Assembly (NCBI GenBank): GCA_963698135.1 | Contig: CAVOPP010000011.1 | Coordinates: 198,954-230,953, forward strand | From: an uncultured Methanobacteriaceae archaeon | GTDB taxonomy: Archaea; Methanobacteriota; Methanobacteria; Methanobacteriales; Methanobacteriaceae | Direction: 5' to 3' | DNA: 32,000 bases | Shown here: positions 1-32,000 of the stretch, piece by piece | Position numbering within the stretch: position 1 is the stretch's first letter | How the letters are laid out: the number at the start of each line of letters is the position of its first letter | Position numbers and translations under genes: made by a program | Notes under the pieces: model-generated | Seen by the model: the letters and a program-made list of their open reading frames with translations, nothing else | Told to the model about the DNA's origin: nothing | The model's database searches: none

Positions 1-294
1 GATTTAGAGACCATGAAAGCTGAAAGAGGAGAAGAAGCTGGAGAAATGACTGAATGGGGTAACATTGGTGAAATCAAGGAAATCCTCGGCGCTAACGGAT
101 TAGTAGCTGTGGCTGGCGGAATAACTCCTAACAAAGTGGAGCAAGCCTTAGACAGTGAAGCAGACATTATTGTAGTGGGCCGTTACATTATCGGATCCAG
201 AGATGTCCGCAGATCTGCAGAAGACTTCCTGGAACACATGCCTCAAGACCCAGACACCATGCGACTGGCCCTTGACGAAGACGAGTCTATTTAA
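1..294 (+). CDS. C-terminal part of an OMP-decarboxylase / 3-hexulose-6-phosphate synthase (ribulose-phosphate-binding barrel) family protein; 5' end outside window
   Basis: Frame 1 is open from base 1, so the ATG at 13 is probably internal. The motif VAVAGGI...[15 protein letters not shown] resembles the last two phosphate-binding strands of HPS/OMPdecase-type TIM barrels. TAA at 292-294 is followed by T-runs. The family call rests on motif memory only. Confidence 0.5.
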
Positions 295-489
295 TCTTAA
301 TTGATTAATAACTCGGATTTTTTTTCTTTTTTAATTAAATATTAATTTTTTTATTTTTCTTTTACATTGTTCCCAAATGATGCCTCTTTTTAACTATTAT
401 TAAAAGCTAAATTTTATTATAAGAAAAGTCAAATTAGATATATAATTATTAATTATTGAAAATTTTAAGATAATATCGAGGTAATCATT

Positions 490-1092
490 ATGATAGTGGG
501 AATATGCGGCAGTCCAAGAAAAAAATCCACAGATTACGTTTTAAAAGAGGCCCTTTCCATAATGGAAGATAAAGGCTTTGAAACCACATTTTATGGAGTA
601 AGGGGTAAAAATATTGGGCCATGCAAGCACTGCGATTACTGTCTAAGGAAAAAAGAATGCTTCTTGAAAGACGACATGATTGAAGTATATGAGTTACTGG
701 ATAAAGCCCAGGGAATTGTAATGGCCACCCCCATCTACAATGGAGGGATAAGTGGTCAGATCAAGTGCATTATGGACCGATGCCGGGCCTTAGGAGCTGC
801 AGATTACGATTCTCTCCGAGGAAAAATAGGCATGGGTATTGCCGTTGGTGGAGACCGGAGCGGTGGCCAGGAACTGGCCCTGCAGCAAATTCACACTTAT
901 TATATATTAAGTGGAGTTATTCCAGTGAGTGGTGGATCCTTTGGAGCTAATCTGGGGGCTTGTTTATGGTCTAAGGATACTTTAGAAGGGATTAAGGAAG
1001 ATGAAGAAGGTTTCAGGACCTTGAGAAAAACCGTGAATATGTTTGCCCGGTATCTGGAAACTTACAACCCGGAAACTCATAAAAAACCTTAA
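490..1092 (+). CDS. iron-sulfur flavoprotein (Isf) / NADPH-dependent FMN reductase family
   Basis: Flavodoxin-like N-terminus MIVGICGSPRKKST plus the compact cysteine motif CKHCDYCLRKKEC (CX2CX2CX5C) typical of methanogen Isf. SD-like GAGGTAA lies 5 nt upstream of the ATG. Confidence 0.8.
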   Translation: MIVGICGSPRKKSTDYVLKEALSIMEDKGFETTFYGVRGKNIGPCKHCDYCLRKKECFLKDDMIEVYELLDKAQGIVMATPIYNGGISGQIKCIMDRCRALGAADYDSLRGKIGMGIAVGGDRSGGQELALQQIHTYYILSGVIPVSGGSFGANLGACLWSKDTLEGIKEDEEGFRTLRKTVNMFARYLETYNPETHKKP

Positions 1093-1285
1093 TATTATTA
1101 AATCAATTATTTTCAATTTTTTAAATATTCGAATTATAATTATTAAAATTTTTTTTAAAAATTTCAAAATAAATGCAGATATTAATCAAGTTTATAAGCT
1201 AATACTCTAAATAATATCTAGTTTAATTTATTTCATTAATTTTTAAAATTATATTTTATTATCTTTTCAATTATCCGGTGATTCA

Positions 1286-2846
1286 ATGAGTACAAGCAAG
1301 GGAGCAGCAAAGCTACTAAGAGGAAGTTTCCTCTTGATGATAAGTAATCTCCTTTTTAGAGTAGGAGGTTACATATATCGATTTTTAATGGCTAGACTGC
1401 TGGGTCCTGAAGGATACGGAATATTAGGATACACTCTGTTTTTCCAAGGCGTATTTCAGGTTCTTTCTGCAGGAGGATTGCCTCCGGCCATTGCCAAGTA
1501 TGTTTCTCAGCATAAAGCCCTTGAAGAAGATCAAATGGCCAGCCAAGTGGTTTTCACATCGCTAAAATTTATGATGTTTCTGGGAATTTTCTTTTCCATA
1601 GTTATGTTTTTCATTGGGCCAATAATAGCCAATGATATCTGGCATAAACCCGCCGCTAGCCCTTCCTCTTCAAGCAGTAGCATTAATCACTCCTTTTAGT
1701 GTTATAGTAGGGGCTTTTAGAGGCGCATTCCAGGGAATATATAAAATGGAATATGTGGTTGTTACGAGAGCCGTGGAACAGGTTTTCATGATTGTTTTTG
1801 CAGTCGTTCTGGTAATGCTTGGATTTTACGCTGCAGGAGCAGTTATAGGGACAGGAATAGGATTTATGGCCTCCGCAGCTTCAGCCGTAATCATTTTTCG
1901 AAAATATATGTGGAAATATTTGCCCTCACTCGATCCTGAACATAAGTTCAATTTTAGACAGGAAATGGGGCTTATAAAGACCCTTTTAATATTCTCCATA
2001 CCAGTTATCATTACTGCATTATCAGAGATGTCCATTTACGGAGCAAGTATATTTATTTTAGGAATTTTTATGGCCACCAAGTTTAGTGGTTATTATAATG
2101 CCGTAGATCCCATAGCTCGTCTTCCCCTGGTAATATCCCTTTCAGTAGCTACTGCAGTGCTTCCAGCAGCTTCTGAGGCCTTTGCTTTGAAAGATAAAGT
2201 ATTATTAACAACTTATGTAGTTCAATCTTATCGTATGGTAGTTTTAACTGTTCTTCCTCTCTGTATTGGTATTGCTGTCTTTGCCAGGCCGCTTTTGGAG
2301 CTTCTTTTCGGTGTTGATTATATATATGGAGCTGGAGCATTAAGCATATTAGTAATTGGAATGGCATTTTATACCCTATTCATGGTATCCTCCAGCATCG
2401 CCCAGGGATTAGGATATCCCCGGTTACCCATGTACATTTTAGTGGCGGGTAGTGTGGTGAATATAACCTTAAACTGGTTCCTCATACAGTTTTATGGTAT
2501 TATTGGTGCAGCATTAGCTACAACCATTACTGCATTTGTTATAATGATACCTATTTTGTGGAAAACCTATAAAATTACTGAAGTAAAATTGCCATTCATG
2601 GCCTTTGCCAAAATAACTTTAGCCTCCGTAATTATGGGATTAGGAATTTATCTTATCCCTCAAACAATCCCTGGACTAATCATGGCCATTATAATTGCCC
2701 CAATTATATACGTAATCGCCTTCACATTTTTAAAAGGGTTTGAAAAAAGGGACATCCGCATGATGCGTAAAATTGGATCCCGAATGGGCCCATTATCTCG
2801 GCCAGTCGAAAAATTACTTACCTTCATTGATAAATATGCCAAATAA
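1286..2846 (+). pseudogene. MOP-superfamily polysaccharide/oligosaccharide flippase (Wzx/MurJ-like), split by one frameshift near 1650
   Basis: ORFs 1286-1699 and 1632-2846 are in different frames but form one multi-TM protein of about 520 aa. The N-terminus GSFLLMISNLLFRVGGYIYRFLMARLLGPEGYGILG is typical of Polysacc_synt flippases. Reading continues sensibly as HKPA|LALPLQAVALITPFSV if one base is removed around 1650-1655. The frame-2 tail (ASPSSSSSSINHSF*) is low-complexity nonsense. Confidence 0.7.
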
Positions 2847-2919
2847 ATGGAAATTTATGAAATAATTGGTTAAATATATCAACTCTGACACATAAAATAA
2901 AGATAAAAAAGGTGTCTTA

Positions 2920-3622
2920 ATGGCCAATACTAGGGATATTCCAGAGTATCAATTAGAAATAGGTGAGAAATCACTATTAATGGATAAAGAAAATTTCAGC
3001 TTCTAAAATATATAGATAGCCTGGGCTCCATTACCCGAGCCTCTAAAGAGTCAAAAATTCCCTACAGGACTGCCCTAAAATACATTGAAGTAATAGAAAA
3101 AATTGTAGGTCAAGCTGTTGTATTGACCCAGAGAGGCGGTAAAGGAGGTGGAGGCGGTAGCCAACTTACTGATACCGGTAAGACAATTATTAAGGAATAT
3201 ATCAAGCTTAATCAAATTATTAAAAAACATTCCAATTTAAATGAGATTGAATGGAACAGTTAGTTCACTGGAAATTGAACAATAGAGTTATGAATGTCAA
3301 AATAGGACAAAATGAGATTATTATTACCCCTCCACAAGGATTTGGAAAAGGTGACAAAGTTTTAATTTTGATTATCAACCCTGAAGATATATTTATTATG
3401 CTCCGTCCCCAGGAATCCAGTGTGAGAAACATTGTAGAGGGCGAAATTGTTGGTATGGAAATTCAAAATGAAATGGTAAAGCTGAAAGTAGCTCTGGATC
3501 CATTAACCAATATTCTGGTGGGATATAACCCGATATTCCTGGAGAAAAACTGGAATTAAGATCTGGAAAAAAAGGTTTTTGTTGGATTTAAAGCCACTTC
3601 CCTATCATTAATAAAGATGTAA
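2920..3622 (+). pseudogene. ModE-like molybdate-responsive regulator (HTH + two TOBE/Mop-like domains), decayed by multiple frameshifts
   Basis: Homologous pieces lie in all three forward frames. 2920-3006 gives MANTRDIPEYQLEIGEKSLLMDKENFSF*. 3003-3263 gives LKYIDSLGSITRASKESKIPYRTALKYIEVIEKIVGQAVVLTQRGGKGGGGGSQLTDTGK..., a ModE-type HTH with the GG..GGG..LT signature. 3253-3285 gives GTVSSLEIEQ*. 3281-3559 is TOBE-like (listed ORF 3251-3559). 3560-3622 gives DLEKKVFVGFKATSLSLIKM*. At least four frame changes are needed to rebuild one protein. Confidence 0.65.
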
Positions 3623-3628
3623 TAGATA

Positions 3629-3677
3629 TTATAACTTATCACTTATAAGTTAAAAGTTGTAACTTATAACTTATAAT
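3629..3677. repeat. heptad array A: seven phased 7-bp units TTATAAN
   Basis: Read directly: TTATAAC TTATCAC TTATAAG TTAAAAG TTGTAAC TTATAAC TTATAAT. It contains the palindrome ACTTATAAGT. It lies between the ModE-like pseudogene end (3622) and the SD/ATG of the ferredoxin gene (3697). Confidence 0.85.
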
Positions 3678-3696
3678 AAGATTTTCGAGGTAATTC

Positions 3697-3897
3697 ATGC
3701 AAATATTAGTAGACAAAAAAAGATGTACCGGATGCGGAAAATGCGAGGAAGCGTGTCCAAAAGGAGGAGTAATTTGGTCTATAGACCGTAAAACAGAAAT
3801 AGATGAAGCTTCGAACCTGGAATATTGTCACCAATGCACGATTTGTGCTGGTAAATGCCCGGAAAAAGCAATTACAATTGTTAGAGATGATAACTAA
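3697..3897 (+). CDS. 2x[4Fe-4S] ferredoxin
   Basis: Two canonical motifs, [12 protein letters not shown] and [12 protein letters not shown], in 66 aa. GAGGTAA SD upstream. The stop TAA overlaps the hisB ATG (TAATG). Confidence 0.85.
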
Positions 3898-4475
3898 TGT
3901 CAAGGAAAAAAAATAAGACAAGAAAAACATCTGAAACAGAAATAGAAATTTCACTAAACCTGGATGGAACCGGACAATATAATGTTCAAACAGGTGTGGA
4001 ATTTTTCGACCACATGCTGGAATCATTTGCCCGGCATGGATTTTTCGATCTGGAAGTTAAGGCCCAGGGCGATGTGAGCGTAGATGACCATCACACTGTG
4101 GAAGACGTGGGAATACTATTGGGTGAAGTATTTAATGAGGCAGTAGGAGATAAAAAAGGAATAAATCGGATTTCTCATTCCCTGGTGCCCATGGACGAGG
4201 CTCTGGCCATGGTAGCAGTTGACATAAGCGGCCGAAGCTATTGCATAATAGACATGCACTTTACCCAGCAAAAAGTGGGGGAGTTATCCACCGAAAATGT
4301 GGAGCATTTCCTGGAATCATTTGCCAGCAGCGCCCGGATAAATATAAATGCCAAGGTAGAAGGAGAGAACGACCATCACCAGATCGAGGCACTATTTAAA
4401 GCGCTGGCCCGGGCTCTAAAAGATGCTGTAAAAGTTGAACACGACCAGATACCCAGTACCAAAGGCATTTTATAA
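3897..4475 (+). CDS. hisB: imidazoleglycerol-phosphate dehydratase
   Basis: Strong family signature: [45 protein letters not shown] and [16 protein letters not shown]. Confidence 0.93.
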
Positions 4476-4498
4476 TTTAATTTTAAAAGAGGGATAAA

Positions 4499-5134
4499 AT
4501 GGTTTCTGAGATACGAAAAAAATTTACCATGCCTACGGCCCGCCTGGAAACCCTGGCCGACGGTATATTCGCCATTGCCATGACTTTACTTGTTTTAAGT
4601 ATTGAAGCTCCCAGTCCCGGAACCATTACTTCTTCTTTAGATTTTCAAAATTATGTTAATGAATTAATTCCTCAAATGTCCGTATATGCACTCAGTTTCA
4701 TTTTACTAGGTTCTTTCTGGTTAAATCACCATATTTTCTTTTTAATTAAAAAAACAAATACCCGACTGGTGTGGGTAAATATCCTCTGGCTCATGATGGT
4801 GGTTCTGGTACCATTTAGCACGTCACTCATTGGTTCTTACAGTCAGTATCCGCTTTCTGAGATAATATTCGGGATTAATATGTTTTTAATTGGAGTTTTA
4901 TACCTTTTAAACCTCCTATATGCTTATTATGGAGATTTTATGGAAGAAAAGGTCAGGCCCTATGCCTGGCGCATAATCTTAGGCAGTATTTCTTTACCGA
5001 TTATAGCATTAGTTTCCATAGCAATTTCCTTTAATAGTCCCTTCTGGAGTCTGGCAGTTTATCCCATAATACCCATAATTATGAGCTCCTTTGCTGTTTT
5101 ATACAGGGCGAGAAAAAGTAAGTACGAAAATTAA
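4499..5134 (+). CDS. TMEM175 / DUF1211 family membrane protein (K+ channel-like)
   Basis: The N-terminal signature RLETLADGIFAIAMTLLVL (RxxxFSDGxxAIxxTLLVL type) is followed by about 6 hydrophobic helices. Confidence 0.75.
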   Translation: MVSEIRKKFTMPTARLETLADGIFAIAMTLLVLSIEAPSPGTITSSLDFQNYVNELIPQMSVYALSFILLGSFWLNHHIFFLIKKTNTRLVWVNILWLMMVVLVPFSTSLIGSYSQYPLSEIIFGINMFLIGVLYLLNLLYAYYGDFMEEKVRPYAWRIILGSISLPIIALVSIAISFNSPFWSLAVYPIIPIIMSSFAVLYRARKSKYEN

Positions 5135-5189
5135 TAAGCAGATGTAGATGTTGTGGCATATAATGATGTAGGAATAAAAATAAAAATAA

Positions 5190-5486
5190 TTAAATTAAAA
5201 CGGAATATTCTTTTCGCAAGGAAATAAGCTCTTTAGACATTCCATTTAATTCATAGGATTCAATTTCAAAGTCTAACTCATTATAATTATCCAGAACGTG
5301 ATCTATTTTATCCATTACCAGATCAATCTTATTTATTTGGAATGCAATAAATTCCTTATAATTTTTATTTTCTTCGCTTGGTTCATTAAGATCCTTGGTT
5401 CTGATTTGTGGCAGTTTAGATGTCGAAGAAATCTTTATTTCATTATATTCGTCGAATATTTGATCTAATTCTGATTTTGAAAACAT
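5190..5486 (-). CDS. hypothetical small acidic protein
   Basis: 98-aa ORF 29 bp downstream of the HD-domain gene on the same strand. No family recognised. Charged, helical-looking composition. Confidence 0.4.
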   Translation of the reverse strand: MFSKSELDQIFDEYNEIKISSTSKLPQIRTKDLNEPSEENKNYKEFIAFQINKIDLVMDKIDHVLDNYNELDFEIESYELNGMSKELISLRKEYSVLI

Positions 5487-5515
5487 TATTAAATCCCCTA
5501 ATTTGTTATTTATGA

Positions 5516-6727
5516 TTATTCTTCAATCAATTTCTCCAGACTGCGGAAAATTTGGCCGAAATCATTTCCAGAAACCTTTTGAGATTTCCAATATTCCATC
5601 ATACCTTTTTGGGCTTCTTCCAGATCTTTAGAAGTGACACCATGTCGAATAGAAATCTTGGCCTCAGCAAAAGCCGCTAACTGATCACATGCCTTTACCA
5701 GTTCCCCATCTAAAGGAGAAAATTCATTTTTATTATATTTTTTATTTAAATCATTAAATGTTATGAATTTAACCGAAGTCTCATCTTTAATTTTGTTTTT
5801 AAATTCATCCCCAGTAAAATAAAGCATTTCATCGCGCCAGGTCTTGGGAAGAAGAGGCAAAAGCTCCTCTTTCATTTGATAGTCCTCATATTCTTTAATT
5901 ATATCTTCCAGCCCTCTAACTGATCGTTTTACAGGAGATATAATATCCTTGGTCATTACTTCTGGCAGGTCATGAAATAAACCAGCGAAAAAATTGTTAT
6001 AAATCCGCTTATCGCATGCTTTAACACCCATTTCCATGGTACATAAATAAGCAGTGGAGGCCACGATTAACATATGGCCCAGGACTGAGGTTTCAGGAAT
6101 TCGAGGAGAGTGAGCCCATCTTTTCTGAAATCGAAGTTGACCACATAGATCCACAAAGCCAAAGGACTTTTTTTCCAGCATTATCTTTTGAACACCAATT
6201 AAATCATAATGGTCTTCAATCTGGTTTTCGATTTTTTCCCGGGTATTTTCAATTCCATAAATGAAGGGGGCTGTATTGTAAATAATCTTAAATTCCCAGT
6301 TGGTGGCCAGGTAGTGGGCCGCCCGTAAAATTCGTTTTTCCAGCGTGCTTTGCCGACTGAAAAGGTAATTCTTAAATTTTTCCTCAAAAGAATTGTCTTT
6401 TAAGCCTTGAAAATCAGTTTTCAATTCATTTATGACGTGTTTATTTAATTCTTCCCTCTTTTCATCCATCATTCTATGAAACACTGACGGTTTAATATCT
6501 GTTAAAACAAGTCGATGGAAGAAATCAAATAAAAACCCTTCAATTAAGTTAATCCAGTTAATAGAATCTTTTCCCCTGCTATCTTCTTCTATTTTAGCCA
6601 GTACATATGCTATAATCATTTTATGAGCTTGTTTATCCAGTTCTGTCAATTGAACTGGCCTTATATGATCGTTCCATCGTTCCATGGTGGCCGCCTTGAA
6701 GAAGCGTTCTATTAAGTTTTCTATCAT
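5516..6727 (-). CDS. HD-domain metal-dependent phosphohydrolase (YfbR-like core with a degenerate N-terminal duplicate)
   Basis: RWAHSPRIPETSVLGHMLIVASTAYL ... FFAGLFHDLPE gives the H...HD metal-binding pattern of HD hydrolases. An N-terminal ERWNDHIRP...AHKMIIAYVLA segment looks like a degenerate copy of the same module. Confidence 0.7.
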   Translation of the reverse strand: MIENLIERFFKAATMERWNDHIRPVQLTELDKQAHKMIIAYVLAKIEEDSRGKDSINWINLIEGFLFDFFHRLVLTDIKPSVFHRMMDEKREELNKHVINELKTDFQGLKDNSFEEKFKNYLFSRQSTLEKRILRAAHYLATNWEFKIIYNTAPFIYGIENTREKIENQIEDHYDLIGVQKIMLEKKSFGFVDLCGQLRFQKRWAHSPRIPETSVLGHMLIVASTAYLCTMEMGVKACDKRIYNNFFAGLFHDLPEVMTKDIISPVKRSVRGLEDIIKEYEDYQMKEELLPLLPKTWRDEMLYFTGDEFKNKIKDETSVKFITFNDLNKKYNKNEFSPLDGELVKACDQLAAFAEAKISIRHGVTSKDLEEAQKGMMEYWKSQKVSGNDFGQIFRSLEKLIEE

Positions 6728-6900
6728 GATTTTACCTTTAATTAGGATTTGTTAATTGAATATTAGAATAATATTAAATATATACTTTATTATTATTACT
6801 ATCAGACAGAATCTTAATCAATAAAATGTCAAAAAATGAATTTCCAGTAATTATTTGATACCCAAAAAATTTGATACTAAAAAAGAAAAAACAACAGGAT

Positions 6901-9162
6901 TTAATATCTTCCTGTTTTGAATTTAATTACATATCCTGGTGTTAAACCATTACCTGCCAGATCACTGATAGCTGAAGAAGGTATGTAAACTGTGTAATAT
7001 GAATTACTGCTTCTTTTACTACTAGTTTTTAGGTAAAGAGTATTTCCTGAAATCCACTTTGAAATATTAACTATTCTTCCGTATTTATCCTTTATCACAA
7101 TTTTGGACCAGTTAATACCTGTTTTAATATTTTCACTGAATTTAAGGTAAATGGTCTTAGTTCTGGATACTCCAGTGGCAGACTTTTTAGGATAAGTATA
7201 TGTCACTTTAGGAGGAATTAAATCGATTTTAACCGATTTATGTATGCTTTGGCTACCCGTGCTGGCTGCAACGTCTGCTGTTCCTGCTTTAGAACCACCT
7301 TTCAAAGTGGATCTGGCCACCCCATTAGTCGTGGCCACATAATTAGTTCCAATTGTTCCCAGGTTAGAGGTAAATTTCACCACTATACCATCAGGTACAT
7401 GGCCCTGGTTAGGGTCGTGATAGACACCATTAACATCATGAAGCAGGTCTGCGGTCAAAACAGCAGTTCCTCCATTGTTAATAACACCCGTGCTTGGATT
7501 AAATCTTAAAACCAACCAGGAAGAAACATTGGAATCAACAACCCTATCTGATGGATTTTGATTGGAGCCCCACCAGTTGTATCGAGCATCAACTGAGTCT
7601 CCTTCATTGTATATGTCTTCTGGATAGTATCCATCCATTCCATTTTCCATTATTTGGCAGAAGTGAATCCTTAAAATACCTTCATTATAAAAAGCATCCC
7701 CATTCATATAAGCACTGTTTCTTTTGAAAATGCTGCCTGATACGTTTACTGTAGAATTACCCCAGTTGGAAATGGCCCCTCCCATATCGGCATAGTTATC
7801 GGTGAAAGTACTATCATATATACTGGAATTACCGTAATTAGAAATAACACCACCATCATAAGCTAAATCATCCAAACCACTGGTAGCAGTATTTTCAGTG
7901 AAAATGCTATTTTTAATAATTAAATTTCCCATATTTGAAATAGCAGCCCCACTATCAGCAAGATTACCTGTGAATTCACAGTTCCTCAAGGCGGTTATAC
8001 CATCATAAGTGGCAATAGCACCACCTAAATAAGGATTCTCGTTATAAGCACTTTGAGCAATATTATGAGCAAATTTACTGGAATTAATTACTAAAGTACC
8101 TTCAAAAGTGCAAATAGCGCCCCCAGAACAAGCAATAGAATTTTCAGAGCTGCTAACCATGTTATCAGAGAAATTGCTTGAATATATGGTTAAGTTACCA
8201 CTATTAGATACAGCTCCGCCCAAAAAAGCACTGTTGCTGGTGAAATTACTATTGAATACGGTTAAATTAGCTAAATTGGCAATAGCACCACCCATAGCAG
8301 ATTCATTACCATTTACAGAGTTTAAATAGAAATTAGTTAGATTTACAAGTAAATTTCCTTGATTGTAAATAGCCCCGCCCAAAAAAGCTTGGTTATTATT
8401 AAAATTGCTTTTATTTATGGTTAAATAACCTAAATTGACAATAGCTCCACCATAATATGCAGTATTATCCTTGAAAATACAGTTTTCTATGGTTGAAAAT
8501 CCATTATAAGATAAATCGGCATAATTAAAAAGAATAGAACCCATTTCTCCCGCATTATTTGTGAAGTTACACCCATTTAAAGTTAAATTTCCTACATTAA
8601 AGATTAAACCTAAACCTTCGGCAGATTCATTTAGTTTAACTACTATATTATTTGTAAAACTACTATTTAATATGGTTAAATTTCCCCCATTTATGATCGC
8701 ACTACCACCAGCAACATGATTGGCAGTAAAAGCTGTATCAATTAAAGTTAGAGTACCATTATTTTCGATATAGCCTCCCGCATCGACATATCCATCAGTT
8801 TGGGTTAAGTTCTGGATGGTTACTATTTGGCCACTTTTTATAGTGAATATCAAAAATGCACCACTCCCATTTATAATAGTTCCCTCACGGCTCTGGCCTT
8901 TGATAGTCATATTCTTGTCAATGGTTATATTGGCATTATTTTCTCCAGAATATACACCATCGGCAATATTCACTATTCCACCATCATTTACTGTTCCTGT
9001 AGCATTTTTAATAGATTTTTTAGGTCCAGTTATACCTATTCCATCCCAAACATCAGATTCACCATCCCAACTGTCATTTCCTGAGGAATCATTTACATAA
9101 ATAACACCCGGATTAGCAGAAACATCATTAACAGAAGCTAATGAAATCATTAAAAAAGCCAA
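6901..9162 (-). CDS. secreted parallel beta-helix (PbH1) repeat adhesin-like surface protein with C-terminal Ig-like domain
   Basis: More than 15 copies of a 22-25 aa unit of type GGAI.N.GNLT(I/L).NS.F..N.A, and very many N-x-S/T sequons. The C-terminal roughly 105 aa are homologous to the C-terminus of the neighbouring protease (PPKV.YTYPK...YTVYIPSSAISDLAGN...FKTGRY). The listed start is a TTG. An in-frame extension to ATT 9216 behind GGAGGTGA is likely (see findings). Confidence 0.8.
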   Translation of the reverse strand: MAFLMISLASVNDVSANPGVIYVNDSSGNDSWDGESDVWDGIGITGPKKSIKNATGTVNDGGIVNIADGVYSGENNANITIDKNMTIKGQSREGTIINGSGAFLIFTIKSGQIVTIQNLTQTDGYVDAGGYIENNGTLTLIDTAFTANHVAGGSAIINGGNLTILNSSFTNNIVVKLNESAEGLGLIFNVGNLTLNGCNFTNNAGEMGSILFNYADLSYNGFSTIENCIFKDNTAYYGGAIVNLGYLTINKSNFNNNQAFLGGAIYNQGNLLVNLTNFYLNSVNGNESAMGGAIANLANLTVFNSNFTSNSAFLGGAVSNSGNLTIYSSNFSDNMVSSSENSIACSGGAICTFEGTLVINSSKFAHNIAQSAYNENPYLGGAIATYDGITALRNCEFTGNLADSGAAISNMGNLIIKNSIFTENTATSGLDDLAYDGGVISNYGNSSIYDSTFTDNYADMGGAISNWGNSTVNVSGSIFKRNSAYMNGDAFYNEGILRIHFCQIMENGMDGYYPEDIYNEGDSVDARYNWWGSNQNPSDRVVDSNVSSWLVLRFNPSTGVINNGGTAVLTADLLHDVNGVYHDPNQGHVPDGIVVKFTSNLGTIGTNYVATTNGVARSTLKGGSKAGTADVAASTGSQSIHKSVKIDLIPPKVTYTYPKKSATGVSRTKTIYLKFSENIKTGINWSKIVIKDKYGRIVNISKWISGNTLYLKTSSKRSSNSYYTVYIPSSAISDLAGNGLTPGYVIKFKTGRY

Positions 9163-9413
9163 AAGAAAACATGAAGTGATGAGTGGACTTTTAATCTCGT
9201 TAAATTTAGTTATAATCTTTTCACCTCCAAATTTAAGTAAATTTAAAGTAATAATTTACTACCAATACTTATAATGAATAATACTTTAAAGTTTCGATTT
9301 AAATTTCAAAAAAAAAGATTATTCTAAAAATAATTTTACGAAGTTAAAATAAATGAATCTAAATTTAAGTAAAGATATTCCTTTTTAACATTTTTATTGA
9401 AAATAAACATTAA

Positions 9414-9434
9414 TTCATAATTCATAATTCATAA
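9414..9434. repeat. three perfect tandem heptads TTCATAA
   Basis: Read directly: TTCATAA TTCATAA TTCATAA, flanked by the degenerate units ACATTAA and TTAATTT. It lies in the intergenic region between the two surface-protein genes. Confidence 0.8.
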
Positions 9435-9468
9435 TTAATTTTAAAATAAAAAAGTAGGAAAATAATAA

Positions 9469-12400
9469 TTATTTTCCTGTTTTGAATCTAAATGAACAGC
9501 TATTGGCCAGATTATTTCCCGCATAGTCTTTTACAGCACCAGAAGGAATATAAACTGAGTACCAAGTATAACTACTTCTTTTCAAGGCAGTGTTAATTTT
9601 AAGAACGTTTCCAGAAATGGATACGCTAATTTTTACTAACTTACCTGTTTTAAGGTTTTTAATATAAACCTTGGACCAGTTAACACTACTTTTAAGGTTT
9701 TCAGATAATTTCACGTAGATTGTGGAAGTTCTGGAAACATTAACAGCCTTGTGCTTAGGATAAGTTAAAACTACCTTAGGGGCCACTTTATCTATATTAT
9801 AAGTTGCAGGATACACTTGTGAGGGATTACCTGAATCATCAACAGCTAAAAACTTCAAAATGGTTGATGAGCTAATAGTTATGGGTCCCGTGTATTTTGT
9901 GCTGTTAGTAGTGGGCGTGGAACCATTTAAAGTGTAGTATATACTACCTGCTTCGCTCATGGTTAGAGAAATTACCTTATTGGTGTTATAAAGTCCGCTT
10001 TTCAGATTGGCCCAGGCCTGAGGCATGTTTTTGTCTATGCTATAATTTTCTTCATAGATTGTAGAAGGATTTCCAGATTCATCTATAGCTAAAAACTTCA
10101 AAACAGTGCTAGAATTAATACTAATAGGACCAAAATACTTAATACTAAGATTACTCGGCGTAGAACCATCCAAAGTATAATAAATAACCCCTGGCTCACT
10201 CATATTCAAACTAACCAGTTGATTGGTATTATACGATCCACTCTTAATATCCGCAATTGCTGTAGGTAAAACCTTGTCAATATCATATGCTTCAACAGCC
10301 ACTTCTGAAGGATTTCCAGCCAAATCAACAGCTAAAAACTTCAAAATAGACGTATTGTTTATAGATATTGGGCCAGAATACTTAATACTGGAATTACTCG
10401 GAGTAGAATTATCCAAAGTATAATAAATACTACCAGACTCACTCATAACCAAACTAACCAACTGATCAACATTAAACAATCCACCCAAAACATCAGCCCA
10501 AACAGTAGGAACAACCTTATCAACTACATAAGATTCAGAACCAACTAAAGAAGGATTTCCAGCCAAATCTACAGCTAAAAACTTCAAAATAGACGTATTG
10601 TTTATAGATATTGGGCCAGAATACTTAGTACTGGAATTACTCGGAGTAGAATTATCCAAAGTATAATAAATACTACCAGACTCACTCATAGCCAAACTAA
10701 CCAACTGATCAACATTAAACAATCCACCCAAAACATCAGCCCAAACTGTAGGAACAACCTTATCAACAGTGAAACTAGAATCAAATCCATTTGACAAATT
10801 ATTACCTACTAAGTCCATCACCGCGTTCGCCGGTATGTTCAAATTATAACCCCCATCCACATAATCGGCTGTTGGAGTTAAAAACAAAACATTCCCTACG
10901 ATGGTTTTATTCATATGGACAATACCAGAAGGTCCGGTTACACTAATACTACCAAAATAACTGCCTTCTTGAATAAATTCGCTGAAAGTAATAGTGATTA
11001 ACTTATTTCCAATGTTTATAAAAGCATTATTAATTGGATCAGTAATGTTTACAATTGGAGGAGTTGTATCCGGTGTCCAGATTAAGTTGTCTACCCAACC
11101 ACAATTAGAACCCACAGAATTGTTGTCACTACCGTCTTTAGTGTAACTCCACTTTAGAGTGTGTATCCCCGGGCCTAAAATGAAATTTTTATTTTGCCAA
11201 TCCTGTTCCCCACTTATACTAAATTGTTCTAAACCATCAATAAAGAATCTTAAAAAGTCATGTCCTGATTCGGATGATACTTTCCAATCAAAGTTCAGAT
11301 ATCCTAAACCTTCCACCAGGGTACTCATCCAGGTGGTCTCATTATTCCAGATAAACCCGCTTTGAGCAGAATTTGTATCGTTTTGACCTATATTTTGGGT
11401 CCCAAACCAGGTAACATTTCCGGTTCCATTAGTAGTCCAGTTAAGAAGTTCATTTTCTAAAGCTATTCCAATAGGCAACAATCCCTTCCATCCAAATGCT
11501 GCAGATGTCTGATTTTTGGGGCTGGCCAGATTGTAAACATATATTCCGGAGGATCCGGAATACCAATTACTATTGGGAGTTGTGGACGGGCCAAAGTATT
11601 TAGAAGGTCTATAAACATCTCCAGCATCAGCATCGTGAGACCCGTTTTGTATATCAAACAATCCATCGGCTTGTACTAAATCAACTAGATTATGAACCGT
11701 GTTGGAATTATCATAGAAAAATCTTCCATTGGCATCTAAGGTAGCATCAATATGCCAGATATACAGACCATCAGCCGGTACTCCTCCAGCCCATTTACCC
11801 GTGGACGGGTAATAAAAGTATTTATCATTTCCAGTTTTTTTCCGGTATTCCACCATATAAAACTCTTTATTTTCAGGACCCAAAAACTGGCCAGGGTAAA
11901 TTAATACACTGCTATGAGTTCCATTTAATTCTGCGGGGTTGAGAATTAGCTGCTGATCAAGGGCACTAACATCCGTTACATAATACGGGTTTATCCATCC
12001 CAATAACATTTTAAAGAAACAATTAAAGTCAGAAGACCCTCCATCCATCATATCCAGGCCACCGACACCATATCCCGGACCATTTATGTTAGTGTAAGGA
12101 GCAGTTCCAGTATCGTAATCATAAAGATCAGGTAACCCTAATAAATGTCCAGTTTCGTGTATATCAGTTTTAGGATTGGCTCCATACTCTGCCCACATAT
12201 ATTTATTCATTTTCACGCCATCTACAGTGAAATTATTACTACTTGGCAAAGTAATTACATATGACCACCAGGTACTTCCCCATCCAGTATCAGGACCGGC
12301 CCATTTTAAGGCCATGCCTTCCATATACCCGTCGCCATTGTTATCATATTGGGAGAAGTCCGTGGTGTTATCATAATAATTCATGACTTCCATCATCAAT

Positions 12401-12981
12401 TCCATTCTATTGGTATAATAACTACGGTTATGCTGTGCAGTATACCATCCTAAAACATCTCCCGTGATATTTAGTAATCCATAGGATGATCGCTGGTACC
12501 AGTTATGCAAACTCTCATAAGGATAATAATTTATAGAAGTATTGTAAGCTCCACTACCATTCCCAAAATAAATGGACTGTATTTCACCCACACTTTGAGT
12601 GGATTCATGTGGATAATCCGGGAAGTCCACCAGCATTATCAACATTTTAACAGTTCCCGTTGAGGGCAATGTGGTTGAAGTAGGTCGGGTCGACGAGGGT
12701 TCAACACTTATATTATTTTTAGACGGATTAGAACCTAAATTTAACCTCTGGTTTAAATTATTAATTAATTTAGGATCCGTATTTTGATTTCCAATGGCAG
12801 TTACATTGGTAATTCTTTCATCAAGTGTACCATCCGCCTTGTATTGTGCAATTTGTTCTTCAGTAGGTTTTTCGGTTGCACAGGCATTACCCATGGCGAA
12901 AATTATCCCTACGAAAAATATCAGTGCAAAAAGCATAGTTTTATTTTTATTTATAATGACACCTCCAAATTTTTCACTCAT
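9469..12981 (-). CDS. secreted M6-family (immune inhibitor A-like) zinc metalloprotease with Ig-like domains and four tandem 81-aa repeats
   Basis: HExxH zinc motif in M6-like context: HETGHLLGLPDLYDYD. Signal peptide NKNKTMLFALIFFVGIIFAMGNACA. Four repeats of type SGSIYYTLDGSTPS..S.KY.GPI.I..S..LKF.A.D..GNPS (chitobiase/Fn3-associated-like). Terminal Ig-like domain ending FKTGK. Start set at ATG 12981 (MSEKFGG...) rather than 13026. ATT/ATA 12957/12954 and ATG 12936 are alternatives. Confidence 0.8.
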   Translation of the reverse strand: MSEKFGGVIINKNKTMLFALIFFVGIIFAMGNACATEKPTEEQIAQYKADGTLDERITNVTAIGNQNTDPKLINNLNQRLNLGSNPSKNNISVEPSSTRPTSTTLPSTGTVKMLIMLVDFPDYPHESTQSVGEIQSIYFGNGSGAYNTSINYYPYESLHNWYQRSSYGLLNITGDVLGWYTAQHNRSYYTNRMELMMEVMNYYDNTTDFSQYDNNGDGYMEGMALKWAGPDTGWGSTWWSYVITLPSSNNFTVDGVKMNKYMWAEYGANPKTDIHETGHLLGLPDLYDYDTGTAPYTNINGPGYGVGGLDMMDGGSSDFNCFFKMLLGWINPYYVTDVSALDQQLILNPAELNGTHSSVLIYPGQFLGPENKEFYMVEYRKKTGNDKYFYYPSTGKWAGGVPADGLYIWHIDATLDANGRFFYDNSNTVHNLVDLVQADGLFDIQNGSHDADAGDVYRPSKYFGPSTTPNSNWYSGSSGIYVYNLASPKNQTSAAFGWKGLLPIGIALENELLNWTTNGTGNVTWFGTQNIGQNDTNSAQSGFIWNNETTWMSTLVEGLGYLNFDWKVSSESGHDFLRFFIDGLEQFSISGEQDWQNKNFILGPGIHTLKWSYTKDGSDNNSVGSNCGWVDNLIWTPDTTPPIVNITDPINNAFINIGNKLITITFSEFIQEGSYFGSISVTGPSGIVHMNKTIVGNVLFLTPTADYVDGGYNLNIPANAVMDLVGNNLSNGFDSSFTVDKVVPTVWADVLGGLFNVDQLVSLAMSESGSIYYTLDNSTPSNSSTKYSGPISINNTSILKFLAVDLAGNPSLVGSESYVVDKVVPTVWADVLGGLFNVDQLVSLVMSESGSIYYTLDNSTPSNSSIKYSGPISINNTSILKFLAVDLAGNPSEVAVEAYDIDKVLPTAIADIKSGSYNTNQLVSLNMSEPGVIYYTLDGSTPSNLSIKYFGPISINSSTVLKFLAIDESGNPSTIYEENYSIDKNMPQAWANLKSGLYNTNKVISLTMSEAGSIYYTLNGSTPTTNSTKYTGPITISSSTILKFLAVDDSGNPSQVYPATYNIDKVAPKVVLTYPKHKAVNVSRTSTIYVKLSENLKSSVNWSKVYIKNLKTGKLVKISVSISGNVLKINTALKRSSYTWYSVYIPSGAVKDYAGNNLANSCSFRFKTGK
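9793..10764 (-). repeat. four tandem 243-bp (81-aa) coding repeats inside the M6 protease gene; copies 1 and 2 nearly identical
   Basis: Repeat boundaries were derived by counting codons from the stop: 10522-10764, 10279-10521, 10036-10278, 9793-10035, each starting DK(V/N)xP. Copies 1 and 2 differ by only a handful of bases over about 210 bp. Confidence 0.9.
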
Positions 12982-13344
12982 TTTAGGGGATGATGCAATA
13001 ATTGGAATTAATAATATATGATTCATTTAGTTTATTTTTGTAATAAATCGTATTAGAACATTAAGTTCTCTGAAAGTTTTTAACAATTTATAATTCATTA
13101 AAAAAACAGTTAAAAGTACTAAATCACCATTATTATTGATAATATCTGCGTATTAGTAGCAAATTTAAAAAAAAATTAAAGATAACTTTTCTTCCCCCCA
13201 AAGTCATAAAATTAATTGATAAAATGAGTATATAAATTTTTCTAAAATGCTTAAGTCAAAAATAAACTACAAAATAGAATGATTATAAAATATACTTTTA
13301 AAAATTATGAAACGAATCTATAATTCTAATTAATTTAAATAAAT

Positions 13345-13382
13345 ATAAAAAACAAAAAAATAAGCAGTCCAGAGGACCGCTT
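13345..13382 (-). terminator. hairpin plus oligo-T terminator downstream of mtd
   Basis: The minus strand reads AAGCGGTCC-tct-GGACTGCTT (one mismatch in the stem) followed by ATTTTTTTTGTTTTTT, starting 10 nt after the mtd stop codon. Confidence 0.5.
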
Positions 13383-13392
13383 CAAAGTATAA

Positions 13393-14223
13393 TTATTGTG
13401 GTTTTTCCATTAAAACGGATTTAGACATGGTTTGTCCTTTTCCACCGTGTGGGGTTCGGACAACAGTGTCGTTAGCCTTTTCAATTTCTCTTGCTTCAGC
13501 AGCGAGTTTAGCAGCAGTAGTGATCATTTCGTGAGCAGAAGCTACGATTGGTATGTACTTTTCTGCATCTCGGACCATGAAACATCCTTCTACATCGATA
13601 TCAGCTACTTTAGTAGCGATGTCATAGGCAGCCATAGCTTTAGCTTTAGCATAAGGACTGGAGAATTCAGCAGCAGCTACAGCAACATCTCGGCTGATAA
13701 CCACTTTAGGTAATTCGATTGCACTTCCAGCTTCGACAGCAGTCACAGCAGCGTCGATGGTGTTTTGTACAACTCTGTAAGCACCAGTTAAAGCTAACAC
13801 TTTAATTACGTCAGCATTAAAGGAAGCCATTTCAGTTGGGTCCAGGAATTCTCTTCGTGCACCGATCATTGGGTCGGCCTTTACAATAATGTATCCTAAA
13901 CCTTGTTCGTCCATTTCGTCCTTGGATCGTAGACCAGGAGCGTCACCGATTATGATGGCAGGGACGTCTGCAGCAGATAATAATTCTCTGGCTTTAGCAG
14001 GTCCTGGAGCACCTGGGTTAGGGCTTATGAATATAACAAAGTCCCTTTCCATTTCAAGCATTAATGGTACGGCTTTTTCGATTTCTTCTGGGTTCATTTT
14101 AGCCCCAGATCCTATTACACATACATCTATGTTTGGTCGGTCTGCTCTCTCATCAAGTAATAAGTCCAAAACAGGAGAGGTACCGATGTTACCACATTTA
14201 ATTATACCGATTTTTACAACCAT
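13393..14223 (-). CDS. mtd: F420-dependent methylenetetrahydromethanopterin dehydrogenase
   Basis: MVVKIGIIKCGNIGTSPVLDLLLDERADRPNIDV... is the characteristic Mtd N-terminus. Start placed at ATG 14223 (GGTGAT SD 5 nt upstream) rather than the upstream ATG at 14247. Confidence 0.93.
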   Translation of the reverse strand: MVVKIGIIKCGNIGTSPVLDLLLDERADRPNIDVCVIGSGAKMNPEEIEKAVPLMLEMERDFVIFISPNPGAPGPAKARELLSAADVPAIIIGDAPGLRSKDEMDEQGLGYIIVKADPMIGARREFLDPTEMASFNADVIKVLALTGAYRVVQNTIDAAVTAVEAGSAIELPKVVISRDVAVAAAEFSSPYAKAKAMAAYDIATKVADIDVEGCFMVRDAEKYIPIVASAHEMITTAAKLAAEAREIEKANDTVVRTPHGGKGQTMSKSVLMEKPQ

Positions 14224-14410
14224 TATATCACCAAAATGTGTTATCAATTGAGATATTAAGTACTTTTTGATTTAAACGCAATGAGTAAGTATTTATATTA
14301 GTAGTTGAAATTTGACTGCAATATTAAATTAAAGGCGTAATTCTATTTTTAAAATGTTTTTAGATTTTTTCTCTTAGAATTAATGTAGAAATAAAATTGT
14401 CATTTAAGAA

Positions 14411-14851
14411 TTATTCTGATATAACCAGTGCATTACCTGAATAAATCCGGGCAAAATAACTTTTGGCCAGTTCAATTTTTCCCAGGGCAGGGTCTGCCAA
14501 AATTACCGTATTTTCATTTATTTGGCCAATGACACTGTAATGAAATTTTCCATCAATATTTAAAAATACTATATTATTTGAAGTCAGATTATCCAGTTTA
14601 ATTCTCATCCCCCGGGCATCCAATCCTTTTTTTATGGCCGCTTTCATTAATCCATACATGGTAGTACCTGTCTCATCTGTGCCTGCTATTTGCGCCAGTT
14701 CATATTCCGTACAGCTTATTCCCATTCCCTGCAGTACTGTGGCCAATGCTGCCGGGCCACAGTTGTAGCTTGTGCTCTGCATTACAATTTGAGAATCGAT
14801 TTCAGACTTTAAAGAATTCTGATCCAACAAAGTATTCATAATACCTATCAC
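14411..14851 (-). CDS. stand-alone peptidase C39-like cysteine protease domain protein
   Basis: QSTSYNCGPAALATVLQ (Gln/Cys), FHYSVI (His) and ILADP (Asp) match the C39 bacteriocin-processing peptidase catalytic arrangement. No ABC transporter domain is attached. Confidence 0.7.
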   Translation of the reverse strand: MIGIMNTLLDQNSLKSEIDSQIVMQSTSYNCGPAALATVLQGMGISCTEYELAQIAGTDETGTTMYGLMKAAIKKGLDARGMRIKLDNLTSNNIVFLNIDGKFHYSVIGQINENTVILADPALGKIELAKSYFARIYSGNALVISE

Positions 14852-14981
14852 CTTTTTAGTAATAATTTAGTAATAAGTATTATTATATTTAATATTATTG
14901 TTTTAAAAAGTAATACTGAATTAATAAAAATAGGTGCAAATGAAATATGAAATTAATAATAACTAAAATAGAATGGGATAT

Positions 14982-16076
14982 TCATCTAAATTCAGATCGG
15001 GCATTCCAAATCATTTTAAGGCTTTTAAAGCCGCTTTTTGGCTCTTTTAAATTATTGAATGAATTGATAATTTTCTCCAGGTTATCAATGGCCTTTTCAG
15101 CATTTTCAACCAGCCCTCGACTATCAGGAGTAGAAATACTGGCAATTTCAAGGGGTATATCTGATATATGCAACACTTTAATGCCTAATTTTTCAGCCAA
15201 ATCAACACTGGAATGTTTATGATGAAAACCAGCAATTTTAATAGAAGGGACTCCTAAAACACCAGCCTCAATAGTTATACCCATACCTGCACCATATATG
15301 AGAGCCTGGGAAGCATTCATAATGCTGGGAAGGTCCACATAACCCTCAAGGACCTGGATATTATTATAACCCGATTTATAACCAGGTGCAGATTCCACCA
15401 GGCTCTGTACATAATCCTTACTGAATCTAAAGGGAGCTATGAGTACCGGTTTTTCCAGGGTTTTGACCGCTTGTACTAATTCTGGGAGTTGTTCTACTTT
15501 CAAATCGCCGCCCAGGGCAACTAAAATAAATTCATCCACCCCATAAAGAGCCTTTACTTTATTTTTATCCATTAATTCCATATTATGGACATAATAAGCC
15601 ATAGGATATCCCTGGATGTTTTTCACATTTTTAAGGCCGTACTGATTCTCCAGATATTCCTGGTATTCTCTGGAAGGAGCAGTAACCACATTGGCATAGG
15701 CCATCATTTCGATGGGATTGTAAATATCCTGTTCTATATGTAGAGTAGGTATCCTCAGTAAATTAGCAGCGGCCAATCCTTTTCTGACATCCCCTGCATT
15801 ACCACAAGTAATCATTAAATCTATTCCCTTTCCCTGCATGGCCCTAACTGCTTTTAAAATGTCCCTCATTACAAGATACCCAATCTGAGCATTGGACCTT
15901 TTACGGGCTCCAGCGCCTCTTCCTTGACCAATTGAATAAATTTCTGAACAGTAAGGAGCTAAGAGTTCTTTGGATCCTGGGCCGTGGGCCAGTCCAATGA
16001 TTTCCGCATCCAATTTTTCCAGAACTGGGATTAAAGTTCTGGCCGGGGCCAGTTCCGCGGCAATAGCAATTTTCAT
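14982..16076 (-). CDS. GT-B-fold glycosyltransferase-like protein (MurG-like architecture), function uncertain
   Basis: A 364-aa soluble protein with two Rossmann-like halves. The C-terminal ALIYGAGMGITIEAGVLGVPSIKI resembles the donor-binding G-rich loop of GT-B enzymes. It sits next to a Wzy-like polymerase gene. The call is from general resemblance only. Confidence 0.45.
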   Translation of the reverse strand: MKIAIAAELAPARTLIPVLEKLDAEIIGLAHGPGSKELLAPYCSEIYSIGQGRGAGARKRSNAQIGYLVMRDILKAVRAMQGKGIDLMITCGNAGDVRKGLAAANLLRIPTLHIEQDIYNPIEMMAYANVVTAPSREYQEYLENQYGLKNVKNIQGYPMAYYVHNMELMDKNKVKALYGVDEFILVALGGDLKVEQLPELVQAVKTLEKPVLIAPFRFSKDYVQSLVESAPGYKSGYNNIQVLEGYVDLPSIMNASQALIYGAGMGITIEAGVLGVPSIKIAGFHHKHSSVDLAEKLGIKVLHISDIPLEIASISTPDSRGLVENAEKAIDNLEKIINSFNNLKEPKSGFKSLKMIWNARSEFR

Positions 16077-16179
16077 GAATTTTCTCCATCAAGTACTTTC
16101 TTTATCCATTCAATCAGTTATATCCTTAAACCAGGTAGGATTATTTAATTTTCTTTATTCATTTTATCAGTTATAATCC

Positions 16180-17406
16180 TTAAACCAGACCCTTAAGATT
16201 ATTCAAATTTTTATTTCTCCATTTAAAAAAGGCAAATAAAACAAGGATTATGGAAATAAGGTAAAATATCCACACCACCAGATCAGTAGGGCCTGTTTCA
16301 ATCCATACCAGGGTTTGGGCCAATATTATGGCATAAAATGCTGTAAATATTCCTTTTTTTGTTTTTTGAATTAAGTGCATTAACTTCAGTACCAGACCTA
16401 GGATAAACATCTGCAGGGCCAGGGCCCAGGTTCCAAAGTCCAGGAGGGCCGGGCCGAAAATTGTGGAGGTGGAGGAGTGTTTGTACCCCAGAACTACCTC
16501 TCCCACAATGGCCCGGGGATCTGCGGACTGGAAAAATCCAGTGAGAGAGTAGTAGGCCAGTGTTCCATTGGTAGCCCCCTGCATCCCAATTAATTTATCA
16601 AACACAGTTAAGGTATATCCTGCACGGTAAAAAAACAACTCCAGCGGATTTAAAGTCCACTGCTGCCATTCTATGGACTTTGCAGATATGTATCCCACTA
16701 AAAGACCAATTCCTACCAATCCTATAACAAAAATAGCAAAATAGACCCATTTCAAGTTTTTAGAAAATTTCCGGGTGTAGTAAAGAGTTATAAATACACT
16801 TAGAATGATTACAATGGTAGTAGTCCGGTATCCTGTTAAGGCAAAAAGTGCTATTCCCAGGAGGAATAAAATATAGTAGTAGCTCCGATTAAACTTTGCC
16901 AGTAAAATATTTATTCCCGGTAAAAATAGGAGATAAGAAATTATCCATATTTTGGTTACCGCCTTGGCCTTGAGATAACCACTCAAAAGAGGAATTCCAC
17001 CTGAATTAAAGAGATTCAAAGCCTGTAAAAATAGACCGAAAATTACTATTCCCAGAATAAATATTTCCAGCCTAGAGAAACTCATCCGGGAAGTTTTTAC
17101 AGAGTTCTGCAATATATCTTCGTTTAAAGATTTATTTAAACCGTCTTTTTTAGAATATAAATAATTTAAAAAGTTATTTACTGATTCAAAACTTTTAAAG
17201 TTTAATTTGTAGACTAGTTTGGGAAATAAAATCCCGGCAATGAAAAAACAACACCCTAATAAAATATAAATATATATTCCCAAAGGCGGTGCTTCTAATC
17301 CTTTTATTTCATAATAAAAGCCAGTTATGCCAAATAATACATATAAAAAGATAGCAAATATGACTAAATACGGAGAAAATATATCAATTTTATTAATTAA
17401 TTTCAT
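16180..17406 (-). CDS. polytopic membrane protein, oligosaccharide repeat-unit polymerase (Wzy-like)
   Basis: A 408-aa protein with 10 or more hydrophobic helices. The N-terminal IDIFSPYLVIF motif and overall layout resemble archaeal oligosaccharide repeat-unit polymerases. Confidence 0.5.
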   Translation of the reverse strand: MKLINKIDIFSPYLVIFAIFLYVLFGITGFYYEIKGLEAPPLGIYIYILLGCCFFIAGILFPKLVYKLNFKSFESVNNFLNYLYSKKDGLNKSLNEDILQNSVKTSRMSFSRLEIFILGIVIFGLFLQALNLFNSGGIPLLSGYLKAKAVTKIWIISYLLFLPGINILLAKFNRSYYYILFLLGIALFALTGYRTTTIVIILSVFITLYYTRKFSKNLKWVYFAIFVIGLVGIGLLVGYISAKSIEWQQWTLNPLELFFYRAGYTLTVFDKLIGMQGATNGTLAYYSLTGFFQSADPRAIVGEVVLGYKHSSTSTIFGPALLDFGTWALALQMFILGLVLKLMHLIQKTKKGIFTAFYAIILAQTLVWIETGPTDLVVWIFYLISIILVLFAFFKWRNKNLNNLKGLV

Positions 17407-17533
17407 GATAACTGGCGCCTATGGGTTGTAATAATATATTTTTATATGATTTTTTGTCTTTAGAATAATTAATAATTAAAAGAATTATAGTTCAATTTTG
17501 AAATAATTTTCATTTAGTTTACTTCATGAAATA

Positions 17534-18889
17534 TTAAATTTCCCAGGCGTTTTGGGCTAAATTAGAAGCAAATCCAGGGCATGCCGCTGCATGAGTATGC
17601 ACATAACTGGCCACCGTATTTTTAGACATTATTCCATCTTTAGAATCTAAAATTCCCCTTCCCCGTAGAATTTTAAAGGCAAATTCCGGTTTCTGGGAAT
17701 TGGAATCTATCTTGACCTTGGAGTAATGGAATTCGTGTCCCCTGAAAATATCCCCTTTTTTAGAAATTATATTATCTTCCTGGGCTTGTGAAATTACGTA
17801 ACTTAATCCCTGCACTTTATCAGTCATTACCGAGGAGTATGGAAATATTTCACACATTTTATGCTCATTAATAGAATTGGTGAGATACATCAAGCCTCCA
17901 CACTCGCCGTAAATGGGCCTTTCATCTAAGTAAAACTGTTTAATAGATTTACGCATGGAAATGTTGTTTTCCAGTTCTTTAGAAAAGATTTCCGGGTAGC
18001 CACCACCAATATACAGGGCATCCACATCAGGAAGTTCTTCATCATGATAAGGGCTGAACGGGACTATTTGAGCGTTATTATCCTCCAAAGCATCTAAATT
18101 TTCCTGGTAATAAAAGGTGAATATTTCATCCAGGGCCACTCCAATTTTAACTTTTTTATTGTTACTTTTTTCCCAAAGAGCTTCGCGCTGGGAGGGGATT
18201 TTTCCTGCATTTTTCATAATATCCTGCAAGGCATCCAGGTCAATATTTTCCTGGACAACCTGGCCCCATTTTTCAATGAACCCCAGTAAATTTTCCCTTT
18301 CCACAGCCGGGACCAGTCCCAAATGCCTTTGCTCCACGGTCAAGGAATCGCTTCGGGGAATTCCGCCGATGACTTCTGTTTTTGCCAGTTTCTCCACTGC
18401 TTCTTTGGCCTTAAGATAATGTCGGCGATTTTTAACGTGGTTTAAGATTACACCCTCAATTTTTACTTCAGGATCCAGAGTTTTGAATCCTAAAACCACT
18501 GCCGCTGCACTTTTAACCAGGCTTCGGGCATTTAAAATCAAAACTACCGGGGCATTAAGAGCTTTGGCAATGGAGGCTGTGTTTCCCACATCTCCGGTAG
18601 GGCTAATTCCTTCATATAACCCGCGGACTCCCTCTATTATTCCCATTTTTGAGCCATTGATGGTCAAAGCTCTTTCAAAAGCCTCCCTTATCTGGCCCTC
18701 TGACATGAAAAAGGAGTCCAGATTGCGGGACCGGTGACCTGTGGCCAGAGTGTGATAAGTGGGATCAATATAATCTGGCCCTACCTTAAACGGTTGAACC
18801 TGAGTCTCTTCTGATAATGCCTTCATGATACCGGTGGAAATTGTGGTTTTTCCCACGGCACTTCCAGTACCAGCCAATACTATTCTCAT
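17534..18889 (-). CDS. cbiA: cobyrinate a,c-diamide synthase / Ni-sirohydrochlorin a,c-diamide synthase family (CbiA/CfbB)
   Basis: P-loop [16 protein letters not shown], DxxD-type AAA domain and a C-terminal glutamine amidotransferase with the GECGG nucleophile motif ([10 protein letters not shown]). I cannot separate the B12 enzyme (CbiA) from the F430 enzyme (CfbB) by eye. Confidence 0.85.
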
Positions 18890-19099
18890 ATTCTATAATC
18901 AACTTACATTTTATTTAAATATTTTAATTTTTGCAGTTGAAAAATTAAAAATAGAATTATAATATTAGAATAGTCCTTGAAAAATTAAAATAAACTTTAA
19001 AATAGTTAATTTAGTATATATTTTTTTATTATTTTAAAATAGCATTTTTAAATTAAAAGTTAGAGTTTTTGTTATCTCCAAAAACTCGATTACTAGCTT

Positions 19100-19627
19100 T
19101 TATGATTTTGCTAAGTATTTAGCCTTCGTTACATGAGATTTACCATGAACTAGACAATAATCAGCGTCACAAGCACTGCAAACCCACATTCCTTCCGGAC
19201 ATGAGCTTCCACGTTCGTATTTTACCTTCCCTAACTTTTTACAGTAGGGACAGTAATTTTTGAATTTTGATGTGTGTTCCTTGTAATCCTGGTGTAAACT
19301 GCAAGAACATCGGCCAGTTGATTCCACGTATTCTGAAGTTGCATAAACTTTGGAAGCCCCTACCTTAGCTAAATAGGATTTAGTGGATTTTCTGGTTTTT
19401 TTCTTGTATTTATGGTACTTTCTGTATTTCTTATACTTATTGTACTTCTTGTACTTCTTGTATTTTTTATATTTCTTGTATTTTTTATATTTCTTATATG
19501 CATCCACAGCAGGTGCTTTAGTTACCTGTGCAGTTACTTTTGTAGTATCTACATTTTTGGATACATTAATTTCTCCAAAAATCGGCACAATGGACACCAC
19601 CATACAAGTTGCTAGTGCCAGGGCCAT
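19100..19627 (-). CDS. secreted Lys/Tyr-repeat protein with C-terminal 8-Cys zinc-ribbon-like domain
   Basis: A hydrophobic N-terminus (ALALATCMVVSIVPIFG) is followed by 11 consecutive Y-x-K triplets. The C-terminal part reads CSCSLH...CPYC...C...CSAC...C..H. A probable in-frame extension to ATA 19648 / ATT 19645 sits behind a GGAGG. Confidence 0.6.
   Translation of the reverse strand: MALALATCMVVSIVPIFGEINVSKNVDTTKVTAQVTKAPAVDAYKKYKKYKKYKKYKKYKKYNKYKKYRKYHKYKKKTRKSTKSYLAKVGASKVYATSEYVESTGRCSCSLHQDYKEHTSKFKNYCPYCKKLGKVKYERGSSCPEGMWVCSACDADYCLVHGKSHVTKAKYLAKS
19400..19498 (-). repeat. in-frame 9-bp/18-bp tandem repeat encoding (Tyr-x-Lys)11
   Basis: YKK x6, YNK, YKK, YRK, YHK, YKK. The plus strand shows cttgtactt cttgtactt and tatttcttgtatttttta x2. 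Confidence 0.9.
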
Positions 19628-19724
19628 AATTGCTCTTCGCGTAATTATACCGCCTCCATGTCCAAATTAGGAAAATACCCAATTTAGAGCACATTCTAGA
19701 CAATAGATATGAAGTCTACCTTCT

Positions 19725-19738
19725 CATATAAATGTTTT
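19725..19738 (-). promoter_or_regulatory. candidate archaeal BRE/TATA promoter for the Lys/Tyr-repeat protein gene
   Basis: The minus strand reads CCAAAACATTTATATG, matching the methanogen AAANNTTTATATA-type consensus. It lies about 75-80 nt upstream of the candidate start codons. Confidence 0.35.
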
Positions 19739-20454
19739 GGTCAAAAATTGGAAAAAAAGAGTTATTAGGGCTCTTTTTTTTCTATAAAGAGCTCTTAGAA
19801 GTTATTGAAAAAAGAAGTTAGTGAGCAGTGCTAATTAATGGCAATTTAGGCCTTATACCAGCAAATAATGCTTTTTTTCTGAAAAAAAGGCTTTTAATTT
19901 CTTTTAATCTCGACTCACAGATATCCAAATAGGATTTAAATATTGATAAATAAGCGATTTATAGTTTAAAAAGAGTGAATTAACCTTATTTTAAACTAAA
20001 GGCCGCTTATAAATATTTTTAATAAAAAAATGTGTTAAATACCTTAATTTAAACACAAAATACCCTATGGTGATTTTTTTGATTTTTAAGTTTTTATAAT
20101 TATTTCAAAATACTGAAAAATATCTTAAAATTGATTTCATAACTAATAAGAGCAAAATATATAATAAATATCCAAATAAACTTTTAAAAAAGTTTTTTTT
20201 AATAAAAAATTTCTTCATTTAAAAAATTCAAGATTCCAGCTTTTAATCAGCCATTTATTTACCTATATTCTGAAATTTTAATTTAATTTCCAGGTGAAAC
20301 AAATTCTATTATTAAGAATTTGATATTTTGAAAAATTTGGAAAAATTCGAAATGATTAAAATTATTTTCTAATTAAGATTATTTCAATTTATTTCATTAT
20401 TCTCCAGACGGTCTACCATAAGACATTATAGTTCAGGAGCACTAATATTATTCA

Positions 20455-21570
20455 ATGAATACTATGCGCAAAATGCAGGTCCTGAGCGATACCGCACAGT
20501 TCGATCTGTGTGACTATGTGAACCATCAAACGCAGTCCCGGCCTAATTTACCGGGGATTTATTACAGTACAGTGAGTGGTGGCTGCCAGGTTCCGTTATT
20601 TAAAGTTTTAATGACCAATAAATGCCGTAATGATTGCAAATATTGTGTTAATCATAGTAAGAGAAATTTTACCAGAATGGAACTTACTCCGGAAGAATTG
20701 ACACGGGTTTTCTTGAATTATTATCAAAATAAATATGTAGAAGGATTATTTTTAAGTTCAGGGATTTCTGGAGATATTGATCCATCCATGGAGAAAGTGG
20801 TGGAAGTAGCCCGTCTTTTAAGATTAGAGCATGGTTATTCAGGTTATATTCACCTGAAAATTCTTCCCGGTTCATCAAAAGACCTTATTAAAAGGGCTAT
20901 GGGTTTAGCTAATAGAGTAAGTGTAAATATTGAGGCAGCGACCCCTGATGGCCTGGCAGAGCTTTCCAGTACCAAGGACTATCAAAAAGATATCATGCGT
21001 CGTTTAAAATGGATAAGAAATATCCATAATAAAGATCCACTTTACGCCCCTTCTGGTCAAACTACCCAGTTGATTGTGGGGGCCACCGATGAAACTGACG
21101 AAGATATCTTGAACAGGGTTAAGTGGCTTTATGATAAATTAGATGTTAAAAGAAGCTATTTTAGTAGTTTTAAACCACTGGAAGATACACCCCTGCAAAA
21201 TAGGGGAGAACCCCACCCTAAAAGATCAAATCGACTTTATCAGGCCGATGCCCTTTTGAATTCCTATAATTTTGACTTAAAAGAGCTTATTTTTCAGGAC
21301 AGTGGACTTTTAAATGTAGGAGAGGATCCTAAATATTCAGCAGCACTGGAAATGGATATTTTCCCTGTAGAAATAAATCAAGCACCTTACCGTCATTTAA
21401 TCCGGGTCCCGGGAATAGGTACTGTATCTGCTAAAAAGATTATAGTTATTCGTAAAAAGAGACCATTTACTAAATTGGAAGAATTGAAAAAATTAGGTGT
21501 GGTCGTGGGAAGAGCTGAACCATTTATTAAACTTAAAGGAATTTATCAGACCGCGCTGGATGTTTTTTAA
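20455..21570 (+). CDS. radical SAM protein with C-terminal helix-hairpin-helix, putative DNA modification/repair radical SAM family
   Basis: CRNDCKYCVN (CxxxCxxC). The N-terminal KMQVLSDTAQFDLCDY resembles the conserved start of the putative DNA modification/repair radical SAM family. The C-terminal IRVPGIGTVSAKKIIVIRKK is an HhH motif. Confidence 0.7.
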   Translation: MNTMRKMQVLSDTAQFDLCDYVNHQTQSRPNLPGIYYSTVSGGCQVPLFKVLMTNKCRNDCKYCVNHSKRNFTRMELTPEELTRVFLNYYQNKYVEGLFLSSGISGDIDPSMEKVVEVARLLRLEHGYSGYIHLKILPGSSKDLIKRAMGLANRVSVNIEAATPDGLAELSSTKDYQKDIMRRLKWIRNIHNKDPLYAPSGQTTQLIVGATDETDEDILNRVKWLYDKLDVKRSYFSSFKPLEDTPLQNRGEPHPKRSNRLYQADALLNSYNFDLKELIFQDSGLLNVGEDPKYSAALEMDIFPVEINQAPYRHLIRVPGIGTVSAKKIIVIRKKRPFTKLEELKKLGVVVGRAEPFIKLKGIYQTALDVF

Positions 21571-21611
21571 TTTAATATTATATATTATGTATTGTGATAA
21601 CCTAAAATGAA

Positions 21612-21660
21612 TTATAAGTTATAACTTATAAGTTATGTGTTATAATTTATAACTTATAAT
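21612..21660. repeat. heptad array B: seven phased 7-bp units TTATAAN in the convergent gap downstream of the ParA partner gene
   Basis: Read directly: TTATAAG TTATAAC TTATAAG TTATGTG TTATAAT TTATAAC TTATAAT. It contains the perfect 20-bp palindrome TTATAAGTTATAACTTATAA (21612-21631) and the 16-bp palindrome ATAACTTATAAGTTAT (21621-21636). Confidence 0.9.
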
Positions 21661-21703
21661 AAAAATATTTTAAAAAAAATATTATTTAATGAATTTAAAG
21701 TGA

Positions 21704-22270
21704 CTATAATTCGTCAAATAGATCCCATATCTCAGGATATTTCTCTTTTACGGCATCTTCAATTAATTTAGAAGCTTCTTTACTGATACTAAATTCTGGC
21801 TGAGTTTTTTTAAGATACCTTAAAACTGCCGCCGAACGAGAAGACCAGAGAGTTATCCGAGGATTTTTTCTAACATCACTTGTTACCATGTTTATTCTTT
21901 CAGCATCAGCAGAAATTGGTTTTTTATTACCCGATTCTTTACTCTCAGAATATTTTTCAGTTGATAAAACCTCTGCTGATTCATTGGTTTTTTTATTAGA
22001 ACTAGATGAAGATGATTTGGTGGATTTTGTAGAATTAGATTTTTTTCTTTTACTTGACTTTTTAACAGATTCGATTTTAGAATTATATGTATCTGAATCT
22101 TTAATGCTATCTGATTTTTTCTTTAAAATATCTTTTTCGTCTTTATCAGACTCAAAGCTCCCTGATTCCTCTTGAGGCTCTTCTCTAGTTTTGGATTTAA
22201 TAAGAGCGTCCAAACCCATTCCTAATCCCGAACTTTTTGAAGGAGATTTACGTCGGGCCATTTTAACCAT
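21704..22270 (-). CDS. ParA partner protein: Spo0J-like N-terminal peptide + Ser/Lys-rich disordered linker + C-terminal RHH-like domain (SegB/omega-like centromere-binding candidate)
   Basis: Its start overlaps the parA stop (ATGGTTAAAATG; alternative ATG at 22261). The N-terminus RRKSPSKSSGLGMGLDALIKSK resembles the ParB/Spo0J GLGRGLDALL ParA-activating peptide. Residues about 25-130 are S/K/E/D low complexity. The C-terminal RITLWSSRSAAVLRYLKK..SISKEASKLIEDAVKEKY fits a strand-helix-helix pattern. No ParB/Srx or HTH domain was recognised. Confidence 0.6.
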   Translation of the reverse strand: MVKMARRKSPSKSSGLGMGLDALIKSKTREEPQEESGSFESDKDEKDILKKKSDSIKDSDTYNSKIESVKKSSKRKKSNSTKSTKSSSSSSNKKTNESAEVLSTEKYSESKESGNKKPISADAERINMVTSDVRKNPRITLWSSRSAAVLRYLKKTQPEFSISKEASKLIEDAVKEKYPEIWDLFDEL

Positions 22271-23033
22271 CCCGTTTGAGAAGTTCCTGGGCCAGTTTCA
22301 AATAGGCAGTAGTTCCAGCACTTTCTTGATCATAAAGAATACATGGTTTTCCATAACTGGGGGCCTCTGCCAACCTCACATTACGAGGTATGGTGGTTTT
22401 AAATATGTATTCCTTCTCACCAAAGTATTTTTTTACTTCTTGATGGACATCCCTAGCCAGACGTGTTCTAGAATCATACAAAGTTATTAAAATTCCCTTA
22501 ACCGGGGATGAACTCTGTAAACGTTCTTCTACAAGATTTATAGTTTTCAGTAAATCTGCCATTCCTTCCAAAGCATAGTATTCTGCTTGTATAGGTATTA
22601 TAACGCTATCTGATGCAACCAATGCATTTAAAGTGAGTATTCCCAGGGAAGGGGGAACATCAATCAATATATAATCAAACATTCCTTTAACAACTTTTAA
22701 TGAATCCTGTAAAATGGAATGGTAACCGATTTCTCTACTAAGTTCAACTTCTGCCCCACTAAGTGAAATATTACTTGGAACAAGGTATAAATCGTCCAGA
22801 ACAGTGGGAATCATGGCTTCTTCCATATTATTCTGCCGGGTCAACACAGAGTATATGGTATTTTCCAATTCTCCTTTTTGAACACCAAATCCCGTTGTAG
22901 CATTTCCCTGGGGATCCAGGTCAATAACCAGGACCTTCTTATCCATTAGAGCCAGTGCAGTCGACAAATTCACAGCTGTGGTTGTTTTTCCACACCCGCC
23001 TTTTTGATTAATAATTGAAATTACTTCACCCAT
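22263..23033 (-). CDS. parA: ParA/Soj family partition ATPase
   Basis: Deviant Walker A NQKGGCGKTTTAVNLSTALA, DLDPQGNAT, and end-to-end resemblance to chromosomal Soj. Start placed at ATG 23033 (GAGGT SD 6 nt upstream) rather than the listed TTG at 23048. Confidence 0.9.
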   Translation of the reverse strand: MGEVISIINQKGGCGKTTTAVNLSTALALMDKKVLVIDLDPQGNATTGFGVQKGELENTIYSVLTRQNNMEEAMIPTVLDDLYLVPSNISLSGAEVELSREIGYHSILQDSLKVVKGMFDYILIDVPPSLGILTLNALVASDSVIIPIQAEYYALEGMADLLKTINLVEERLQSSSPVKGILITLYDSRTRLARDVHQEVKKYFGEKEYIFKTTIPRNVRLAEAPSYGKPCILYDQESAGTTAYLKLAQELLKRDG

Positions 23034-23082
23034 GAAAAAACCTCGCAAGACTAGTTAAATTAAGATTTATGAGAATCATTTT

Positions 23083-23100
23083 ATTTTATATACATTTAAA
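23083..23100 (-). promoter_or_regulatory. candidate TATA box/promoter of the parA operon
   Basis: The minus strand reads TTTAAATGTATATAAAAT about 55 nt upstream of the parA ATG. Heptad array C lies immediately upstream of it. Confidence 0.3.
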
Positions 23101-23121
23101 GTCTCATTAATCTATTCTTAA

Positions 23122-23151
23122 TTATAATAATTATAAGTTATAAGTTATAAT
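23122..23151. repeat. heptad array C: TTATAAT-aa-TTATAAG TTATAAG TTATAAT upstream of parA
   Basis: Read directly: four perfect TTATAAN units with one 2-bp phase break. Degenerate units flank it (TTCTTAA 23115-23121, TATTTTG 23152-23158). It lies about 90-120 bp upstream of the parA start. Confidence 0.8.
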
Positions 23152-23372
23152 TATTTTGGTTATTGTAGAATCAATGCAGGTCTAATTATAGAATAATAAA
23201 CAATACTAACCTAATAGTGGCCTAACCATGTTTTATTAGATCATTTAGATAATTAGAGATTAAATTACATGAAAATAGATAAAAACTAAAAAAACAAAAT
23301 GAGTCAGAAAGAAAGAAAAAATGAAAAAAGAATGAGATATTAATCTAATTAGGAAATCAATTAGAAATCTTA

Positions 23373-25202
23373 TTAGAAATTAATTCTCTGGGAAAGCTTT
23401 AAGGGTAGTGGAAGGGCTCTGAAAGGCATATCCCTGGTTTCTTCTTTAATTATTTTTACCAGATCTTCTGTGCTCATGGCCTGCTTTTGGTTGGTTTCCC
23501 TAATGTTAATGGTTAGTTCTCCGCTTGAAAGCTCATTATCTCCAATAACCGCCACATAAGGCACCCAATCAGTGGCAGCATTCCTAATTTTTTTACCTAC
23601 TGTTTCCGGCCGATCATCAACATCCACCCGGACATTTTGATCCTTTAATTCACGGGCCAGTTCCAGGGCATAATCCATATGCCTTTCTGCAATAGGTAGG
23701 ATTCTGACCTGAGTAGGGGAAAGCCATACTGGTAACATAGGGGGTTTCTCATTCATTTCTATGGCAGTCTTTTCCAGCAAGCTGCAAATAACACGTTCTA
23801 TACTTCCGGTAGGGCTGCAGTGAAGGATAATTGGATAATCTTCTTCTTCATTTTCTTCCAGGAATGTTATACCAAATCTTTCTCCGCTTTCCACATCAAT
23901 CTGTACTGTGGGATTTTCAATAGGTCTTCCCAGATAATCTATGGCTGCAAAGTCCATTTTAGAAATCCAGTAGTGTTTTCTCTCAGGTAGAATTTCCAGA
24001 AGCACTGGTTTTCCTATTTTACTTGCCGAAGCATGCATCCATTCTTTATATTCGTTGTAAAAGTCCTGGGTGGCCCGGAATATGACTTCGTAATTCACAT
24101 TGAAGTCCTCTCCGGTTTGCATACAAAGGTCTATCTGCCGGTCAAATTCCACCAGTGATTGGCCTAAATCCCGACAAACTGTGTGAAGATCCGGCATGGT
24201 GAATCCACGCAGACGTTTAAGACCCACAACTTCTCCTTTTTTCTCCATCCGGAAACTGTAAGTAGAAAGTTCGTATATCCGGGCTGGTAAGTTCTTCCAG
24301 GTGAGGAATGAATCAGATAAAACTCTAAAAGCACCAAAACAACAGGCGTATCGTAGCATGAGCTCTTTTTTCTTGTGACCCATCCGATACTGCCTTTCTC
24401 CGAATTTCTCAGCATGCACCCGAATAGCATCGTCTGCCAGATCATACATAATTGGAGTTTCCACCGGCATGGCCCCTTCTTTGGTTACCAGGAGATAGAC
24501 GTAATCCGCCAGCAAGTCCCTAATTAAACGGCCTTTAGGATACCATCGAAGGTGTCCCACATCAGCAGAAGGCTCATAATCTGCCAATCCCTTTTCTTTC
24601 ATTAATTTGACGTGAGGCGGTTCTTCACCAGATGATTCTGATTTTCCCAGTTCATATTTGGTGAGCTGTTCCAGGTCTTTGTTGTGGAACTCAAATTCTT
24701 CAGGAGATATAAGCTGTCCTTTATCCATAATATACCATTTGGATTCCTCTCCTTTTTCCTTCTCTTTTTCCTCGGTTTTTTGAGAAGTAATGGTTCGGGA
24801 GAGTTCTGATAAAGGGTGTCCTTTACAGGAAACTTCAAAGGATTTGTACCATCCAAATGGTACCCGGGCCACTTTAATGTCCTTTTTTGCCAGTTCAGAT
24901 TCAATTTCAACCAGTATCTTTTTAGCAGCATCAGGAGAACTTAAAGAAGAGCTAAGGTGAGCATATGGATAAACTACTACGTTTTCTGCTCCTACTTTAG
25001 AGAAAACGTCTGCTATTTCTTTTACCGCGTTTTCCACTACACCATGCATGTCAGATTCGTCTTCTTTTTCTACGGCAGTGAAAGCTACTAAAGAGTTTTC
25101 AAATGAACCTTTCTTCTTTTCATCGTCTATTTTTTCAGCTATTTTTGTTTTGGACTTGGTTTGATACTTTAAATAATCAGAATGAATTAAAAGTACGCGC
25201 AT
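23373..25202 (-). CDS. thrS: threonyl-tRNA synthetase, archaeal type with N-terminal editing domain
   Basis: [13 protein letters not shown]... is the archaeal ThrRS editing-domain start. The class II core motifs and the C-terminal anticodon-binding domain are present (609 aa). Confidence 0.95.
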
Positions 25203-25479
25203 TTAATCACCTTCTTCTATGAAGAGGGGTATAATCTTCTTCTAGAATTAATATAAAATTGTCTATAAATAAAATCTGCAATATTATTATATAAGATTAT
25301 CCTCATGATGATAATAAAATTTCTTTTTAATAAAATATCAAGCAATTTCTTCGAATAAAAAATAAGAAAAATTGAAAAAAACTTATTTTTAAAGAAAATC
25401 AGTGAAAAATTAGATAATTAGATTTAATTAAATATTAAAAAATTAAAAAATTTTAATTTCAAGGTTTAAAGACTTTTTT

Positions 25480-26277
25480 TTACTTCTTTTCTGGCCTTTT
25501 AGGCATGTCTCCTTTCCACATGGTCTCAAATACATTGGCATAGTTCTGGGCAATTTCCTGATACTGATTCCAGACCCCAATGGCGCTTTGGGCCACCGCC
25601 CTTTTTTCTTTTCCTGAAAACTTAGAAAATATAAGCATCATTTCTTTGCCATCCCTTACAATCATTTTAACAAAGGGTATCTGATAAATCCTAACCTCGG
25701 CCTTTATTCCATCCAATTCCCGGGCCATGTCAATCTTTTCCTCGTCAATGACTGTAAAAGGAGCAGCCATTATTTTTGTTTTCACACCCTTACGTGAGGC
25801 CTGATTAATCTTTTCTTTAAGACTGTCTGCTTCGTCTTTAAACATGAAGCCCGCCCTAATGTTTATGCTTTCTTTAGCCCGGGATATGATTTCCATTTCT
25901 TTCCGAATTATCTTTTCAGGGCCGTGAATAAGCCAGATGGGCGCAGGTAACTTGGAAATTTGGCTTTCATAATTACTGGTAAGTTCCAGTTCAGCTTCTT
26001 CCAGGTCTTCAATAAGTTTTTGCTTGGTTCGATTAAAAACTTCTGCCGGTGGTACCACATTATATTTTAATGGCCTTCCTCTCTCAATTTCCACAAATCC
26101 CTTAAGGGCCATTCCTTTTAAAATATCGTATATCCTGGATCGAGGTACCTTAGAAGCCATACTAATCTCAGTAGCTGTTCCTGATATCATAGAAGTCAAT
26201 GCCAAATATGTAGTTGCCTCATAATCCGTTAAACCTATTGTTTTCAGTGAATTCCACGTTTTTTGATCTACAGGCAC
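25480..26277 (-). CDS. TrmB family transcriptional regulator
   Basis: N-terminal winged helix LKTIGLTDYEATTYLALTSMISGTATEISMASKVPRSRIYDILKGMALKGFVE plus a C-terminal TrmB-type effector domain. Confidence 0.85.
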   Translation of the reverse strand: MPVDQKTWNSLKTIGLTDYEATTYLALTSMISGTATEISMASKVPRSRIYDILKGMALKGFVEIERGRPLKYNVVPPAEVFNRTKQKLIEDLEEAELELTSNYESQISKLPAPIWLIHGPEKIIRKEMEIISRAKESINIRAGFMFKDEADSLKEKINQASRKGVKTKIMAAPFTVIDEEKIDMARELDGIKAEVRIYQIPFVKMIVRDGKEMMLIFSKFSGKEKRAVAQSAIGVWNQYQEIAQNYANVFETMWKGDMPKRPEKK

Positions 26278-26487
26278 TTTATCAATCCCTTAAGTAATTA
26301 TATTATTTTTAAACGGTTTTTAAGTTTAATATCGTATAAATTCTTAATAACTGTTTTTTAAGCGAGATTTGGATTTATTGTGTTAGATAATTTAGTTTCC
26401 TCGTTTTCAATCTAAATTTCAGTAAGAGAAACCTATAATTAAATATTGTTTTTTAAATATTTGTTTCATTTTATACTCTTTTAGTGA

Positions 26488-26505
26488 CAAAAACTATTTA
26501 TAGTT
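26488..26505 (+). promoter_or_regulatory. candidate BRE/TATA promoter for the rubredoxin-hcp unit
   Basis: CAAAAACTATTTATAGTT lies about 45-60 nt upstream of the rubredoxin ATG, with GGAG 11 nt before the ATG. Confidence 0.35.
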
Positions 26506-26550
26506 TGCTGATAAGGTTTAATACAGGGAAAATATCTGGAGACCTTAAAA

Positions 26551-26706
26551 ATGAAATACCGATGCATAGTGTGCGATTACATATACAATCCGGAAAATGG
26601 AGACCCCGACAATGGAATAGAGCCTGGAATCTCCTTTGAAGACCTACCTGATGATTGGGTCTGTCCTATTTGCTTTGTAGGCAAAGACCATTTTGAGGCC
26701 CTATAA
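26551..26706 (+). CDS. rubredoxin (51 aa; below the ORF-track size cut-off)
   Basis: Hand translation gives [51 protein letters not shown]. The CxxC...CPxC motifs with the DDW and YNPE motifs are diagnostic of rubredoxin. Confidence 0.85.
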
Positions 26707-26756
26707 ACTACTGTGAATGTGATTGAAATTAATAAAATAAATTAAGAGGAGATAAA

Positions 26757-28139
26757 ATGGGATTTATAGATTCAATTCGTGGAATTAATAAAAGTCAAAA
26801 TCAAGCTTCTGAAGGAGGAGATAAAGTGGAGAAAAAAGAATCATTAGATATGTTTTGTTACCAGTGCTCCCAAACTGCAAAGGGAACTGGATGTACCGTT
26901 AGAGGCGTATGTGGAAAAGAACCAACCGTAGCCAGATTACAGGATAACCTCCTGTTTGCCATAAAAGGGATTTCAGCTTACCTTTACCACGCCCGGGAAC
27001 TGGGATACACTGATGATGAAGTTGACGCCTTCATAGAAAGAGGTTTCTATTCTACCCTGACCAACGTCAACTTTGAACCAGGAAAATTCGTAGAACTGGC
27101 TTTAGAAGCAGGTAATATGAACATTAAAACCATGCAACTTCTAAAAAAGGCCCACATAGATACTTATGGTGAACCAGTGCCTACTGAAGTACCTGTTGGT
27201 GCAGTAAAAGGACCAGGAATTGTAGCTACCGGACACAGCCTCAAAGCATTAGAAGAACTCTTAAAACAAACTGAAGGTAAGGGAATAAACGTTTACACTC
27301 ACTCCGAATTGCTTCCTGCCCATGGATATCCTGGTCTTAAAAAATACAAGCATTTAGTGGGACAACTGGGAGGAGCATGGTTCGATCAGAAAAAAACTTT
27401 CGCTGATTACAATGTAGCAGTTGTAGGAACTTCAAATTGTGTTTTACTGCCTAAAGAAGAGTACAAAGGAAGAATGTTCACCGTGGGTGTAGCCGAACTT
27501 CCAGGAGTGCGACACATAGAAGATTATGACTTTACCCCGGCCATTGAAAAGGCCTTAGAACTGGGTGATCTGGAAGAAGAATCAAGAGAAACTGTTCTGA
27601 CCACCGGGTTTGGAGCTTCAACTATCCTTTCCCTGGCCCCTAAGATTAAAGAACTGGTAGAAGCTGGAAAGATCAAGCAATTCATCTTAGTAGGTGGATG
27701 TGACTCCCCACTAATTCAGGCTAAATACTACACTGAATTTGTGGAAAAATTACCCGACACCACCGTGGTTTTAACCCTGGCTTGTGGTAAATACCGATTC
27801 AATGCTATGGACCTGGGAGATATTGAAGGAGTGCCAAGACTCATAGATATAGGCCAATGTAACGATGCAATTGTTGCCGTAGACGTGGCTGTAGCTTTAA
27901 CCGAACTATTTGGCGTGGGACTAAACGAACTACCATTAACCATTGTCTTAAGCTGGATGGAACAAAAAGCAGCTGCTATTCTCTGGAGCCTACTGGCCCT
28001 GGATCTTAAAGGAATGTACATTGGGCCAATCTTACCGGGTTGGGCTAATGACGATATCCTAAATGTACTGGTTGAAAACTACGACCTTCGGCCGATTGGA
28101 AATGCAGAAGAAGATATTAAGACCATTATGGGGCAATAA
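26757..28139 (+). CDS. hcp: hybrid cluster protein (hydroxylamine reductase)
   Basis: [23 protein letters not shown] is the N-terminal cubane-cluster motif. Full-length resemblance to class III Hcp. Start is ambiguous between ATG 26757, GTG 26826 and ATG 26850. Confidence 0.92.
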
Positions 28140-28347
28140 ATAAACCCCATTTTATTCTATTTTTATTTATGTTTCTTAAATAATTCAAATTTTAAAAAAT
28201 AAAGCATATATCTGATTAATATTATTTTTATTCATAAAATCCCCTAATTCTATTACAACTAACTTATAACAGTTAAAAATTTTAATTCTAAAATTATTTA
28301 ATAAAAAATAATTATTATAAAACGAAATATTATAATGGTGATTTAAA

Positions 28348-28671
28348 ATGCAGGAAGACTTAAAATCCAGAGCACTGGCCATAGAAGATTTAATAGATTA
28401 TCAAGAGAGATCTGTTGTAAGTAGGGAAATAGTCCGGAAAGAAACCGGAACGGTAACCATATTTGCTTTTGATAAGGGAGAGGGATTAAGTGAACACAGT
28501 GCTCCTTTTGATGCCATGGTTCAAATTGTAGATGGAAAGGCCATCATAACCATTGGGGGAGAAGAAAATACCGTCCAAAAAGGAGAAATGATTATAATGC
28601 CCGCCAATGTTCCCCATGCCCTGCATGCAGTGGAAAAATATAAAATGATATTGACCATGATAAGGTCTTAA
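28348..28671 (+). CDS. cupin domain protein
   Basis: A 107-aa single cupin barrel: GEGLSEHSAPFDAMVQIVDGKA...GEMIIMPANVPHALHA. Confidence 0.75.
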   Translation: MQEDLKSRALAIEDLIDYQERSVVSREIVRKETGTVTIFAFDKGEGLSEHSAPFDAMVQIVDGKAIITIGGEENTVQKGEMIIMPANVPHALHAVEKYKMILTMIRS

Positions 28672-28800
28672 CTCATATTCTTTTATTTTATCCAATTTAC
28701 GGATTTTAATAGTATATTTGCATAATGGAGTTATGTAATAAGTATGCTAATTGAATATAATTGTTTTTTTTAATGTATACTATTTTTAAAATAATTTAAA

Positions 28801-30042
28801 TTAAATTAAAAGAATTGCTATTAAACCGGCTGCTATAATAATGGCAAATAAGGCCCCTACATTTTTTCCAAAATTTCGGGTTCCTAAAAATAAGGCAATT
28901 CCAAATTTAACTATAGTATTAGAAATACTGGCCAGAGTAATAGCAGTAACTGCGGTAATAGAAGATATAGTACCATTTTGTGCCAGTAAAGCCATGCTAA
29001 TGGTTATTGCATCCACATCAGCCACCCCAGAAATTATACTGGCTATGTAAACCCCTCTGCTTCCAAAATAAATGTAAGCAATATTACTGATAAAGATAAT
29101 GGCCACAAACAATGCTCCAAATATCAAAGCAGGTTTTAAAGAGAAGGGGTTTTCCAGCTTTACTCCAGAATCCATTTTTTTAATCCGGGAACTGCGCCAT
29201 ACTATTACCCCTAGAAAAATCCCTAAAACTCCCATAATTATCATGGGGGCAGCAAGAAGAGGAATCAAAGATGAATTCACCACCAGAACCTCGAAAAATA
29301 CTCTTAAAAACATCATGGAACTGGCCACCACAGCCGCGAAAACTGCGGCCTTCATCAATAATTCTGATTCCCTTACCCGGGCAGCCATAGCAGTTACCAC
29401 AGCTGTACTGGATACTAAACCCCCCAGCACACCAGTCAATCCTAGACCACGTTCTGGACCTACAAAACGCATTAAGATGTAACCCGCATAACTAATTCCA
29501 GAAATAAATACCACCATGAGCCATACCTGGTAAGGGTTGAATACTTGCCAGGGCCCCATGGCTTCATTTGGTAAAAGAGGTAAAATTACAAAGGCGATGA
29601 TTAAAAACTTTAAAGTACTGTTCATCTCTTTTTGACTAATTTTCTGGGCCAAAGTGTGTAGAAATGGCTTTGCAGCCAGAAGGGCAGTTATTATTATGGC
29701 CAGTATAGGAGCAATTTTATATCCATCGTCCCAGTAGCACATCAAACCCAGCGAAAAAGTCAAAAGAGCCGCCACTTCAGTGGTTAGACCCACATCACCG
29801 TCATCTCGGGTACTGACCCAGTAACTCAGACCTACCAAAATTGCCAGACCCAAAAAAGCTATTAAAAAGAAATAGGGAAATGGTTGAGATAAATATCCAG
29901 ATAATACCCCCAATAGGGCTATAAAAATAAATGTTCTTATGCCTGCAAAATCAGTTTCCTTACTTTTTCTTTCCCGTTCCAGTCCTACCAGTGCTCCAAT
30001 GGCCAGGGCAATCACAAACTTGAGAATCAGTAAAGTATCCAT
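28801..30042 (-). CDS. MgtC/SapB-family N-terminal domain + DUF4010-type polytopic membrane protein
   Basis: ALAIGALVGLERERKSKETDFAGIRTFIFIALLG is the MgtC-type start. About 12 further hydrophobic helices follow. Confidence 0.75.
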   Translation of the reverse strand: MDTLLILKFVIALAIGALVGLERERKSKETDFAGIRTFIFIALLGVLSGYLSQPFPYFFLIAFLGLAILVGLSYWVSTRDDGDVGLTTEVAALLTFSLGLMCYWDDGYKIAPILAIIITALLAAKPFLHTLAQKISQKEMNSTLKFLIIAFVILPLLPNEAMGPWQVFNPYQVWLMVVFISGISYAGYILMRFVGPERGLGLTGVLGGLVSSTAVVTAMAARVRESELLMKAAVFAAVVASSMMFLRVFFEVLVVNSSLIPLLAAPMIIMGVLGIFLGVIVWRSSRIKKMDSGVKLENPFSLKPALIFGALFVAIIFISNIAYIYFGSRGVYIASIISGVADVDAITISMALLAQNGTISSITAVTAITLASISNTIVKFGIALFLGTRNFGKNVGALFAIIIAAGLIAILLI

Positions 30043-30160
30043 ATTTAATTTATATAAGTTTCAAACATAAAATAATATTCACCTAACAATTTTACTGCTA
30101 ATTTTAGGAATTATAAATATTATTATTAGAAAATTAAAAAATAAAAATTATGGTGGTTTT

Positions 30161-31816
30161 ATGAGAAGTGATAATATAAAAAAAGGAATTCAGAGAGCAC
30201 CTCACCGGTCCCTTCTCCGGGCCTGTGGAGTAACCGATGATGACTTTGCTAAACCATTTATAGGCATTGCCAACAGCTACACCGACATTGTTCCCGGCCA
30301 CATACACCTGCGGGAATTAGCAGAAACGGTTAAAGTCGGAATAGGCCAGGCCGGAGGAGTGCCATTTGAATTTAATACCATGGCCATTTGTGATGGAATT
30401 GCCATGAATCACGACGGAATGCGTTATTCCCTGGCATCACGGGAAATAATCGCCGATACCGTGGAAAGTATGGCTCAGGCACACAGCCTGGATGGGCTGG
30501 TCTTGATGCCCACCTGTGATAAAGTAGTCCCTGGGATGCTCATGGCCGCAGCCCGCCTTGACATACCAGCCATTGTGGTTACCGGAGGGCCCATGATGCC
30601 TGGAAAATTCCAGGGCAAAGCAGTTGACCTCATAAACGTCTATGAAGGTGTAGGGGCCGTTAATTCTGGTAAAATGACTGAAGAAGAACTTGATGAACTG
30701 GAAAGATGTGCCTGCCCAGGAGCAGGATCCTGTGCGGGTTTATTCACCGCCAACACCATGGCCTGTTTAACTGAAGCTCTGGGAATGAGTTTACCTGGCT
30801 GTGCCACCGCCCATGCTGTCGATTCTAAAAAAATGCGCATAGCAAGATTATCTGGTGCCCGCATAGTTGAAATGGTCAACGAACAACTCTTACCTTCCCA
30901 AATAATGACTCAGAATGCATTTGAAACTGCCGTGGCGGTTGATCTGGCCTTAGGTGGTTCCAGTAACACAGCCCTGCATATTCCCGCCATTGCCAGTGAA
31001 CTGGAAGATCAAGGCGTAAAGGTCGATCTGGATCTTTTTGATAGGATGAGTAAAGAAATCCCTCACATAGCCTCCATATCTCCTGCAGGAGAACACATGA
31101 TGCTGGATCTGGACCGTGCCGGTGGAATTCCAGCAGTTTTAAAGACTCTGGAAAGTAGGATAAACACCCAGAACCCTACCTGTACCGGCTTAACCATTGA
31201 AGAAAATTTAATAGGGATTGAAGTCAAGGATGAGGGAGTTATACGTCCTCTGGACAAACCCGTGCACAGTGAAGGCGGAATAGCCGTATTAAAGGGCAAT
31301 TTGGCACCGAATGGTTCAGTTATTAAACAAGGGGCGGTGGCAGAAGACATGATGGCCCACCAGGGACCAGCCAAAGTATTTGATAGCGAAGATGACTGTG
31401 TGGAAGCCATATTCAACCATCAAATTAACGAAGGAGATGTAATCGTTATCCGCTATGAAGGACCAAAAGGCGGTCCTGGAATGAGAGAAATGCTCAACCC
31501 CACCTCAGCCATAGTAGGTATGGGAATTAAATCTGTGGCCCTTATAACTGACGGTAGGTTTTCAGGAGGAACCAGAGGCCCTTGTATTGGTCACGTGTCA
31601 CCAGAAGCCATGGCAAATGGACCTATTGCTGCCGTTCGTGATGGAGATATGATAAAAATAGATATTCCTCAGCGCATTCTGGAGATAGAACTATCTGATG
31701 CAGAAATTCAAGAGCGTATCTCCTCTGCCATTAAGCCCCAACGGAAACTCAAGGGATGGCTGGCCCGATATCAGAAACTGGCCAGTTCAGCCGACAAGGG
31801 TGGAATTTTAAGGTAA
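30161..31816 (+). CDS. ilvD: dihydroxy-acid dehydratase
   Basis: Diagnostic motifs: [44 protein letters not shown]. Confidence 0.95.
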
Positions 31817-32000
31817 ATAGGCAATTTAAGTAGATCATATTAAATCTAATATAGTTCCAATGATTTGTGCATAACTATAATAACAATTTGGATTCAATTG
31901 ATAACAGAATAAAATTATTAACTTCATTTGAATCAAATTTTAGATTTAAAATGATGTATTGCACTTAAAATATTTAAAAACAATTTAGGCGAATAAATCA

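What the first reader, a model, noticed from the sequence alone, without database searches (positions are those of the whole stretch)
21612..21660. Array of seven phased TTATAAN heptads (with 16- and 20-bp perfect palindromes) immediately downstream of the ParA partner gene
The array reads TTATAAG TTATAAC TTATAAG TTATGTG TTATAAT TTATAAC TTATAAT with strict 7-bp phasing. It lies in a convergent gap (radical SAM stop 21570, partner-gene stop 21704) where no promoter is needed, so a TATA-box explanation is weak. A single TTATAA is expected by chance in AT-rich spacers, but seven in phase is not. Contiguous 7-bp heptads in direct and inverted orientation are exactly how the RHH protein omega of pSM19035 recognises its parS sites together with the ParA-like delta. 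This makes the array a strong centromere candidate for the adjacent cassette.
Basis: partly seen in the sequence, partly recalled or inferred. Interest (0 to 1): 0.7.

Follow-up and report, generated by a model that had tools for sequence, protein, structure and literature searches.

The report
Candidate centromere repeats in a methanogen
The run of seven 7-bp TTATAAN repeats is real and is conserved beside the same two chromosome-partition genes in three genera of methanogens. It is most likely the docking site (centromere/operator) of the neighbouring SegB-type DNA-binding protein, which gives a directly testable centromere candidate for this group of archaea.

Summary
Seven phased heptads lie at 21612-21660, including perfect 20-bp and 16-bp palindromes, far beyond chance.

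The array is not alone. The same TTATAA(G/C) heptads sit about 90-120 bp upstream of parA (23122-23151) and 18 kb away (3629-3677).

The 188-aa partner protein is a homologue of Sulfolobus SegB, a ribbon-helix-helix centromere-binding protein (PDB 7DUV, E=8e-9). Its published sites have the same architecture: TCTAGA-S-TCTAGA in S. solfataricus and a triple 7-bp repeat in S. acidocaldarius.

In eight further Methanobacteriaceae loci (Methanobacterium, Methanothermobacter, Methanobrevibacter) TTATAAS arrays flank parA-segB, while the rest of the spacers diverges. Of 21 sub-arrays, 19 fall in 2% of the sequence. Other arrays recur at conserved intergenic spots 6-25 kb away.

Best reading: these are segS-like binding arrays for the SegB homologue, one dimer per hexamer at 7-bp spacing. 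Its ParB-like N-terminal peptide would then activate the bacterial-type ParA.

Binding itself is untested, and both whole-collection scans were truncated.

SegB/segS is a closer comparator than omega. I rate this a new member of a known kind, of moderate interest.

The parts
21612..21660 (.). Array B, the finding. It has 3 perfect heptads (21612-21632), one degenerate heptad TTATGTG (21633-39) and 3 perfect heptads (21640-60). It lies 44 bp downstream of the segB stop codon, in the convergent gap with the radical-SAM gene.
   Evidence: The same 3 + spacer + 3 layout is conserved downstream of segB in L001, L002, L003, L005 and L055.
23122..23151 (.). Array C: TTATAAT aa TTATAAG TTATAAG TTATAAT. 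It lies 89-118 bp upstream of the parA ATG (23033) and about 30 bp upstream of a conserved TTTAAAT TATA-like box. It is a candidate operator and centromere site.
   Evidence: An array is present at the equivalent place in all 8 other segAB loci examined: L001-L006, L127, L130.
3629..3677 (.). Array A, a satellite: TTATAAC TTATCAC TTATAAG TTAAAAG TTGTAAC TTATAAC TTATAAT. It is intergenic, 41 bp upstream of a ferredoxin-hisB gene pair and 18 kb from segB.
16164..16176 (.). Two-unit site TTATCAG TTATAA (1 mismatch), intergenic. It could be a weak site or a chance match.
21704..22270 (-). segB-like gene (188 aa). It encodes an N-terminal ParA-binding-type motif, a disordered K/S/E-rich linker and a C-terminal RHH domain.
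21707..21892 (-). C-terminal SegB-type ribbon-helix-helix domain (residues about 127-188). The beta-strand reads PRITLWS.
   Evidence: phmmer to PDB 7DUV/7DV2 SegB gives E=8e-9 and 1e-6. The domain is nearly invariant in 21 homologues.
22199..22225 (-). N-terminal motif L16-G-M-G-L20-D-A-L23-I24. It has the same spacing as the ParA-binding motif of bacterial ParB (L11, R13, L15, L18, I19 in M. xanthus).
   Evidence: L16, G17, G19, L20, L23 and I24 are invariant in alignment A1. The motif residues come from PMC12462528.
22263..23033 (-). parA (Soj-type deviant Walker A ATPase). It overlaps segB by 8 bp. The likely start is ATG 23033 (MGEVISI, preceded by GAGGT), not the TTG at 23048.
   Evidence: Pfam AAA_31 1e-65. 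2.5e-76 to M. xanthus ParA 8RAY but only 1e-19 to Sulfolobus SegA 7DUT. Start position by comparison with L001-L003.
21672..21679 (-). Oligo-T8 tract on the segB strand, between the stop codon and array B. It is a plausible archaeal terminator, which would leave the array outside the segAB transcript.
   Evidence: Read directly from the sequence. This is inference only.

Best explanation
The array is one of several cis-acting binding arrays (segS-like centromere/operator sites) for the SegB-type RHH protein encoded next to it.

Shown here: the heptads are phased, non-random and conserved beside parA-segB across Methanobacterium, Methanothermobacter and Methanobrevibacter. The partner protein has a SegB RHH domain and a ParB-like N-terminal motif. 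The ATPase is a bacterial-type ParA.

Known from the literature: Sulfolobus SegB dimers bind 7-bp-phased half-sites (TCTAGA-S-TCTAGA, or [AGNGTNN]x3). They wrap the DNA in a left-handed protein helix, and the SegB N-terminus switches on the ATPase.

Inferred: one RHH dimer sits on each palindromic TTATAA hexamer, with neighbours 7 bp (about 240 degrees) apart. Three heptads (21 bp, two DNA turns) would then make one full turn of the protein helix, which would explain the recurring 3-unit module. Array B would carry about 6-7 dimers. The resulting dense display of N-terminal LGxGLDALI peptides would stimulate nucleoid-bound ParA-ATP and so drive partition of the segAB region. The array upstream of parA would in addition autoregulate the operon. 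Arrays at conserved gaps 6-25 kb away would extend the complex into a regional centromere.
For: (a) Protein: the C-terminal domain matches SegB 7DUV at E=8e-9. Of the base-contacting residues of S. solfataricus SegB, W56 is kept, K52 is R, K75 is S and beta-strand G54 is T. That fits the same binding mode with a different hexamer.

(b) Site architecture: TTATAA-S-TTATAA mirrors the ChIP-seq/footprint motif TCTAGA-S-TCTAGA of S. solfataricus (PMC12284271) and the triple 7-bp repeat of S. acidocaldarius (PMC12139799). Position 7 is G or C in 107 of 119 inner units, in genomes of about 36% GC.

(c) Location: arrays lie upstream of parA in 9 of 9 loci and downstream of segB in Methanobacterium-type loci, while the surrounding spacer diverges. 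19 of 21 sub-arrays lie in 3.85 kb out of 181.7 kb (my count).

(d) Independent samples: 13 of 14 Methanobacteriaceae hits in the scan of one genome per species lie at segAB, at a satellite site, or on the same contig as segAB. 32-34 of 120 metagenome hits to the exact 20-mer are at Methanobacteriaceae segAB or its conserved satellite gaps.

(e) Co-conservation: the RHH strand and helices are nearly invariant across the three genera, and so is the heptad.

(f) A divergent segB-like cassette (34% identity), whose neighbours suggest a mobile element, also has three perfect heptads 71 bp upstream of its parA.

(g) The N-terminal motif matches the ParB ParA-binding motif, and the ParA is of the bacterial chromosomal type.
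Against: No binding experiment exists. The hexamer differs from the Sulfolobus one at 4 of 6 positions, so specificity is inferred and not demonstrated. TTATAA resembles an archaeal TATA box.

The exact 20-mer also occurs in many unrelated metagenomic contexts: 85 of 120 hits have no recognisable segAB context. Unidirectional (TTATAAC)n arrays are common in bacteria that show no SegB. The sequence alone is therefore not diagnostic.

Both collection scans stopped at 120 rows, so no complete per-genome census was possible.

The downstream array is absent in Methanothermobacter (L004), in L127 and in Methanobrevibacter (L006, L130), so the array of the finding is not the universal site.

Array B can also fold as a hairpin (z = -4.9).
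Confidence: 0.78

Rival explanations
1. The arrays are binding sites for a different factor, such as TBP/TFB (clustered TATA-like boxes), a chromatin protein or an unidentified regulator. On this reading their linkage to parA-segB is regulatory or coincidental and has nothing to do with partition.
For: TTATAA is AT-only and close to archaeal TATA consensus sequences (my own knowledge). The arrays are always intergenic and often sit in promoter-bearing gaps: array C and array A in the window, and the divergent HAD/amidase gap in L068 and L071.
Against: Array B and the Methanobrevibacter AP-endonuclease/HAD satellite lie in convergent gaps, where no promoter is needed. The G/C at position 7 and the strict 7-bp register are conserved. 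The arrays follow parA-segB even where the upstream neighbours differ: TrmB-thrS in Methanobacterium, PALP in Methanobrevibacter. The architecture matches experimentally mapped SegB sites.
Confidence: 0.1
2. Array B is a structural element, either a hairpin or cruciform, that serves as a bidirectional terminator between the convergent radical-SAM and segB genes.
For: The two 21-nt arms 21611-21631 and 21640-21660 are 95% complementary. Folded as single-stranded DNA the gap gives -17.6 kcal/mol, z = -4.87. The location is convergent.
Against: The same heptads upstream of parA are mostly in one orientation (TTATAAC TTATAAC TTATAAT) and form no long stem. What is conserved is the heptad, not stem pairing. 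An oligo-T8, the usual archaeal terminator signal, already lies between the segB stop and the array. No Rfam family matches.
Confidence: 0.06
3. The array is a neutral heptanucleotide microsatellite, like the short tandem heptamer repeats of cyanobacteria and Bacteroidota, produced by replication slippage.
For: (TTATAAC)n and (TTATAAG)n tandem arrays are frequent in Poribacteria, Bacteroidota, Clostridia and cyanobacteria, often next to other heptamer repeats.
Against: The bacterial arrays are strictly unidirectional. The archaeal arrays mix G and C units (59 G, 48 C), which simple 7-bp slippage cannot produce. They are positionally conserved across genera with about 40% SegB identity. They are also concentrated around one operon.
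Confidence: 0.04

Closest known systems
SegAB / segS chromosome-segregation system of Sulfolobales (S. solfataricus SSO0034/0035; S. acidocaldarius)
   Same: A ParA-type ATPase gene overlaps a downstream gene for a small protein with a disordered N-terminus and a C-terminal RHH domain that is homologous here (E=8e-9). The sites are palindromic hexamers in 7-bp register with a central G/C, clustered next to the operon with further sites nearby.
   Different: The hexamer is TTATAA, not TCTAGA. The arrays are longer (3+3 to 7 units) and flank the operon on both sides. Arrays of 3 or more units are strictly intergenic, because three phased TTATAA units place TAA in all six frames; Sulfolobus sites are more than 80% intragenic. 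The ATPase is far closer to bacterial ParA (2.5e-76) than to SegA (1e-19). The N-terminal motif is LGxGLDALI rather than MSELDFLL.
omega / delta / parS of plasmid pSM19035 (type Ib partition)
   Same: An RHH centromere-binding protein recognises contiguous 7-bp heptads, one dimer per heptad. The arrays double as operators upstream of the par promoter. The partner is a ParA-type ATPase activated by the centromere-binding protein's N-terminus (my own knowledge; omega is cited as a structural relative of SegB in PMC8682754).
   Different: There is no detectable sequence similarity to omega (one search lists only SegB). The context is chromosomal, not plasmid. The heptad core is itself palindromic, so direct and inverted orientation is encoded only by the G/C at position 7.
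ParG / ParF of plasmid TP228
   Same: An RHH protein with a flexible N-terminal tail stimulates a ParA-family ATPase. It is the closest structural neighbour of the SegB RHH (rmsd 0.7 A, PMC8682754). It binds iterated short repeats and autoregulates.
   Different: It is a plasmid system with tetramer-box repeats and a different ATPase subfamily (ParF, E=9e-10 to the ParA here).
Bacterial chromosomal ParABS (Soj/Spo0J)
   Same: The ATPase is of the same type (2.5e-76 to M. xanthus ParA). The partner carries the ParB-type N-terminal ParA-binding motif. Several centromere sites cluster in one chromosomal region.
   Different: There is no ParB HTH/CTPase domain: no Pfam hit. There is no parS-like 16-mer: the best match has 3 mismatches, no better than chance. 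DNA binding is through an RHH domain.

Membership tests
SegAB/segS | Partner protein with a C-terminal RHH domain homologous to SegB | tested here: met
   phmmer gives E=8.3e-9 to 7DUV_A and 9.6e-7 to 7DV2_A over residues 104-186.
SegAB/segS | C-terminal signature K/R-D/N-P-K/R-I-G/T-V/L-W-S-Y/P-P/E (PMC12139799) | tested here: inconclusive
   The sequence here is K-N-P-R-I-T-L-W-S-S-R. The first nine positions fit; the last two (S-R) do not.
SegAB/segS | segB lies directly downstream of a ParA-type ATPase gene and overlaps it | tested here: met
   parA is 22263-23033 and segB is 21704-22270, an 8-bp overlap. The same arrangement holds in all related loci.
SegAB/segS | ATPase orthologous to SegA | tested here: not met
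   E=1e-19 to SegA 7DUT, against 2.5e-76 to M. xanthus ParA and 1e-60 to Soj proteins.
SegAB/segS | Conserved SegB N-terminus (MSELDFLL... in Sulfolobales) | tested here: not met
   It is replaced by ...GLG(M/L/R/K)GLD(A/S)LI... Only the L-D-x-L-[LI] core followed by basic residues is shared.
SegAB/segS | Sites built of palindromic half-sites in 7-bp register near the operon | tested here: met
   compared. The hexamer sequence itself differs.
SegAB/segS | [quoted passage not shown] | not testable with these tools
   This needs EMSA, footprinting, ChIP and ATPase assays.
omega/delta type Ib partition | Arrays of contiguous 7-bp heptads serving as both parS and operator | tested here: met
   The heptad register is shown, and the position upstream of parA. 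The function itself is inferred.
omega/delta type Ib partition | Sequence homology to omega, and plasmid location | tested here: not met
   No omega hit appears even at E<=10. The neighbours are chromosomal housekeeping genes: thrS, ilvD, mtd, hisB.
Bacterial ParABS | ParB with ParB/Srx CTPase and HTH domains, and a 16-bp parS | tested here: not met
   The partner has no Pfam or NCBIfam hit. A scan for the parS consensus found 1 hit with 3 mismatches against 0.55 expected.
Bacterial ParABS | N-terminal ParA-binding motif (aliphatic residues around a central R/K) | tested here: met
   L16, L20, L23 and I24 are invariant, with the spacing of M. xanthus L11/L15/L18/I19. The central residue is R/K in most homologues but M in the window protein.

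The most novel reading that the evidence does not exclude
Methanobacteriales segregate their chromosome with a chimeric machine. It would combine a bacterial-type ParA, a centromere protein that fuses a ParB-type activating peptide to an archaeal SegB RHH domain, and a regional centromere. That centromere would be built from several intergenic TTATAAS heptad arrays at conserved positions within about 25 kb of the operon. The SegB recognition scheme (palindromic hexamer, G/C, hexamer, in 7-bp register) would then be conserved from Thermoproteota to Euryarchaeota while the hexamer itself was re-specified. If so, these arrays would be the first sequence-defined chromosomal centromere in methanogens, in rod-shaped cells that contain histones.
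Probability: 0.55. Interest if true: 0.65.

Novelty: new member of a known kind. Interest (0 to 1): 0.55.

Why it matters
A 2016 review of the field lists open questions: how SegAB varies in Euryarchaea, and what archaeal chromosomal centromeres look like and whether they are clustered (PMC5120986). A 2025 study could not find convincing SegB sites near segAB in a euryarchaeon (Thermococcus) when it searched with the Sulfolobus motif (PMC12284271). I found no paper that reports this motif for methanogens.

The arrays give an exact, short DNA target. Simple binding and ChIP experiments in Methanothermobacter or Methanobrevibacter could test it. They also suggest a simple rule for finding SegB sites in other lineages: look for a palindromic hexamer repeated at 7 bp beside the operon.

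The hybrid make-up of the protein pair bears on how bacterial and archaeal partition parts were recombined. It also bears on the published idea that SegB goes with spherical cells (PMC12139799), because Methanobacterium and Methanothermobacter are rods (for M. thermautotrophicus; my own knowledge for Methanobacterium).

Tried and rejected
(1) An AlphaFold2 monomer model of the 188-aa protein was poor: mean pLDDT 57, C-terminal helices only, and no strand, as expected for an obligate RHH dimer. Foldseek against the PDB gave nothing meaningful. The fold assignment therefore rests on sequence homology to SegB.

(2) A PDB sequence search with a 31-aa N-terminal peptide of a homologue (P0041) found nothing because the query is too short. 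I compared the motif through residues published for M. xanthus ParB instead.

(3) A search with the S. solfataricus SegB fragment reached only Sulfolobales (37 hits). I could not test whether Thermococcus SegB loci carry their own heptad arrays.

(4) The scans of genome contigs (one genome per species) and metagenome contigs both stopped at 120 rows. They are samples, not censuses.

(5) Looking up the window's own SegB protein found no contig. The source genome beyond the window could not be read.

(6) Rfam found no RNA family anywhere in the window.

(7) No canonical bacterial parS is present.

(8) I rejected TrmB or ThrRS linkage. The arrays stay with parA-segB where those neighbours are replaced.

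(9) I considered a replication-origin element. No cdc6/orc1 gene is in the window, and I could not test proximity to oriC.

Full report
OBSERVATION. The window comes from a Methanobacterium-type archaeon. It has about 36% GC and carries an archaeal ThrRS with its editing domain, Mtd, TrmB and other typical genes. The closest public contig is a Methanobacteriaceae MAG with 94% ParA and ThrRS identity (L017).

Positions 21612-21660 read TTATAAG TTATAAC TTATAAG TTATGTG TTATAAT TTATAAC TTATAAT. They lie in the 133-bp convergent gap between a DNA-repair-type radical-SAM gene (stop at 21570) and a 188-aa gene on the minus strand (21704-22270). Tandem Repeats Finder gives period 7 with 6.9 copies. 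The 20-bp (21612-21631) and 16-bp (21621-21636) perfect palindromes are real and are the two longest in the window.

Chance is excluded on three counts:
- TTATAANTTATAA with up to 1 mismatch occurs 12 times against 1.37 expected.
- No array of 3 or more units appeared in 300 third-order Markov simulations.
- In an unbiased scan, TTATAA is the only palindromic hexamer that recurs at offsets 7, 14 and 21, and it does not recur at 6, 8, 9, 10 or 11. This holds in the window and in five related loci.

The window holds more arrays of the same unit:
- 23122-23151, which lies 89-118 bp upstream of the parA ATG at 23033.
- 3629-3677, with seven heptads, 18 kb away and upstream of a ferredoxin-hisB pair.
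- A two-unit site at 16164-16176.

THE PROTEINS. The 188-aa protein has no Pfam or NCBIfam hit. Its C-terminal 80 residues match SegB of Saccharolobus solfataricus (PDB 7DUV at E=8e-9, 7DV2 at 1e-6).

SegB is the ribbon-helix-helix centromere-binding protein of the archaeal SegAB system. Its RHH is structurally close to ParG and omega. K52, W56 and K75 contact bases, and K52 is reported to be arginine in euryarchaeal homologues (PMC8682754). Here the beta-strand is R-I-T-L-W where S. solfataricus has K-I-G-V-W, and K75 is S. The fold and the binding mode are therefore expected to be kept, with a different base specificity.

More than 1,400 homologues exist, and every named source among the 120 listed is a Methanobacteriales member. 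In 21 aligned sequences the RHH region is almost invariant and the middle linker is hypervariable.

The N-terminus carries an invariant L-G-x-G-L-D-x-L-I motif. Its spacing equals that of the ParA-binding residues L11, R13, L15, L18 and I19 of Myxococcus ParB (PMC12462528). Sulfolobales SegB instead starts MSELDFLLKKK.

The ATPase (22263-23033) overlaps segB by 8 bp. It is much closer to bacterial chromosomal ParA/Soj (2.5e-76 to 8RAY) than to SegA (1e-19). The cassette is therefore a hybrid: a bacterial-type ParA paired with a protein that joins a ParB-type peptide to a SegB RHH domain.

KNOWN SegB SITES HAVE THE SAME ARCHITECTURE. ChIP-seq and footprinting give TCTAGA-S-TCTAGA for S. solfataricus, that is, two palindromic hexamers in 7-bp register with a central G/C. 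Sites cluster next to segAB (PMC12284271). The S. acidocaldarius segS is three repeats of a 7-bp unit (PMC12139799). In the S. solfataricus locus I fetched, degenerate units also run in 7-bp phase upstream of segA.

In the archaeal arrays collected here, position 7 is G or C in 107 of 119 inner units.

The 2025 ChIP-seq paper found no convincing sites near segAB in Thermococcus and suggested that the euryarchaeal motif differs. I found no paper that reports TTATAAS sites for methanogens.

COMPARATIVE TEST. I fetched eight independent segAB loci through SegB homologues: several Methanobacterium spp. including M. congolense, Methanothermobacter tenebrarum, and two Methanobrevibacter spp..

All eight have TTATAAS arrays in the gap upstream of parA. 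Examples are TTATAAC TTATAAC TTATAAT in L001, L002 and L005, and TTGTAAG TTATAAC TTATAAG TTATAGG abutting a TATA-like box in Methanothermobacter.

The Methanobacterium-type loci L001, L002, L003 and L005 also have the downstream array, in a 3 + spacer + 3 layout like the window. L004 and L127 have almost no gap there, and the Methanobrevibacter loci have none downstream.

The rest of these spacers is not conserved. Counting sub-arrays of 3 or more units in the window plus these eight loci, 19 of 21 lie in the two segAB-flanking gaps. Those gaps make up 3.85 kb of 181.7 kb (my count).

COLLECTION-WIDE SAMPLES. The first scan searched one genome per species for TTATAASTTATAASTTATAA. It stopped at 120 stretches, of which 14 were Methanobacteriaceae.
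- Seven lie in a segAB-flanking gap.
- Five Methanobrevibacter hits lie between the same HAD-hydrolase, AP-endonuclease and amidase genes. In L006 that spot is 6.3 kb upstream of parA, and metagenome contig L213 carries these genes and parA-segB together.
- One (L084) is 22.9 kb from parA on the same contig, in the UppP-IlvE gap.
- One is unplaced.

The second scan searched metagenomes for the exact 20-mer palindrome. It was also truncated at 120.
- 18 hits sit next to Methanobacteriaceae parA, segB, the radical-SAM gene or thrS. Sixteen of these are within 570 bp of parA or segB.
- 9 hits are the Methanobrevibacter satellite.
- 5-6 hits are the UppP-IlvE satellite.
- On one 152-kb contig three copies lie at 19.8, 34.8 and 59.4 kb. 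The copy at 34.8 kb lies just upstream of thrS, the gene that precedes parA-segB in related loci; parA itself was not within the stretches fetched.

The arrays are thus concentrated around segAB at conserved intergenic positions. This matches the clustering of SegB sites near segAB in Sulfolobales.

CAVEATS FROM THE SAME SCANS.
- The sequence is not unique to these archaea. 85 of 120 metagenome hits have no recognisable segAB context.
- The bacterial hits are strictly unidirectional (TTATAAC)n or (TTATAAG)n microsatellite-like runs. The archaeal arrays differ by mixing G and C units and by being positionally conserved.
- Both scans were truncated, so a true per-genome census is still missing.

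A CONSTRAINT WORTH NOTING. Three phased TTATAAN units place TAA in all three frames on both strands. Arrays of 3 or more units can therefore only be intergenic. Two-unit 13-mers can sit inside genes; two are found inside a gene in L006. This may explain why these arrays occupy gaps whereas most Sulfolobus 13-bp sites are intragenic.

MECHANISM. The following steps are inferred. One SegB RHH dimer binds each palindromic hexamer. Successive dimers are 7 bp (about 240 degrees) apart and spiral left-handedly around the DNA, as in the SegB-S1 crystal packing and as omega does on its heptads. Three heptads (21 bp) complete one turn, which would explain the recurrent three-unit module. Array B would hold 6-7 dimers.

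The clustered N-terminal peptides would then stimulate DNA-bound ParA-ATP. The parA-proximal array probably also autoregulates the operon. An oligo-T8 on the segB strand (21672-21679) lies between the stop codon and array B. The array may therefore sit outside the segAB transcript, which is a sensible place for a centromere.

RIVALS.
- A different binding factor, or TATA-like boxes. The convergent-gap locations, the conserved G/C at position 7, the strict register and the linkage to segAB across changing neighbours all argue against this.
- A terminator hairpin or cruciform. The gap folds at -17.6 kcal/mol with z = -4.9. However, the upstream arrays are not palindromic, and what is conserved is the unit rather than the stem.
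- A neutral heptamer microsatellite. Mixed unit orientation and cross-genus positional conservation argue against this.

COMPARISON AND VERDICT. The thing works like a segS/omega-type RHH centromere. As for membership of SegAB, the RHH homology, the gene arrangement and the site architecture are met. Orthology of the ATPase to SegA and the Sulfolobales N-terminal motif are not met. Binding cannot be tested here.

I file it as a new member of a known kind: the predicted segS of Methanobacteriales, belonging to a hybrid ParA/SegB cassette. Interest is moderate. The result is not surprising in kind, but it offers a concrete and testable centromere for methanogens and a simple rule for finding SegB sites elsewhere.

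Noticed in passing
window 22199-22225 (-) and 22263-23033 (-): The SegB homologue carries an invariant N-terminal LGxGLDxLI motif with the spacing of the bacterial ParB ParA-binding motif. Its ParA is far closer to bacterial ParA (2.5e-76) than to Sulfolobus SegA (1e-19). The central residue of the motif is Met/Leu in the window's clade but Arg/Lys in Methanothermobacter and Methanobrevibacter. This does not fit a simple transfer of the whole SegAB cassette from Sulfolobaceae.
   Followed up: partly
window 20455-21570 (+); L001-L006, L127, L130: A radical-SAM protein with an HHH domain (best NCBIfam match TIGR03916, putative DNA modification/repair, just below its cutoff) is convergent with segB in every Methanobacteriaceae locus examined. 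parA-segB-rSAM is therefore a conserved trio.
   Followed up: no
L196 1763-2985: A divergent parA/segB-like pair (48% and 34% identity; beta-strand RPRVSFWS; no LGxGL motif) sits next to a RelE/ParE-like toxin ORF and an ORF resembling a fragment of a type I restriction-modification gene (both identified by eye, not tested). It has TTATAAG TTATAAC TTATAAG 71 bp upstream of its parA. This may be a mobile-element copy that uses the same sites.
   Followed up: partly
L021 7728-7762: In one Bacteroidetes MAG a (TTATAAC)5 run lies exactly between parA and a gene that starts MSTNKKPALGRGLSALL, a ParB N-terminus. This is a single case among about 100 bacterial hits.
   Followed up: partly
L007-L126 (bacterial loci): Unidirectional (TTATAAC)n or (TTATAAG)n heptamer runs are common in Poribacteria (several per MAG), Bacteroidota, Clostridia and cyanobacteria. 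They often adjoin other heptamer repeats such as (GTCGTAA)n or CCACTTA-like units. Their function is unknown.
   Followed up: no
L005 (M. congolense LT607756.1, 2436250-2451457): segAB lies only about 5 kb from the end of the 2.45-Mb record as deposited. If the record starts at the replication origin, the centromere candidate is next to the origin. I could not check this.
   Followed up: no
window 19100-19627 (-), repeats 19400-19499: A 175-aa ORF has a run of KYKKY repeats, encoded by 9-bp tandem repeats, and a Cys-rich C-terminus that looks like a zinc ribbon. It has no Pfam hit. A similar ORF with no Pfam hit lies at the corresponding position in L001 and L002.
   Followed up: no
window 9411-9436 and 10063-10767: A (TAATTCA)x3.7 heptamer run lies between two adhesin-like genes. 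Inside the 1185-aa adhesin-like ORF there are 2.9 copies of a 243-bp repeat encoding CHB_HEX_C_1/Fn3_assoc modules.
   Followed up: no
window 1286-1699 and 1632-2846 (+): Two overlapping ORFs match the N- and C-terminal parts of the same Polysacc_synt/MurJ flippase family. This suggests a frameshift, either a pseudogene or a sequencing error.
   Followed up: no
Preprint PMC12139799 compared with the homologues: The preprint links SegB to spherical cells. SegB homologues are nevertheless widespread in rod-shaped Methanobacterium and Methanothermobacter.
   Followed up: no

Follow-up and report, generated by a model that had tools for sequence, protein, structure and literature searches.

A predicted segAB partition cassette with a ParB-type SegB N-terminus and flanking heptad arrays in a Methanobacteriaceae chromosome

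Known partition systems

SegAB, reportedly described in 2012 (PNAS) as a 'hybrid DNA partition machine', has to our knowledge been studied experimentally in Sulfolobales only, and we know of no experimental work on chromosome segregation in methanogens. In Saccharolobus solfataricus and Sulfolobus acidocaldarius (7DUV, 7DV2, 7DUT) a ParA-type gene overlaps the gene of a small RHH protein, SegB, as it does at the locus described here. Sulfolobales SegB is a dimeric RHH protein; its conserved C-terminal part of about 60 residues (KNP[KR]I.[VL]WS) and its variable middle both recur here. Its unstructured N-terminal tail contacts the ATPase and stimulates it, and the tail here is likewise predicted to be disordered, with stimulation a prediction. 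The Sulfolobales SegB sites are 13-bp 6-S-6 palindromes by the operon, with the ChIP-derived motif TCTAGA-S-TCTAGA (PMC12284271), and candidate 6-S-6 sites were found at our locus. There are also differences. The ATPase here is far nearer to bacterial Soj-type ParA than to Sulfolobus SegA, and the N-terminus of SegB carries a full ParB motif, (S)GLG[RKM]GLDALI, where Sulfolobales have MSELDFLLKKK. The candidate binding unit is TTATAA-S-TTATAA and lies in long heptad arrays, the hosts are rod-shaped methanogens, and no segC-like gene was seen.

Other systems share different parts of this design. [quoted passage not shown] Unlike bacterial ParB, however, SegB here lacks the ParB/Srx CTPase, the HTH and the clamp, and therefore CTP-gated sliding, and is predicted to bind DNA through an RHH domain. 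The type Ib plasmid systems delta/omega (pSM19035) and ParF/ParG (TP228) also combine a small ParA with an RHH partner that has a flexible, activating N-terminal tail. The sites of omega are contiguous 7-bp heptads that form arrays in direct and inverted orientation, and the TTATAAS arrays at our locus resemble these. In contrast to these plasmid systems, the locus here sits on a chromosome and is inherited vertically. PDB searches (E up to 1-10) detected no sequence similarity to omega or ParG, neither of them appeared in the Foldseek list, and these RHH partners are without the chromosomal ParB-type N-terminal peptide (10.1101/2025.03.14.642875). The AspA-ParB-ParA system of the Sulfolobus plasmid pNOB8 is likewise archaeal and mixes bacterial-type with archaeal parts, yet it has three components, with a genuine ParB N-terminal domain and, as a component of its own, AspA, a winged-helix protein that binds site-specifically (PMC8682754); both are absent here.

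The segA-segB gene pair and its setting

We read the gene pair at 21704-23033 of the window (the whole 32,000-nucleotide stretch that was analysed) as the segAB partition cassette of a Methanobacteriaceae chromosome, with a probability of roughly 0.8. Homology of the C-terminal domain to Sulfolobus SegB, together with its superposition on 7DV2, leads to this identification, while the role in segregation is extrapolated from Sulfolobales. The features are collected in Table 1.

Table 1. Features of the candidate segAB cassette and of the heptad arrays in the window
Feature	Position	Strand	Description and basis
segA/parA	22263..23033	-	256-aa Soj-like deviant Walker-A ATPase
segB	21704..22270	-	188-aa centromere-binding-type protein (predicted)
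ParB-type ParA-binding peptide (predicted), SegB residues 5-27	22190..22258	-	RRKSPSKSSGLGMGLDALIKSKT; N-terminal profile match
Disordered linker (predicted), SegB residues 28-118	21917..22189	-	Ser/Lys/Glu/Asp-rich; model pLDDT
RHH DNA-binding domain (predicted), SegB residues 119-188	21707..21916	-	alpha1, strand NPRITLWS, alpha2-alpha4; AF2 model, Foldseek, alignment
Upstream heptad array	23131..23151		TTATAAG TTATAAG TTATAAT; candidate SegB site, centromere-like and/or operator
Downstream heptad array	21612..21660		7 x TTATAAS; candidate SegB site; TRF period 7, 6.9 copies
Third heptad array	3629..3677		7 x TTATAAS-like; TRF; possible additional SegB site, putative link

Sequence comparison supports the assignment of the upstream gene to the Soj-like ParA ATPases (SegA). 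Its product matches Pfam AAA_31 (E=1.4e-65), Myxococcus ParA 8ray_B (E=2.5e-76) and the Soj proteins of H. pylori and T. thermophilus (E about 1e-60), against just E=1e-19 for Sulfolobus SegA 7dut_A. The Walker A motif, KGGCGKT, fits the deviant pattern KGGxGK[ST], and R220 aligns with the DNA-binding R238 of M. xanthus. The open reading frame is listed from a TTG at 23048, but the likelier start is the ATG at 23033 (MGEVISI...), which is preceded by GAGGT at 23040-23044. The segA stop is a TAA at 22263-22265, and the ATG of segB at 22270 precedes it, giving an 8-nt overlap (ATGGTTAA). An alternative in-frame ATG for segB at 22261 lies 1 nt past the segA stop; with either start the genes are tightly coupled.

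The identification of the downstream gene as a homologue of SegB, the archaeal RHH centromere-binding protein, is likewise supported by sequence searches. In a phmmer comparison residues 104-186 matched Sulfolobus SegB 7duv_A (PDB 7DUV; E=8.3e-9), and a profile of the family recovered Sulfolobus SegB at E=2.2e-12. When the 188-aa protein and 30 C-terminal domains were scanned against Pfam and NCBIfam, no family was assigned and only sub-threshold noise, such as DUF5800 and Rap1a, came back. In an AF2 model, residues 116-188 reached a pLDDT of 86, with helix 123-135, an extended stretch at 136-143 (NPRITLWS) and helices 144-156, 162-177 and 179-186. The best PDB match of this C-domain model in Foldseek was the SegB-DNA complex 7dv2_A (probability 1.00, TM 0.74, rmsd 2.1 A); the full-length model (pLDDT 62.6) gave no meaningful match, and the isolated domain alone recovered SegB. 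Residues 135-143, KNPRITLWS, fit the first nine positions of the published SegB signature (K/R)(D/N)P(K/R)I(G/T)(V/L)WS(Y/P)(P/E) (PMC12139799), whereas the last two positions are S-R rather than Y/P-P/E. In the phmmer alignment R138 is the equivalent of K52 of Sulfolobus SegB, a basic DNA-contact residue in the beta-strand that is Arg in euryarchaea (PMC8682754). Between the peptide and the RHH domain, the linker of about 90 residues has a pLDDT of about 46-53 and no secondary structure in the AF2 model, and neither its length nor its sequence is conserved among homologues of 105-330 aa. No ParB/Srx CTP-binding domain and no HTH parS-binding domain was matched in the 188-aa protein by Pfam or NCBIfam at E up to 1, and the 105-aa homologues leave no room into which such domains could fit.

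This anatomy agrees with an earlier note on the same DNA, which had described a parA gene translationally coupled, through an overlap with its stop codon, to a non-ParB partner built from a ParB-type peptide, a long Ser/Lys-rich low-complexity linker and a small RHH-like domain without ParB/Srx or HTH. The strand-helix-helix pattern it had read in the C-terminus is present in the model, with one further helix before and one after, and the RHH fold it had suspected was recovered from a monomer model. The earlier note had, however, taken the protein for an undescribed hybrid partition adaptor, and this must be rejected: direct sequence search identifies it as a SegB homologue. SegB had been named there only as a comparator. 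The SegA/SegB pair is itself already known in Methanobacteriales, as euryarchaeal and Methanobacteriales SegB orthologues adjoining ParA genes have been listed before (PMC5120986; PMC12139799; PMC12284271). We found 1428 SegB homologues, several of which are mislabelled 'AAA family ATPase' in databases.

The window is part of a methanogen chromosome: its genes include mtd, thrS, hisB and ilvD, and the nearest related loci belong to Methanobacteriaceae MAGs. A parA gene adjoins the segB homologue in 77 of 80 loci, as the earlier note would have expected of a true pair, and the remaining three are without upstream DNA in the contig. The order thrS-segA-segB-radical-SAM, with the radical-SAM gene convergent, is common to Methanobacterium, Methanothermobacter, Methanosphaera and Methanobrevibacter. 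These comparisons support vertical conservation of segAB at one chromosomal site across the order. One Methanobacteriaceae chromosome (L085) contains a second, divergent parA-segB-like pair.

The N-terminal peptide and the ParA pocket

A profile built from 19 N-termini of the family and searched against PDB sequences had a sole match, residues 1-18 of T. thermophilus Spo0J (MSRKPSGLGRGLEALLPK; E=2.5e-4). The resemblance to ParB, which had previously been noticed by eye, is therefore statistically supported. Of 150 representatives of the SegB family, 81 have the motif, with Lys as the central residue in 36, Arg in 35, Met in 4 and Leu in 2. More distant SegB relatives, among them one of the Archaeoglobales type, also have RLGRGLDALIP-like N-termini and are encoded after a ParA gene. 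In bacteria the ParB N-terminal peptide alone suffices to stimulate the ParA ATPase (10.1101/2025.03.14.642875). Y81 and E117 of M. xanthus ParA adjoin the central Arg of the motif. Both residues have aligned equivalents here (Y61 and E97), and these are invariant in all 74 Methanobacteriales ParAs compared. In a divergent paralogous pair whose peptide is degenerate, ParA has lost both pocket residues.

The central residue in this window is Met (GLGMGL), in place of the usual Arg or Lys. In M. xanthus the R13A change in ParB preserved ParA binding and abolished ATPase stimulation (10.1101/2025.03.14.642875). Since Met occupies the corresponding position, the peptide may, by analogy, bind ParA without stimulating it, or it may use neighbouring Lys/Arg residues instead. 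At the ParA positions matching E82 and D110 of M. xanthus, the residue here is Ser. Clades with a Met or Leu peptide are without acidic residues at ParA 62/90, but so are many Arg/Lys clades, and the pattern is confounded by phylogeny; no clean covariation of these positions with the central residue of the peptide was found.

Euryarchaeal SegB N-termini have been called poorly conserved or of unknown function (PMC12139799). A literature search on the LGRGL motif with ParA and on SegB in Methanobacteriales, which did not cover the 2012 PNAS paper on SegAB, returned nothing relevant. It is thus possibly new that the SegB N-terminus in methanogen and other euryarchaeal lineages is the canonical ParA-binding motif of bacterial ParB, and the replacement of its central Arg/Lys by Met in the clade of this window also looks unreported.

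Heptad arrays, alternative readings and a possible mechanism

The upstream array sits 98-118 nt 5' of the segA ATG, and the downstream array lies between segB and the convergent radical-SAM gene. The palindromic core of the heptad is TAA-S-TTA, and its paired form, TTATAA-S-TTATAA, shares the 6-S-6 architecture of the Sulfolobus SegB motif. With at most one mismatch allowed, the window contains 12 copies of the motif TTATAASTTATAA, where 0.25 would be expected; an intergenic-only Markov control gave 0.24 expected and a maximum of 3 in 500 simulations. The Sulfolobus motif TCTAGASTCTAGA itself was not enriched in the window (one match with two mismatches, 0.44 expected), and an Rfam scan of the window found no RNA family. 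In 69 of 74 related loci the cassette has arrays of at least three heptads close by, no further off than 700 bp upstream or 300 bp downstream; the density is 2.17 per kb in these flanks and 0.046 per kb elsewhere. Upstream-type arrays hold their position in related loci even though the surrounding intergenic DNA is unconserved, downstream arrays are conserved in Methanobacterium-type loci, and in some genomes the arrays are of higher order, built of 22-bp or 54-bp units. Association with the cassette and the analogy to Sulfolobus suggest that the arrays are likely SegB binding sites; their presence on both sides of segAB, in that same architecture, looks unreported. The third array, 18 kb from the cassette, precedes a small ferredoxin ORF and hisB and lies in one of the four intergenic segments (of 22) that hold the heptad motif. 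As these genes form an unrelated operon, a transcription factor could be the true user of the motif or an additional one.

A rival reading takes the locus as mainly a transcriptional module, in which an RHH repressor would act on TTATAAS operators at several promoters (segAB, ferredoxin/hisB and others) and ParA would be an accessory or co-repressor, as in omega/delta of pSM19035; a dedicated segregation role would be absent. Omega of pSM19035 doubles as a global regulator, and repression is a classic role of RHH proteins. One array is just 5' of the segA promoter region, and another precedes an unrelated ORF at 3697 by 21 nt; even the Sulfolobus sites might also be regulatory, according to a 2016 review (PMC5120986). 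Yet the largest array of the window lies between convergent genes, where a promoter is unexpected, and the tens of iteron-like heptads in some genomes are centromere-like more than operator-like. A ParA-activating peptide on a long linker would serve no obvious purpose in a pure repressor, and segregation is defective in Sulfolobus strains mutated in segAB (PMC12284271; PMC12139799). We consider a mainly transcriptional role unlikely.

Other readings concern the origin of the genes. Integration of a plasmid or provirus would account for a partition module in which ParA is paired with a small RHH partner (type Ib), an arrangement typical of plasmids, and for the second pair in L085. We rejected it as very improbable, as the gene order is conserved across four Methanobacteriales genera, the neighbours are housekeeping genes, and integrase or other mobile-element genes are absent nearby. 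That the 188-aa protein is a decayed or diverged full-length ParB, with domains no longer recognisable (as the earlier note had allowed) and the N-terminal motif as its sole surviving part, would explain both the match of the peptide to Spo0J and the bacterial-type Soj partner. This reading is almost certainly wrong, given a middle that is disordered, low in complexity, variable in length and nearly gone in the 105-aa homologues, a C-terminus whose conserved RHH domain has SegB as its homologue, and no match to ParB/Srx or HTH at E up to 1; we rejected it.

In a segAB partition cassette, SegB dimers would bind the 7-bp TTATAAS arrays on both sides of the operon through their RHH domains and form a partition complex, and a few other sites would probably be bound too. 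The long disordered linker would present two N-terminal ParB-type peptides, and these could occupy the conserved pocket that nucleoid-bound ATP-SegA has at its dimer interface, in the way bacterial ParB engages ParA. Once docked, the peptides would modulate the SegA ATPase, and the SegB-DNA complex would thereby move over the nucleoid or be positioned on it. SegB bound 5' of the promoter would probably also autoregulate segAB.

A wider reading can be offered tentatively, and we give its linked claims slightly less than an even chance. Most euryarchaeal SegBs would share the peptide LG[RK]GLDAL[IL] with bacterial chromosomal ParB and use it on the same pocket of Soj-type ParA. That would make SegB a combination of a ParB peptide with an RHH domain, which could have arisen as a domain-swap chimera or descend from a common ancestral adaptor, and the Sulfolobales tail MSELDFLLKKK would be a truncated derivative of the motif and not its ancestor. 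The chromosomal centromeres of Methanobacteriales, which have long been sought, would be the TAA-S-TTA heptad arrays.

In summary, the finding corrects the database names of several SegB homologues labelled 'AAA family ATPase'. Should our inferences be right, natural Met and Leu variants at the key basic position of the motif could reveal the role of that residue. A derived Sulfolobales tail, if true, would reverse the published proposal of a transfer from Sulfolobaceae to methanogens. If our inferences hold, the contact between peptide and pocket ties archaeal SegAB to the activation mechanism of bacterial ParB and ParA, and the heptad arrays provide a concrete candidate centromere sequence for Methanobacteriales.

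The SegB-like partner of ParA

The earlier note had proposed an undescribed hybrid adaptor beside ParA, joining a ParB-type N-terminal peptide, a linker and an RHH-like C-terminal domain, and an ORF listing of the window returned the two minus-strand genes at exactly the coordinates it had read. The listing opens the ParA ORF with a TTG at 23048 (-), but translation probably begins at the ATG at 23033 (MGEVISIINQKGGCGKT...), with GAGGT ahead of it at 23040-23044. The 188-aa ORF overlaps ParA by 8 nt and carries a second in-frame ATG 1 nt beyond the ParA stop; both alternative start positions are used among homologues. The ParA gene ends at the start of its partner in 77 of 80 loci drawn from genome records of Methanobacteriales type, the other three being contigs without upstream DNA, and the order thrS-segA-segB, then a convergent radical-SAM/HhH gene, is widely kept. 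Around the pair, the window carries housekeeping genes (thrS, mtd, hisB, ilvD and a cobyrinate-type amidase). The cassette belongs to the chromosome and has been inherited vertically. Horizontal transfer from Sulfolobaceae has been proposed for SegAB (PMC12139799).

Pfam and NCBIfam found nothing in the 188-aa protein. A PDB sequence search matched residues 104-186 to Sulfolobus solfataricus SegB (7duv_A, E=8.3e-9; 7dv2_A, E=9.6e-7), and a profile of 20 family members reached E=2.2e-12 against SegB. The published SegB signature (K/R)(D/N)P(K/R)I(G/T)(V/L)WS lies within the aligned region, here as KNPRITLWS, and R138 aligns with K52 of Sulfolobus SegB, whose mutation abolishes DNA binding and whose euryarchaeal equivalent is Arg (PMC8682754; PMC12139799). 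The AlphaFold model of residues 116-188 (pLDDT 86, from a 30-sequence alignment) comprises helix 123-135, an extended stretch at 136-143 and helices 144-156, 162-177 and 179-186. Its sole credible PDB match, the SegB-DNA complex 7dv2_A (probability 1.00, TM 0.74/0.71, rmsd 2.1 Å over 66 columns), bears out the RHH-like domain. The full-length model is disordered from about residue 30 to 118, and a structure search with it on its own gave nothing. The sequence matches, signature, R138 and predicted fold identify the protein as a SegB homologue. We rejected a ParB identity, since Pfam and NCBIfam found no ParB/Srx or HTH domain, in line with the earlier reading, and homologues can be as small as 105 aa.

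Sulfolobus SegAB has been described as a 'hybrid' partition machine of ParA-like SegA and archaea-specific SegB, with euryarchaeal SegB orthologues always 3' of segA and listed hosts including Methanothermobacter, Methanosphaera and Methanobacteriales generally (PMC5120986; PMC12139799; PMC12284271). SegB has an RHH fold, and its unstructured N-terminus is known to stimulate SegA (PMC8682754). As both SegAB and its euryarchaeal orthologues are already published, the locus belongs to a known family: the hybrid adaptor is real and was accurately observed, but as part of a SegAB cassette it is not undescribed.

Several SegB homologues of 140-180 aa (P0010-P0012, P0026, P0052, P0119) without an ATPase domain are called 'AAA family ATPase' by NCBI and UniRef, which looks like annotation transferred from the adjoining ParA. 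A SegB-like subfamily of about 160-215 aa (P0193, P0197, P0204, P0207, P0208, P0211, P0213, P0216 and others) apparently has the SegB-type domain twice in tandem and lacks a ParB-like peptide at the N-terminus.

The N-terminal peptide and the ParA pocket

Across the SegB family (1428 homologues), a second block of conservation lies at the N-terminus, with the consensus (S/G/A)LG(R/K/M/L)GLD(A/S)LI beginning 4-12 residues after the protein start. Its ParB/Spo0J-like character, as first noticed by eye, holds: a profile of 19 N-termini against all PDB sequences gave one match, residues 1-18 of Thermus thermophilus Spo0J (MSRKPSGLGRGLEALLPK, E=2.5e-4). Searched exhaustively with a profile, 1.84 billion representatives yielded 281 members of the family (E up to 1e-3); the motif lies near the N-terminus in 81 of the best 150 of these (central residue K 36, R 35, M 4, L 2), and many of those 150 without it are plainly fragments or have mis-called starts. 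Distant relatives, encoded after a ParA gene, also have RLGRGLDALIP- or KLGKGLDAII-type N-termini, and one such cluster includes an Archaeoglobales sequence. Sulfolobales SegB proteins start MSELD(F/L)(L/I)(L/I)(K/N)(K/R)KK, resembling only the motif's second half (LDxLL then basic residues). We found no mention of a ParB-like motif on SegB in the SegAB literature searched, which did not include the 2012 paper.

The upstream protein is a ParA/Soj-type ATPase (AAA_31 in Pfam/NCBIfam, 1.4e-65), much nearer to bacterial chromosomal ParAs (8ray_B, E=2.5e-76; Helicobacter pylori and T. thermophilus Soj, about 1e-60) than to Sulfolobus SegA (7dut_A, just 1.1e-19). The 8ray_B chain is taken here as Myxococcus xanthus ParA, since the published residue numbering fits it exactly. 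There, Y81, E82, D110 and E117 lie beside the central Arg of the ParB motif, and ParB R13A keeps binding to ParA while losing ATPase stimulation (10.1101/2025.03.14.642875). The window equivalents are Y61, S62, S90 and E97, and R220 aligns with the DNA-binding R238. All 74 Methanobacteriales ParAs compared have Y61 and E97, which are kept in ParAs of distant SegB-bearing contigs as well. Most of the family has Arg or Lys as the central residue; the window's clade has Met (GLGMGL) and some relatives have Leu (Met/Leu at loci L001-L005, L008, L011 and L012), with ALIK.K following in every M/L variant. A check for covariation with positions 62 and 90 of Methanobacteriales ParAs showed acidic residues missing there from the M/L clades, but also from many R/K clades, in a pattern confounded by phylogeny. 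One Methanobacteriaceae chromosome (L085) carries, besides the canonical cassette, a divergent second pair whose 109-aa SegB-like protein (P0214) has a degenerate peptide, GGLGNDMGKLL, and whose ParA has lost both Y61 and E97 equivalents. This single case is consistent with the peptide acting on a bacterial-type ParA pocket.

DUF8128 genes adjoin ParA-SegB-like pairs in two distant euryarchaeal contigs, on opposite strands, one cluster including an Archaeoglobales sequence; their product may be a conserved third partner.

Heptad arrays as candidate SegB sites

Features of the window and of related loci (S = G/C)
Sequence	Feature	Coordinates (strand)	Description
Window	segA (parA)	22263-23033 (-)	256 aa, Soj-like; TAA at 22263-22265
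Window	segB	21704-22270 (-)	188 aa; ATGs at 22270 and 22261
Window	SegB residue 20	22210-22212 (-)	Met at motif centre
Window	Upstream array	23131-23151	TTATAA(G/C) x3, period 7; 98-118 nt upstream of segA ATG
Window	Downstream array	21612-21660	TTATAA(G/C) x7, period 7; between convergent ends of segB and radical-SAM gene
Window	Third array	3629-3677	7 TTATAAS-like heptads; TRF period 7, 6.9 copies; intergenic, 21 nt upstream of next ORF
Window	Ferredoxin-like ORF	3697-3897	66 aa, 4Fe-4S; followed by hisB
Window	hisB	3897-4475	
Window	Lone further 13-mer match	16164-16176	TTATCAGTTATAA
Window	175-aa ORF	19100-19627 (-)	Long basic (KYKKY)n repeat, Cys-rich C-terminus; TRF period 9 at 19400-19499
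Window	Surface-protein gene	9469-13026	1185 aa; CHB_HEX_C_1, Fn3_assoc, Big_5
Window	Tandem repeat in surface-protein gene	10063-10767	243-bp unit, 2.9 copies, 84% matches
L009	Iteron-like super-array next to segAB	4474-4637	5 x 22-bp units, two heptads each
L050	Iteron-like super-arrays on both sides of segAB	about 880-1070, 2985-3139, 4669-5500	Many 54-58-bp units, three heptads each
L081	DUF8128 gene	2048-3007	
L083	DUF8128 gene	4425-5261	
L085 (record range 866900-877229)	Second parA-segB-like pair	4237-5330	
L085	Octads downstream of second pair	5436-5688	TTAA(G/C)TTA, period 8

Across the 32 kb, 0.25 matches to the 13-mer TTATAASTTATAA would be expected with up to 1 mismatch, and 12 were found; a Markov control on intergenic DNA alone (23.5% GC) gave 0.24 expected and a maximum of 3 in 500 runs. 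Every match in the window falls in 4 of its 22 intergenic segments. Heptad arrays likewise flank segAB in relatives, though the remaining intergenic DNA is unalignable: a motif match lies within -300/+250 bp of segAB in 61 of 74 loci and an array of three or more contiguous heptads within -700/+300 bp in 69, array density being 2.17 per kb inside that interval and 0.046 per kb elsewhere. In some Methanobacteriales (L009, L050) the heptads beside segAB are built into large super-arrays of longer units. The window unit, TTATAA-S-TTATAA with core TAA-S-TTA, shares its architecture with the in vivo Sulfolobus motif, TCTAGA-S-TCTAGA with core AGA-S-TCT (PMC12284271), whose own sequence is not enriched in the window. 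Beside distant family members lie CTTATAA and GTTATAA 22 bp apart (L083), AAA(G/C)TT heptads (L081) and, at the L085 paralogue, TTAA(G/C)TTA octads. From flank conservation, the 6-S-6 likeness and these related cores, we infer that the heptads are candidate SegB sites, where each unit would take one RHH dimer. Such a layout would recall omega of pSM19035. It would also recall the crystallographic SegB-DNA superhelix (PMC8682754). The third array may be an extra SegB site, or the motif may serve gene regulation too.

Among other repeats of the window, the 243-bp repeat probably codes for domains that recur in an adhesin-like protein; the 175-aa ORF had no match in Pfam.

A proposed segregation mechanism

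Most likely, SegB dimers would cover the heptads flanking segAB and probably a small number of further sites, the third array for example; their flexible linkers would present paired ParB-type peptides. The peptides would contact nucleoid-associated, ATP-bound SegA dimers and modulate ATPase activity, so that the SegB-DNA complex would be moved or positioned, and occupancy of the upstream array would probably also feed back onto segAB transcription. Homology, fold, coupling and synteny of the genes, significance of the motif and conservation of the repeats are shown by the analysis; DNA specificity, the function of the peptide and a role in segregation are proposals drawn from them. The remaining interest of the locus lies in a cross-domain ParA-binding motif on SegB, the Met/Leu variants of that motif and a candidate methanogen centromere.
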